Under the pieces are notes generated by a model. It had not been told where the DNA came from, did not search any database, and saw only the letters and a list, made by a program, of their open reading frames with translations. The translations under genes and the position numbers were made by a program. Below are positions 1-64,000 of a DNA stretch of 64,000 nucleotides, piece by piece (position 1 is the first letter of the stretch; every line of letters starts with the position of its first letter). The DNA is from Auanema rhodensis (Eukaryota > Animalia > Nematoda). The DNA lies in the NCBI GenBank assembly GCA_964057225.1, contig OZ059898.1, positions 13,764,001-13,828,000 on the forward strand, given 5' to 3'.

Positions 1-1266
1 TTCCATATATTTGCCTATATATCTAGTCAAAATATCTCCATTAACATCAATATCCTGAAGTGATGCACTCAAGTTAGTAAAAAACTCAGTAAGCGCACTG
101 AAAACAAAACCATAATTTAAAATCTAAGAAAAAACAAAAAGATAAACAATATAAACGAATAAACATTACATAGTTTTGCAATGAAATAACAAGGGCAGAA
201 AAGTCAAACTTACTTTAAAACACCATTAACATCAACATCTTTATTAGCAACTTTTCCTTTGCTTCGGACTTTGAAAGAACATATTCCTGGCTGAAAGAAA
301 TAGATTACATCCCCTGTAAGTTTTTTTATAAACCTTGATAACATCACAGTCAAACACATCAACACCATCACGGCTATCAATCGCAGCTTTGCAAAAATGT
401 TGAAGAATATCTTTAGTCCATTTAATCAGCTTTGGATCCAAATAACATAAAATTTGCATGGCAGTTAAATTCTATAGTAATAGACAATAAAGATATAAAA
501 TGATACACCTACCAATGAAGTATTCGAAGAACTTTCGTTACATATGTTCAAGATAGTTACACCTTTAGTACTACATTGAGGAAATGAAATAAGTTTTTTG
601 AACTCTTCACCAAGACTTAAAAATATTAAGATGTTTAGAAAAATAGATATAACTTGCCAGCAACGAAGAGAAGTGGCGTAATCATTAACTTCCTGTTTTA
701 ATAATTTTCTGATTCTTTCGGTTAGCACAGAAGGATTCTCACTCTGCAAATTATTATTAAAATAGAACAGTTTATTCTACTAACCGCAATTTCATTCAAG
801 TAGTCTATACATTCTGCTACTAGATTAGCATTAGTCAAAACGTTTGAAGAAGTAGTCCCTAGATTAACCATATTCGTTTCGATCAAGCACAATTTGTCAA
901 TTAAATCCCTGCATTCTTTTACTTCAGACACCTCTTTTTGAAGAGATTTCTCCTTAAAATGGGGAGCCTTACTTATGATAAGGAGTAAAATATCCTACTG
1001 ATTCCCCGAGATTAATTATTTCATTTGAAGATACAATATTTTCGGCCACAGACAATTTATCAGTCACTTTTTTGCTTAACTCTTCTAACTGCACTCCAAT
1101 ATCTCCAAATGAAGCGGAAAAGCAAGGTACTCCAAGGCTATACTTAGTTTCTAAGTTCTTAGCCATTACCTCAAGATCTGCAGCAAATATTCATGAGGAT
1201 TAAACTTTTATCACATGCAAACCTCGCCCAATATCTCTTCTTAAAGAAGCAATTGTGTCTGCCATC
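1..1266 (-). CDS. Multi-exon gene, 3' end outside window; tentatively ZW10/CZW-1-like (RZZ/CATCHR helical protein)
   Basis: Spliced reading MADTIASLRRDIGR|DLEVMAKNLETKYSLG...LEELSKKVTDKL...LLKQEVNDYATSLRCWQ with short GT-AG introns. The N-terminal coiled coil loosely resembles ZW10. The gene is real; the family call is weak. Confidence 0.4.
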
Positions 1267-1421
1267 GTCTAGTCTTTAAACAAAAAGCTGCTAGTGAATG
1301 AATTATACAGAAACAGTTTAAAATTTTACGGACAATTCTGAAGTTTTAGAAAATATAAATACCCTCAAAACAGATTTGCATTAGCTTATTTCCAAACAAA
1401 ATTGAAATAATGAAACATATG

Positions 1422-1440
1422 TTCAAAAAAATGGCGCGAA
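1422..1440 (-). promoter_or_regulatory. E2F/CDE + CHR-like (DREAM) element upstream of the ZW10-like gene
   Basis: Minus strand reads TTCGCGCC-ATTTT-TTTGAA, ~160 bp upstream of the ATG at 1266. Confidence 0.55.
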
Positions 1441-1502
1441 CATCAAAAAACGATAGAGCACGGATCAGTCCAAATTGAAGATTTGAAATGTATAACAAAC
1501 GA

Positions 1503-1620
1503 GAAAATTAAAAATATAACAATTTATTGAAGAAAAAATTAAAAATATAACAATTTATTGAAGAAAAAATTAATAATATAACAATTTATTTATTGAAGAA
1601 AAAATTAATAATAATAACAA
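1503..1620. repeat. ~3.5 tandem copies of a ~32-bp AT-rich unit in the PARL 3' UTR
   Basis: GAAAAAATTAAAAATATAACAATTTATTGAA is repeated; each full unit carries AATAAA on the minus strand. Confidence 0.85.
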
Positions 1621-1643
1621 CAGACAATAATTCCTTCTAGAAC

Positions 1644-3105
1644 TTAATATACACTTCTCTTTGAATTAATTAATCGGTGATCGGTAAAATCGTTCTACTA
1701 ATTTTCCGTATTTCTCCCAAATCAATCGTTCACCATAATGTGCATAGAATCTAGAATACAATGAAAGCAATAACTAATAAGAACTAAACTTACATTCCAA
1801 ATAATGTTCCTCCTAAATGAGCAGCATGATCAAACAACCGGAATCTAAATTAATTATAAATTTTAATAAAGTTAGAAAAGCATAATTCTAACCTGAATAA
1901 AAGTCCTGCCAGATCAAATAATAGAATACCCAATATAGCATTCTCCGCAGAAACTGTATAGCTTGGAAGAAATATTAAGCTAAGTTTCGCATCAGGAACT
2001 TTCATACATACATAGCTCAATATGGCAAGAATAGCCCCACTCTAAAAAGATCACCAAGATAAAAATTTTTGTTTATAATACTTACAGCACCAAGAGCTCG
2101 AATTGGAGACCTTATCGCTGCTTTGTGAGCGAGCGAAGTAAAAGAAGATACTAAAGCTGCTGTGATATAAAAGGCCCAGAACTAAATTAAAAAACAATTA
2201 TATATCATAGAAAGTAAGGCGAACCTGGTCAGGCCCAACAAATTTGTCAATAGTTAAAACTGTGATTGAATATAATACATACATATTCAAACCTAAATGA
2301 ATGATATTAGAATGCGAGAATGCGCTAAGTATCATTGGCGAACAAAGACTTTCTGAAACGAGAGATGTGTTAACTGAAAATATAATTATCCTAACTTGAT
2401 GCAAAACTATTTGTGAAGTATCGCCACATAGAGGGCTCAAATCGTTTCATTTTCCAAAGGCAGAACACAAGTAAGTTTACTGAAACACAAAACTGAAAAA
2501 ACTAAAATGCTTGAATGCTAACATCCTATTAAAATGGCAAAATGTTTCTGTCCATCTGTAATGTTCTGCCGATGAAAGGATTGTTCCTGATATTCGCCAT
2601 TATAAAAGCTGGAGAAGCTGAAATGATATGATAATGTAAAAAATAAGACTAAACATTTTAACCTGGTCATAGTCGATTTGAAGAAATCATAAGCAGCTTC
2701 TTTTGCTTGAGCTTTCATACGTTCTATATCTGATATAACAGCAAGAGTGAAAGCACCTCCCCCAACCTAAACATATTTAGTGTGAAGCTCAACAACTTTG
2801 AAATCATACTGTGAGAAACTTACTAAGCATGTGAATCCTAGCGCTTTAAGAAGATCTTTCGGAGGTCTAAGAGAAATAGCATCTGTATAATTTGGAACAG
2901 TGTTACCTAAAATAATAAGATTTGTTTATATTTTGTAAGTTAAATCACCTTTTTCAATATTTTGCTTCAGCTTATTTTGAACATCTTTCAATTCCTGCTT
3001 GTATAATCGGTTTCTTGAAATTAATCTAGGAAATCTATTGGCAACTGTAACCGATTTTGACAAAAATCGACTTTGGCAATATAACACGTTACGCAAAACC
3101 AACAT
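1644..3105 (-). CDS. parl: Mitochondrial rhomboid protease PARL (multi-exon)
   Basis: Basic mitochondrial-targeting-like N-terminus MLVLRNVLYCQSRFLSK; SPMILSAFSH..HLGLNM; catalytic ALGASGA and FDHAAHLGG motifs; ends HRLINSKRSVY*. Confidence 0.9.
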
Positions 3106-3600
3106 TTTAATTAGTATGCAGCTAGAAATACATACATTATGAAAATTGGTCCCAACGCGATCGTACATTGGAAAATTGCCAACTTTTGAACGCTGTTTAA
3201 GGTTGTGGTTAACTAATAGTGTAATCGATTTTCATAACTTTATATAATTAATCATTTATTTATTATATATAATTTTTATTTATTTGATTGGTGTTATGAT
3301 GCAGATTCTATTTTATTCACTTCATAACTACTTTTTTTTCTATTATCATAAAAAGCAAATTTACATTAAATGAAAGAGAGCGTCCCTTTCTGCTTTTTTT
3401 GAGTTATGTACTTATACTAGTTTATCTTCTCTTAAATATATTAATTTCTGTTTATTTTTTAATTCTCAAGTACTTGTTGTTTTAAAGTATGCTTTTTAGT
3501 TGACTCTTTGCGATACTAACAATTAACTAACTGCGTGAGGATATTATTTAGGTTGGTTTTCTGTAATGCCATTCTCTTTATATCATTATATTTAGTTGAA

Positions 3601-6600
3601 ATGTTTTATTCACAATTCGTATTATCCAAAAAGGGCCCGTTGGCCAAAATTTGGCTGGCTGCCCACTGGGAAAAGAAACTTTCAAAAGCTCAAATTTATG
3701 AAACTAACGTTGAGGATGCTGTTGAAGAAATTTTGAAACCAAAGGTATTTTTTCTTAGTTTTTATATTTGCATACTTAATTTTAGGTTAAAATGGCTCTT
3801 AGAACCACTGGACATTTATTGTTAGGAATTGTTCGTATATACTCTCGTAAAACGAAATATCTTCTGGCTGATTGCAATGAAGCTTTCCTCAAGATCAAGA
3901 TGGCTTTCAGACCAGGACAAGTAGAACTTTCTGATGATGCAAGGGATGCTAATACTAGTTTTCAAGGAATTCCTGAGGTTGTTTCCTACCGATTTAATAG
4001 TTCTTATGAATAGTTCAGGTTTATACTGATTTCGACACTGCCCTTCCCGAATTCAACGATGCTGAATTTGCAAATCATTTACAAGTATGCCATGAAGTTA
4101 TTATTATTAAAATTTTATGTTTTTAAGGTGAGCCAAAGTCGTATTGATGATATTACTTTAAAAGAAGATTTAATCGGAGATCCAGCAAATATGAGATTTA
4201 ATGACGATTTTGGAGTGAGAAAACTGTATTTTAATATTATTTTAAATTATAAATTTAGATGGATGATTTTGGAGAAAGTGCTATTGGTATGGGAAGTGCC
4301 TTTGACGATGACTTCGCTAGTTTCGATGCAAGCGCAGGCTTGGAAATGGGTCGTGATGCTAGTAGCCACATGTCTTTTGGAAATTCAATGCGGTATTTTT
4401 GTTGTACTTTTGTTTTTTATGTTATTTTTGATATCTTCAGCGATCTTAGAGAACCCACACCTTCTCTTGAAGGCAAGATGGCCCCAGGAGCCCCCATTTT
4501 TAATACAGATGATGACTTCGGTGGTGTTGATATCGGAGATGATGATATGGATGGTTATCAATTTTTTTCTCTTTCTAATACCATATTCTATATTTTAAGG
4601 AAGCGTTTTTAACGATAATATGTCTGCTATTGTAAATCTAGATGCCCCTGGAGCCGAATTAGGAGATGAAATGCAACTTGGAGCAACTGCCAATAGTATT
4701 CAAAGTATAAAATCGAAATTGAATATAATTTAACTTTTTAATTTTCAGGTGACCGTCAGGAGAGTTTTGCTTTAGAGCCTCTTGATATATCTGCTCTGGA
4801 TAAAATGCAAGAGAAACGTAGAAGAAAAAGAAGACTTATTGTTGATGAGCAAAAAAATATCAGCGGAGATGAAATGAAAGCTAACATGGCTGATTTCTCG
4901 TGAGCTAATAATATACTAACTTCCATATTTAATTTTTTTTCAGAGATACTTTGCAAACTTTGGATCTCGCTCCTCCTACTAGAAAGCTTATGCGTATGAA
5001 AGAAGCTGGAACAGTTGAAAAACTCTTCCATATGCCTGGTTTCCAATATATGAAAGCTAAGCCTTTGATCAGAGTATGTCATATTTACTCGATCTTTTCT
5101 TTATTTCTTCTTCTTCAGTTGTATCAATCTCACTTGGTTCTTAAAGCTCGTGTTGATGATGTATTGATAGCCGATGATATTAGAAAAGAACTCGACTTAT
5201 CTGATATTATTGAAGATGACTTCCAATATACCGCGGTTAGTGTATATTTCATTTTTTATTATGATTATTTGATTTCTTTTTAACTTTTATCCCCCTACGA
5301 TTGTAAGATATATCGGCTTGTCGTCGAAGGCTGCTGTCATTTTTTTTATCTGGCGCATCTCTGCTGTCGGTAGCGAAGCGTGCATACCTTATGATCCTTT
5401 TTACATGAGAATAATGTGGAGTCGTTACAATGATGGAAGGTTTTTTTGTAAAACCTATTGAATATCCATTGACAGTTCAATCGCGCATGAAATTTTCAAT
5501 GACATTATATTAAGTCTATTTCAAGGGAAATTATTTTGTTTTTCATAATCCTTTTAAATTTACGCCGCTCATTGATAATTGCCAATCGGGTATTTTATGG
5601 AAAATTTAAATACAATTCCACTTTGAACCATTTTTGTAATTTCTTGTGAACGGTCGTTTTATTAGCTAAATATATAGGTCCCCTGATTTTTTTTACTGTG
5701 AAATCAAAATCATATTCATTACGCAAGTAACCCTGCTCAAGCTTCCTTTATATTTATTAATTCTGTCCTTTTCTTCATTATTCTGTGCAATATACTGAAG
5801 AGCTTTTGCACATGCTCTCTAATTAATCACATTTGTTTCCATATGGTGAAATTGATTATTATGTGATATAGTGTTAGGCAACGGCTTTTCTATGCTCAAA
5901 CTTTAAGTTGAAGAGTTTATTATCGGTCAACCAGTTAGTTAACTCTTGTTCTTGAGAACATATGCTCTATTGTGTATGGTGTTTAAGAGTTCTCCCTCAC
6001 AACCACTTTTTGAAAGTGGCTAAAACTGTACGTTCTTTTTATGGGTCAACGGACTTTTCTTTGAAAACTTAAGATTTTTTTTAATGTTTCGAGGTGTTTA
6101 AGTTAAGTCCCAAAATAGTTGAAAATTAATGGTTATCTAGTAGGATGAGTAATGTAGCATAATTAGCAAGATAGCATGCCCATCTGTTCGCATTCGGTGA
6201 CGCAACACTTACACGGTCCTGCAGTGAAGCGTGAAGCCCTGCAATGTACAAGATAGTTGTAATTATCTGTATATGAACCTAATTACTAAAAAAACCTGCT
6301 CATTTACATCTTTATCTTTAAATTGGTTGCTTGAATTAGTCTGCTTTGAGTTTTCTGCTCACAGTTAGTGATGGAAGCTCTCAAGTTTTGTTCTAGGCAT
6401 ATATTAAGGGATCACTGTCATTCAACATGTTTTAAATAGCAGGGAATAAAACAAATAGAATGGTTTTGACCTTGACGTTCGACTGGCAATATGTAAGTGA
6501 AGAAAATGAGGAGGCATGTGGGTAATTATTCCGTCGTGTGTCAGTAAAGGCTGCCTCCGGTGATTGAGTCTAATCTTCGCCCTCGAGAGTACGCGACCTC

Positions 6601-9178
6601 GTACTTGCTAATGGGAGGTGGATTACCCTCGAACCGCGTCAAAATGCCGTATGATTGCGGTCAATGATGAAATTAGGAAGGTGGAAGAAAAGTCGAAGCA
6701 TATATACTAAAATCCCCATATTCATACTGTGTTAAAATCCTAGTTAAATAGGTTTTAAAAGATTCCAATATGTTGTGACCGGTTACTGTACGTGCTGAGG
6801 TGGGAGACTTAAAGGCTTAGTTTCACATCACTGATTTCTATCTGGAATGCATTACTGCTAAGACTCTTTATCATGTTTTTCATACAACTGGACAACTAAA
6901 ACTTCTTTTTGATTTTTGCTCCTTTTTCATCATAGCCGATCCCTGATGACAAGTAATACATGATTTTCCGGTAGTCCTTGGCGCGCGATTGTCTTTCGAT
7001 TTGCAACATGCGAGGTCACGACTACCGTATTGAGAATAATGTTTTCCTACGGGCTTATCCTGTCTCGTCTTGAGATTTTTTAGCTGGCAGGAGGTTTAGC
7101 CAAGAAGCAAACCGTTACACGTGTCGAGCAGAGGTGATTGACACCCGAGCACAAACAAAAGAGAGTGGATACGTTGGTTTTCTATTTGCACTAGACTGAT
7201 CCTACCGTACTAAGATGCCATACAAAATATACAGTAAACAGTCTTTATTAAAGTTACCAAAAAAGATTTAAAACGATCTATGCTATACATATCATGATTT
7301 ATTTATAGGATGCTGGAGACGATTTTGAAGATATTGGACCTATCAACATTGAACCATTCCATGCTGATTCACCTCCTCCTATGGCGGAATTGGAACCTGA
7401 AGATTCTCCTGTTAAAGATCTCGAAGATAGTCCTGCTGCTGAAAAGAAGAAGAGAAAGAGCAATTTGAATGAGGTAATTTATTTTTGTAAGCTGCTTTAT
7501 GATTCTACAATTGCTGACCCCCTATTGTTGTGGAAATGCTTTTAGTATTGAGGCAACATTTTGTCGGCTTTTCTTTATGGATAATTAGTCAAAAAGAAGT
7601 GCTAAAGTAGACAGATGTTATAAGTGTGGTTCTTGACAAAACTATGGGAGATGCGTCTGTCCTTGTTATTGTTTTGTTGCAACTAGAATTACTCTTAATA
7701 TGGGTTACAGGTGTTCATCCTGCTTCAATTATTTTAATGTTATCACAAGATTTACAACCCTCATTTAAATTAGTTTAAAATTGTATACGATTGATTTCTG
7801 AATTTGGAAGAATATGATCTGTTGAAGAACAAATACATCGAGAAATACGAACTGTGCGCTACTGTTTGTTTTCAAGTGTCGCTCTTACAATCTTTGCATT
7901 CATGAACTACATTTTACGGGAGTATTATTTAAGTTTCTTTCAGACTACGAGAACTGAAGATGATGAGGCTGCCGAGGGTGATGAAGACCATAGATGGACT
8001 AAGAGAACACAAGGAGTTTTGAACTCTATTTCAACAAAACTTAATTCTGCTGGTGGTGCTGAGGCAAGTGTATTTTTATATCTTAAAGGTTATTTGTCGT
8101 GTCCCTTCTTTTAACTACTTATCCTCAAATGAGCTCCTTAGTTTTACGGTCATTCTTCTTAACTATCATTCCCTCCTGTTGAGTTGATCTGCATAATCCA
8201 AGAAGGGCGAGGTCAAACCAACTTGTCTTGGCTCCCGTTGCGAATTTCACGTTTATTTGATAGCGTTGAAAATCATGGGTTCAACTATATCGTTATTCAT
8301 TGATCAGGTGAAAAGAAATATATATTTTTTCTGTAGCGGAAACCTGATAATTAGGCTAGCTGACTGACCCTATTACATGCTATTTTGTTATTCTACCTAT
8401 GCTTATTACGTGGACAATACAATAAAATTGCCATGGTTCAGCAAGCAATCTACTCACAGAAGACATAGAGCCCCTATATTCATATATATCATGTTTACCC
8501 TTATTGAGTTATGAGCTTCAGATTATACCACCTGAGTGCCCCAATATGGCACTCTAATCTGGGTAATCCTCTTATTACTTGGATAAGATACGGATATGAA
8601 TCCAAGTAACTCATAAATTCAGATCATCTGATTTATAACGAACCCGTTATGTTAACTGTTAACCTCTACCGACTACTTGTCAAATAATATAATTTCTGAT
8701 CCCTTGGTTACCCTGGTTTGTGCTATTTGCATCATGACCGAAAAAATCTTTGTTTTTTGTTATGTCAAAACACGGAGCATGTTGCAAGTATTGAAAGAAG
8801 GCCTTTGTTAGCTCCTGCTCTCTTTGCTTCACTTTTCCTGTCGGAGAACTTTCTTTGTGAATTGAGGGTGTTGGCTCTCAAGATCGATAAAACAAGGAAG
8901 GAAGAACGGAAAAGGGTTGCGTAGTCTTATAATGAACACCGCATTCTACCGTAGTTATATATGTCTATTCTTTGTTTGTTTTCATCTTATTAAATTTTTT
9001 TCAGATTACATTAAATGACTTACTAACGAAAGGATCTACCAGAAAGACTGCTGCACAGAAGTTCTACACGCTCCTGGTTTTGAAGAAATGGCAAGCTATC
9101 GACGTCAAACAGTCTGAGCCATTTGGAGATATTCTCATATCTGCTGGACCTAATATTGCACAAACTGTAGCCCAATAA
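3601..9178 (+). CDS. rad21: Cohesin kleisin Rad21 (coh-1/scc-1 family), multi-exon
   Basis: N-terminus [27 protein letters not shown]...[20 protein letters not shown]; central [14 protein letters not shown] and [12 protein letters not shown]; ExxR site LEMGR; C-terminal winged helix [31 protein letters not shown]. Long introns at 5236-7308, 7474-7943 and 8064-9004 (GC-AG). Confidence 0.96.
6969..7122 (+). ncRNA. Candidate intronic H/ACA sno/scaRNA in the rad21 intron
   Basis: Hairpin closed by CGGTAGTC(6969-6976)/GACTACCG(7020-7027), H box AGAATA (7033-7038), second hairpin (GGCT..TCCTGTC / GGCAGGA..AGCC), ACA at 7117-7119. No target identified. Confidence 0.35.
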
Positions 9179-12100
9179 TCTGTTATTTAAAAAATTGAAA
9201 ATCACTGTTGTTGGCCTGTCAAAAATATTGGCTTCAGACCGTGAATAGTACACAATACAATCAGTTTGACTAAATTGTATTGTAATTCCATGTATAATGC
9301 GTGTTCATTTAATCGATTTTCTTATCTTTCAAAAAGTTTTAGCCCTCATGGCTTATTCTTAAAGTAACCTTTGATCTCTATTCAAATATTGTACACATGC
9401 TATTTATGACTATATAATAATCATTATGCAATAGTAACGTTTTCTTATTTATGATATACAGCATTACAATTTTATTCCCCGAAATATTCAAGGAAACCAT
9501 TTTCGAGACTGTAAGGACTTCACCTTTTACATATGTTTCTATCCAATTGACCTAACATCCTTAAAGAGTGTGAACATGTGCTCTTTCAGCTTGACATTCA
9601 TTTCTTTCGCCTCTTGTGAGTCCTGTAGTTGTTAGAGTTGACCCTTATGTAACTTTCACCATATTAGGAAGTCTAATGGGTTTGCCCTCTTACAGTCTGT
9701 GAGCCTTGTATATCAATAAGTATGAAGTATCCAGAAATGCTTATCGACAATATGTTGAGAGGAAAAGAAGCTCCATCTGTTGCTTTAGTGAAGATCGAAA
9801 GGTTGCGCGTTCTCCAAGAGTTCGCTTATTGAACTGGACTTGAATGTTGGTGATTTTTGCCAAAAGTAGAGAATCTCTTTTGCTCATCATCCAAGCCATC
9901 ATCTCTTTGCCGCCCTTCTCCTCGTCGCGCTGTCTTCATCGTTCTCTAGCTCCGGCCTTTGAAAGCGCATACAAAAGACTGAAAAGAGGGAATAGAGCGG
10001 TGGATTCAAAAGAAACAATGCGCTGTAATGATTGGCGTCCCACACCACAGACATACATATACACACTCTCACATACACTGAAAGCTTCTAGATGAGTAGT
10101 AGTTGCTGCTGCTACTAATGCTGTCGTCGTGGAAGTTCACGGTGACGTCGTCTTTCTGGTTGCTAGCCATCGTTGCTGTTGTACAAGACACTGTTTCAAT
10201 TCTAGAACAGCTCTCTTCGGTCATCGTCGGATGACAATCATTCCTGTACCTCAGGTTGGTTCAGCGTTTAGCGATTGAGTTGACCTCTGAAAGCACTGAT
10301 TGTCTGAAACCTAAGTTCTAATACTTTTCGTTAATCCTGATGTCGTCCCCAACTTGTCGTCCTTTGCAATTCAGTCACCTCATCAGAGTCATCAGCACAC
10401 GTGCATTGATCGTTTTGACCTTGCCTTGTCTAGTCCTTTCCAACCACACACTCGGGGTTCCTTGATTGTTGTGTATCTTGCAACCGTTCGTTTGGCCACT
10501 CTTCTAAGTGTGATTGCGGTAATGACAGCATCACTGGCTCCTCAGATTCTAGAAGGTATATCGACGATCATGTTGACTAAAGTTGTCATTTTTTTCATGT
10601 CATCAACATCTTCTGTTTTAATGACTGATCCAATCGTGCCTTTTAAAGGATTATGAGACAATCCAGATCATATACTTAGTGTACTTTCGATCTTAATCGA
10701 ACTTTGTGACTTGTGCTGGCAATTACTTAACGCACAGTCAGTCTACTTCTTCATTCCAGCTCCCTTGTGAATCTATTATTGGACATACTAGAGTACTGTC
10801 ATCAGTTTACGGTTTTCACCAGATTTACCAACTATTAGCTTTTCAACCCTTCTTATTTTATGTCTGCTCATAATACCGTAGTATTGTCTATTATGAACAC
10901 ATACATACATATAGTCTTTACGGGACTATTTTTCTGTTTTTCGGGTTGTGCTTGATGGGATTGAAAAACATTTGAACAAACATTTGGCATTCACGCACAT
11001 ACACATACTTAGTAATAACATTCACAATGAAGTCTTAAAGAGAATTGAAATAGTTACTACTTAAATGAATAAGTAGTATTAAGAAAAACGAAATTCAGTA
11101 GTACTATTTTCAACTAATTATTATATCTTTGATGCATCTGATGCATCTGATAGGATATATCTTATATGTGTAATTAATAATTTGTCCTAGATCTCAATTA
11201 TGTTTAGATAATGGATAAAGTAGAAAGTTGGATGCATAACCTCTAATCTGACTACAAACTTCATGCTATCGAGCGATAGCAACCCTGATCAATATGAGGA
11301 CGAGTCCCGACATTCCCTAAGGCTAGTGGACTCCAGTGACAAACAGCATGTACAGTAGTCAAAGAGCGTTTGGGCTCTAGCGTCATGGCAGCACGAATGT
11401 TGTCTGGCCTTCTGTGTCTCTTCCATTCTCTCTTTCTATCTGCTCCGCTATCTTTCGTCACGTTTTTCATAGTCTCCAGTTTTCTGTTCTGCTTTCTCCA
11501 GTCTTGTTAAAGTTTGCTTGACGTCGACTGCGGAACAATACTTATTCACAAATTTCTACTACGTAAATATAGTAATACTGGTAAAAGCTTTTACGGATTT
11601 TCTGATATAAATTTGTAACTGTTGGGATGAAATAACGTTGTCAGAAGTGCATAAAATGCAGAAGGATTGAATTTAACCATTGAATTGAAATTTATAAGTG
11701 GAATCATGGCTAGGAGAGGTCGTTTTCGGGAAACGATGAGAAGGAGAAGACACTAGAAGAGGAATAGATGTGGAGAGTGTTTGAAGTCATATTCAATGAA
11801 AGAGGTAGCGAGAGACGAGAAAAACGACTTGAATGAGGCGAATAGTAGGAAGGACGTTGAAGGTGAAGAACCTGCAACTCAAATCGACATTGTAGACGAT
11901 AATACTGCGTCATGGCACAGACAGCCATAACCGTCTTATCTTTCTACAAATTTTGTTCCAATATCTGTAATAGGCGATTTCAAATTAAAGCTTCTAGATA
12001 GCTTCCTAGTATTGCATTTTATTTGATGTATACTATATATTGGCTACTATGTGATAGTAATAATCCATATTTGTTCATAAAGCAAGCTGTTCCTATCGGT

Positions 12101-14462
12101 TTGTTAGTTCAATCAAATAGAGATAGATAGATAAATCATATGAAGCTTGATATCCGTGCCAGCCTCACCTGCTCGTGCTTTTTCCTATCCTCTTTACCTT
12201 TATAAGCAAGTTTTTTTCTCATATTGTTTGTACTTTCTTGTCGAATTTCAACAAATATCATCTTGAAGGCAAAACCTTCAAAATTTTGAGAAGATCATAA
12301 TAATGCAACCGCGTGACCACATAATAATTGTAGAAATGAACATACACATAGATTGCCACTCAGACGTGGCAGTGTACGTGAACTTTAGACGGCCCATGTA
12401 CCATATCATGCTAATTTCATTAAGTTGATGAGTAGAATAAGGGGCAATGAGATGCAGATATTAGCACATAGCCGTCATATTTATGATGACATGATCACCA
12501 TCCCTAAATCATATGTGATATCAAATATTATACTCACAATCTTTATTCTTGTCGTCGTCTTCCCAGTCGTTTTTTTCGTTTTCATTCATCTTTAACATAT
12601 ACTTGATTTGCTCATGTGTGACGATCAATGACGCACAGAGCATGTGTCTGACTCAACAATCTGCAAAGTATTGTAGAGTGTTTCCTTCACGTTACCTTAT
12701 GTAGTATATTATTAATTTATGTTTATTACGATTATATTTAGTTATGTATATCTGTTACATATACATATAGATATTCATACATTTATAGATAAAAGAGCAA
12801 AAGACTCTCAAACAATGTCATCTTTAAGAGAAAATAAAGCGAATCTTTAAAATTTACGGTCCACTAGATAGGCTTTTGTAGGATTCAGGAAACTTCAACC
12901 TATAACGACGACCTTTTAACATCAGCCCCATATCTGAGCGATAATGATTTCAAGAAAAAAAAGTGGAAACTTGTGATGAAAACATATTACAACTGGAATT
13001 TGTCTTGAGAAAAATTTGTAGCTTTTGATTCATTGAAGCGGATACTTAATAGCTTACCAACTAGCCTGCCTGTTCATTTGATTATTATTTTCAAAATTAC
13101 TCCGCTCTCGCACTTCTGCCTGATGTCTTTTAATTTCTGTACATCTCCCTCTTAAAATCTGCTGTCATTTCGTTCAAATTGTCTCACTGTAGTCTCTATG
13201 AGACAGACATTTTCTCTGCTGCTTCGTTCTGATTAGGCTGCTCATTCGCCCGCTCTCTAATTAGACAAAAGATACACTGAGCTGCCAAACTAATCCGCCT
13301 ACCAGCCATCTTACTTTTCATGTATTTTTATTTCTTTCTTCATCTAACCGCCAAAATACATCATGTTTATTGTATTTAAGCTCCTTTCCTTCATTTGCTC
13401 ATCCTGAGTATTGTTGTTCTTACAGCGAGATTAACCTCAAATAAATGTAACGATAATAATTTTTCTTATCCTTGTCTGTCAGCAACCGATCCCTGCCCCC
13501 TCCCTATTCGCTTTTGAAAGACGGTGGAATATTTTTCAGAGCCGAAAACTTTGTTATTAGTATTGCTCTTTCCCACTCTGTCTCCTGCGTCTCGCTCCTT
13601 CCCTTGCTCTTTTTTTCTTTTCCTCTCTCTCTTTTTTCCAATTCTGCTTATTTTATTTCCAACCTCTCTCTCTTTCCCTCTATCCCTCAAACAACTTCTT
13701 TATTTCTCTCTTTCTTGGTCGCTACTCAATCATTCGTCGCCGAAGTCGTCGTTGCTCGTTCGGCTTCGTTATCTATTCGTAGCGGGATATTTGTGTCGAT
13801 CATCACTAATGAGTCTGCCCGAAATGCTTGATGCCACCAACGTGAAGTTCTCTTATTTTTCTTAGAATTTTGGCACACAGTAAGATAAGTATCAGCGCAA
13901 CGCCTGCAAAGCCAATTAGATAGTTGACAAGAATGTGCGAAGATAAGGATGCACTATGCATTACCAAACCTACGGTGTTCTTCCCAACAAACATCATAGA
14001 GATCGTTGTATAACCTAGGAGGTATACTGTAAAAGCTTCACGTAATGCATGCAAACACGTGTATACGAGAAATATGAGGACAAACAAGCCGTAAAGGGCA
14101 GGAAGTACCATGGTCAAAGCCAGTTACGTTTCGTCCAGACATACAAGCCTTTATGATTTCCTTCCACCTTTCCTTCCTCTACCTTGCATACCGATGCCGA
14201 CACAACGATGAAGGATTCACAGACCATTTTGCTCTATCTTTGCCGAATTCGATCATAGATATGATTTTTATGGTCGGTAAATGCAATTTCAACGACGTCT
14301 GAGCAAAGAATGCTATCTTGACCTAATGTTGTATCTCCTCTCTCACACATCTATGACCAATCTCTATCATTTTTCAATGTTGATTTGACTTCTTTCGATT
14401 TCCAATAAATTTTCTTCATTGTTATAGCTAAACACTAATAGTACATAGGTCGCTCTTTTACT

Positions 14463-14466
<4 letters not shown>

Positions 14467-14498
<32 letters not shown>
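14467..14498. repeat. (GA)n microsatellite
   Basis: Uninterrupted GA dinucleotide run. Confidence 0.95.
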
Positions 14499-14505
<7 letters not shown>

Positions 14506-17500
14506 GGGAATACCAGCACCTTCGGGTGCAAATAACGTTTTCGATGAAATTCGCCCACAGCTGAGCACATATTCTTACATGAACTACTCTCCTTTTTCTT
14601 TGGCTAATTTTACCATTCTCTCTTTTCTTTCTCGGTCTCTTCTAATTTGATATCTCTATTGGATGTTTTTTGGTTTACGCCCAAGAAAACAACGGGCAAC
14701 AAACAAAAGTTGGGTCGAGGGTCACTGTAACATCGCGAGAAGAATAGAAAAAGACAGATATAGCTAGGATCATAAAACTCATAATGATTTAGACATGCTC
14801 GAAAGTTGTTCGATGATGATAACCCTTCTGGCATTTCCATTCGGCTTGTCATCTGTAAACGATAAGCTGTTTGTTTGGTATCTTATTAGATCTCATTATA
14901 TGTCTGAGAACAAGCACATCTTCTCTCTGTCGTCGTGGCAACACTCGTCTGATCAGAATCCGCCAAATGAGTCTGATTGCTTCAGCAATCAGATTTCACA
15001 TTTCCGTTGATAATTCAGTTTTTCTTTTCTTGAGCAATACTAATTTTTTGAATCTCGTTTACCATCATGTTCTTAGCATTCTTCTAAGATTTTCTTTCAT
15101 TTAACTTTATCCTAACCAGCTAATCTTCTCTGATATATTCATAATTTTGCATATTCTCTTGATTCTCAGCCCTAGCTCCTTTTATAACGTCCTCGTCCGT
15201 CTTATATGGATAGGTTCTTTTGTATTTCCTAAGGCCAGCCAGAAAGACTTGTTGTTGGCTCAGCGAACTCTTTCTGGTCCACTGACGATATATGGCCAGG
15301 AGTTGCGCGACGGGCTGTCCAGAATCACTCTAGCTAACCGAAGTTAGAAGTTATAATGGAGGAAACACAGAGAGAGATGGTTAGAGAGATTTCATAGAGA
15401 AAGAGAGACGTTGAGAATGAGAAAGAGAAAAAGTGATCAAGCGAGAATATATGAGCATTCAGAGAGATTCTGATAGTTGAAAGAGATTTGGTCAGCTGGC
15501 AGTGTTTCTAGAATAGGTAACTTACTAGATGATTTTCTCGTTTGTTAAACCGTAAGTAATTACCTTCTGGCTAATTACCAGTGTCTCATTTTGCTCTTAT
15601 TCTCTGCCTCTCTCCTAATACCGATATAAATCATTATCCCTAACTTACATACACGTTCATCTGTATTGTCTACTGATTATTATCTGCAACTTGCATATGT
15701 TCGTGCCAACATGTTATGTAAATAACACCTTATCCTCATGTTCTGTCAACTATATCTTCATATACCTTTAGTTTTCCTTGTTTTCGTTAGACAGACCACA
15801 CATTCCGATGACTGCCAAATGGATTTTGAGACTTTGGAGATTTAGTCACGTAGTTGAAAGTAGCTAATAATAAAGAATAAAGGAAAAGAAGATTATAGAG
15901 GAATCCGGAATTTCGTATGATGTGTTAGAAGGCTGGTTGGTGGGGCCCTGGCCCTACTATCCTGTCCTCCTTGTATCCTGGTCCACTATACTGTTGTCAA
16001 CAGTCGCTGTGGACAACAGGACAGATGAGGATCATCGACATGGGTGTCGATTTTCACGTCTTCAATGTTCACCCAAGTTCATCAAGCCTAACATCGCCAT
16101 CCTTCAATCCACAGTGTCCTTCATTGCTGACTAGCACCTGACCAGCTGAGTGGCTGAAGAAGAAGATTAACGTCGATATTGCAGGATTTCTGTCCTGCTA
16201 ATCGTATTCTCACTTCAATTAATCCGTTACTCTATCCAATCTCACCGTTTCTAAACCTTTGGCTGTTTTCAATTCTGCTCATAATCAGCACAGTTATCTG
16301 ATTTCAATCGTTTTGGCTCAGCTTTTTCTTTTAACCTTTATGCATGTTTTATCAAATCGTACGAAATCAGCTTGAAGCTGTATAGTACTTGAGTTTTGAT
16401 TTTTGAAAATATATAATAGCATAACAAGACTTTAGTGTTCACTTGCCAAAAGAGAGTTATTCTGTAACTCCTTCTCAAACTTTTTTTGTAAACTTGAAAT
16501 CTTTACGATGTGATCCCGGCTTTTTTTTCTGAACCATATTGCAACTTCTGTAACCTGACCTAATATATCGGCATTCAATGCTGCCACATATGTTATATGC
16601 TGGCAAAGAAAATTTGAAATTCAAAAAAACTTTTTGTTTCGACTGTAAAGTCAAAAATGGTACACAGCCGGCGTAAAATTTAAATTTTTCTTTTCTAGAT
16701 TTCCTGATTCAATCAGGTCTTTATGAATGGGCTCTAAAGAGTAATATTGTGATAGTGCGGCGCTTGCAGAAAAAACGAATAAGAGTTGAATGAGCAATTG
16801 GCAGACGCTCATGATTCTGATTAGCGGTTGACACTTGTCAGAAGGAAAAAGTAGTTGTTTGTATCTTGATACGGATATACCAATCTATTTAACAATATAT
16901 ATATAAATATACATATGAGTGTATATATAGATATATGTTTGAATATTCCTTTGTCTATTCTGCTGTCTCCACAGCTACACGTGCTCTCAGATGACTATCT
17001 TAGTTGGTCCTTCGATTCTATTGTTCGTTGGCGGCTGTGTATGTATGTATATATCTATCTATATATATATAATATATATGTGTGTATGTGAATGTGTATG
17101 GGAGTATCTGTCTGGTTAAGAGAGAGAGAGATAGAGAGATTGATAGAGAGAGAGCCCTGTAAAATATACGAGACCATATGAGAACATACAGGAAGAAGCT
17201 AGGGATAATACTGATTGTGCTGCTGTTCGCTCTTTAGCAGTTTCGAGTTCCTGCATTTTCTTCTGAATAGGTAGTTTTTTGCTTGGATGCCACAGTATCA
17301 TTGATTTTGACTGGATTTGGTTCGTTGGCTTTTGATGCGTTACGTCTAACACTATTTCACCTACCATGTCGTTCATGATCATAATGAGCATGTTGACGTC
17401 GTTCATCATATTTTCCTCTTTTCCTACTTGAAATCATCAATTATTTATAAAACTTAATTGATAATTTATTAGATTATTATTATTCTGGTTTCACATATGC

Positions 17501-18157
17501 CCAAGTCAAAGTTTCAATTTGATAAAACCTTTTTCGCTTTTTTAGATTTTATCTTTATAATTTGAAGATGTTCCAATCAAATTCTCAGGCGAACATCATG
17601 AGCTTATGCCCTCGATTCTCTCAAGTACGATACTCAAGGCGTTTTACAGCCTGCCTGAACACAGTTCAAGTTTTCAATTTTGTATTCAGGTCTTGAAAAG
17701 TTCATAAACTGAACAGAACCATCATGACCTTTACGATACACGAATTTTCCCTATATTCTTCCAAACATCGGTAATATTCCATCTTAAATCTGAAAAGGGT
17801 AGACTTATTTGTCTGAGAAACATGCTGATTTCCCAAACTTTTGCTCAAGCCAGATGTGTGCAATTTGTTCAAATCAATATTTTTGTATCCATACGATATG
17901 AAATGCTTAAACTGTATAGTAGGCTTACCTGATTCTCGTATAGATTCATGAGGAAAAGTAAAAGAGAAAATGGTGTATGTGAAATCATTTTATAGCTTCA
18001 TTGCGCAACTCTCTATTCAATTCGTACCTCTTTTATTCAGTTATAATAAAAGGAATGGTCAGCTAGCACAGCATTGTTATGACCTCTACCCTATTACCTG
18101 ATAACAAATTGTGAAGAGAAAGGTGTGTTTAAAAGAAAAAAACATAAAGAAATAGAT

Positions 18158-18185
18158 TGAGAGAGAAAAAGAGAAAGAGAGAGAA

Positions 18186-18220
<35 letters not shown>

Positions 18221-18225
18221 AGAGA
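18158..18225. repeat. Imperfect (GA)n/(GAGAAA) microsatellite
   Basis: Purine-only GA-rich run. Confidence 0.9.
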
Positions 18226-18843
18226 AATAAAGCTTTGCTAACCGTTCTATATGTATAGTTCTGACATAAATGAAGAAAATGAAACGTTAATCTTACGAGA
18301 ATTTCACGTACGTATGCAAATTTTTTTCAAATGAAAAAGACTTACTTACGTGAAATTATATTATTATTATTATTCTATTATAATCAAATACAATTTTCTT
18401 TGAAACTTATATATTTTAGTTTAATTTGTTTTGTTTTATCACCGTCAAATTCTTTAAAATATTTTCATTATGCATTTAAAGGCGGAAACTTGCGAATGAA
18501 AGACAGTATAAGATTCAGGTCAAGAGATATTGCAATTCTAAGTTAGCTATTAAGAACATTATTTCTTGTCTTAGGACATACTGTGTAAAACGTTTAAATC
18601 CTCATCAACATCATCATCCATAGTCCATCCGCTCACACATACGGACGGCACGAAGGCTTCAATCGCTGTCTCTTGATCTATCTTCTTCAGCCTTATGTTG
18701 CATCTCTCTTGAAAAGACCTTGAAGAGGTTTTTAGGCTCCTTATTAGTATGTATGTATCTACTATTGTCTTGTTTCTAGTAAGTAGGCAATCCGGTTAAT
18801 GGACGGCTGGATAGAGCTCTACATACATTCTACATACGCATAA

Positions 18844-18865
18844 ACTGACTGACTGACTGACTGAC
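18844..18865. repeat. (ACTG)n tetranucleotide microsatellite
   Basis: actgactgactgactgactgac. Confidence 0.9.
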
Positions 18866-21800
18866 TAGACAAATCTAAGGATAGCAGTAAGAGTTGTATT
18901 AGAAGTCAGACTCATATAGATAAATTGATAAAGATATAGATAATGGGTTATTGGATGAAAAAGAAATCCAACTATAAGACTAATTCCAAAATCTTAATCA
19001 AAGAGTTCTCGTTGTTTATAGGACTTAACATCAAGATTAGGCAAAATGCTGCATCTTCTTTCTTCCGCCTACAAATGTCAGAAAAATTGAGTTTTGTTCC
19101 AATTCATCTTTAGTTTTTGATATTTTCTTTTCCATTTTTTTACTGAAATCTGTTTTATTCAATGTGATCTTTTCTACATGATAGTACTACACTGAGCTAC
19201 TTGATTCATAACATTCCTTCGTTGAATGTTTTAGATTTCTAACTCTTATCATCTGATAATTGAAAAAGATCTATCCAACCTTTCAATAACATTTGCATTT
19301 TAATAATATTTATTGGTAAAATGAAATGTTAGGTGGGACAAATTCAAGAAGTGGTCTTATTATCCGAATAAGCCTTTTTATGGATTAGAGGACAAACTTG
19401 CATCCTGCCATTCTAGCTAAGCTTACATCATTTACTTTTCTTCTGAATGAGGTGAAGTTGTTGAAATGAAAAGTCAAAAGTGTGGCAGATCAGACGACTT
19501 TTCACTGAAGTCTTTTCCCGTTCCGATTTTTCTGTATTCGAATCTTCCGTTCATATATTCCAATTTCCGGACTTATTTTCGTCGCAGAATCTTGTTTTCC
19601 AGCTTCTATGTCATTTCTGCCGACGACTTTCAGACACACACAAAAAAGAGTAGACTGAAAAGAGAAATACAAAAGAGGGATAGAGAGAGGGAGAGATGGA
19701 AAGCGAGTAAGTATGAATGGAAAGCAAAGCAGTGAGCAAGTCGTCGTCACCATCATCGTTGTCGTCGTGGACGACGCAACAACAACAGTCACGACGACGT
19801 CCGCAGATACCTCCAAGCTTTAGAATCTTAGAGTTTGTACCTATTGGAGTTCTCTCCTGGCTCATTCTTTTATGCTTTGAATTTTTCTACTTGTGTTATT
19901 TGGCAGCACCCCCCCCCCCTCTTTTGCTTCAACTTTACCTCAGTATTACATGACAAAAATTGAAAACATAGACCACAGTGAGAAACGAATGACTACATCG
20001 TATTTCGAATTGCAGTATGTACAACTTAATCATTTTAAACTTGGCCAACGTATACCAGCGTGATTTTTAAGAATTTTTACAGTCACGTTATCTGATACCC
20101 AACTTGAATTTTCACACGAGAAGTGTAGTCCTCAAATTCTTGGATGCTTGTCTGCAAAGAGACCAAATGGTATAAGAAACGATACGATTCCGTTATTCGT
20201 ATACATACATACATATGTACACGACCACGATCTAAGAGAGTATACAAGAAGAGAGGTACAAAGAGAGGGAGAGAGAAAAGGAGGGAAAGAGAGGGAGAAG
20301 AAAGTGAAGATGAAGAAGATGATGGTAGAAAGAATTTTTCATTTCGATTATTTCCCTTCTACTTCTCTCCCTCCCTCTCTATTATTCATTTCTTCTCTCT
20401 TTATGTACACAGAAACAGACTGTGATACACAGTGAACTACGACAACGTTGGTGAGTAGGAGGTAGACATTTGATGACAACGACATCTAGAATGAGGTAAC
20501 GGAGGAGCATTGAGGATCATTGAAAGATATCGAATTCACAGTCGCAGTCATGATAATTTGATGGTTGTATTCCTCTCTTGCTATCTACTGTATCAATAAT
20601 CTGAGACGAAATCTCATCATTACAACCCTCTCTACCACCACTACCATCATCTCCATCCTCATCATCCTCATCGTCGTCCTCGTTGTCTTCAATCATCGTA
20701 GTTGGCGGTCCCCCTTCTCTTCCTTCTTTCTTTTTTCTATTTCTCTGTTACTCTCATCTTTTTCTCACTTATTTCCTTCTTCTCTCTTCTTTCTATCTCT
20801 GTCCCTCTTTCAGCCTGCTCCACTTCCACAGCCATCCTCCAACGCCAACATGCCAGCCACAACCAACCAGCCCAGTCAGGCAACAACCAGTTCACACCTC
20901 TGAATCCCGTCCTCCTTCACTCACCTACCCATTCTCACATGTTCAATAGCGCTACTTAAAAACTTATCTTCAGAAAGACCTTAAGGTCGTCCATTATCTC
21001 TCTTTTCCTTTCTCAAAAAAAGTTGCTTTCGCTTACTTCTCCTTTATTCATTGTTCTTACTTGTCTTCATCTTCTCTACTCCATCCAGGTTTCTGAGCAT
21101 CTTTATTGAACACAAATCTTCAATAAAGCGAGAAAAATCTTTCCAAGTCAGAAACATTGTGCAATAATCCGGAGGATGCAGTGGCTTTATCTTTCTACCC
21201 TCTTTCCTTGAATGATAAGGCATAATCTGTCATTTAGTTATATATACCCTTTCAATTTTTACTCCACCTCCTCCTTTCTCACCTTTCCCACAAGCTAAAA
21301 CCCCTCCCACATCAAATCTATCTTTTGATTTTTTGCATTTTTTCTTCTTGATTTTTCACTTGTCAGTTTTCAACCAATTGTTCTGATTGTTTCTATATAA
21401 TGAATTGCTTTTCTCATAATTATCCGTCGGATTGTGAGTGCCGGCTATCATATGAAGCCTATATCCTTTTACAAATTTTTTGATTATTATGAAAACTGCT
21501 TGAAGAAAAACTTCCTTTTTTGATACTATGACCTATCCGCAAAGTCATGCAACTACACTGTCGATCCTAACTAAGGGAAGGGACAATTCAGGAAACTGTC
21601 TGCATCAGATACCGATGCGACAACTTCACAAATTGTACCGCAATTAGCTGACGCAGTTCATATAACGTTATATTTCTGTTTCTCTTGTTATTTTCTCTCT
21701 ATATATACTACTATATCGATATTTTGTTTTGGCTTGATGTAGAACCAGCTGGACCAATACTGGCCAGTGTCCGACGTCCGTCTATCTAAATGACTTACGT

Positions 21801-21937
21801 AATGTACCTGATATTTGTGTATATATCATATCTGGCATCAAAGCATTGGTCACCTATTCATAAATCCTCGGAATCAATCCTCCGGATCTTTTCCTTTTCA
21901 ATTTCCGAAAAATGTTGTCCACGTGTTGCGTCTGACA

Positions 21938-22072
21938 ACGGCCGTCTCGGCATTCCCATGCCAGCGGCGGGCCAGCATGGGCGTGGCTGGCTGACGGTAG
22001 CTCCGCCCTAGTGGCGTACCATGATTGGCCTGACACGCCCCTGTTCTCGGCAGGGTGCACTCAGGCGGCGCT
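21938..22072 (+). promoter_or_regulatory. GC-rich proximal promoter of sox-2
   Basis: GC island in an AT-rich background with GC/KLF boxes (GGGCGTGGC, CTCCGCCC, CACGCCC) and an inverted CCAAT (GATTGG), ~0.9 kb upstream of the sox-2 ATG. Confidence 0.6.
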
Positions 22073-22965
22073 CATCTATTGTGTCTATCGGGGCTAGTGG
22101 TCGTGTTCAGCACAACGTCGTCTACATCGACGACGACGTTGAATCCCATCTATACATCCAATCCATCTATAGATTCTTTAGCCAATAGCCTTTTGTGGAT
22201 CTATTTCTTATGATGAATCCTTTTGTGTTAATGCGTGTATGTGGGATGTGCCTCTCTTAGTCTGTCTCTCTGTCTCTATCTCTCTATGATATTTTAAATA
22301 CAAACATATATTTATATATTTATATATTTATAGTAACTTATTGATATCTACAAGTCTTTTTTTAGTTGATATTTCTATATTTTATCTTTTAAGCTTTCTC
22401 AGCAATTATTTCAATGCAGTTATCATACTAGAAGCTGACTTGAGACTCAATTCTTCTTGCAACCTGTTTTCCCCTTTACTTCATATGAAAAGCAAATGAT
22501 TAGTTTGTATATTTTGATTACCAGTTAGCTCATTAACATCATTTACTCTGATTTCTATATGCTTCATCCCATGCAGTACAGCTGTCGGTTCAATAAACCG
22601 CCAGCTATCTGCTCACAAACTTCTTCATATTCTTCAATATTTATATCTTAATCAGTATTAGGCTTTCAGGCTTTCATTCATAATATTTATTTTTATTCTT
22701 TAAATCTTATACTTAAAATTTATATTCTGCTTTTATTTCATTTTTGTTCAATATTCATTATATTTTCTTCAGAATCAATCTCAGCAATACCTAAGGAATT
22801 GAAAAAGGATACAAAGAACCAATAGAGAAAGACGTTAACTTTTAAAAAACTTTCGTTTTGCTTCATCAATCTCTGAGTGTCATTCGTTTTTCCTTTCTAC
22901 TCCTCTTTGTCGTTCACACGAGCCCATATCTTCAACTTCTGTAACCAATTGCTCCTTCTGATATC

Positions 22966-25248
<2,283 letters not shown>

Positions 25249-28200
25249 GCTTTACAAGCAATCAGATGATATCTTGGCGTCGACTCATCTCTTCCCAGAC
25301 CTTGACGTCATGTCTTCTGCCTTATGAGTAGCCTATTTAAGTTTTTGTATAATTTTATATAAAATAATAAATGTATATGTGCAGCCGATTATTCTCAGTT
25401 AACTCATCATCTGAATTCATCTCCTAGTATTCGAAGAGGGACTATTTTCTCTTTCTCCCTTCTTTATTCCCTCGCACTCCAACCTCTTCGGGCGAAAATT
25501 ACATTTTTTTCTCTCTGCGGGTTGTTTTCCTCCCATTTCCTTAAAGAACGAAAATCTTCGTTGCCATGTTTATTATATTCCACTCAATCAATCACATCAA
25601 ATATTGCATAAATTTTGAGAATAAAATTTTAATAATCAACTTGATATCTTCTGTATCTAAGATTAACATCTTTTTTCCAATCAGTTATATACTGAAACTC
25701 CCGTTCATTTTTGAACAACACATTTTATTTTGTCTTTAATAACGTGCCAACAACCCTCTTATATTAACTTCTTGAGCTCAGGAACCGAATTTCTCTCTCT
25801 CAGAGCATTTCAGTTGTGCTCTTTATCTACATCTACCTACCTATATACATACATACATACAAACTACATATATAATATTTTCTTTCCATTGTTAGTTCTC
25901 TGACAATTTTCCTTACAAACATTTTTAATTATGCAATGGTTAGACTTTTCCTATTTCCGGAAAGTTATAATGTGTGTTAGCTCATTAAGTCAAGCCCATA
26001 TAAATATGTGTATATTGTGATAGTTATGTGACTTATATACATTTTGGTACAATAGATTACATAATACTTTGTATTCGTACCTGTTTATTCGTTATCTTTC
26101 TTATTTCAATCCTCTGTTGTTCACTTCAAACTCTTTAAAAATGCTCTCTCTTTCTTTCTTTCTCTCTCTCTCTCTCCCTCTTATTTTCTTCTTTCAGTCT
26201 TGTATCTCTCCTCTCTTCCACCCTTTCTTCTCCCATATACACCCTCTCTTTTTACTTGTAATGAATTATGTTTTTCATTCATTTTAATTTGTTTCTATTT
26301 CAAAGTATTTGTGTTCATGACTCTTTCAAATATATCTATATATATTATATAAATATATTTTAATAGTCCATTATATATTTTTCAAATTTCATTAGCAGCC
26401 ACACACATACATATACATACATACATGCAACTGTCGAAAGTATGATGTCAGCAAATTCTTATGTATCTTGTGAAATTACAATTGTATTTCTCAACAGCGT
26501 TTTACAGTGTCTCTTCGGAATTTTCGATAAATTATTATCATATTTCTTATCAATATGTGTTTTTTCTAACAAATACATCAAATATGGAAGCAAACTAGAT
26601 ATTTATATCTCTGTTACAAATGCTAAAACAACAAGATAAAAGTATTGAAAGAGCTTAATTCAAATGTCAAGTTATTCTAAAAAACCTCATAAAAGATATA
26701 CAGATGTATCGTTGATTGCTAAACTGAAGGGAGAAGATCCGCCGGTCATATGGGAATCTGTCTGTTAAACAATTTCTTTTAAAAGGTCTTAGCATCCACC
26801 TTGGACTCAGTAATAGGTCATCACTAAGCTGTGAACATGGTCAGAGGACATACTACATTTATTACAGTTTACATCTATCAATAGAAAAAGAAAACAAGAA
26901 GAAAGGTATTGATAAAAGGGGGGCCTATTTGATTTTGGTTTTTTTTAATGATTTTTCACAGAGTGTGGAGATTTTCTGTTTTATAACCTATATATACATA
27001 TATATTATTTTTATTATTATTATTATTATTATTATGTGTACACGAATGCATAGAGGAAATAAATAAAAAGTCGAAAACCTCTACCACAGCTCCTATCTAC
27101 CACCCGCTGTTGTACGTAGATGCTTGCCCAAGCGCCCACACATTCAAGCATAAGAGCTCATATGCTGTCGAATACAGCCTTAATTGCATTGTTGTTCAAA
27201 TCGCAGAGCATAGCATAGTAAAGCTAGTCAGAATATAGAAAAAGAATAAATTCTGGAATAAAGAGCGAGTGATATTGAGAGAATGAGAAAGAGAGGGGGG
27301 GGGGGGTTGTAGATTTCAGTCTTTGTTGGGGGATTCATTGATAGAGTTTGTGCCAAATTCAAAAAAGAAGGTAAACTTATTGAAAGAAGATGAGGAAATA
27401 TTTGTGTGTGCATGAAAGATTTTTGTTGTTTATGATTATGATTGTCTTCAAGTTTTTTCTTACAATGATCAATAACTTTTTTTCATTCAAATATATAATT
27501 ATTATTATGATTTTGGTCATATGTTAACAACGTGTTTCTCAATTTTTGGAAGATGTTACGTAATTTTTGACGCCGACCAAGCAGATCATTTCTAGTATGT
27601 ATAGCATTTGAAGCGGTTGTGTTCACGAAAAGGACTTCTTCTTCATTCTGTATACTTGCTATATTGGCGAGAACGGTCAACGAGAGGTGAAACCTATGTA
27701 TGTATATTGCTCTTAGCATGAACATGTGTACCGTGATCATTTCCTCGTGTTCTTCCTTCTAATTCAACTTTCACTAGTTTTATTTCTTCTTCTTTTTCTT
27801 CTTCTTCACAACATATTCATGTTCGGGTGACAGCAAAGGCGTGAGTAAGCGCATCAAAGACAAACAACATGCTCTTCGCCTCTTGACACCGTGTAAAACA
27901 GCTTGTTGCTCTTGCTGACCGTAGCCGAAGGGACCTTCTGTTTTCAACCGACCACCGTGCTCTCCAGCTGTTTCCGTTCTTCTCATCAGCTGCCGCACTT
28001 GTTTCCTTTTTTTTCAAGAGATTATTCAGAAATACAAGTGACCCTACTAATTTAGCGAGACATAGAAAAATAGTACTAATCCGCTTTTGAGATTTACTAT
28101 TGGTAGCATGTTGGTTCTTCTGATGAGAGTTTGTAAGTATCAAGGTTATCTCTCATCTTTGAACTTTTGCCCATTTGTCAAGAAAAAGCTTGCTACTACA

Positions 28201-31200
28201 TCAATGTAGTTTCTCTGTGACTGCAAAAGTTTTTCATCTTCTTTGCAAGCAATGTCTTCTCCTCTCCTTAGCCTAGTCTAACAGTCGGGATCGTATTTCT
28301 TTATGTATTTTCGGGACAAAACTGGGTCGTTTCTCACGATGTACCGGAATGCTAACTGTGACTTTTTGAATTCAAATAAAAACAGATGCTCTCATCTGAT
28401 CTAATTGGATTCACCGCTTCTCATCTGGTTACTTTTTATGAAAAAATAATAAGTTTGGTAAAGTAACTCGTATTAGCTCTAGATATCAAATTTTGGTTCA
28501 TTTTTCAAGCCAGATTTCTGTTTTTTTCCGAATTTCGTACGAATTTGTAAGATGAATAGTGACGGAAGTTATTTTTTTCTTCAGAGCAAGAAAAAGAATG
28601 ATCTGAGGGCTATATTGTAGCTCACGGAAAACTGGAGAGTAGAGAGAGAGTCTCGAATATTCAATGACTGCTCGTCACGGTTGTTGCAGATGTCGTACTC
28701 ATAGCCCAACTAGCAAAATATATAATTTGTTCAACATAAAATAAGAGCAAAAATAGATCAAAATGTTAAATAATTTGGGAATGAAAGTATAACTATCAAG
28801 TAAAAAGTATTTTTTTTGCGAGTTTACAGAAAAAAACAAACGCAAAGTTTATGATAACCTGCTGTTAGAAAAACGGATGTTAAAGGCCATATGCTTCCGG
28901 CCCAAGACCATGTTCGGATAATGAAAAAGCATTTCGAGGATGACAGCTACGGGTGCATCCGCTTTTTCGGTTAAATCAAATACCGTTTGGCCTTTAACTA
29001 CTTAAGATGCCGCAATATGATGACGTATTCATTATCACACCCTACATGCTCTTTCCCAGAATGAACTAGTGAAAGGATAGATAGTTCGCCTATTCTTTAG
29101 CGTCCTTTGTCTATCATAGATGGGCTAGTCCTTGTTTGTATCAGATTCCATTTTTTGAATAAAAAAAACTAAGACATAGTATAGTATAAGTTTACACTAG
29201 CTATGCTCATAGAATTGAGATATTGGTTAGATACCTGGAAGTTGCCTGTACCACCATCCCGGTACTGGTGAAATCGAGCGCGATACTCATCATACAAAGC
29301 CTTATGTGACTCAAGTAATACCTGTTACTCAGAATGATACTCACATATGCAACATCTACTACTCATCGATATATGCGAACTAAAAAGTCTCATTTTAGTA
29401 TAAAAAGCATGTGTCGCCGTGTTAGTGTCGTCGATAACGTTTTTATTTCATTATGTGAATGTGTCGTTAGGGTTGGCTGAGCTAAGCAAAACTGAAAGTA
29501 AGGAGCATCTCAGGGACTCACATCTGCAGAGTATAGTTCAAATCAAAAGAGGGACATTGAACATGCGATGGAATACTCTTAGTAGAAACATTAGAAACCC
29601 TTCACTTGACCATTTATGTCTTCTTCATCATCTAAGACACATTTTCTTTTCGTTGCGACCTCTTGTCATATTTCTTTTTTCTTTTATGTATGCTCATGTT
29701 GCTAGCCGCACAAATCTCGGAAGTAAAGAGGTCGTCGTTGAATGAACAGGAGATACGAGCATTCTATATCCAGATAGACCTTCAATTTGTTAAAAAAGAC
29801 CTTAGCGAGACACTACTAATCAGCATTTTCTTCTGAGAGATATAAGACGAACAAAGCATGGCTAAGAGGTCAGAATTGGCGAGAGAGAAGGAGCCAGAGC
29901 TGTCGCCGCTACCTCTCAAAAAGCGAAATAATAGAGAGAACAAGAAGAGTACGTGTTTGAAGTCCTTCAAAAGAATAACGTGGGAGAGGCAGTGCCGGTA
30001 GTCACAATGTATATTCTTGTTCAAGAGGGGGTTCCTAAAGATATTATCTGCATACCGCAGATGTATCCGTAATTAGCCGGCTCGCAGCCTTTTACTCTTC
30101 CTCTCATTTGTTAGCTCATTATGTTTTTCATTCCTACCATGACTGATATGAAAAAGAACAACAGATTGTGCCTACCGGCTGTTAGACGATGGACTCTCTC
30201 TCTCTGTCTCTCTACTTTCAATGAAAACTTGTAATGTCTATTCATCCAGGACCAATAAGCCGCATCACCTGTTTCTCTAAACGGTCGAGACAAATCATAT
30301 TACGAATAAGAAATAGTTCATTTTACAACCACATATGTGCTGCAGACACTTCATATATCGTATGTTGCCATGTTCGAAGTATGAGTTTTCAACTTTTCCA
30401 TAAAAAGTTGTTGTTGGGTACGGTAGCATATGGCTTTAAAGTTGTTATATGTGCCAAGAATGACAGTTTACGATTATTATTAAACGGATGGGTTGCACTC
30501 ATCCTGATTAGTCTTAACCGGTTACGCATACCTCTAAATCCGATATTGATGACGTCATTCCATTAACTTAGAGAAAACTGGGGAGAAGACGATACAGCTG
30601 TAAACTGATGGAATAGGTGCACAGTAACATGCCTATAAACGGATGATGAATGAGAACGTGCTAATACGATTGGTTGCATAGCTAGTGATGTCATTCCAAC
30701 TACCGCAATCTCTCATCGTTTTTTTAACCAAATAAGGGGTTTTTTTTAACCATATAAAATAACTGTGAAAATTATTATATTTTGAAATCGGAGTTATAGA
30801 TGCTATGTAATAAACTTATTTCAGATTGAAAGTAAGCTTGATGCCTGCTAATACGTGTTTTTAAAATTTTTGATTGGTTATAGTTGGTTTACGTCATGTT
30901 TCATTGAAAACTTCGCTGTGTTTCTACACTCATGGATTAGATACATAAACTTATATATGGCATCAAACATTATTAAATTAGTTCACAATACTTAATCTTT
31001 CATTTACTCTTCTTCCCACATTCACTAATCGCCTGTCATTTATGTATGCTCATAGAACACAGTTAACCGACAAAGTTGAAAGCTGCTGCCTCTAGTTCAT
31101 TTTCATTGAAGCCCGTCAAATCCATTTTCGAAACCACAAAAGATTGTCGTGGAACTAAGTTATAAGCAGCTACAACCTACCAGTCCGGCTGTTCGCGCTC

Positions 31201-32758
31201 ATTCGATCACAGCAGGCGGCCCACCAATAACGTACTTCGAGACCAATTTAGGAGCTGTACCAGGCTCTCTCTTCCTACTAAAGGGGGACCACCAGGACCA
31301 CCATCTCTACCGTAATCTAGCACTGACCGAATTTTGATTGACGACGAAAACGGAGTATGCAATAACAAGCTTCTGCTTAGACTCCCTCCACAACACTCTC
31401 AATCGTTTGCTCTCTAGCTCTCTTCGAACTTGTTGATATTTTCATCTGTTTCTCTTTGGCAGCCGTCCTGGAGCGCTCGGGCCATGAACGACAAGAGCTG
31501 ATGCCTTCCCGCGTCCTATGTGTCTAGCTCTATCCAATTTCTCTCTTTCTACACATTTTCGTTAAAGCAGTCTTTTGATTCAGGTTGGGGACTAACTATA
31601 AGGCAAAATAACGGTTAACGGTTGAGAAAAAAAAACAAAAAACTCTTTGTCGGCTGTTATCATCAAACTCAAAGAGAATAATGCAATTGAATATTCATCA
31701 TTTCCGATAATGAATGAAAGCAAAGAAGAAGCCACTTCTCACCAAAAACATCATGCCGACAGTTGCGTGTTCACAAGAGGCTAAAGGATAAGATAACTTC
31801 TTTGTACAAATAAAGAAGAAGGCATATTCCAACAGTAGACAGATAAAAAGGGAGAAGAGCACAACAGAGTTGCTGAGAGAAGCAAAGATAGGAAAAAGTG
31901 ACACCACGCTTAGTTCGAGCCTATAGTGTTTGTGTACCTGACACACAGTGTAAGAGAACACATACAAACAAGCAGAAGACAATTTTCTTTGTTTCGTATA
32001 CGATGTAGTCATTGATACCTCTGTCCTACATTCAACATACAAGCCGCTCTACAAGAAATAATAGAACGTACTTTTGGGGATCTGACTGTAATTAACATAA
32101 ACTTCATAACAAACCTTATGGAGGATAACCAAATCAAAGCTTACTATAGAAAACGTGAAATGATCACGAAAACTGAAAATCATCTTTAACGCAACCGCCC
32201 TTTTCAATAATAAATTGAAAATGAACACTTCACAAATGAGCATATCACGAGACAGTTATATCAAGCAATTCATTTTCTTACTCAGGAACGGGACGAAATA
32301 ACTATTAACTACCAAAAAAGGTTATATCCATAAATCCTATAATGCTTAAGATGTCATTATGCAACATATTAAGCCACATCTTATGTTAACTACTAACAAA
32401 GCATTTTACATAGGTCGTACGACTTGCGAAGGTTAGTATTTCAAGCGTAATTTCATTTCCCAAGATAGGAACCCTAATTAGAGTCGGCTACCTTCGAAAC
32501 TTGACCCACTGTTGTCACCAACAGGGGGTCCAGTCTCTCCTACTAATTAGGCCTGCGCCATTGTTCGAAACTCTAAATTGCTAGACCCACAGGTCGAGCC
32601 AATTGCTCGAACGTAATCTCAACAGGCTAATCCTGCCAACCTTCGTTACCAAACTCCAGGACATCAATAGTTACATTAGCAATTTAATGATTTATTTCAA
32701 AAAAATCTTCCTCAACAGAAAACAATAACAGTTGAGCAAACGTGCTAGTATCGTGTTT

Positions 32759-35700
32759 TTAGATCTTGTTGAAGGCAGCAATATCCACTGATTGTACCTG
32801 AAATGACAAATATATATTAACAATAGAAACATTTCTATCATTCAGAATTAGTCAAAATGGAAAAAAATATTATTCATCGGGCTTATTGTATCACTTCTAT
32901 GATATCAGCAGAGAATGCACCGTACAAGGCACGCAATCATCATTCACTACCTTAGTCACTATTCCTGATCAATTTTCTTTTATAAAGGGATCTTGAGTTT
33001 TTGAAGCCAAAAACAGTTAGAAGGTTTGTGAAAGAAAAGAACGAAGGTCAAAACTAATTTTTTATTCTAAGTTTGTTTATGGAAAACTATGACTTCGGTA
33101 ATTAATTTTACACCGGGTGCCGCTAGCCAGCTGCATCTTCAAAAGAATCACGAATTATGCATAAACGTCTATCCATACAAGGGTGCATCTATGACAGCCC
33201 CAACTGCACTGGCAAGAACAGGGATCAATGATTATGATGGAGGGGTTCCCACTGATTAGCATAATCCAAAACAAACATACTGCGGTAAGGCTTATTACAG
33301 CCTGAATCGGTTACATCAACAATGCCATCTAATTGCCAGCAAATGTGATGATGAGAGGTAAAAGAGACGTTTCTTTTCCAGAGGACCGCTTCCGTGGCAA
33401 CGTCTTATATACTAATGAGATGTTCAATCACAAGCCGCTGGGTTCATTATATCAGAAAACGGGGGATTTAACAGAAAAATTCAAATAAGGGCCTTGAGCA
33501 CCAACGTCAACACTTGAAAAAAGTGCACCAAGTCAATTTTCAGTAAAAACAACCTTGAAACCATGCGGCGCATCTTGGAAGATGATGTTGTCAAAAGAAA
33601 AACGCAGCAATTATGAATATGTGGATTGTTATAATGAAATGTTAATTATTGAATTTTTTTGTAGATGACAACCCAGCCAACGCATATCTCAACATTTATG
33701 GGTATAATCCGCATAAGGGATTAAAAGCAGCATATCCCCCAACCATCGTAAAGTTACGCAATCGCAATTGAATGATTAATGTCTCTGCATAATGATATAA
33801 CATAAATGAGAAAAACTTACGTGATCTTCGAAATCACCGGTAATCTTCTCGATCAAATCGTCTACGGAAACCTTAAGATCCTCGATAACGCAAATAATCT
33901 GAAGCTTCTTGATTCCTGTAACAATTAAAACCGTTGGTGACTAATTCTTAAATGACATACCGTATCCAATAGGGATAAGTTTTCCACCTCCCCAGACAAG
34001 TCCGTCCATTTCGATTCCACGGACAAGTTGCTCCATTTCTTCAAGGCTAGTCTCATCATCCCATGGCTTGATATCAAGGATAACTGAGGACTTGGCGATT
34101 GGTCCTGGTTTCTTGGACTTCTTCTCGTTGTAAGCCTTCAAACGCTCCTCAACGATCTTCTTCTTTTCCTCATCTTCTTCCTCGTCTTCAGATCCGAAAA
34201 GATCGAAGTCATCGTCTTTCTCAGCTGGAGCAGCAGCGGCTGGAGCAGCGGCAGCGGAGGATGAGGTCTAAAAGTATTTTTTATCAAAAGAAAAGAAGAT
34301 CAAAAAAGACACTTTATTATGTCAGAATTAGAGGTAAATTATTCCTCGTAATATAATCTACAATACGTAAACGAAATTCGTCTTGTACATCATTACAAAA
34401 ACGTTTGCCTATAGGAATCAAAGGCTGCCAAATCAGTCTATAGATTCGATTAGGAAGATAAGGTTCTGGACACATAGAACGAAGTTGTACTTCTTCAAAA
34501 ATTCTAATAACCATTCCACCCGATAAAGAATGAATGAATTCAAAAATTGTTTTTTCTAAATCTTGGATCAGATTGTCGGAACAATCAAATAAGAATGACA
34601 CATCATGATAATAGTAGGGAAGAAAATTATAAAAATTAGAATGGCAACGCATAGGCGTAGTTAATTCTTCGAATGTAGGAGAAATTTTAGAAATTTTAAA
34701 TTCTAAGCGCTGGGCGCAGCTATAATTGTTGAAACCTTTTTTAGTTTTTCGATAGCCTGAACTCTCATAACCAGGAAAGTGTTCTGGAACCAAATTTGAA
34801 ATTGATTTCAACTGTAAACCTTGCTCTGCAGCAAGATAAATAGATTGCCAACTGTCTTTTTTGTGATTTGGTGGAGAGATGGTTTCTAAGTGTTCTTCCG
34901 AAGAAACACCAGATTGCCCTACAGCTAAAGATAGATGGAAAGATCCAGTTGATGATAAAATTGAGCGAACACTTTTGAAAATTCCAGAAGCTAATTTTTT
35001 ACTTCTTAACAGATTTGTTTTACCACCCGGATGAGGAAAATTCATTATGATTAAGTCAAATTTATTGCGCCATTCAAGAGGAAGTTTGGTAGCATCTACA
35101 CCGAAAAGCAAAGAAACATTGGAACATTTTCTAAGATTCGAAACAGTATCAGAAGCAGAATAACGGGTCAAAAACAACTCTTCTTCTTCTAAAACAGTAG
35201 CCGTAACATGGCCTGTTTTGAACAATCTTGAAAGCGCTAGAGAAAATGAAAGATTTCCGTCCCCCAAAATTAAGATAGATCGAGCTGATACGAAGAAAGA
35301 CTGGAAAGTATACCCAAAATGTATAAAATATTAAAAAACCAACCTGAGAGAGCTTGAGGGACAACTGTTCGAACAACTTTTTGAGCTCGCTAAGCTCGTT
35401 CTTAATTTCTTTGTTCTCCTTTTTGAGTGAAGCAACTTCATTGAAAAGGGCGTCTGAAGAAAAATAGTTATTCAATGATAATGTAATCACTTAGTTCCTA
35501 AACACAGTCACACCAGTTAAGCACAACACTGACTAACACTTAATAAAAAAGAAAGCGCAACCAAAAAAGATAAAATTTTAAGCACAATATTAACCATTTG
35601 ATCCTACAGAAATAGCTTGTCCAGCAAGCGCACTCTTTACAGTCTGCTGCGCATTTGCGATAGCGGATTGAAGGGGATCAGACTTACGAGAATTTTCTAA

Positions 35701-35891
35701 AAAGGTCTCTCATTCCTCTCGGTACCACTAAAACTTTTCTTACCACAAGGTCCGCTAGATCCAGCTCCGGAAGCATTGCTGACGTTGCTGTAAACCTGCT
35801 TTCCACCGAAGAAAGCTTGGTCAGCAGCCTTGATAACAAGGCGAGATCCAAGGATCTTGGTAACTTCAGAGACGAGGCTTTCAACGGACAT
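32759..35891 (-). CDS. eef-1B.2: Translation elongation factor eEF1B-delta (eef-1B.2-like), 266 aa
   Basis: Exons 35891-35744, 35696-35595, 35453-35344 (leucine zipper), 34267-33961, 33915-33821 and 32797-32759. Motifs [52 protein letters not shown] and [12 protein letters not shown]. Confidence 0.95.
32842..32943 (-). ncRNA. Candidate box C/D snoRNA in the last eEF1B intron
   Basis: Minus strand: box C ATGATGA (32943-32937), D' CTGA (32908-32905), C'-like CGATGA (32879-32874), D CTGA (32845-32842), 44 nt from the 3' splice site. No terminal stem or target confirmed. Confidence 0.35.
34317..35300 (-). CDS. fdxacb1: FDXACB1/Bmt5-Bmt6-like (DUF2431) SAM-dependent RNA methyltransferase with C-terminal FDX-ACB domain; alternative terminal exon of the eEF1B-delta gene
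   Basis: Intronless 984-nt frame with [37 protein letters not shown] and YESSGYR, then YYHDVSF...IYRLIWQ (FDX-ACB-like). It begins at a TTTCCAG acceptor in phase with the eEF1B exon 3 donor, and AATAAA overlaps the stop. Confidence 0.88.
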   Translation of the reverse strand, partial: SFFVSARSILILGDGNLSFSLALSRLFKTGHVTATVLEEEELFLTRYSASDTVSNLRKCSNVSLLFGVDATKLPLEWRNKFDLIIMNFPHPGGKTNLLRSKKLASGIFKSVRSILSSTGSFHLSLAVGQSGVSSEEHLETISPPNHKKDSWQSIYLAAEQGLQLKSISNLVPEHFPGYESSGYRKTKKGFNNYSCAQRLEFKISKISPTFEELTTPMRCHSNFYNFLPYYYHDVSFLFDCSDNLIQDLEKTIFEFIHSLSGGMVIRIFEEVQLRSMCPEPYLPNRIYRLIWQPLIPIGKRFCNDVQDEFRLRIVDYITRNNLPLILT

Positions 35892-36638
35892 GATTATTAC
35901 CTAGCAATAACACTAACATTACTTTGAAATTAAAAATAACTAAAAATTTTAAAAAGAAAGAAAAGGAAAAATGTAAAAAAACGTTAAGTTAAAACTATTA
36001 ATATTAGGTAAAAAAATTATATAATTAACAAGTATATATAACACAATTATCTCCAAAAAGAGAACCCTCTATCATGACAACCTGCCAAACTTTTTGATTG
36101 AATTTATAAGAAAAAATTTTAGGAAGAGTGTGCAGTTTATTGAATCGTCATAGGAGACAATTGCGACAGACCTTTAATTTTTTGGTTTATTTACACTGGT
36201 ATCTTCAAATTGCTCGTATATATGCCATGGTTTAAAAAGTTTTGGATTATAAAACTTGATTTAAAAAAATGAAACTTTGATAATTCATTGTTATTATGAG
36301 AAAGTACAATATAACTTCTGGAAGCAACGTAGGAAGCATTAAATTCCTTATCAATAAATTTGAGAGGAGGCACTATAATATCATCAGATAAAAAAAGATA
36401 AATCCCCTCATCATCCTTCTAAGGAATCTCAGTTAATCTCATCGATTTCTGCTTCCTGGATTACTAGCTCATGCATGTTCCTCCTCATATTGGCCATCAT
36501 TTATAAATAAGCTTAAATTTCCTTTTTTTCTCACCAATTTTGTTATATATACCTTTCAATAGGTTGAATGATAATTAACTACTGTGATGTATCGTTTTTC
36601 TATTTTTATTTTTTAAATAAATCGAACATAAAAACAGA

Positions 36639-37589
36639 ATGATGGAGTTTAATGAACTTCCTCCAAAATCGCCTACATTATCTCACCATGGGTCTCGTAA
36701 AAGTGTTCGAACGCTTCGTTCAGCTCGAAGTTTACAAAGTATTAAGGTAAATAAGAAACAAGAAAAAGATCTGAAACGTTTGAGTCTATTTAAAAACTCA
36801 AAACATTTTTATTTTCATTATAACTGCTTTTTTTTACGAGTACAAAGAGTAATAAGAGCACAAACAGTATCCGAGTCTTTAATCATCGTCATGCCACTTA
36901 TCATACCTGTTTTGGATCTGTTCATGTTAAGGTATGAAGCATCGAAAAAAATTTTTTCCTAATATCTTAAGGCTGCCACTTGTGGAATAGGACTCGTATC
37001 TCTTCTAATCGTTTGTTCTGCATTAATATATTGTGTTTATACATCACAGGAAGTAAAATTATATATCATTTCCCTTAACGAGTTTCTTTTTCTTCAGCTT
37101 CAGAAGCCTGTTCTGAAATTATATACATTACCTATGATATTTATGATTGTTTTACTTCTATATATGTATATTGGAATTGTTCAGAAGAAAGCTAAGCTAC
37201 TATATCCTTTCATAGCCTTACAGGTACTCTATATAAATCATTGAATTTTTAATTTTTTGACCAATTTTCCAGATTTTTTTTGTTTTTGCTACGGCAATTT
37301 CAATAGTTATGATATCTATAGCTGTAGTTTGCCGAACAAAATTCATCTTGCAAATATTCATACCCGTAGATAAGAATTCTTCAGAGCAAGATTATTGTTG
37401 GTTAATTTAATACTTGCGAGATGATCAATTCTGAATATTTTAGTGAGAATGTCTTTAGCTACTGCAAGCATTTTACTTATTCAACTATTTTTTCAACTAT
37501 GGGCATTACGCGCAGTGTGTGGCTGTTTTAGATATTTCACTGATCTCAATCGTTTCTACATACGTCAAGCTCAACTTAATTATATTTGA
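36639..37589 (+). CDS. Multi-exon ~4-TM membrane protein (LAPTM/tetraspan-like, uncharacterised)
   Basis: MMEFNELPPKSPTLSHHGSRKS... followed by hydrophobic exons with GIVQKKAKLLYPFIALQ and WALRAVCGCFRYFTD; regular short introns. Confidence 0.7.
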
Positions 37590-38219
37590 TCTAAGATAGA
37601 TGAAAATTCAATCTTTTCAAGTGGTGGCTTCGCATTTCAAATTAAATGTTTGGCTGTGAACTTAAAAATTCAGAACTTAAAAATTTACTTCATATCTTTC
37701 ATGTTAACTGTTATTTTTTATAAGACTATTTTAAAAATAAAAGATTTTGGAAAGTGTAGTTTATTGGCAAATCGTAGTATGGAACATTTAGATTATTTAA
37801 CATATTGCTATTAGGAATATACAACATTGATTGAGGATGTTTAAGAAGTGGTAGGAAGCCATATGGAAATTGTATTTGATCAGACTAGAATTTAGGTATA
37901 ACAAACACCGGAAAGTTCCTTATAGATTAGTAGAGTTAGTATAATCTTATCTTGGCATCGAAATATATAACGGAAACTGTTACATGTTTGTTAGTTGTTA
38001 GAATCACATTGTCAGAAAGCAGAAAATTTTTGCCTAATAACCTTAATAAATCCTAGACATTTCAGATACTCCATATTTGGCTCAAAATTATTTTTTTAGT
38101 TTACTCATTTAAGTTTTTTTTTATTTTTTGTTAATATTAAAGAAAAACTCAGCTAGCGGAAGCTAAGTAATATTGATTTCAGATCTAGATTAACTTTGTA
38201 TACAGTATATTATCTAGTA

Positions 38220-41200
38220 TCAGCAAGGTGGTTCTTGAGGACATGGTTGTGTCCCACGGCATTGCTGAGTTTCTTCAGCTGGACCGTAACAATTGCATCC
38301 TAGTTCTCCAATGCATTGGCGAGATCTGAATAAAGTTCTTTAAAAGTAAATCTGCAATCATTAAAAAACCTGTTTTGAACGCCAACTTCGCAGCTTTTTT
38401 GGGTACTGCAAGCACTCCATTCACACCATTGAGTCCATGAACATTGTGGACTACACGATTGTGTATTGCAGGTACGAGACTCGCGATCAGATCCCTCGCA
38501 GACGCAAGTATCATCATGAGCTGAAAGTATAATAATTTAAATATAAGAAACATTTAGGAATTTACTATTACCTCCATAGCCATCTCTACTGCAAGTTCTA
38601 GTTCTAATACTTTGTCCTCCTCCGCATTCCTTGTCGCACATTGACCACCCACACCATTCTGACCACTTGCAGCAGTTGGTTCCTTCGCATAATACAGTTT
38701 CTACACTTGGACCTTGACAGGCATTGCTGTCACTTCCATCAGAATTCATGCATCCACGAGTACGAGTACGTTGTCCTGGACCACATTTGCTGCTACATCC
38801 AGACCATTCACACCACTCAGACCAAGAAGCACATGGGGCATTGAAACATTGAGATGTTTCCTAAAATCACTCAGTTTTTGCCATACCCAGTAAACTTCAT
38901 TAAACCTCATTTGGTCCAGCACAGTCAGTTCCATATTGACAAATGCGAAGACGTCTACGGATTCCATTCCCGCATGATACGGAGCATGATCCCCATTCTT
39001 CCCAATTGGCCCATTCAGAGCATGGTCTATCTTGGCATGCTTTCTGCTCCATGGTTGTACCAGGACAGTCTTGTCCACCAAGGCAAGAACGTTGACGAGT
39101 AGCAATACCATGTCCACAAGTAGCAGAGCATTGTCCCCAATCTTCCCATTGACTCCATTCTGGACAAGGTCCAGCTTGGCAGACATCGCTCTAAATTTTT
39201 GGTGAACTTATCGTTTATAGAAGCAACTCACTTCAAAATCACTTCCTTCGCATCTATTGGTTCCAAGATGACAGAATCTAGTTCTTTGGCGTTGTCCTTG
39301 TCCACATGTAACAGGGCAAGCAGACCACTCACACCACTCAGACCATGTCTGACAAGGTCCCATATTGCATGAAGCTTGTTCATATTCTGGACCTTGACAG
39401 TTAGAGGTGGCACATTCGCGTCTACGTTGCTTGACACCATCTCCGCAAGTGCATGAACATGCTGACCATTCTGACCAATCATACCAACTTCCAGGTTGTT
39501 GCTGGACAGGTTCGCATGCTCCTCCATTACAAACTGGGGGTGGTGGTGGTGCTGGGCGATAACCACTATGTGGTGCGGGAGGTTGTGGTTGTGGTGCAGG
39601 TGGTGCTGGAGGCTGAGGGTGGGGTTGAGGATAATGTCTAATTTCACAACGGCTTCCTGAGCATGGCTCTGCAACTTGGCGAGCAGGGCTTCTCTGATTT
39701 TCACGATAGTGAGCCATTCTGAAAGTATTATTATGACCTACAATTATTTCTTGTATAAATAACTTGCCTTTGCTGATAAAGTTGAGCATATTCGTCATAA
39801 GGAGAACGTTGCAATTGCTGTTGTTGTTGTTGCTGCTGTTGTTGCTGTTGTTGTTGTTGTTGTTGTTGTTGTTGCTGTTGCTGCAAAAGGAGTTGTTGCT
39901 GGTGCTGCTGATGTTGTTGTTGTTGCTGGAGATATCTGGGATCTTGAGCGCGTGGGAGTGGAGCTGGTGGTGCAGGAGCTCTGTTAAAGTTGCGTGCTGG
40001 ACAACCACGACGTTGAATTTTGCGTCCATAATCACAAGACTGGGATCGGACAGCATGTCCAGCTTAAAAGTGTAAAGCTTGGTACAACATACTTTACATA
40101 AGATTTGCATACCGATCTTTGAGCAATCTGACCAATCGGTCCATTCTCCTACACTCATTTTGAAAGCTTCATCTCCATTTTCTAAAAATAATATGTTTTC
40201 TTTGAACAAATCTATACTACATACGTCTCTTCTTTCTGTCAACTTTATCTGTGGAGGAAGCTAATCCATCCTCTTGAAGAGGTGGATGAGCATCGAACTG
40301 ATGGCAATCATGTACGATCTCAAGCATTCTTACAATATCCTTCTTCGAATCAGCTTTTTGTTCGATAAGATCGATCTGAATTGTTGACATTAAAAACGCA
40401 AATTTTATTTATTTTTGCCTTATCGTTCACAGAATTCTTCTCGAAGAGATAACAGTAGTGATGATCGGTATCATTATGGAGATAATAGTATACAACTGAA
40501 ATTGAAGTTCAGTATAATCCGATCTCAACGTTTTCATATAATTTCTCTTGTAGCTTATATTGGTTTCTCAAGCAACCATTTGATTCTCGAAAGTCTATTT
40601 CTGAGTTCAACAACATGGTAACATGTGGTTACTAAGTACATCAATAAGAAGTTTTGAGTAATGTGACACGACTGTTTTAATTCTCTGTTTTTTGATTTCT
40701 TTTTCATCTGAGTTGTACTTGAAATAAATTATTCGTTTGATTATTGTTGTGGAAATCCAATAGCAATGACAAGCAATAACCAAGTAATTTAGATTTAAAT
40801 GATAAGATTTTAAGTATATCCTTCTCATACGTATGCCAATCATCAATTTCTTAGACACACGCTGTAACCTGTGGATTGGCGTAATCACTCAAAGTCTGTT
40901 GGACAGCGAAAAAGCGGAAAATGAGAGATATATTGAGAAATAGAGAAGATTTATGAAAGTAAGAACTGAAAAGCGTTGCAAAATTGGCCAACTGCCAGTT
41001 GTTCTCAAAAGTTTTCTTTATGTTTCATATTTTCAAGTAAATAATTCAAACTACTTAAAACTGAGAACGAATGAAAATTCAAAAGTTCATTTAGCTTACC
41101 GGCGGTGCAAGCTGGGAACATATCAACACATTTCTTTTGACATTCAAAAGCAGTAGCCTGAATGATAGTCAAGTATAATATTGTAGAAGAAATTCTTTGA

Positions 41201-41659
41201 AGAATTTTCTGAAAGTCAACTCACCTGCATCATCTCCAAAGGATCAATTCCTTCGAGGGCAGTATTGTTATGCATACGAGCACATAAATCCTCAAGTTTT
41301 GCATCTTTTTTTCCTCGAGAAATGGAAATACGCGCTGAAATTAATCAAACCGAATACGTGTAGTTAAGAAAATTATTGATAAAACGTTTTTGATTGCCAT
41401 GTTTTCATCAGAAGCAAGTGATGCTAAAGCGATTGTGAAGAAACTAGTCTTGTCTGATGATTATGGAGAATTCTCCCATATCTTCTTTTTTTTGAAACAG
41501 CTTTGTAAGGACCCAATTGAAGCATCGGGCAATTAGATTAGGGCAATAAGATTTATTTAAAGATGATTATTTATTGAGGTATATTAATTATATGAATATA
41601 ATTAACCTACCACAATAAGTAAGTCCTGCAAAGAGCAGGAATATTAGAGAGGTGCGCAT
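38220..41659 (-). CDS. Secreted protein: signal peptide, PAN/apple domain, furin-like RKKR site, polyQ/Pro linker, multiple thrombospondin type-1 repeats
   Basis: [17 protein letters not shown] signal; [31 protein letters not shown] (PAN); many WxxWxxCSxTCGxGxxxRxRxC repeats; ends PCPQEPPC*. Confidence 0.88.
39815..39927. repeat. Coding (CAA/CAG)n polyglutamine tract in the TSP1 gene
   Basis: TTG/CTG run on the + strand, read as Q on the minus-strand exon. Confidence 0.9.
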
Positions 41660-43870
41660 GTCGTCCTCGCAATAGCTTAGACTGATTGGGGGGCGGGGTG
41701 GTCGGACGCCTGAGGCCTGATCTCTACAAGCTTTTCTAGAATCAATGTTTCTTAATAATACTACAAAGATTGAATAAATCACTGAAGACTGAAAAATCTC
41801 GAAGATAGTTTAAGTTCAACTCAATATATCTTGAATCTCGAACATAAATAATAATAATTAATTGTAATTATGTTAAGACAAGACATCGAAATTTCTAAGA
41901 AACATTTTGAACTCCTCCTATATTGTCCAGGTTTTTAACCTCCTCATTTCATTAAGGTAATCAATGCTAGCCGTAAAAAAGTGCGGGAGGGATGGGGGAA
42001 CAGAGTTTTGTTTTGAAAAAAAATTTTCATATTTTCATAAATACATAAAACCACGTTGATATAGTACTTTTATTAATAAATAATTGTTTAAATTTTACAA
42101 ATATTTCGTTTAAATTTGAATTTTAATATTATTAAGATATTCTATTCTAAAATCTTTTTCATCTTTAAATATTTTAAATAAATATGTTAAATTATGTACA
42201 TATATAGATCCAATATTGTATTGGATGATTAAGAAGAAGCCAACGACTAATCTTATTTAGATATTTTTTATTGAAATGTGTATATCTCTTTTGATATAAC
42301 TGTTTGTTTCGCTTTAAATACTCTAAACATGATTCTGTAGCATTTTCATTGTATTCTTCCCAACATTTGGATAATAGATCATTGATGAAATGAAAAGCTA
42401 ACATCGATCCATCAAATTCTGAAAACTGAAAGTAAGAGCATCTAGCTCAACTGAGTCATCTTTTCATTTAATCTCTTTTTTTTTCTTTTATCATTTTTAC
42501 CAGAGCTATTTCAAGCCTAAGTATATACGCTTGTCTGGGATCTGTCAGTTTCTTCAACTCTAAAGCGAAATGGAAACTTTTGCATTCCACTTCGATCATA
42601 GTCTGTTTGCGACAGAACGAAGTAGCACATGACAGCATATAATATTTCTATGAACTAGCCTCTTGTCTTTCTTCTTTTAACAGGAGAATATATGAAAAAA
42701 GATAAGCGAGAAACCAGAATCAAATAGGTAAGTTTTCTTTTGAATTCGGATTAGTCAGTATACTTTTTCTATTTTTCTGCTGTATCTAAAAAAAGAAAAA
42801 CGAGCATAACTGAACTAAAACTACTTTAAAACAGAAACTGAATCCGTGATATATCCCAGAAATGAAGAAGTAAAGAAATTCAACGACTTATAGTTTCAAA
42901 CTACACATTCTCGTCCTTACAGGTATTTAAACGCTAAATAAACTCGATTGGAATATTCCATAAAAACCTTACAAGTCATTTAAACTATACAGGAAGGCTT
43001 GACCGGTTGCTTTTTTTCTTTAATCATATTTTTAAATTATAATTAACTGTGTTCCATTGCTTTCCACTTTTTTATACTATTTTTTTTTGTTTGAAATGTC
43101 TGCGACCAACATAGTATTAAATAGCGCAGTTTATTGTTTAACAATTGTTTAGCTGTGGTCACTTTCCTTCCGTAATTACGTAATTTCAAGAGTTCACTCG
43201 TTCATGTGATAGAAAGGATGATAGATGCCTATCGTTTATCATATGGTCAGTTTAAGAGGATCAAGTCTTAAATTAAAACTGCAGACCTCTGGTCATTAGT
43301 TTGAAATTGTTACAAAAATATTACAAATCTATGTAATATTGCAGATAGGTGACACTAGATCATGCGCGATCCGACAGAGCAAATTCTTAATACCATAAAA
43401 ATGAATATTATTTGTATTTAACTACTTGATTATACATTTATGAATGATGTAAGTACAAGTTATTAGTCTGAGAACTAGTTGGCACTAGATATCTAGTCAT
43501 CTTAAAACTGCCGTAGCAAGAACAAAGAGTGCAACAAAGTTAGTTTCAAATGAAACACCTGATGACAAATGACGTTCTCAACATCATAAGCATGACAGAT
43601 GCAGAAGATCTGATTGTCAATTCTAAGCTTTCTGATTTTAACTGGATGTAAGTCAAGCAAACGAAACTGAAGAAGATATGAGAAAATAATTGATATAATG
43701 GAAAAGGGAGTTAAAACTTAAAATTATTTTAAAAGTGCATCGGCAGTTGTAATATTATGTATATATGTATGAATTTTAAAATATGAAATATCATGTACGA
43801 AGTATGAAGAAACTAATATGAGATTCAGGATGATATTCTGGGGCTCTTCCAAGCTTTAAATCTGCGATAC

Positions 43871-45058
<1,188 letters not shown>

Positions 45059-45550
45059 TTCTAGAGTGAATCACAGAACGAATCACAGAGCATAAACTGG
45101 AATCGTATAAGAGAAACAGGAGAGGAAGTCTATCAGAAGAGTTTTGTTCACACAATGGCAAGCTTCTAACTGGGTGGAGTCTATATAAAGCTCGAGACCA
45201 AGTCACCACGGAAACGAGCTAATGCATAAAATAATTTTCATAGCGAGTTAATAGCATACTTACTACATCAGAGTTTCTATATGCATACTTACTGATAGAG
45301 AGAAAATTAATATATAAAAATTAATAAATATATTTCTCTCTTATAATTAGTGTAATTTTAAATGTTGGTTGTTTCAAGAAAACCAATTCCAAAAATAAAT
45401 TCGTAAATTTGTTAATTTGTTCAAATAAGTTCAATCTTTAAATAATTTTGAAGATTTCATAAGCATTAGTTCATACATTCATATATTGTTTTTTCCTGCA
45501 GTAAATAAGTGAGGACGTTGGATTGAAAAGTGCTCCAATACACAAATTCT

Positions 45551-45563
45551 TTGGCGCGAAAAA
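45551..45563 (-). promoter_or_regulatory. Canonical E2F (EFL-1/DPL-1) site upstream of rpa-2
   Basis: TTGGCGCGAAAAA (reverse complement contains TTTCGCGCCAA), ~115 bp upstream of the rpa-2 ATG. Confidence 0.65.
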
Positions 45564-45676
45564 ATGCGGTATGATTATATTTTTTTCTTTTACATACTGA
45601 TTACATTTCTTCATTTGCATGATTAATATTTATGTTTTTTTTTTATTAAAAGAGTTATGTTATAGCTTTACTAATC

Positions 45677-46972
45677 ATGTGGAATGAATCTTTTTCTGGA
45701 GATAATGGTGGTTGGGGAGGTGATGCATCGTTTGCAACACAAGGTATTGAATAAGTAATTCCATAAAGTGCTTGACATTATTTTCCCAGCTCCAAAGGAT
45801 TCTGGTATGAAACGTGTTGCTGACCGTCTCCCAGTACCAGTCTCGGTGTCAGACTTAGGCCAAGTTTCCCGTTCTGATGAAAAATTTGTACTTGGTGACT
45901 ATTCCTTCAGTACGGTATGTTCATATTTTTAGTTCAAGTTGAACTGCTGTTGTATAGGTCTTGGTAATGGGCTTAGTGAAAGGTGTAGACGAAAATGACC
46001 AGAATGTTATTTATGATATCGTAGATCCAGAAAATGAAGCCAGTGATTTTAAAGTGATTGTGTACAAGGGGGTAAGCTGAGAGCGTAAGACTCATAGATA
46101 ACTTTTTCTTCCAGTTGGGTAATAGCAAAAAAGATCTCAAGCAGTTTGTCGAAGGAACAAGAATTATGAGTCTTGGCAAGCTTAGAAGTTTTGCTGATTT
46201 CTTCGGTTGGTTCTCTTGATCGAATCAGATTTAATTAAGTATTCATCAGCTGTTATTGCTTACGATGTCATGGAAGTGTCGAATGATCAACAGTACCATG
46301 CTTATACTCTCGAAGCTAAAATTGCTAAGCTGTATTTCTCAAAAGTTTGAAGATTTTCATCGTATTATATTTTATCCCATATTTAGAATGTTCCAAACAA
46401 ACTGGTTTCTGGCCAGTTTCATGATTTAGACGGAACTTGTGTTGGTTTACCTGGTGTCCCTGCCAATGCTAAACAAGGTGGCTTTAAGTCTGACGTAAGT
46501 TTTAGTGAAGTTTCTTACGATTTTTATAAATTATCGAATTCCTTTGAAGTTTTTTTTTACGATTTTCATTAATCGTGGAATTTAGGATCAAAGTCATCAA
46601 ACTCGTGGAGATAGATTGTATCCAACTGATTCTGCAAATGATGCAAACAAGAAGGTTTCAATTGTTGTAATCAATGGATTACAGGGACAACGTGCCGATG
46701 TAAGTATATTTTCGTATAATCGGTTTCTATTATCTTTTCAGATTATCCGTTTGTTAGAAAACGATCAGTCTTCATATGGAGAGCATGGCTACACTGTTGA
46801 AGAAATCAGACAAGTATGTCTTTTGTTCTTTTAGGTTCTCACGGAGTTGAATTATTTTCAGAGGCTTAAATCTTCGAATGTCGATTCTATAAGATCAGAC
46901 TTGGAATATTTGGCTACAGAAGGCCACGTTTATACCACAATCAGTGACGATCACTATGCTTTGATCACATAA
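45677..46972 (+). CDS. rpa-2: Replication protein A 32-kDa subunit (OB fold + C-terminal winged helix)
   Basis: Gly-rich N-terminus, OB-fold exons (PVPVSVSDL..VLVMGLVKGV..YDIVD..IMSLGKLRSF) and C-terminus DLEYLATEGHVYTTISDDHYALIT*. Confidence 0.88.
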
Positions 46973-47344
46973 CCGAACTAACTTGTCTGGAATCTTGTGC
47001 AAATTTCTGTTGTATATTTTTACCTCAATGAACAATGAATGCAACTAATTGATCTTAAAAGTTTATTTTGTGCTATTAAGCAAAGAAATGCTATGTACGT
47101 AACACAGTTATAATTTCGATATTTGCTTGGGAATTACCCTTGTTCTCGCCCGATATTATATGAATACTGAATACGGGGCTTGTACTAGGAATAACTGCAA
47201 GAAAAATCGAAAAGATACTCGTAAATTAGTCCCCGACACTGACATCATAGAGAACTTAATAATCGGAGAAATAAAATTTTTTTTTGAATGATGGGGTGAA
47301 CTGCTTTTTTTTCTGTCCATTTTTGAGTTTTTAGTTGCGTTTTT

Positions 47345-48471
47345 ATGAAGATGTTGGTGGCCTGCTTATTATTGGCACTATCTGGTCCGACAACCGCTAT
47401 TGTCCTGCTTGTGCCTAGCTTTTTAGTTAACAGTAAATATTTAATTTCAAATATATGTCAGGAATGTAATCTACAGATAATAAGAACGATGTGAATGCTG
47501 GAGGTGGAGGTTTCAATGATGCCCTCAATACAGCTGGAAGAAGTAAGCTTTTCTTAAAATATTTCAAATCCTCACTTTTAATTTTAATTTTTTCATCCTA
47601 TATTCTTAAATTTCGTAAAATTATGCAAGTTGCAAAAAGCTTTAATTTTTGTATTCTTTAGCTTTACTTCTATAGTCCCCATTCGTTTTCATCTTGGTTG
47701 CAAAATAAAGCCACAAAATTTAATCTAGTCTGTTCGATACAAGATTGTCTGGGAAGCCAATGTGTACTTCTTGAAATCGCATGACACATCAAATTAATTC
47801 CAACATTTATCCGTAATGCGATGATATCATCATTCGTTTCACTTTTTAGTTGGAGATTTGATGGACATAACAAGTGACCTCATGGACGGAAGTATATTCT
47901 CAGATCATCCTAATTCTCAAACCGCTCATGCTCAAGCTGATTATTACGGAAATCAAGCTTCTTATGGAAACCAAGCTCCTTATGGAAACCAACAATATTA
48001 CGGAAGTCAATATGCTTACGGTCAGCAGTCAGCTTATGCAACTCAGCCTACTTACTATCAAGCTCCTGCTCCTAATTACTATCAAGCTCCTGCTCCAAAT
48101 TACTATCAAGCTCCTGCTGCAAATTACTATGCCCCACAACAATATCCGCCAACTCAAACCGGCTACAATCCTCAAACATCGTATGTAACAATGCCAAAAC
48201 CAAGTTCCGACACAGGAATTGTTGGTTCAAAGGTGCCTCACATTCCTGCTAATCCTTCTGAAAAAGTGCCTTTACCTGCTAATCCTTCGGGAAAATTGCC
48301 TTTACCTGCTAGAGATTCCACTGCATCAGGTGGACCTCCAGATTCAGCAAACAGAGGATGCGGTAATTTAAAAAAAAATTATCATAAATACATGCTTATA
48401 ATTTCCAGTAGCAACATTCGTGGACATTCATGAAGGAAAACGACGATACTTGTGTAATTGTGCTGGACTAG
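47345..48471 (+). CDS. Secreted Tyr/Gln/Pro-rich low-complexity protein with a short Cys-containing C-terminus
   Basis: Hydrophobic N-terminus, YGNQ repeats, (YYQAPAPN)x3, (PLPANPSxK) repeats, last exon ...RRYLCNCAGL*. Confidence 0.65.
48053..48130 (+). repeat. Coding 24-bp tandem repeat x3 (YYQAPAPN)
   Basis: TACTATCAAGCTCCTGCT(C/G)C(T/A)AAT repeated. Confidence 0.85.
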
Positions 48472-48948
48472 GAATGTCATATCAGTATCATTATTGCGGT
48501 GTCATGAAAGGATAAAGAAAACTTTAATTGATATACAATCATATTATTAAAATTATAAAATTATTTATCAATGAATATAAGATGTTACTTGATTAGAGTT
48601 TTTAATTTACAATAAAATAATAAATAAAATGTTGCATTATGTACAACTTAAAATTTCAAATGAGAATTAGGAATGTGCTTCACAACAATAAAAACAATTT
48701 TAAAAGAATATTGTGTCCAATAAATACTAAGAAACATAGAGACACAGTGGATCTGTCCTTCAAAGAATATCGGCATGGCATCGGAAAGACTTCACAAAAT
48801 AGAAAGGGTCTTAAAAATAAGAAAACTTAAACTGAAGTGGAGAAAAGAATGAATCTCTGGGATCAATATTTGATATAGATCATTATATGATATGAATACT
48901 TATAACTTTAAAAAAACGTAAATCTTCTTGAGCTCATAGTACCCACAC

Positions 48949-50542
48949 TCATTCTTCATCTGTGGCAATTCGTAATCGCTTAGAACACGGTTCATCATCA
49001 CTACTTTCTTCTTGATTGAAAGTTTCAGTTTTAGTTTGCTCTTTTGCATTATTAGTTATACTAGAACCGCTTGTTGAAGTAGATGTGTTGATATCGTTAG
49101 TTTTTTCGTTTTTTGACGGCGACACAGATGGAGTAATTATAGATTCAACTGAAAACAAAATTAGGAATTTTTGGTTATACAAAGTTAAAACCTGTCAGGT
49201 TTTTGTCTGATTCTTTAAAATCCCTTGTATTATCTAACTGTTGTTGTCTAGCTTTCTGGAAAATAGGATCAGGAGGTCTAGATGAATAGTCAACCTGAAG
49301 AGATCAAAAAGAGAATGAATATTTTAAAATTAATTACCGGTTGACCATGAGAATCTACATTAACCGGGACGCCATTAGTGTTTAGTTGTGATTTAATGTC
49401 GCGCATGCAGTTATTTAGAAAAGACATCATAAGAATTGGTGCAAGCTAAATTTAGGAAATTAGAAATCTGATATAGGTTATTGAACTTACCGCAGGTTTG
49501 TTATCATCATCATTGTGCTTCTCCACTCCTTGAAGTGTGGCTGTGGGGGTTGTTACCGATATAGCAGGCGCAGACCTTGTACCATCTTCTGAAATAAAGC
49601 ATGTCTTAGAAATCACCATTTACGAAGTCCAATTACCATTAATTTTCAGTTCGCTGGTTCTAGCTATTCCAATGGGATTCGAAGGACTGTAAAACAAAAA
49701 TGTTTTAAATTTTTCATTTTAAATCTTACGCTCGGGAATTGAAAGCTTCGGTAAAATGTTTTTCAGAAACTTGGAAAAGATGGGATGGACTAGTAGTATC
49801 TTCATTGAAGCCAATTGAAGTAGGTAAAGAAAGCTAGAATCAATGTAGAACTTTCAAAAGAAATATTGTATAAAAACGAACCATTCCGGATCTACTTGTG
49901 CTAGGTATTGGAGTTTCTTTTATTTGAGAACCTGGTCGGTTAACACCTACAACAACATCCTTCCCACGTAAAGGAAGTTCCAAAGAGGTAGAGGTTGGAG
50001 GTGAAGTTTGAGCCTAAAGCAACAAAGTTGGTGAAAATTATAAGAAAATATTTTTCTTCTGATCTTCCCTCCCCCCACATTAACCAAAAACAATAGTATG
50101 CTACGTTTCCATATAAGCAAAAAAAAAGAAAACGCTAAAAGCAAAATTGAGTTTTGTAGCACTTATTGTATCACGTAATGCATACAATAGGTTGAACCTG
50201 TTGATGTCGTGTCGTTTCGATGCTGCGAGGTGGAGAAGGGTCAATAGGTATAGGAGGACGGGGCGAAATTGCAGCCTCTCCGGAGCCTCCCCCAACAGCC
50301 ATAGGTTTTACTACCTATAGATAAACTAGGTAGAAATCTACTTAACCAACATAACAAAAAATAATTAGCGTATGTACGGTCACAACCACTACAACCACTA
50401 ACTGATATAGCTAGAACTCACGTCAATAGCACGAAGCATGTTTGCCCCGGGAATACCCACAGGGAATTGCATTGAGTTACTGTGCTGATGATGCTGATGA
50501 AGTTGCTGTTGGGTTTGCTGATGCTGGTGATGCTGTTGATGC

Positions 50543-50603
<61 letters not shown>

Positions 50604-52054
50604 GCTGTTGTTGCTGCTGTTGTTGCTGCTGCTGCTGTAGTAACTGTTGAATTCTGACTTCGTGTAATGAAGTTGATGGTTTTGGAGCTGTAAAATCAAA
50701 TATAAAATCACATAGTAAAACTTAGTTTCTCACACGTTCGTGAAACAGCAATAAGAGCTTGGTGTAATAACATTTGATCTGGTGGATTTCCAGTGATTGA
50801 GCTTTTAGCAGAGGGTGGTTGGTTACTGAGAGAGCCTTGATTGCCAGCATGGTTCTGTCTTGCAAGCTAAAATATTAAAGTCAGAAAATACTGTACATGA
50901 GAGACCAAACCAAATTACCAGCTTGAGCCAGAACATTTAAATCATTAGCTTGACTACTGCTGAGAGGAATCTATAGTCAAACAAAATTTTAGGTCCATAG
51001 CCATAATATCAATCTATACCTGACCAGAATTTCGAGCTGCAGCAAGTAGTTGGGCTTGAATGAGGTGTTGCTGCTGTTGATGCTGCTGTTGAGCATTGTG
51101 GGATTGAAGCTGTCTAAAACAGAAAATGATAATAAAGTTCGGAATATTAAGCTCGCACCTATAAATATTAGGTAACACGCCAAGGGCTTGAAGATGATCT
51201 AAGCTTGGAAGATTGGAAGCACCCGATAGCTAAAGATAAAATAAGGTTTAGCATTGAGATCAATAAAAATTACAATATTTAATCCAGTAAGTTGATTAGC
51301 AACGGCGTTTCCTTTTAATACTTGCTGAGCTTGAACAGCATTCTGAGCATTAGCCAGAGTGCTCATAACCTGCTGCCCTTGATCTTTCAAAACTTGTGTA
51401 GCAACTATATTTTTAGCAATTTGCACGCCCAGATTAAAGAAAAATCTGTAACTTCAAATATAAAATGAACTCGCAAAATGTGATACCTTAAAGAAACAAT
51501 ATCATTCAAAGGGAGATCTATACCAGATGGATCAGCACTGGGAGCTACATCCATATTAACATTCTAAATTAACTTGATAACAACAAATTTGAGATAGATG
51601 AAACTAACTCTGTATTGTATATGATCAAAATAAGGAACTTGAACAAGAGGAGGATAACTTGATATAGGCCACCCAAGAGATTGGGTTTGTTGAGGTATAG
51701 CTTGAGGTTGAAGAATCTGAGCAGGAATTTGTTGTTGAGCTTGCTCTGGAGGGTTCTGCTGATGTTGAGTAATAGATGGAACGTTTGGTAAAGATAAAAC
51801 AGAGGTCTAAATAAGAACTAAAAGTAGAGCAAATTTTGAAAAACTCTTACATGAGCAGAGGGCTGGGGCGCTGTTTGTAAGCCTTGAGCACCAGGAGTCG
51901 AATTCAAATGGAAAAAATTATTACCCAGGAGAGCAGCAACTAATTGCGCCTTCAGAGAATATACAGTTCAATATATTAATAAACTAATAAAAACCTGTTG
52001 TTGTTGCTGTGCTTGGCTAAGCAATGAGCTAGGCCCAGCCTGGGAAGGATTCAT
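48949..52054 (-). CDS. PolyQ/prion-like multi-exon protein carrying an OTUD4/ALG13-type 'DLP...LRFFFNLG' motif; C-terminal NLS-like PCSKRLR
   Basis: MNPSQAGPSSLLSQAQQQQQ...; spliced exons around 51430-51560 give SADPSGIDLPLNDIVSLRFFFNLGVQIAK; long Q tract at 50500-50640. Confidence 0.75.
50497..50637. repeat. Coding (CAA/CAG/CAT)n polyQ/H tract
   Basis: TTG/CTG/ATG run on the + strand. Confidence 0.9.
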
Positions 52055-55000
52055 ACCGTGCTGACCAGCAAGGAATAAATAATGTTACCTGAAGTTTATT
52101 TAAATTTAAATTTTAGTTTTAAGTAGATGAGAGAACAATGTTGAAAAAATAATAAATATAAAACATTTATGAACGAAATGAAAGAAAAAATTAAATATAA
52201 CACAACGGGATAAAGGCGATTATTTTAAGCTGCCTTTTAATGCAATGGATATATTCGAAATGAGAATACTAGAATGCCTTATATAATTTTTTGATGTAAT
52301 ATGAGGAAACATATCTCACTAACAATATAGAAAAAGCTATGATGGAAATAATATGAACAAAGATTAGAATGTGTAAGCTTACCTTCTATGATAAGATTTG
52401 GTAAGTATCTCAAAAGAACATGCTGAACAAATACAGGAAAAAAAGAAAGTAAATGAATAAGATTTTTTGTGAACATAATAAATATTAAAGGATTAAATTA
52501 TATATAGAAAAACCCCCATTTCAGATCTTTGTTTTTGCAATTCGTACAAAACGTCATGAAAACGAGCAGACGAAATTAAAATAGCATAGAATCTGTTTTC
52601 GACTAACAGAATTATGCCTTCCATAACCAGGTATGAAAGTAATGATGTACAAAATATGAAAATATACTGAAAAGTATTAATTAATATTCAATTTAATTTT
52701 AAACTACTTTTGTCGAATATAATTTTATACCACATAACAAAAGTTACAATATACATTTAAAAGAGAATTGATATCATTGGAATGAGAGAGAATCGAAAAT
52801 CTTGAAAATGACCAAGTTCATTTCTTAAAACAAAGATCACTGCGTGTATATAACATGCAAAATATATAAAAATTAGACATGTCGAGATGAGACACCTGAG
52901 AACTAGACACAGCAAAAATACACTAACGCCCAGATACACAAACATGAAGTTTTTTGAACAAAAAAAACATGATAATGGCATTCATATTTCTTCACTTTTT
53001 CTATTTAAAAGGAGAATAAGATTATATTTTTGAAAAGGTGTAAACAATTATAATTGTAGCACTAAACTCATTTCAAAAATCAATGTCAAATTAGACTGCG
53101 CTCAAGTTATTCATTAATATCAAAAAACTATATGAGTAAAAATGGAAAAAAAATGTTATCTGCTAATTGTAAAGAATATTTTAATAGAAATGCTCCAAAT
53201 TAGTGTAATAATTAATTATATTCTGCCTTAATGTGGTATACATATTTATAATATAGTATAGTGAGCAATTATCGATAAATGAAAAACTTCCTTCGTATGT
53301 TTTAAAATTTCATTATTTATGGTGAGATAAAGAGAACGCCAGAGGGAGAGGAGATAAAAGAGAGTTAGAATGACAGGGAATAGAGAGAATGCGTCAAAGT
53401 GGAGAGAAGAGTGAGCCGTGAATTAAAAGAAAGGTCAGTAAACGTAGTTCAGGTGGATTCAGTAAATGACGTAAAGCAAAAGAAAAGTATGACCATTTTA
53501 CACATATTCCAAAAATACCTGAGCTTCATAAAAAACAAAGATTCCATTATTCTTATTAACAACACTTTGAAGAAAACGTAATTGTATAATGTGCCAATGC
53601 ATCGTCACACTCGATCAATGACCTTTTTCATCATTCATCATTCTATAGAGTACGTGAAATCAATAGCTATGAAAAAACATTATAATAGACAATGTATCCT
53701 TGAGATAAAGGTTATGATAGAAATGAGTAGAAAGAGAAAGGTCTGTTTACAGTGCATTATTTCAAGTCAAAAGATTAATTATTATACTTTTTTTTGTGAT
53801 GTAAAACACATTTTATATTCGTATGTCATAAGTTTTCTTATAACATATATATATATATATATATATAAAAGTAGCAACTTAAAACATAACAAAATAAAAT
53901 AGAAAACAAGTCGTGTTCATATTCCTTAGTGTGTGTGTATATAAGTAAAGTTCGTTTGGTTAGAAAAGTCATTGAAACGACAAAAGGTTATTGGCGATTA
54001 GAGAATGCATTAGTTGAAGAGAACCCAGAGAAATGAAATGTTGATAGGAAAAAGTCGAGTGATAGGAATAGACACAAAGATCATTCTTACGGCATCAAAG
54101 AATGAACATTCTCTTTCATAGGGTGCCATGTAAATAAAATCGATAAGAACATGATGCGAAAAATAACAACAAGAGAGCAATAAGAAGTTATTAACTTTTT
54201 TTCAGTTTTACACTGTCAAAGTTCATAATCTATTATTTGAAATACACAGAGTACATAGCGAATATGAGGTACAGGTAGAATATTTTAGAAAATATCATTT
54301 GTGATTAAAAGAAAAGTTTAAAATGTTTGAAAGCAAAAAGAAGCATATGTTTTTTCTGGAATATTGATTAGCGATATTAATTGTCAATTTTAATAAAAAA
54401 TAGTGAAAAAAAAGAAAAGTGTATTTAAAAAGTTATATTACTATCCCGTCAAATATAGCCATTCGAGAGTTTCTGAAACATTAAAGAACATGAGCAAGAA
54501 AATAAATCATAACTTTAGGCGTGCAAAAAGTTGGAAACCAGCAAGGCCAACAAAAGTTATCAGTGATAGCAAAAGTAAAATATATTGCTTTACGGTGCTT
54601 GCTTCCCCTTGATAAGAATCGTTAAAGATAAAGCTATAAAAGAGCAGTGACAGAGCTTCATGCCAAAAATGGCAAATCGAAACTGCCAAGATGGGCGTGG
54701 CGAATGTTTGACGCTATGTTTCCTTGTGAACACAGAGATCACATACCATCAGACGGGATTAGCAAGGTAGTGTGGATTGGACACGAGATTTAACTCATAA
54801 GAGCTTAATTTATAAGTAAATCGATTGCTAAATCGGAAAATAAATTGATTTTTTTTGATTAATTGGTCTCAACAAAAGTTGTGTGAAGCATAAAATAAAA
54901 ATTAGAACAGGTGGGAATGAATGTTCTCACAATGTTAGTACGAAAAATGATCTTAATTCCATACACACAATGTGAGCATACCAATATTAGTAGTAGTTTT

Positions 55001-55603
55001 GAACAAAAAGTAACACACTTTAGATGATTGTTGGCAGAACTATATCTACATATAAGGTATAACCTGAGTGGTCTCGTTCTGTTTGTGAACAAATCTAGCA
55101 GTTGGGCAAGCTGCCAGAACGGCGTACTAAAATAAATATGTACCAACGATAAACAAGTGGGTTATAAGTTTTTCTTTGATCACAGCAACTAAATATAAGT
55201 TTCAATAAACCAGTAGATATGGATAAATCCAGAAAATATAATTAGACATATTTGAAAAACATGAACTAACAAATAATCATTTAAGATTGATAAAAAATCA
55301 ATAAATAATACTCGGATTAAACAAATTATATTCTTTGTTTGATTTTTAAAAACAAAAAGAAAACAAATGATCATTACATATTCATGCTTAACTAAAAGAT
55401 CAATGAATTTCAACAGGAGACAATACCGACAGCTTTCCTAAAAGCAGATACACAATCAACAATTCTAACAAACGTTTACTGTTCAAAAATATTTGTTATG
55501 AATTAGAAAAACAAATTAAAACTTTGAGTAGTAAGCTCATTCCCTGGATGGACATGAAATTTAAAACTGATATACCCTATTAATAATGGAATGAGTTCAT
55601 TCG

Positions 55604-57930
55604 TTATTGCGTTCCACTAGGTGGTTGTGGTTGTCCGGAAAATCCAGATGGGCGACGTATCATATGAGCTGTGGTACTGTATCTAACCTGCAAATTCATA
55701 TTTGAAGTTTTAGGTAGCTTGAGAGCGGTTTTATGTGTCAAAAAATATATATAAAGATATTGCAGCTGATTAAACACAAAAGTATATAGAAACAAAAAAA
55801 CTTCTAGGAAAAAAACAGTATAAATTTGTAGAGCGGTTTTGAAGCCATACCTGAGAAGCAGGGGAAGCAGTTATATGCTTCGTGCGGATTGGTGTTGCTC
55901 CCAAGCGATTAGATGATGGCACGTCGGTTGCAACAACTCTGAATATCAAAAATATAGCAGTCTCTCATAAACACCCAACCTGTAAACAGAATCTGCGAAG
56001 CCCCCGAACATATTGACGTAATCGTTGAATTCTCGAAGGGAAGGAGGTCTTTGCGCCCGCACAAAATTTATTAGAACTTTCTACAAAAGTAATACTTAGT
56101 ATTGAAATATTTCTAATGATCATGCCGTCATAAAAGATATAAAGCGCTCAGCTGCAACTTTATCATTCAGATTGTTACGATCCCCAGCACAAACTCTTAA
56201 ACGTTCATACAACAGAGCAGTTCTGGGAACAACAACAGCTCTGATGGTCTTAAAGAAAAGTGTTACGTTAATTAAAAACCTGTAAAATACCTCAGTTCCT
56301 AATTCATTTAAAGCAAAAAGAGATCCATATAAAGTGGCAATTGAAGCATTTTCATCACCCCATACTTTGGTTAGAACTTTAGTTATTCTAGATTGTACAT
56401 CCAGTACTTGATACTTCCTAGGTATAATAGAAATAAGCTTTTAATAAAGTCAAACAGCAAATTACCTGCATAGTTCTGCCAATAAGCGACTAGCAAACTC
56501 ACGTAGAGCCCAATGATTCTCAGCTTCTGGTCTAGAACACAACTGGCGACTGAGAACACAAGATAAAATGGCAGGCAATATTTCATGTAACTATAATACA
56601 ATAATTATAAAAAAAAAAAGATTAAGAAAACTCACAAATTTTTCAAGAGAAACATGAGGATTACCCGCCAAACTTTGGACTAATCGCATTAAATAAATGA
56701 GGAAAGCCAAATTATGTTGAACAATATTACATTTAACTCCTGTAATCAATACACATTCAAATAATTTCCATAATAATGAATAATAATTAAATAATAAATT
56801 GACTACCTTCAGTGACTGTAATGGAAAATCGTCCAACAAGAGGCTGAAGTCCAGCATCTGTTTTAAGAGAATGTAGAGCTTCCTGTAAATGGAAAGAAAT
56901 TAATATATTTTTGCTAACATTCAAACCGTTCTTTTAGGATCATCGGTTCCCATAATAGCTTCAGTAATTTCTTTGAAGAAGACTTGTTGTTCCTGAAATT
57001 TTATAAAACTTCAGAATCTAATAATGATGATAAGCAAACCAATGATAAAACATGTGTTGCCGTAGTCCGAATATTGACATGCTCTGGTTTTTTACTACCT
57101 TTAACCATACTTAATAGTCTTGTTGATTCATCCTAGAACAAGAAGTATTAATTTTAGCTGATCACTTCGTAGAAATACCTGTGGCTGCTCTTCAATATGC
57201 TGTTGTTGATCTCTATCGGTAATTTCGGAAGGCTTTTCCATTGGTATAGGATTTTCAGGAACAGCGGGTTGATCACCATCAATAGCCAACCAATGAGCTT
57301 AAATAAAACAAGATGTTTCAAACTTTTTTATATAATTGAATACCTCTTATAGTAGCATGAGAAGATATCTTTGGAGGAGGTGCGGTGTAAATAGGGGCTA
57401 ATTCTACTTCTTTGTCATCTTCTACAAATACATCTCGGCCCCCAGATCCAACTAGTCTAATTGGGAGATGCTCTCTTGCTTTGAACCCGAACTGTGGCTA
57501 TAGCGGGGATATGTTTGAAAGACTTCGAAAAAAATGGAGCTTACTGGTCTCCTATCTATTTGCATGGCAGCATCAACATCTTCCGATAATACTCGCTTTC
57601 TTCTCGCGTGATTAGCAAACTTTATACTATTACTTATAATATGTCTCAGGACATACATAACGTTATCAGATGTAGCAGCTATTGCTGAAACCGGCTGCTA
57701 TACCATTTATCAAAATTTTCTAGTTTTACCACTAGCATTTAGTGTACCCATGCCAACCGATTCAGCAGTTCGGCGTATATATTCATCAGTAGCAAAAGAA
57801 GTAGACGTCGACGGGACGGCATCTAAACACTTCTTTCCGAAATTTTTGATTTTTCTAAAGTAATACCATCATTAAATCCATTCTTTATTGATCCATTATT
57901 CATATCTACTATATCAGGCAAAGGCACCAT
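55604..57930 (-). CDS. taf-6: TFIID subunit TAF6 paralogue B
   Basis: Histone fold [27 protein letters not shown]; [17 protein letters not shown]; [18 protein letters not shown]; HEAT-like domain [27 protein letters not shown]. Confidence 0.92.
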
Positions 57931-58310
57931 AGAATGATCCTAAATATCTTGATCACATGTGAAAAATATAATATAATAAGTAACAATGGACATCCATAAT
58001 TCAACAGTTCTCATTACATATACTAAACTTTATCAATTTGGACTAGAAAAGCAAAATACCTTGCCTTAAAAGAATGAAAATGTACAAGATATTATTACTT
58101 ATTTTTAAAAAACTGATCCATAAGATTATATAAAAGTTATTATTTATCGATTTGAACAACGGTCAACGTTGAAACCTTAAACATTTTTCAAATTTAATTC
58201 GCATAAAACTAATTGAAACGTGGAAGTATATGTAAGAGATCAGAATAATCTTACGAATGCAAATTAGTAACAAATAAAAATCAAGTATAAAACGTTATGA
58301 AATAGAAATA

Positions 58311-60148
58311 TTAATGATAGAGCATAAACTCGGAACCAGCGGAAATTTGTTTCCTCATCAAGTTCTCGTGTTTCTGAAAAGATCACAATAAAATATGTGC
58401 CATTTTTTTTCACAACTACCGTTAATTGATTATGAAGCTTTTGAGCTTCTACTCTTTCCAACGAAGAGACACCTGCCAAATTTTCAGGAGAGGTCTCACA
58501 GATAAGCTCTTTAACCCGCTGTAGTAAAATAAGACGCTGAATATGTTTTACATAAATATACTAAGCATAAGGGCTGAACAAACCTCTTCTTTGTCAGAAA
58601 ATTCGGCAAGAATTGCTATACAACCGTAAAACATTGGATAAGTAGAGTTAGGATCTTCCCAGACGCGACGTATAGTCTTCATAGTTCGTTCTTTAGTATC
58701 GGAAAAACCATGATCTCTGAATATACATATTTAACATTATAACATTACATAAAAAGGAAAAGCTTACCTGACTAGTTGTATAAGGGTTTTTGCGGCGAAT
58801 TCCCTCAAAGCCCAATGATTATCAGTTTCAGGGCGAGAGCATAGTTGCTTACCAACCATACAACTTATTAAAGAAGGAATTAACTCATGCAACTTAATAA
58901 AAAAGCATATACACATGACAGTTATTTGTAAAATAATTAGTAACTCACAACTCCTTGCAGTTTCACAGATTGATTACAACATACTGCACGTACCATACGA
59001 ACAACATAAATTAACATTGAAAGACATTTTTGTATCACATTACAACGAACCTAAACAAACTATTTTATAGATTGTAGAGTGTATATGACTTACCGCACTA
59101 AAAACCATCTTAGATAATCTAGGTAAAATTGGCTGAAGACCTGTATCTACTTCTAGAGAATGCAAAGCACTACATCTACGATTGTCATCATGACCCACAC
59201 ATGCTTCAGCAATAATTTTCAAATATTGTTGTTGTTCCTAAAGAAATAAATAAAATATTAAAATTCGGATATTAAAAGTTTACCACAGAAAGGGGTTCAC
59301 TGATGGGTGGTCGAATATTAACAGTTTCTTTGACTGTCACTGCCTTACTAGCAGCTCGGAAGGCAATAGATGCTCCCACGCTACCGCCAGCAGTTTCTCG
59401 TCTGAAAAACATGAGGTTGTATAGCACATTTTTAAATAATATACCTAGCAAGCAATTTAGCTGCCCTCATATCACTATCGTCACCCATTGGATCGTCGTC
59501 TTCTTCTTCTTTTGGTGGTCGTACATTTTCAGGTACTAATGCTAATTTTCCATCTACGGCCAGCCAATGAGCTATATATTGGATTAATATAAAATAAAAT
59601 AAAATTTTCTCACTTTTGATAGATGTTTTAACAGGAATTCTGGATTGGGATCCTTCTTTAACACTAGCCACTTCAACATCAAAGTCTTCTCGGATGAATA
59701 ATTCTTCGCCTGAGGTATTGCTGACAGCATGCAACTCAGGACCTGCTTTTTTCACCAGACCATAAGGAGTCTAAATGCAGCTCGTAAAATATAGTTAGAG
59801 AATGAACAATAACATACTTTCAACCTGCTAGCTTTAAATGAGGATTCTAAATCTTCAGCACGCATTTTTGTGCGCCGACTGTGAATAGAATATTGCTTAG
59901 CGGCATTAATACTTTGTAAAAGTAGCTTTGTAACCTGCAACACTATGATGATGAAGATTAATTGAATAAGACTTACTTGATCAGAGAGATATTGTACTGC
60001 CCCAGCAGTTATATTGGGCACACCTACAGCCTCCCCAACATACTATAATACAAAACTTTTTAAATGTTACATAATTTATTAGACTGACTCGGACAAACTG
60101 CGGATCGACACAAGGTTCGGCAGAAGGAGATGAACCATTATCTTGCAT
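58311..60148 (-). CDS. taf-6: TFIID subunit TAF6 paralogue A
   Basis: GEAVGV..AKQYSIHSRRTKMRAEDLE; AHWLAVDGKLALVPENV; EPLSVEQQQYLKIIAEAC; LEVDTGLQPILPRL; [12 protein letters not shown]. Confidence 0.9.
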
Positions 60149-60423
60149 TTCTTCGATAACTCATGTAACCATACCTACTACAAACTCTGCATCCTTAAAA
60201 CAAATGTGAAACAAAATTAAACAAACAATCTAAGATATAGTAACAGATAAAGAAAACTGTTGAAAATTCAATTTGCAAGCTCCCGAAACCATTCATTGAA
60301 ATCAACCAGAAAGTAGTTAAATTAATAGTAAGCAATAAATCATTCAAATGCTAGACTAGCATCAATTGAATACCAGTAGCAACAATAAATACGAGTTAAA
60401 ACCGTCCAAAATGACTAAGTAAT

Positions 60424-61248
60424 CTACTGCTCACCCTTGAGCAGATTAGCATATAACTGATCGACCTCTTTACGTAAAATCGGCAATACAACCTAAAGTT
60501 TTTTAAAAATTATTGTGAACTTGATAGTATAAAAAAAGATTGTGAACAAAATAATTATGCTATAGGGAAACATACATCTCCATCTTCATCAATATAAGCA
60601 CCGATAGATTTACAGATGGTACCTTGACCACTTCTACTTTCTTTACAGTATTCCGCAGAGAGATTATACTTATCATCATAACTCAAGATATATCGAGATA
60701 ATATCGTCATACAACGTCTAACAATACCTTTTGATTTCCGAGCTCCACTTCCAAACACGTTTCTGTTTTCCGTCTGTTTCAACACCTTGATAGAAACAGT
60801 TCTTCTCGACATACCATTGATAGAGTTGAAGAACTCCCATTAAGACAAAGTAGGTGATGGAGCATCCTGCCAAAACCTGAGAAAAATTTATAAACAAAAA
60901 GCTTAAAAATATAAAAAATAAGCAAGTACAAAAAGTTATGTCTTAATTAGTAAAGCTACAAGTGTATGTACTCACCCATTTCGACTTGGGAAAAAGGTAA
61001 ATATAGTCATATACAATGGCGAAAGCTGAAAAGCAGACAGCAATAAAAGAAATCAGTAGTCTTCCATCCATGATAGTGAATGTTTCTCTCCATCCAACTT
61101 TATCATTCAAAATCTGAGACAAAATTTTACTATAATATGAAATTCGGAAAAAACCAACATGTTTCACGGCATCATCAAGAGTATTTTTAACCGTAGGTCC
61201 ATCCCATTTGTTAACTTTAAGAGGAGGTTTACTGGTGTTATCACACAT
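60424..61248 (-). CDS. spcs-2: Signal peptidase complex subunit 2 (SPC25)
   Basis: [26 protein letters not shown] + two TM helices, [18 protein letters not shown]. Confidence 0.93.
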
Positions 61249-61377
61249 CCTATAAATATATATTAAAAGCTGTTATGCTGAATTATTTTGAATTATTCTA
61301 AAATTGAATCAGTTTTCAGTAAATTCAAAGGACTCGTAGAGTTGGCTCTAAGCCAGAAAAAAAAGGTCTTATAACGA

Positions 61378-61465
61378 AGTCCCGCCTATGGCGTGCAAGC
61401 GACGCACGGCGCGTTTTTAACAACTCTGCATTGTAAGAGAGTGGCCCCGTCTAGCACGTGCGCAG
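61378..61465. promoter_or_regulatory. CpG-rich bidirectional promoter between spcs-2 and the UBM gene
   Basis: GC patch (CCCGCC, GGCGCG, CACGTG) between divergent ATGs at 61248 and 61692. Confidence 0.55.
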
Positions 61466-61691
61466 TTTTCGTTTTTCCGGTTCTATGATTTTATATCTTC
61501 CATATTATCGCTTTCTTTCATTCTTCTCTCATTTGCTGAATTTCTAAGCTTTTCACTAATGATTGTATTTCCTATTAAGTTAATAATTTTATGTAATCCA
61601 GAAAAAAAAAATTTATGCATTCGCTCATTATTTGATCATGTGGTTTTTTTTCAATTTTTGGTTGTTATTAATAAGATGTTTTTTTTAGAAA

Positions 61692-63194
61692 ATGGCTGAT
61701 AACAAAGTCAACATGGCTTTAGATGACATCATCAAGATGAATAAAAAACAACAAAAAACTAAAGTTACACGCAATGTTCGAGGCAAACAGCAACAGGTTT
61801 GAAAATTTTCGTGTGTAATTTTACTTTAATTTTTATTAAAGAAAGGACGTGGTACTAAGCCCGCTGTAGCACGTAAAACCAATACTACGGCTAAAAGAGG
61901 TGCACCATCTATTTCTAACGTTCAAACGAAGAGACTGGTTCAGAAGCTTGTCAAGGTATAAATCACCTGGAATGTATTGTTTCATATATTTATGTATTAG
62001 AAAGCTCTGAAAACCCGCATGGCCGCTACCGCACTGAGAAATAACGCCGTAGTTAGGCGAGGAGGAGTACGTTTACGAGCCTTTAGCTCTAAAAATGAAT
62101 TAACGAGCCAGAGTGGGCCAGGAGCATAATTACATCTAGCCTCCTGTGATAGAAATATATTATATATCTGTCGTATGATAACAAAGACCCACCAGAGCCA
62201 AAAGTTTGCCTGATACGAAAATAAGAATTGAGCAATGGTTGACTACGACAAAGATTCCTCGTTCAATAAAATACTCTTTTCAACTTCGTATACCGCAGTC
62301 GTAGTAGATTGAAATATATGCTGTCGACATGTTTGGTGAGTATGCTTCTTCAGGTTCGTGCTCGTGTCGCTGTTACCCGCCCAGCTATCAACCGTGTCAA
62401 TGCTAGATCTCGCGTTATCGGTCAGCGTCGCACTGTTGTACAGGTTTGAATCAGACATTGAAAATTTAACTGTTTAATGCTTTAGCCCGCTGCCGTTATC
62501 CGTCGTGGACGTGGACGTGGATTTGTTCAGCCGCGAACAACTGTTGTATATGAGGATGAATAGTATTGCTTTGTTTGATCACTGATCATTTATCTGTATT
62601 AATTTAGCGTTTCTACCGCTCCAGTTCGACGTGCTCCTGTCATTGAGCGTGTTGTTGCTCCAGTTCAAGCTCGCCAGGTATAGTTCTAAAATTGATTTGA
62701 TGACTAATTGTTCTATTTGTCACAGAGAGTTGTTGTTAGAAGACAAGCCCCAAGAAGAAACGTTGTTGTTCAACAACCCCGTAGAATTATTATTCAACCA
62801 GCACAAAGAACTATTGTCAGACCTGCGGCCCGGAGAATTGTAGTTGCCCAACAACCACGTGTTATGGCTCAGCCACGTGTCGTCCAAAGAGTTCAGCAGA
62901 GAACTATTCGTAGAGGCAGACCAGCTGTACAACAATCCCCAAGAGTGGAGTATGTTCAAAATGCTGGTCGTGGAAACTTCAGAAACAGAAGAAATAATAA
63001 TGAACGATTCCAAAAGAATGAACGTTTTCGCAGTGCTATAGGAAGGTCTCGTAATTACCAACAACAGGTATTGGGTTTTGTTTAGAATCGTTACTATATA
63101 TTTTGTTTAGATTGTTGACCGTTTCGAGCCAAGCACTAGCTTTATCTCTGGTCACGTTGTTCGCCGTGGTAGAGGATTCAATAATAACTACTGA
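61692..63194 (+). CDS. Arg/Gly-rich protein with N-terminal UAP56-binding motif (FYTTD1/UIF/ALYREF-like mRNA export adaptor, no RRM seen)
   Basis: MADNKVNMALDDIIKMNKK (UBM), then R/V/Q-rich exons with RGRGRG; ends RRGRGFNNNY*. Confidence 0.75.
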
Positions 63195-63257
63195 TCGCTG
63201 TAAGCATTAATCATGTATATTTTCTCACTTTATTCAATAATGGATCTTAATAAACTA

Positions 63258-64000
63258 TTAAATATTCACTGCGCCTAAACATGACACACTAGATGTTTCT
63301 TCCTTTAATGCTGTGATTAAATGATGGGGGCTTGGCGAATATCCTAGAATTGATTTCAGCAATAGGTTTGGTGGTAAGCCGCCTCCATGGGATTGAACCT
63401 ATAAAATGTTTCTTAAAAAATTCCTTCGTTACTATCCAACTTCTGCCCATCTTAGGCCATTTTTTCTGTTAAATGGATCTTGTCTGAAGATAGAGTTCCA
63501 TATCAGGTTTGCCGATGATCTAGCTACAAGATAGGCGTAATACTTCCCACCGTATTGAATCAGATGGTGAAACCTGTGATTACGAAATTATATGAGTCAC
63601 ATAAATATAATTAACTACCGATGTTGAAATGCTGTGTTTTTATCCCTTTCAATAAAAGGCAGTGCTGTGGCAAAAATATCATGGAACAGTTCAGTTGTGC
63701 TTCTTGATCCTTCTGAAATTTTTCTAGCTTCCGGTCCGTGAAGTTCTAGATCAAACAAAGCGTATAATGCCTACAGACAATCTACAACATTATTCTGGAA
63801 AAGTCAATATTAAACCTGTTGCACGGTTTCAATAGAAGTGAAAGCGAATCTAGAAGAGATCAGAGTAGCAGCATCTTGCAATGAAATTCCAGCACCAGTT
63901 TTATCTCTTAAGATAGTTTGCATTACCTTGAAAGCAAAAAATAGCATTATTCTAGCGAGCGCATAGGCATACATTAACATCGTTGAAGAAGTACTCCATG
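63258..64000 (-). CDS. mipep: Mitochondrial intermediate peptidase (M3), 3' part; 5' end outside window
   Basis: TAFQHRFHHLIQYGGKYYAYLVARSSANLIW..FRQDPFNR..QSHGGG matches the MIP C-terminus. Confidence 0.88.

What the first reader, a model, noticed from the sequence alone, without database searches (positions are those of the whole stretch)
34268..35891. One locus, two enzymes: an RNA methyltransferase (FDXACB1/Bmt5-like) is an ATG-less alternative last exon of eEF1B-delta
Seen: the ~1.1-kb intron between eEF1B exons 3 and 4 holds a 328-codon intronless frame (35300-34317) on the same strand. Just upstream of 35300 the frame has an in-frame TAA, and the first ATG lies well after the SAM-binding motif ([12 protein letters not shown]), so an independent start would drop that motif. 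The exon 3 donor (CAG|GTTGGT, 35344/35343, phase 0) and a TTTCCAG acceptor at 35301 define a 43-nt intron, typical for this genome. Splicing gives ...LSLKLSQ|[16 protein letters not shown]..., a 447-aa fusion of 120 shared aa plus 327 aa. The same donor spliced to 34267 gives normal eEF1B-delta (266 aa). Known: DUF2431 is the Bmt5/Bmt6 uridine-N3 rRNA methyltransferase fold, FDX-ACB is the PheRS-beta anticodon-binding fold, and the eEF1B-delta N-terminus/leucine zipper mediates eEF1B complex assembly and oligomerisation. Inference: the methyltransferase borrows the promoter, start codon and zipper, and may be tethered to the eEF1 complex in place of the GEF domain. This would couple RNA modification to elongation. 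The architecture recalls cha-1/unc-17 but shares coding exons.
Basis: partly seen in the sequence, partly recalled or inferred. Interest (0 to 1): 0.92.

Follow-up and report, generated by a model that had tools for sequence, protein, structure and literature searches.

The report
Methyltransferase exon sharing eEF1B-delta's start
In this nematode the only gene for an FDXACB1-type RNA methyltransferase has no start codon of its own and is almost certainly made as an alternative ending of translation factor eEF1B-delta; the C. elegans reference annotation already lists the same fusion, but I found no paper that studies it.

Summary
On the minus strand, eEF1B-delta exons 1-3 encode 120 aa. A 43-nt intron (35343-35301) holds an in-frame TAA. 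It is followed by a 327-codon open frame (35300-34320, stop 34319-34317), and the normal exon 4 starts at 34267. The frame is a BMT5-like methyltransferase (Pfam E=1.4e-32) joined to a ferredoxin-fold anticodon-binding domain like that of mitochondrial PheRS (profile E=3.3e-5, and top fold matches). It is the only BMT5-like locus in the 181-Mb genome.

The first in-frame ATG is codon 86, after the SAM motif. Only the exon-3 donor is in the right phase.

The same layout occurs in C. elegans, where the reference annotation lists a 263-aa and a 440-aa product from one start. It also occurs in C. nigoni, another Caenorhabditis, an unnamed relative with a 41-nt mini-intron, and Brugia pahangi. Strongylids and Steinernema carry the gene on its own.

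It is an orthologue of an annotated but unstudied isoform, not a new kind of locus. Tethering to the eEF1B complex remains inference. The scan had noted this same stretch once before, as the same finding.

The parts
35744..35891 (-). Shared exon 1: ATG at 35891, then the conserved N-terminus [10 protein letters not shown]...; the donor is in phase 1
   Evidence: The N-terminus matches those of nematode eEF1B-delta proteins and of the fusion models P0009, P0012, P0023 and P0032.
35595..35696 (-). Shared exon 2; the donor is in phase 1
35344..35453 (-). Shared exon 3, the leucine zipper. Its donor CAG|GTTGGT is in phase 0 and is the only upstream donor compatible with the methyltransferase frame.
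   Evidence: Weak bZIP_1 match, E=2.4e-4. Three copies are predicted to form a parallel coiled coil: score 0.76 against a best control of 0.02.
35301..35343 (-). 43-nt mini-intron with an in-frame TAA (35333-35331) and acceptor TTTCCAG. Its length is not a multiple of 3, so it must be removed to bring the methyltransferase into frame.
   Evidence: The relative L009 has a 41-nt counterpart that also restores the frame. In N. brasiliensis the acceptor sits at the same position and phase.
34317..35300 (-). Alternative terminal coding exon: 327 codons plus the stop TAA at 34319-34317
   Evidence: AlphaFold2 model with mean pLDDT 90.1.
34761..35273 (-). BMT5-like (PF10354, formerly DUF2431) Rossmann-fold methyltransferase domain, residues 10-180 of the exon, with the motifs ILILGDGN and NFPHPGGK
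   Evidence: Pfam E=1.4e-32. Fold matches to TrmB and to the NpmA/KamB RNA methyltransferases. The invariant columns of the family are kept.
34320..34616 (-). C-terminal ferredoxin-fold anticodon-binding-like domain, from about residue 229 to 327
   Evidence: A profile of 23 C-termini hits human mitochondrial PheRS residues 325-404 at E=3.3e-5. The model has pLDDT 88.7. The top Foldseek hits are mitochondrial PheRS and bacterial PheRS beta.
34313..34318 (-). AATAAA polyadenylation hexamer overlapping the stop codon, 46 nt upstream of exon 4
   Evidence: Read directly from the sequence. The same ACATAATAAA context is found in relative L009.
33961..34267 (-). eEF1B-delta exon 4: the central acidic region and the start of the GEF domain. 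It is reached from the same donor at 35344 across a 1,076-nt intron.
   Evidence: PF10587 E=7.5e-13 and PF00736 E=2.1e-12
33821..33915 (-). eEF1B-delta exon 5 (GEF domain)
32759..32797 (-). eEF1B-delta last coding exon, [12 protein letters not shown] followed by the stop

Best explanation
One transcription unit makes two proteins that share their first 120 residues: the eEF1B-delta N-terminus and the leucine zipper.

- When the exon-3 donor (35344) is joined to the distal acceptor (34267), the product is the normal 266-aa guanine-nucleotide exchange subunit.
- When the same donor is joined to the proximal acceptor 43 nt away (35300), translation runs into a 327-codon terminal exon. That exon encodes a BMT5-like SAM-dependent RNA methyltransferase with a PheRS-type anticodon-binding domain. 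It ends at a stop codon overlapped by AATAAA, so the mRNA would be cleaved before exon 4.
- The result is a 447-aa fusion.

What is shown: the anatomy, the domain identities, the reading-frame logic, and the conservation of the arrangement across nematodes, including an annotated C. elegans isoform.

What is inferred: the zipper lets the fusion join trimers with normal eEF1B-delta, and the N-terminal peptide binds eEF1B-gamma. This would place an RNA (probably tRNA) methyltransferase inside the eEF1B complex, much as valyl-tRNA synthetase docks there.
For: Frame logic.
- The methyltransferase frame is closed by a TAA 31 nt upstream of the acceptor.
- Its first in-frame ATG is codon 86, after the SAM motif, and five out-of-frame ATGs precede it.
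- The donors of exons 1 and 2 are in phase 1. Only the exon-3 donor is in phase 0.

The gene is live and unique.
- Pfam BMT5-like E=1.4e-32.
- 19 invariant family columns are kept.
- AlphaFold2 pLDDT is 90.1.
- It is the only PF10354 locus in the genome.

Conservation of the fusion.
- C. elegans is annotated with a 263-aa and a 440-aa (BMT5-like) product from the same start. I reproduced the longer one as 114 + 326 aa.
- C. nigoni, C. brenneri, Strongyloides and Aphelenchoides avenae models start MSVE... and run into the methyltransferase.
- The order N-terminus, methyltransferase, GEF holds in C. elegans, C. nigoni, a Logan Caenorhabditis contig, relative L009 and Brugia pahangi.
- The junction always keeps the frame: donor read-through in Caenorhabditis, a 41-nt intron in L009, a roughly 360-nt intron in Brugia, and 43 nt here.
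- In N. brasiliensis, where the gene stands alone, the acceptor has the same position and phase.

Polyadenylation. The stop with an overlapping AATAAA is shared with L009.

Tethering.
- Three copies of the zipper exon scored 0.76 against a best control of 0.02. That mark was reached by 21 of 30 proteins solved as pairs of one chain and by 0 of 23 solved as single chains. The runs agree in 100% of contacts and the partner pLDDT is at least 88.
- In human eEF1B-beta (delta) the zipper trimerises and residues 11-29 bind eEF1B-gamma (PMC9458455).
Against: - The four runs that hold 63-67% of the stretch's words are only guessed to be RNA.
- The C. elegans isoform is known to me only as an annotation row. 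I did not see its supporting cDNA.
- eEF1B-delta is a housekeeping factor, so the proximal acceptor must be used rarely. What restrains it is unknown.
- The N-terminal peptide found no solved relative, so eEF1B-gamma binding is untested here.
- The complex prediction used three copies, unlike its calibration, and coiled coils are easy to predict.
Confidence: 0.8

Rival explanations
1. The methyltransferase is an independent nested gene. It would have its own promoter or first exon somewhere upstream, or be SL trans-spliced at the 35301 acceptor and start at a non-AUG codon or an internal AUG.
For: - In Strongylida and Steinernema the orthologue is a stand-alone gene with its own ATG exon.
- Same-strand nested genes are reported elsewhere in this genome.
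- TTTCCAG could also serve as a trans-splice acceptor.
Against: - Only 43 nt separate exon 3 from the acceptor.
- By eye I saw no ATG on this strand in intron 2, and the one in intron 1 soon meets a stop. This was not scripted.
- A trans-spliced mRNA would meet five out-of-frame AUGs. The first in-frame one would drop the SAM motif.
- The ATG-less state and the frame continuity with the zipper exon are kept in Caenorhabditis, L009 and Brugia.
Confidence: 0.1
2. The methyltransferase exon is an internal cassette. The protein would then be a three-part N-terminus, methyltransferase, GEF chain, as in many public gene models of 555-640 aa.
For: Such models exist for C. remanei, C. tropicalis, C. 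angaria, Panagrellus, Aphelenchoides, Ditylenchus, Brugia and Cercopithifilaria.
Against: - Here the exon ends in TAA TAA with an overlapping AATAAA. I saw no phase-0 GT donor within its last six codons.
- The last strand, LIL, is part of the confidently folded domain.
- In B. pahangi the frame also ends in a stop followed by AATAAA. The Brugia models cut out part of the FDX-ACB domain, which looks like a gene-predictor artefact.
Confidence: 0.03
3. It is a decaying relic in the intron that is no longer expressed as protein.
For: It has no ATG of its own, and no RNA data were obtained for this species.
Against: - A 327-codon open frame has a chance probability of about 2e-10.
- All invariant residues are kept.
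- The model folds with high confidence.
- It is the sole copy in the genome.
- It is 45-53% identical to orthologues across clade V.
Confidence: 0.02

Closest known systems
C. elegans eef-1B.2 (Y41E3.10): the 440-aa product in the reference annotation
   Same: It is the orthologous locus. The ATG, the N-terminus and the zipper are shared with the 263-aa factor, followed by a BMT5-like plus FDX-ACB-like terminal coding segment that lies in the intron before the GEF exons.
   Different: In Caenorhabditis there is no mini-intron. The donor CAG|GTAAAT is simply read through in frame. Here a 43-nt intron with a stop codon that also shifts the frame must be spliced out. I found no paper that discusses the C. 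elegans isoform.
Human FDXACB1 and the eukaryotic BMT5-like + FDX-ACB proteins
   Same: Same two-domain make-up: an N-terminal PF10354 methyltransferase and a C-terminal PheRS-type ferredoxin-fold anticodon-binding domain. NCBI names the Trichinella homologue FDXACB1-like.
   Different: Elsewhere it is a stand-alone gene. From my own knowledge, human FDXACB1 is about twice as long and its substrate is unknown. Orthology to the human protein was not tested by a reciprocal search.
Yeast Bmt5/Bmt6, the 25S rRNA m3U methyltransferases (PMC3950682)
   Same: Same Pfam family and Rossmann fold, with a glycine-rich SAM motif.
   Different: The yeast enzymes are not described with an FDX-ACB domain. 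The animal 28S m3U is made by the unrelated SPOUT1/Ptch enzyme (bioRxiv 10.1101/2024.06.27.600882), so an rRNA m3U role cannot simply be carried over.
Human EEF1D long isoform eEF1B-deltaL (PMC4346937, PMC6451099)
   Same: Alternative splicing of the eEF1B-delta gene yields a protein with a second, non-GEF function.
   Different: The human isoform adds an N-terminal domain and keeps the GEF part. Here the GEF part is replaced by an enzyme.
Valyl-tRNA synthetase docked on eEF1B through eEF1B-delta (PMC9458455)
   Same: It is a precedent for a tRNA-handling enzyme being physically attached to the eEF1B complex.
   Different: ValRS binds non-covalently through its own extension. Here the attachment module would be part of the enzyme's own polypeptide. 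That attachment is inferred, not shown.
The cha-1/unc-17 cholinergic locus of C. elegans
   Same: Two proteins are made from one promoter by alternative splicing around a nested gene.
   Different: From my own knowledge, cha-1 and unc-17 share only a non-coding leader. Here 120 coding residues are shared.

Membership tests
BMT5-like methyltransferase (PF10354) | Match to the family model above its curated cut-off | tested here: met
   113.7 bits against a cut-off of 24.7, covering profile positions 1-166 of 168. The genome-wide scan gave 115.6 bits.
BMT5-like methyltransferase (PF10354) | Class I Rossmann methyltransferase fold with an intact glycine-rich SAM motif | tested here: met
   AlphaFold2 pLDDT 90.1. 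The best fold matches are TrmB and the A1408 rRNA methyltransferases. G13, D14 and G15 are invariant or nearly so. Equivalence to Bmt5 G182 was not mapped.
BMT5-like methyltransferase (PF10354) | Uridine-N3 methylation of rRNA | not testable with these tools
   This needs biochemistry. The animal 28S m3U is assigned to SPOUT1.
FDXACB1-type two-domain protein | C-terminal FDX-ACB (PheRS anticodon-binding) domain | tested here: met
   Pfam PF03147 does not hit (0 of 30 relatives). A family profile does hit mitochondrial PheRS residues 325-404 at E=3.3e-5. Foldseek ranks mitochondrial and bacterial PheRS first, with E from 6e-4 to 1e-2.
FDXACB1-type two-domain protein | Reciprocal best match to human FDXACB1 | not tested
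   The human protein lies outside the length range of the protein search. The only support is NCBI's name for the Trichinella homologue and an Atlas cluster that pairs PF10354 with PF03147.
eEF1B-delta | N-terminal region, leucine zipper, central acidic region and GEF domain, in that order | tested here: met
   PF10587 and PF00736 in exon 4 and a zipper in exon 3. The 266-aa model ends ...FNKI as in C. elegans. There is one delta locus plus one other GEF locus in the genome.
Alternative terminal exon with intronic polyadenylation (as annotated for C. elegans eef-1B.2) | In-frame junction with the shared exons, and a stop plus a poly(A) signal before the next constitutive exon | tested here: met
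Alternative terminal exon with intronic polyadenylation (as annotated for C. elegans eef-1B.2) | Transcripts that carry the junction and end at the internal poly(A) site | not testable with these tools

The most novel reading that the evidence does not exclude
[quoted passage not shown] It would enter through mixed zipper trimers and the gamma-binding peptide, and methylate tRNA at the point where tRNA is handed to eEF1A, perhaps recognising it through the PheRS-type anticodon-binding domain. That would be the first RNA-modifying enzyme built into an elongation-factor complex. It would also give orphan FDXACB1 proteins a function. This state would be ancestral to clades III-V of nematodes.
Probability: 0.3. 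Interest if true: 0.8.

Novelty: new member of a known kind. Interest (0 to 1): 0.55.

Why it matters
FDXACB1-type methyltransferases occur widely in eukaryotes, but I found no paper assigning the animal enzymes a substrate. The one known animal 28S m3U is made by a different enzyme.

Across a wide range of nematodes, the model worm included, this enzyme is encoded only as a fusion to the assembly module of eEF1B-delta. That acts as a natural "Rosetta stone" pointing to a working link with the elongation machinery and with tRNA.

The idea can be tested directly in C. elegans by removing or tagging the isoform-specific exon without touching the essential factor.

It also matters for annotation. 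Many public nematode gene models join all three parts into one 555-640-aa protein, which is probably wrong.

Tried and rejected
The sequencing-run search gave four runs that hold 63-67% of the stretch's words, from assemblies of 18-21 million letters. That fits transcriptomes that include the methyltransferase exon. It would also fit DNA of a strain about 1.3% different. I do not count it as evidence.
- Pfam FDX-ACB. No hit in the window protein or in any of 30 relatives at E<=1. This was superseded by the profile and fold searches.
- N-terminal peptide against solved structures. No match, so eEF1B-gamma binding is not supported by sequence here.
- Rfam on 32400-35930. Only a chance-level snoRNA match at E=0.9.
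- Logan contigs that carry the C. elegans frame. They are colinear with the genome and unspliced, so they give no RNA evidence.
- Literature. Papers that name Y41E3.10 or eef-1B.2 mention no second isoform. Papers on FDXACB1 are gene lists only.
- dN/dS. Not attempted, because the nearest relatives are 45-53% identical in protein and synonymous sites are saturated.
- Own first exon. I considered a strongylid-type ATG exon for this species. Those exons are too short and too variable to search for by homology.
Full report
**1. What is in the sequence**

The gene lies on the minus strand. Reading and translating it gives these eEF1B-delta exons:

| Exon | Coordinates | Note |
|---|---|---|
| e1 | 35891-35744 | starts at the ATG |
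| e2 | 35696-35595 | |
| e3 | 35453-35344 | leucine zipper |
| e4 | 34267-33961 | |
| e5 | 33915-33821 | |
| e6 | 32797-32759 | ends with the stop |

- Exons 1-3 encode 120 residues ending LSLKLSQ. The full factor is 266 aa.
- Exon 4 carries the EF-1-beta acidic region and the start of the GEF domain (PF10587 E=7.5e-13, PF00736 E=2.1e-12).
- The introns are 47, 141, 1,076, 45 and 1,023 nt.

Inside the 1,076-nt intron, 43 nt after the exon-3 donor (CAG|GTTGGT), the sequence TTTCCAG is followed by an open frame of 327 codons (35300-34320, stop 34319-34317).

- The same frame has a TAA at 35333-35331.
- At this composition (34.5% G+C), a frame this long has a chance probability of about 2e-10.

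**2. What the frame encodes**

- Residues 10-180 match Pfam BMT5-like (PF10354) end to end, E=1.4e-32.
- An AlphaFold2 model built on 30 relatives has mean pLDDT 90.1. Its N-terminal half matches Rossmann RNA methyltransferases such as TrmB and the NpmA/KamB A1408 enzymes.
- Pfam's FDX-ACB model does not hit this protein or any of 30 relatives.
- A profile of 23 C-terminal halves does hit the C-terminal anticodon-binding domain of human mitochondrial PheRS (residues 325-404, E=3.3e-5).
- A separate model of the C-terminal 133 residues (pLDDT 88.7) has mitochondrial PheRS and bacterial PheRS beta as its best Foldseek matches.
- An Atlas cluster of about 320-aa eukaryotic proteins pairs PF10354 with PF03147.

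So the "Bmt5-like plus FDX-ACB" reading holds. The genome has exactly one PF10354 locus, this one. It has one delta-type locus plus one other GEF locus.

**3. Why the frame cannot stand alone**

- The first in-frame ATG is codon 86 (35045). It lies after the [11 protein letters not shown] motif and is preceded by five out-of-frame ATGs.
- The 43-nt gap is not a multiple of three, so reading through the donor shifts the frame (ORF 35149-35490).
- The donors of exons 1 and 2 are in phase 1. Only exon 3 ends in phase 0.
- By eye I saw no ATG on this strand in intron 2.

The only simple way to translate the intact enzyme is ATG 35891, then exons 1-3, then the splice 35344^35300. This gives 447 aa.

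**4. Comparative evidence**

This is the main support.

*Protein searches.* The best relatives are nematode proteins at 45-53% identity. Several begin with the eEF1B-delta N-terminus MSVE... and run through a zipper into the methyltransferase:
- C. nigoni, 433 aa
- C. brenneri, 441 aa
- Strongyloides venezuelensis, 424 aa
- Aphelenchoides avenae

*C. elegans.* The reference annotation lists two products from the same start at the eef-1B.2 locus: 263 aa with the GEF domain and 440 aa with BMT5-like. I reproduced the second as 114 shared residues plus 326 read-through residues ending at the annotated stop.

*Gene order.* tblastn shows the colinear order N-terminus, methyltransferase, GEF in five other loci:
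- C. elegans
- C. nigoni
- a Logan Caenorhabditis contig
- an unnamed relative (L009)
- Brugia pahangi

*The junction differs between lineages but always keeps the frame.*

| Lineage | Junction |
|---|---|
| Caenorhabditis | The donor (CAG\|GTAAAT, AAG\|GTAAAT) is read through, giving ...GQ-V... |
| L009 | A 41-nt intron with an in-frame TAG at its acceptor restores the frame |
| Brugia | An intron of about 360 nt joins a phase-0 donor to the exon, which ends in TAA followed by AATAAA |
| This window | A 43-nt intron |

The intron lengths 41 and 43 leave different remainders modulo 3, and in each case the downstream frame is offset to match. That is hard to explain unless the junction is translated.

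*Stand-alone copies.* In Nippostrongylus and Steinernema the gene stands alone with its own ATG exon. In Nippostrongylus the first intron's acceptor sits eight codons before LLILGDGN in phase 0, exactly as here.

*Tree.* A maximum-likelihood tree of the methyltransferase part follows nematode phylogeny:
- Trichinella and Plectus fall outside.
- This window falls in the clade V group, outside Caenorhabditis plus Strongylida.
- By parsimony (not formally tested), the fused state predates the split of clades III-V, and the stand-alone genes are later escapes.

**5. 3' end**

- The stop is followed at once by a second TAA. AATAAA (34318-34313) overlaps it, 46 nt before exon 4.
- L009 has the same ACATAATAAA context.
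- This fits an alternative terminal exon with intronic polyadenylation.
- I saw no phase-0 GT donor within the last six codons of the exon. I therefore regard the 555-640-aa three-part public models as predictor artefacts, at least for this species.

**6. Mechanism beyond the anatomy (inferred)**

- The shared 120 residues here include the conserved N-terminus and the zipper.
- Three copies of the exon-3 peptide were predicted to form a parallel coiled coil. The score was 0.76 against a best control of 0.02.
  - That mark was reached by 21 of 30 proteins solved as pairs of one chain and by 0 of 23 solved as single chains.
  - The runs agree in 100% of contacts, and the partner pLDDT is at least 88.
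  - The job held three copies, unlike its calibration.
- Both isoforms carry the same zipper, so mixed trimers are plausible.
- The anticodon-binding-type domain and the TrmB-like fold point to tRNA rather than rRNA.
- The animal 28S m3U is made by SPOUT1/Ptch, not by this family.
- None of this was tested.

**7. What is missing**

- The word shares of the four candidate runs (0.63-0.67) are ambiguous.
- I found no paper that describes the second isoform in any nematode.

**8. Verdict**

- The locus is therefore an orthologue of a known but unstudied arrangement. It carries a lineage-specific twist: a spliced mini-intron instead of donor read-through.
- The functional coupling to elongation is an attractive hypothesis that can be tested directly.

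Noticed in passing
Proteins P0031, P0039-P0041, P0044-P0049, P0052; locus L010:4767-5759: Many public nematode gene models (555-640 aa) join the N-terminus, the methyltransferase and the GEF domain into one protein. In B. pahangi the methyltransferase frame ends in TAA followed by AATAAA, and the Brugia models skip part of the FDX-ACB domain. These models look like gene-predictor artefacts.
   Followed up: partly
L005:6001-7135 (N. brasiliensis); L006:6001-7229 (Steinernema carpocapsae): In Strongylida and Steinernema the methyltransferase is a stand-alone gene with its own short ATG exon. There are no eEF1B exons within 6 kb. The Nippostrongylus acceptor is positionally identical to window 35301.
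   Followed up: partly
P0033 (Mesorhabditis spiculigera, L011:5001-7693) and P0030 (Logan contig): These methyltransferase genes show no eEF1B GEF exons nearby. Yet they begin with a heptad-like segment (for example QKDIRQELETIRTHLEDL) that resembles the delta zipper. It may be a carried-over piece of the fusion.
   Followed up: no
window 32798-33820: The last eEF1B-delta intron is 1,023 nt, far longer than the 45-47-nt norm in this gene. The scan noted it separately as highly base-paired. Rfam found nothing significant in it.
   Followed up: partly
window 34313-34322 and L009 about 1780-1795: The context ACA TAA TAA A, a double stop with an overlapping AATAAA, is identical in this species and in a relative whose protein is only 45% identical.
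   Followed up: partly
P0021 (Logan contig, 387 aa): A homologue from an unidentified nematode has an N-terminal stretch that looks like a mitochondrial presequence before the GDGN motif. It may be read-through of an intron by a caller that ignores splicing.
   Followed up: no
The tool itself says the filter also trips by chance. I did not study them further or send them to any tool.
   Followed up: no
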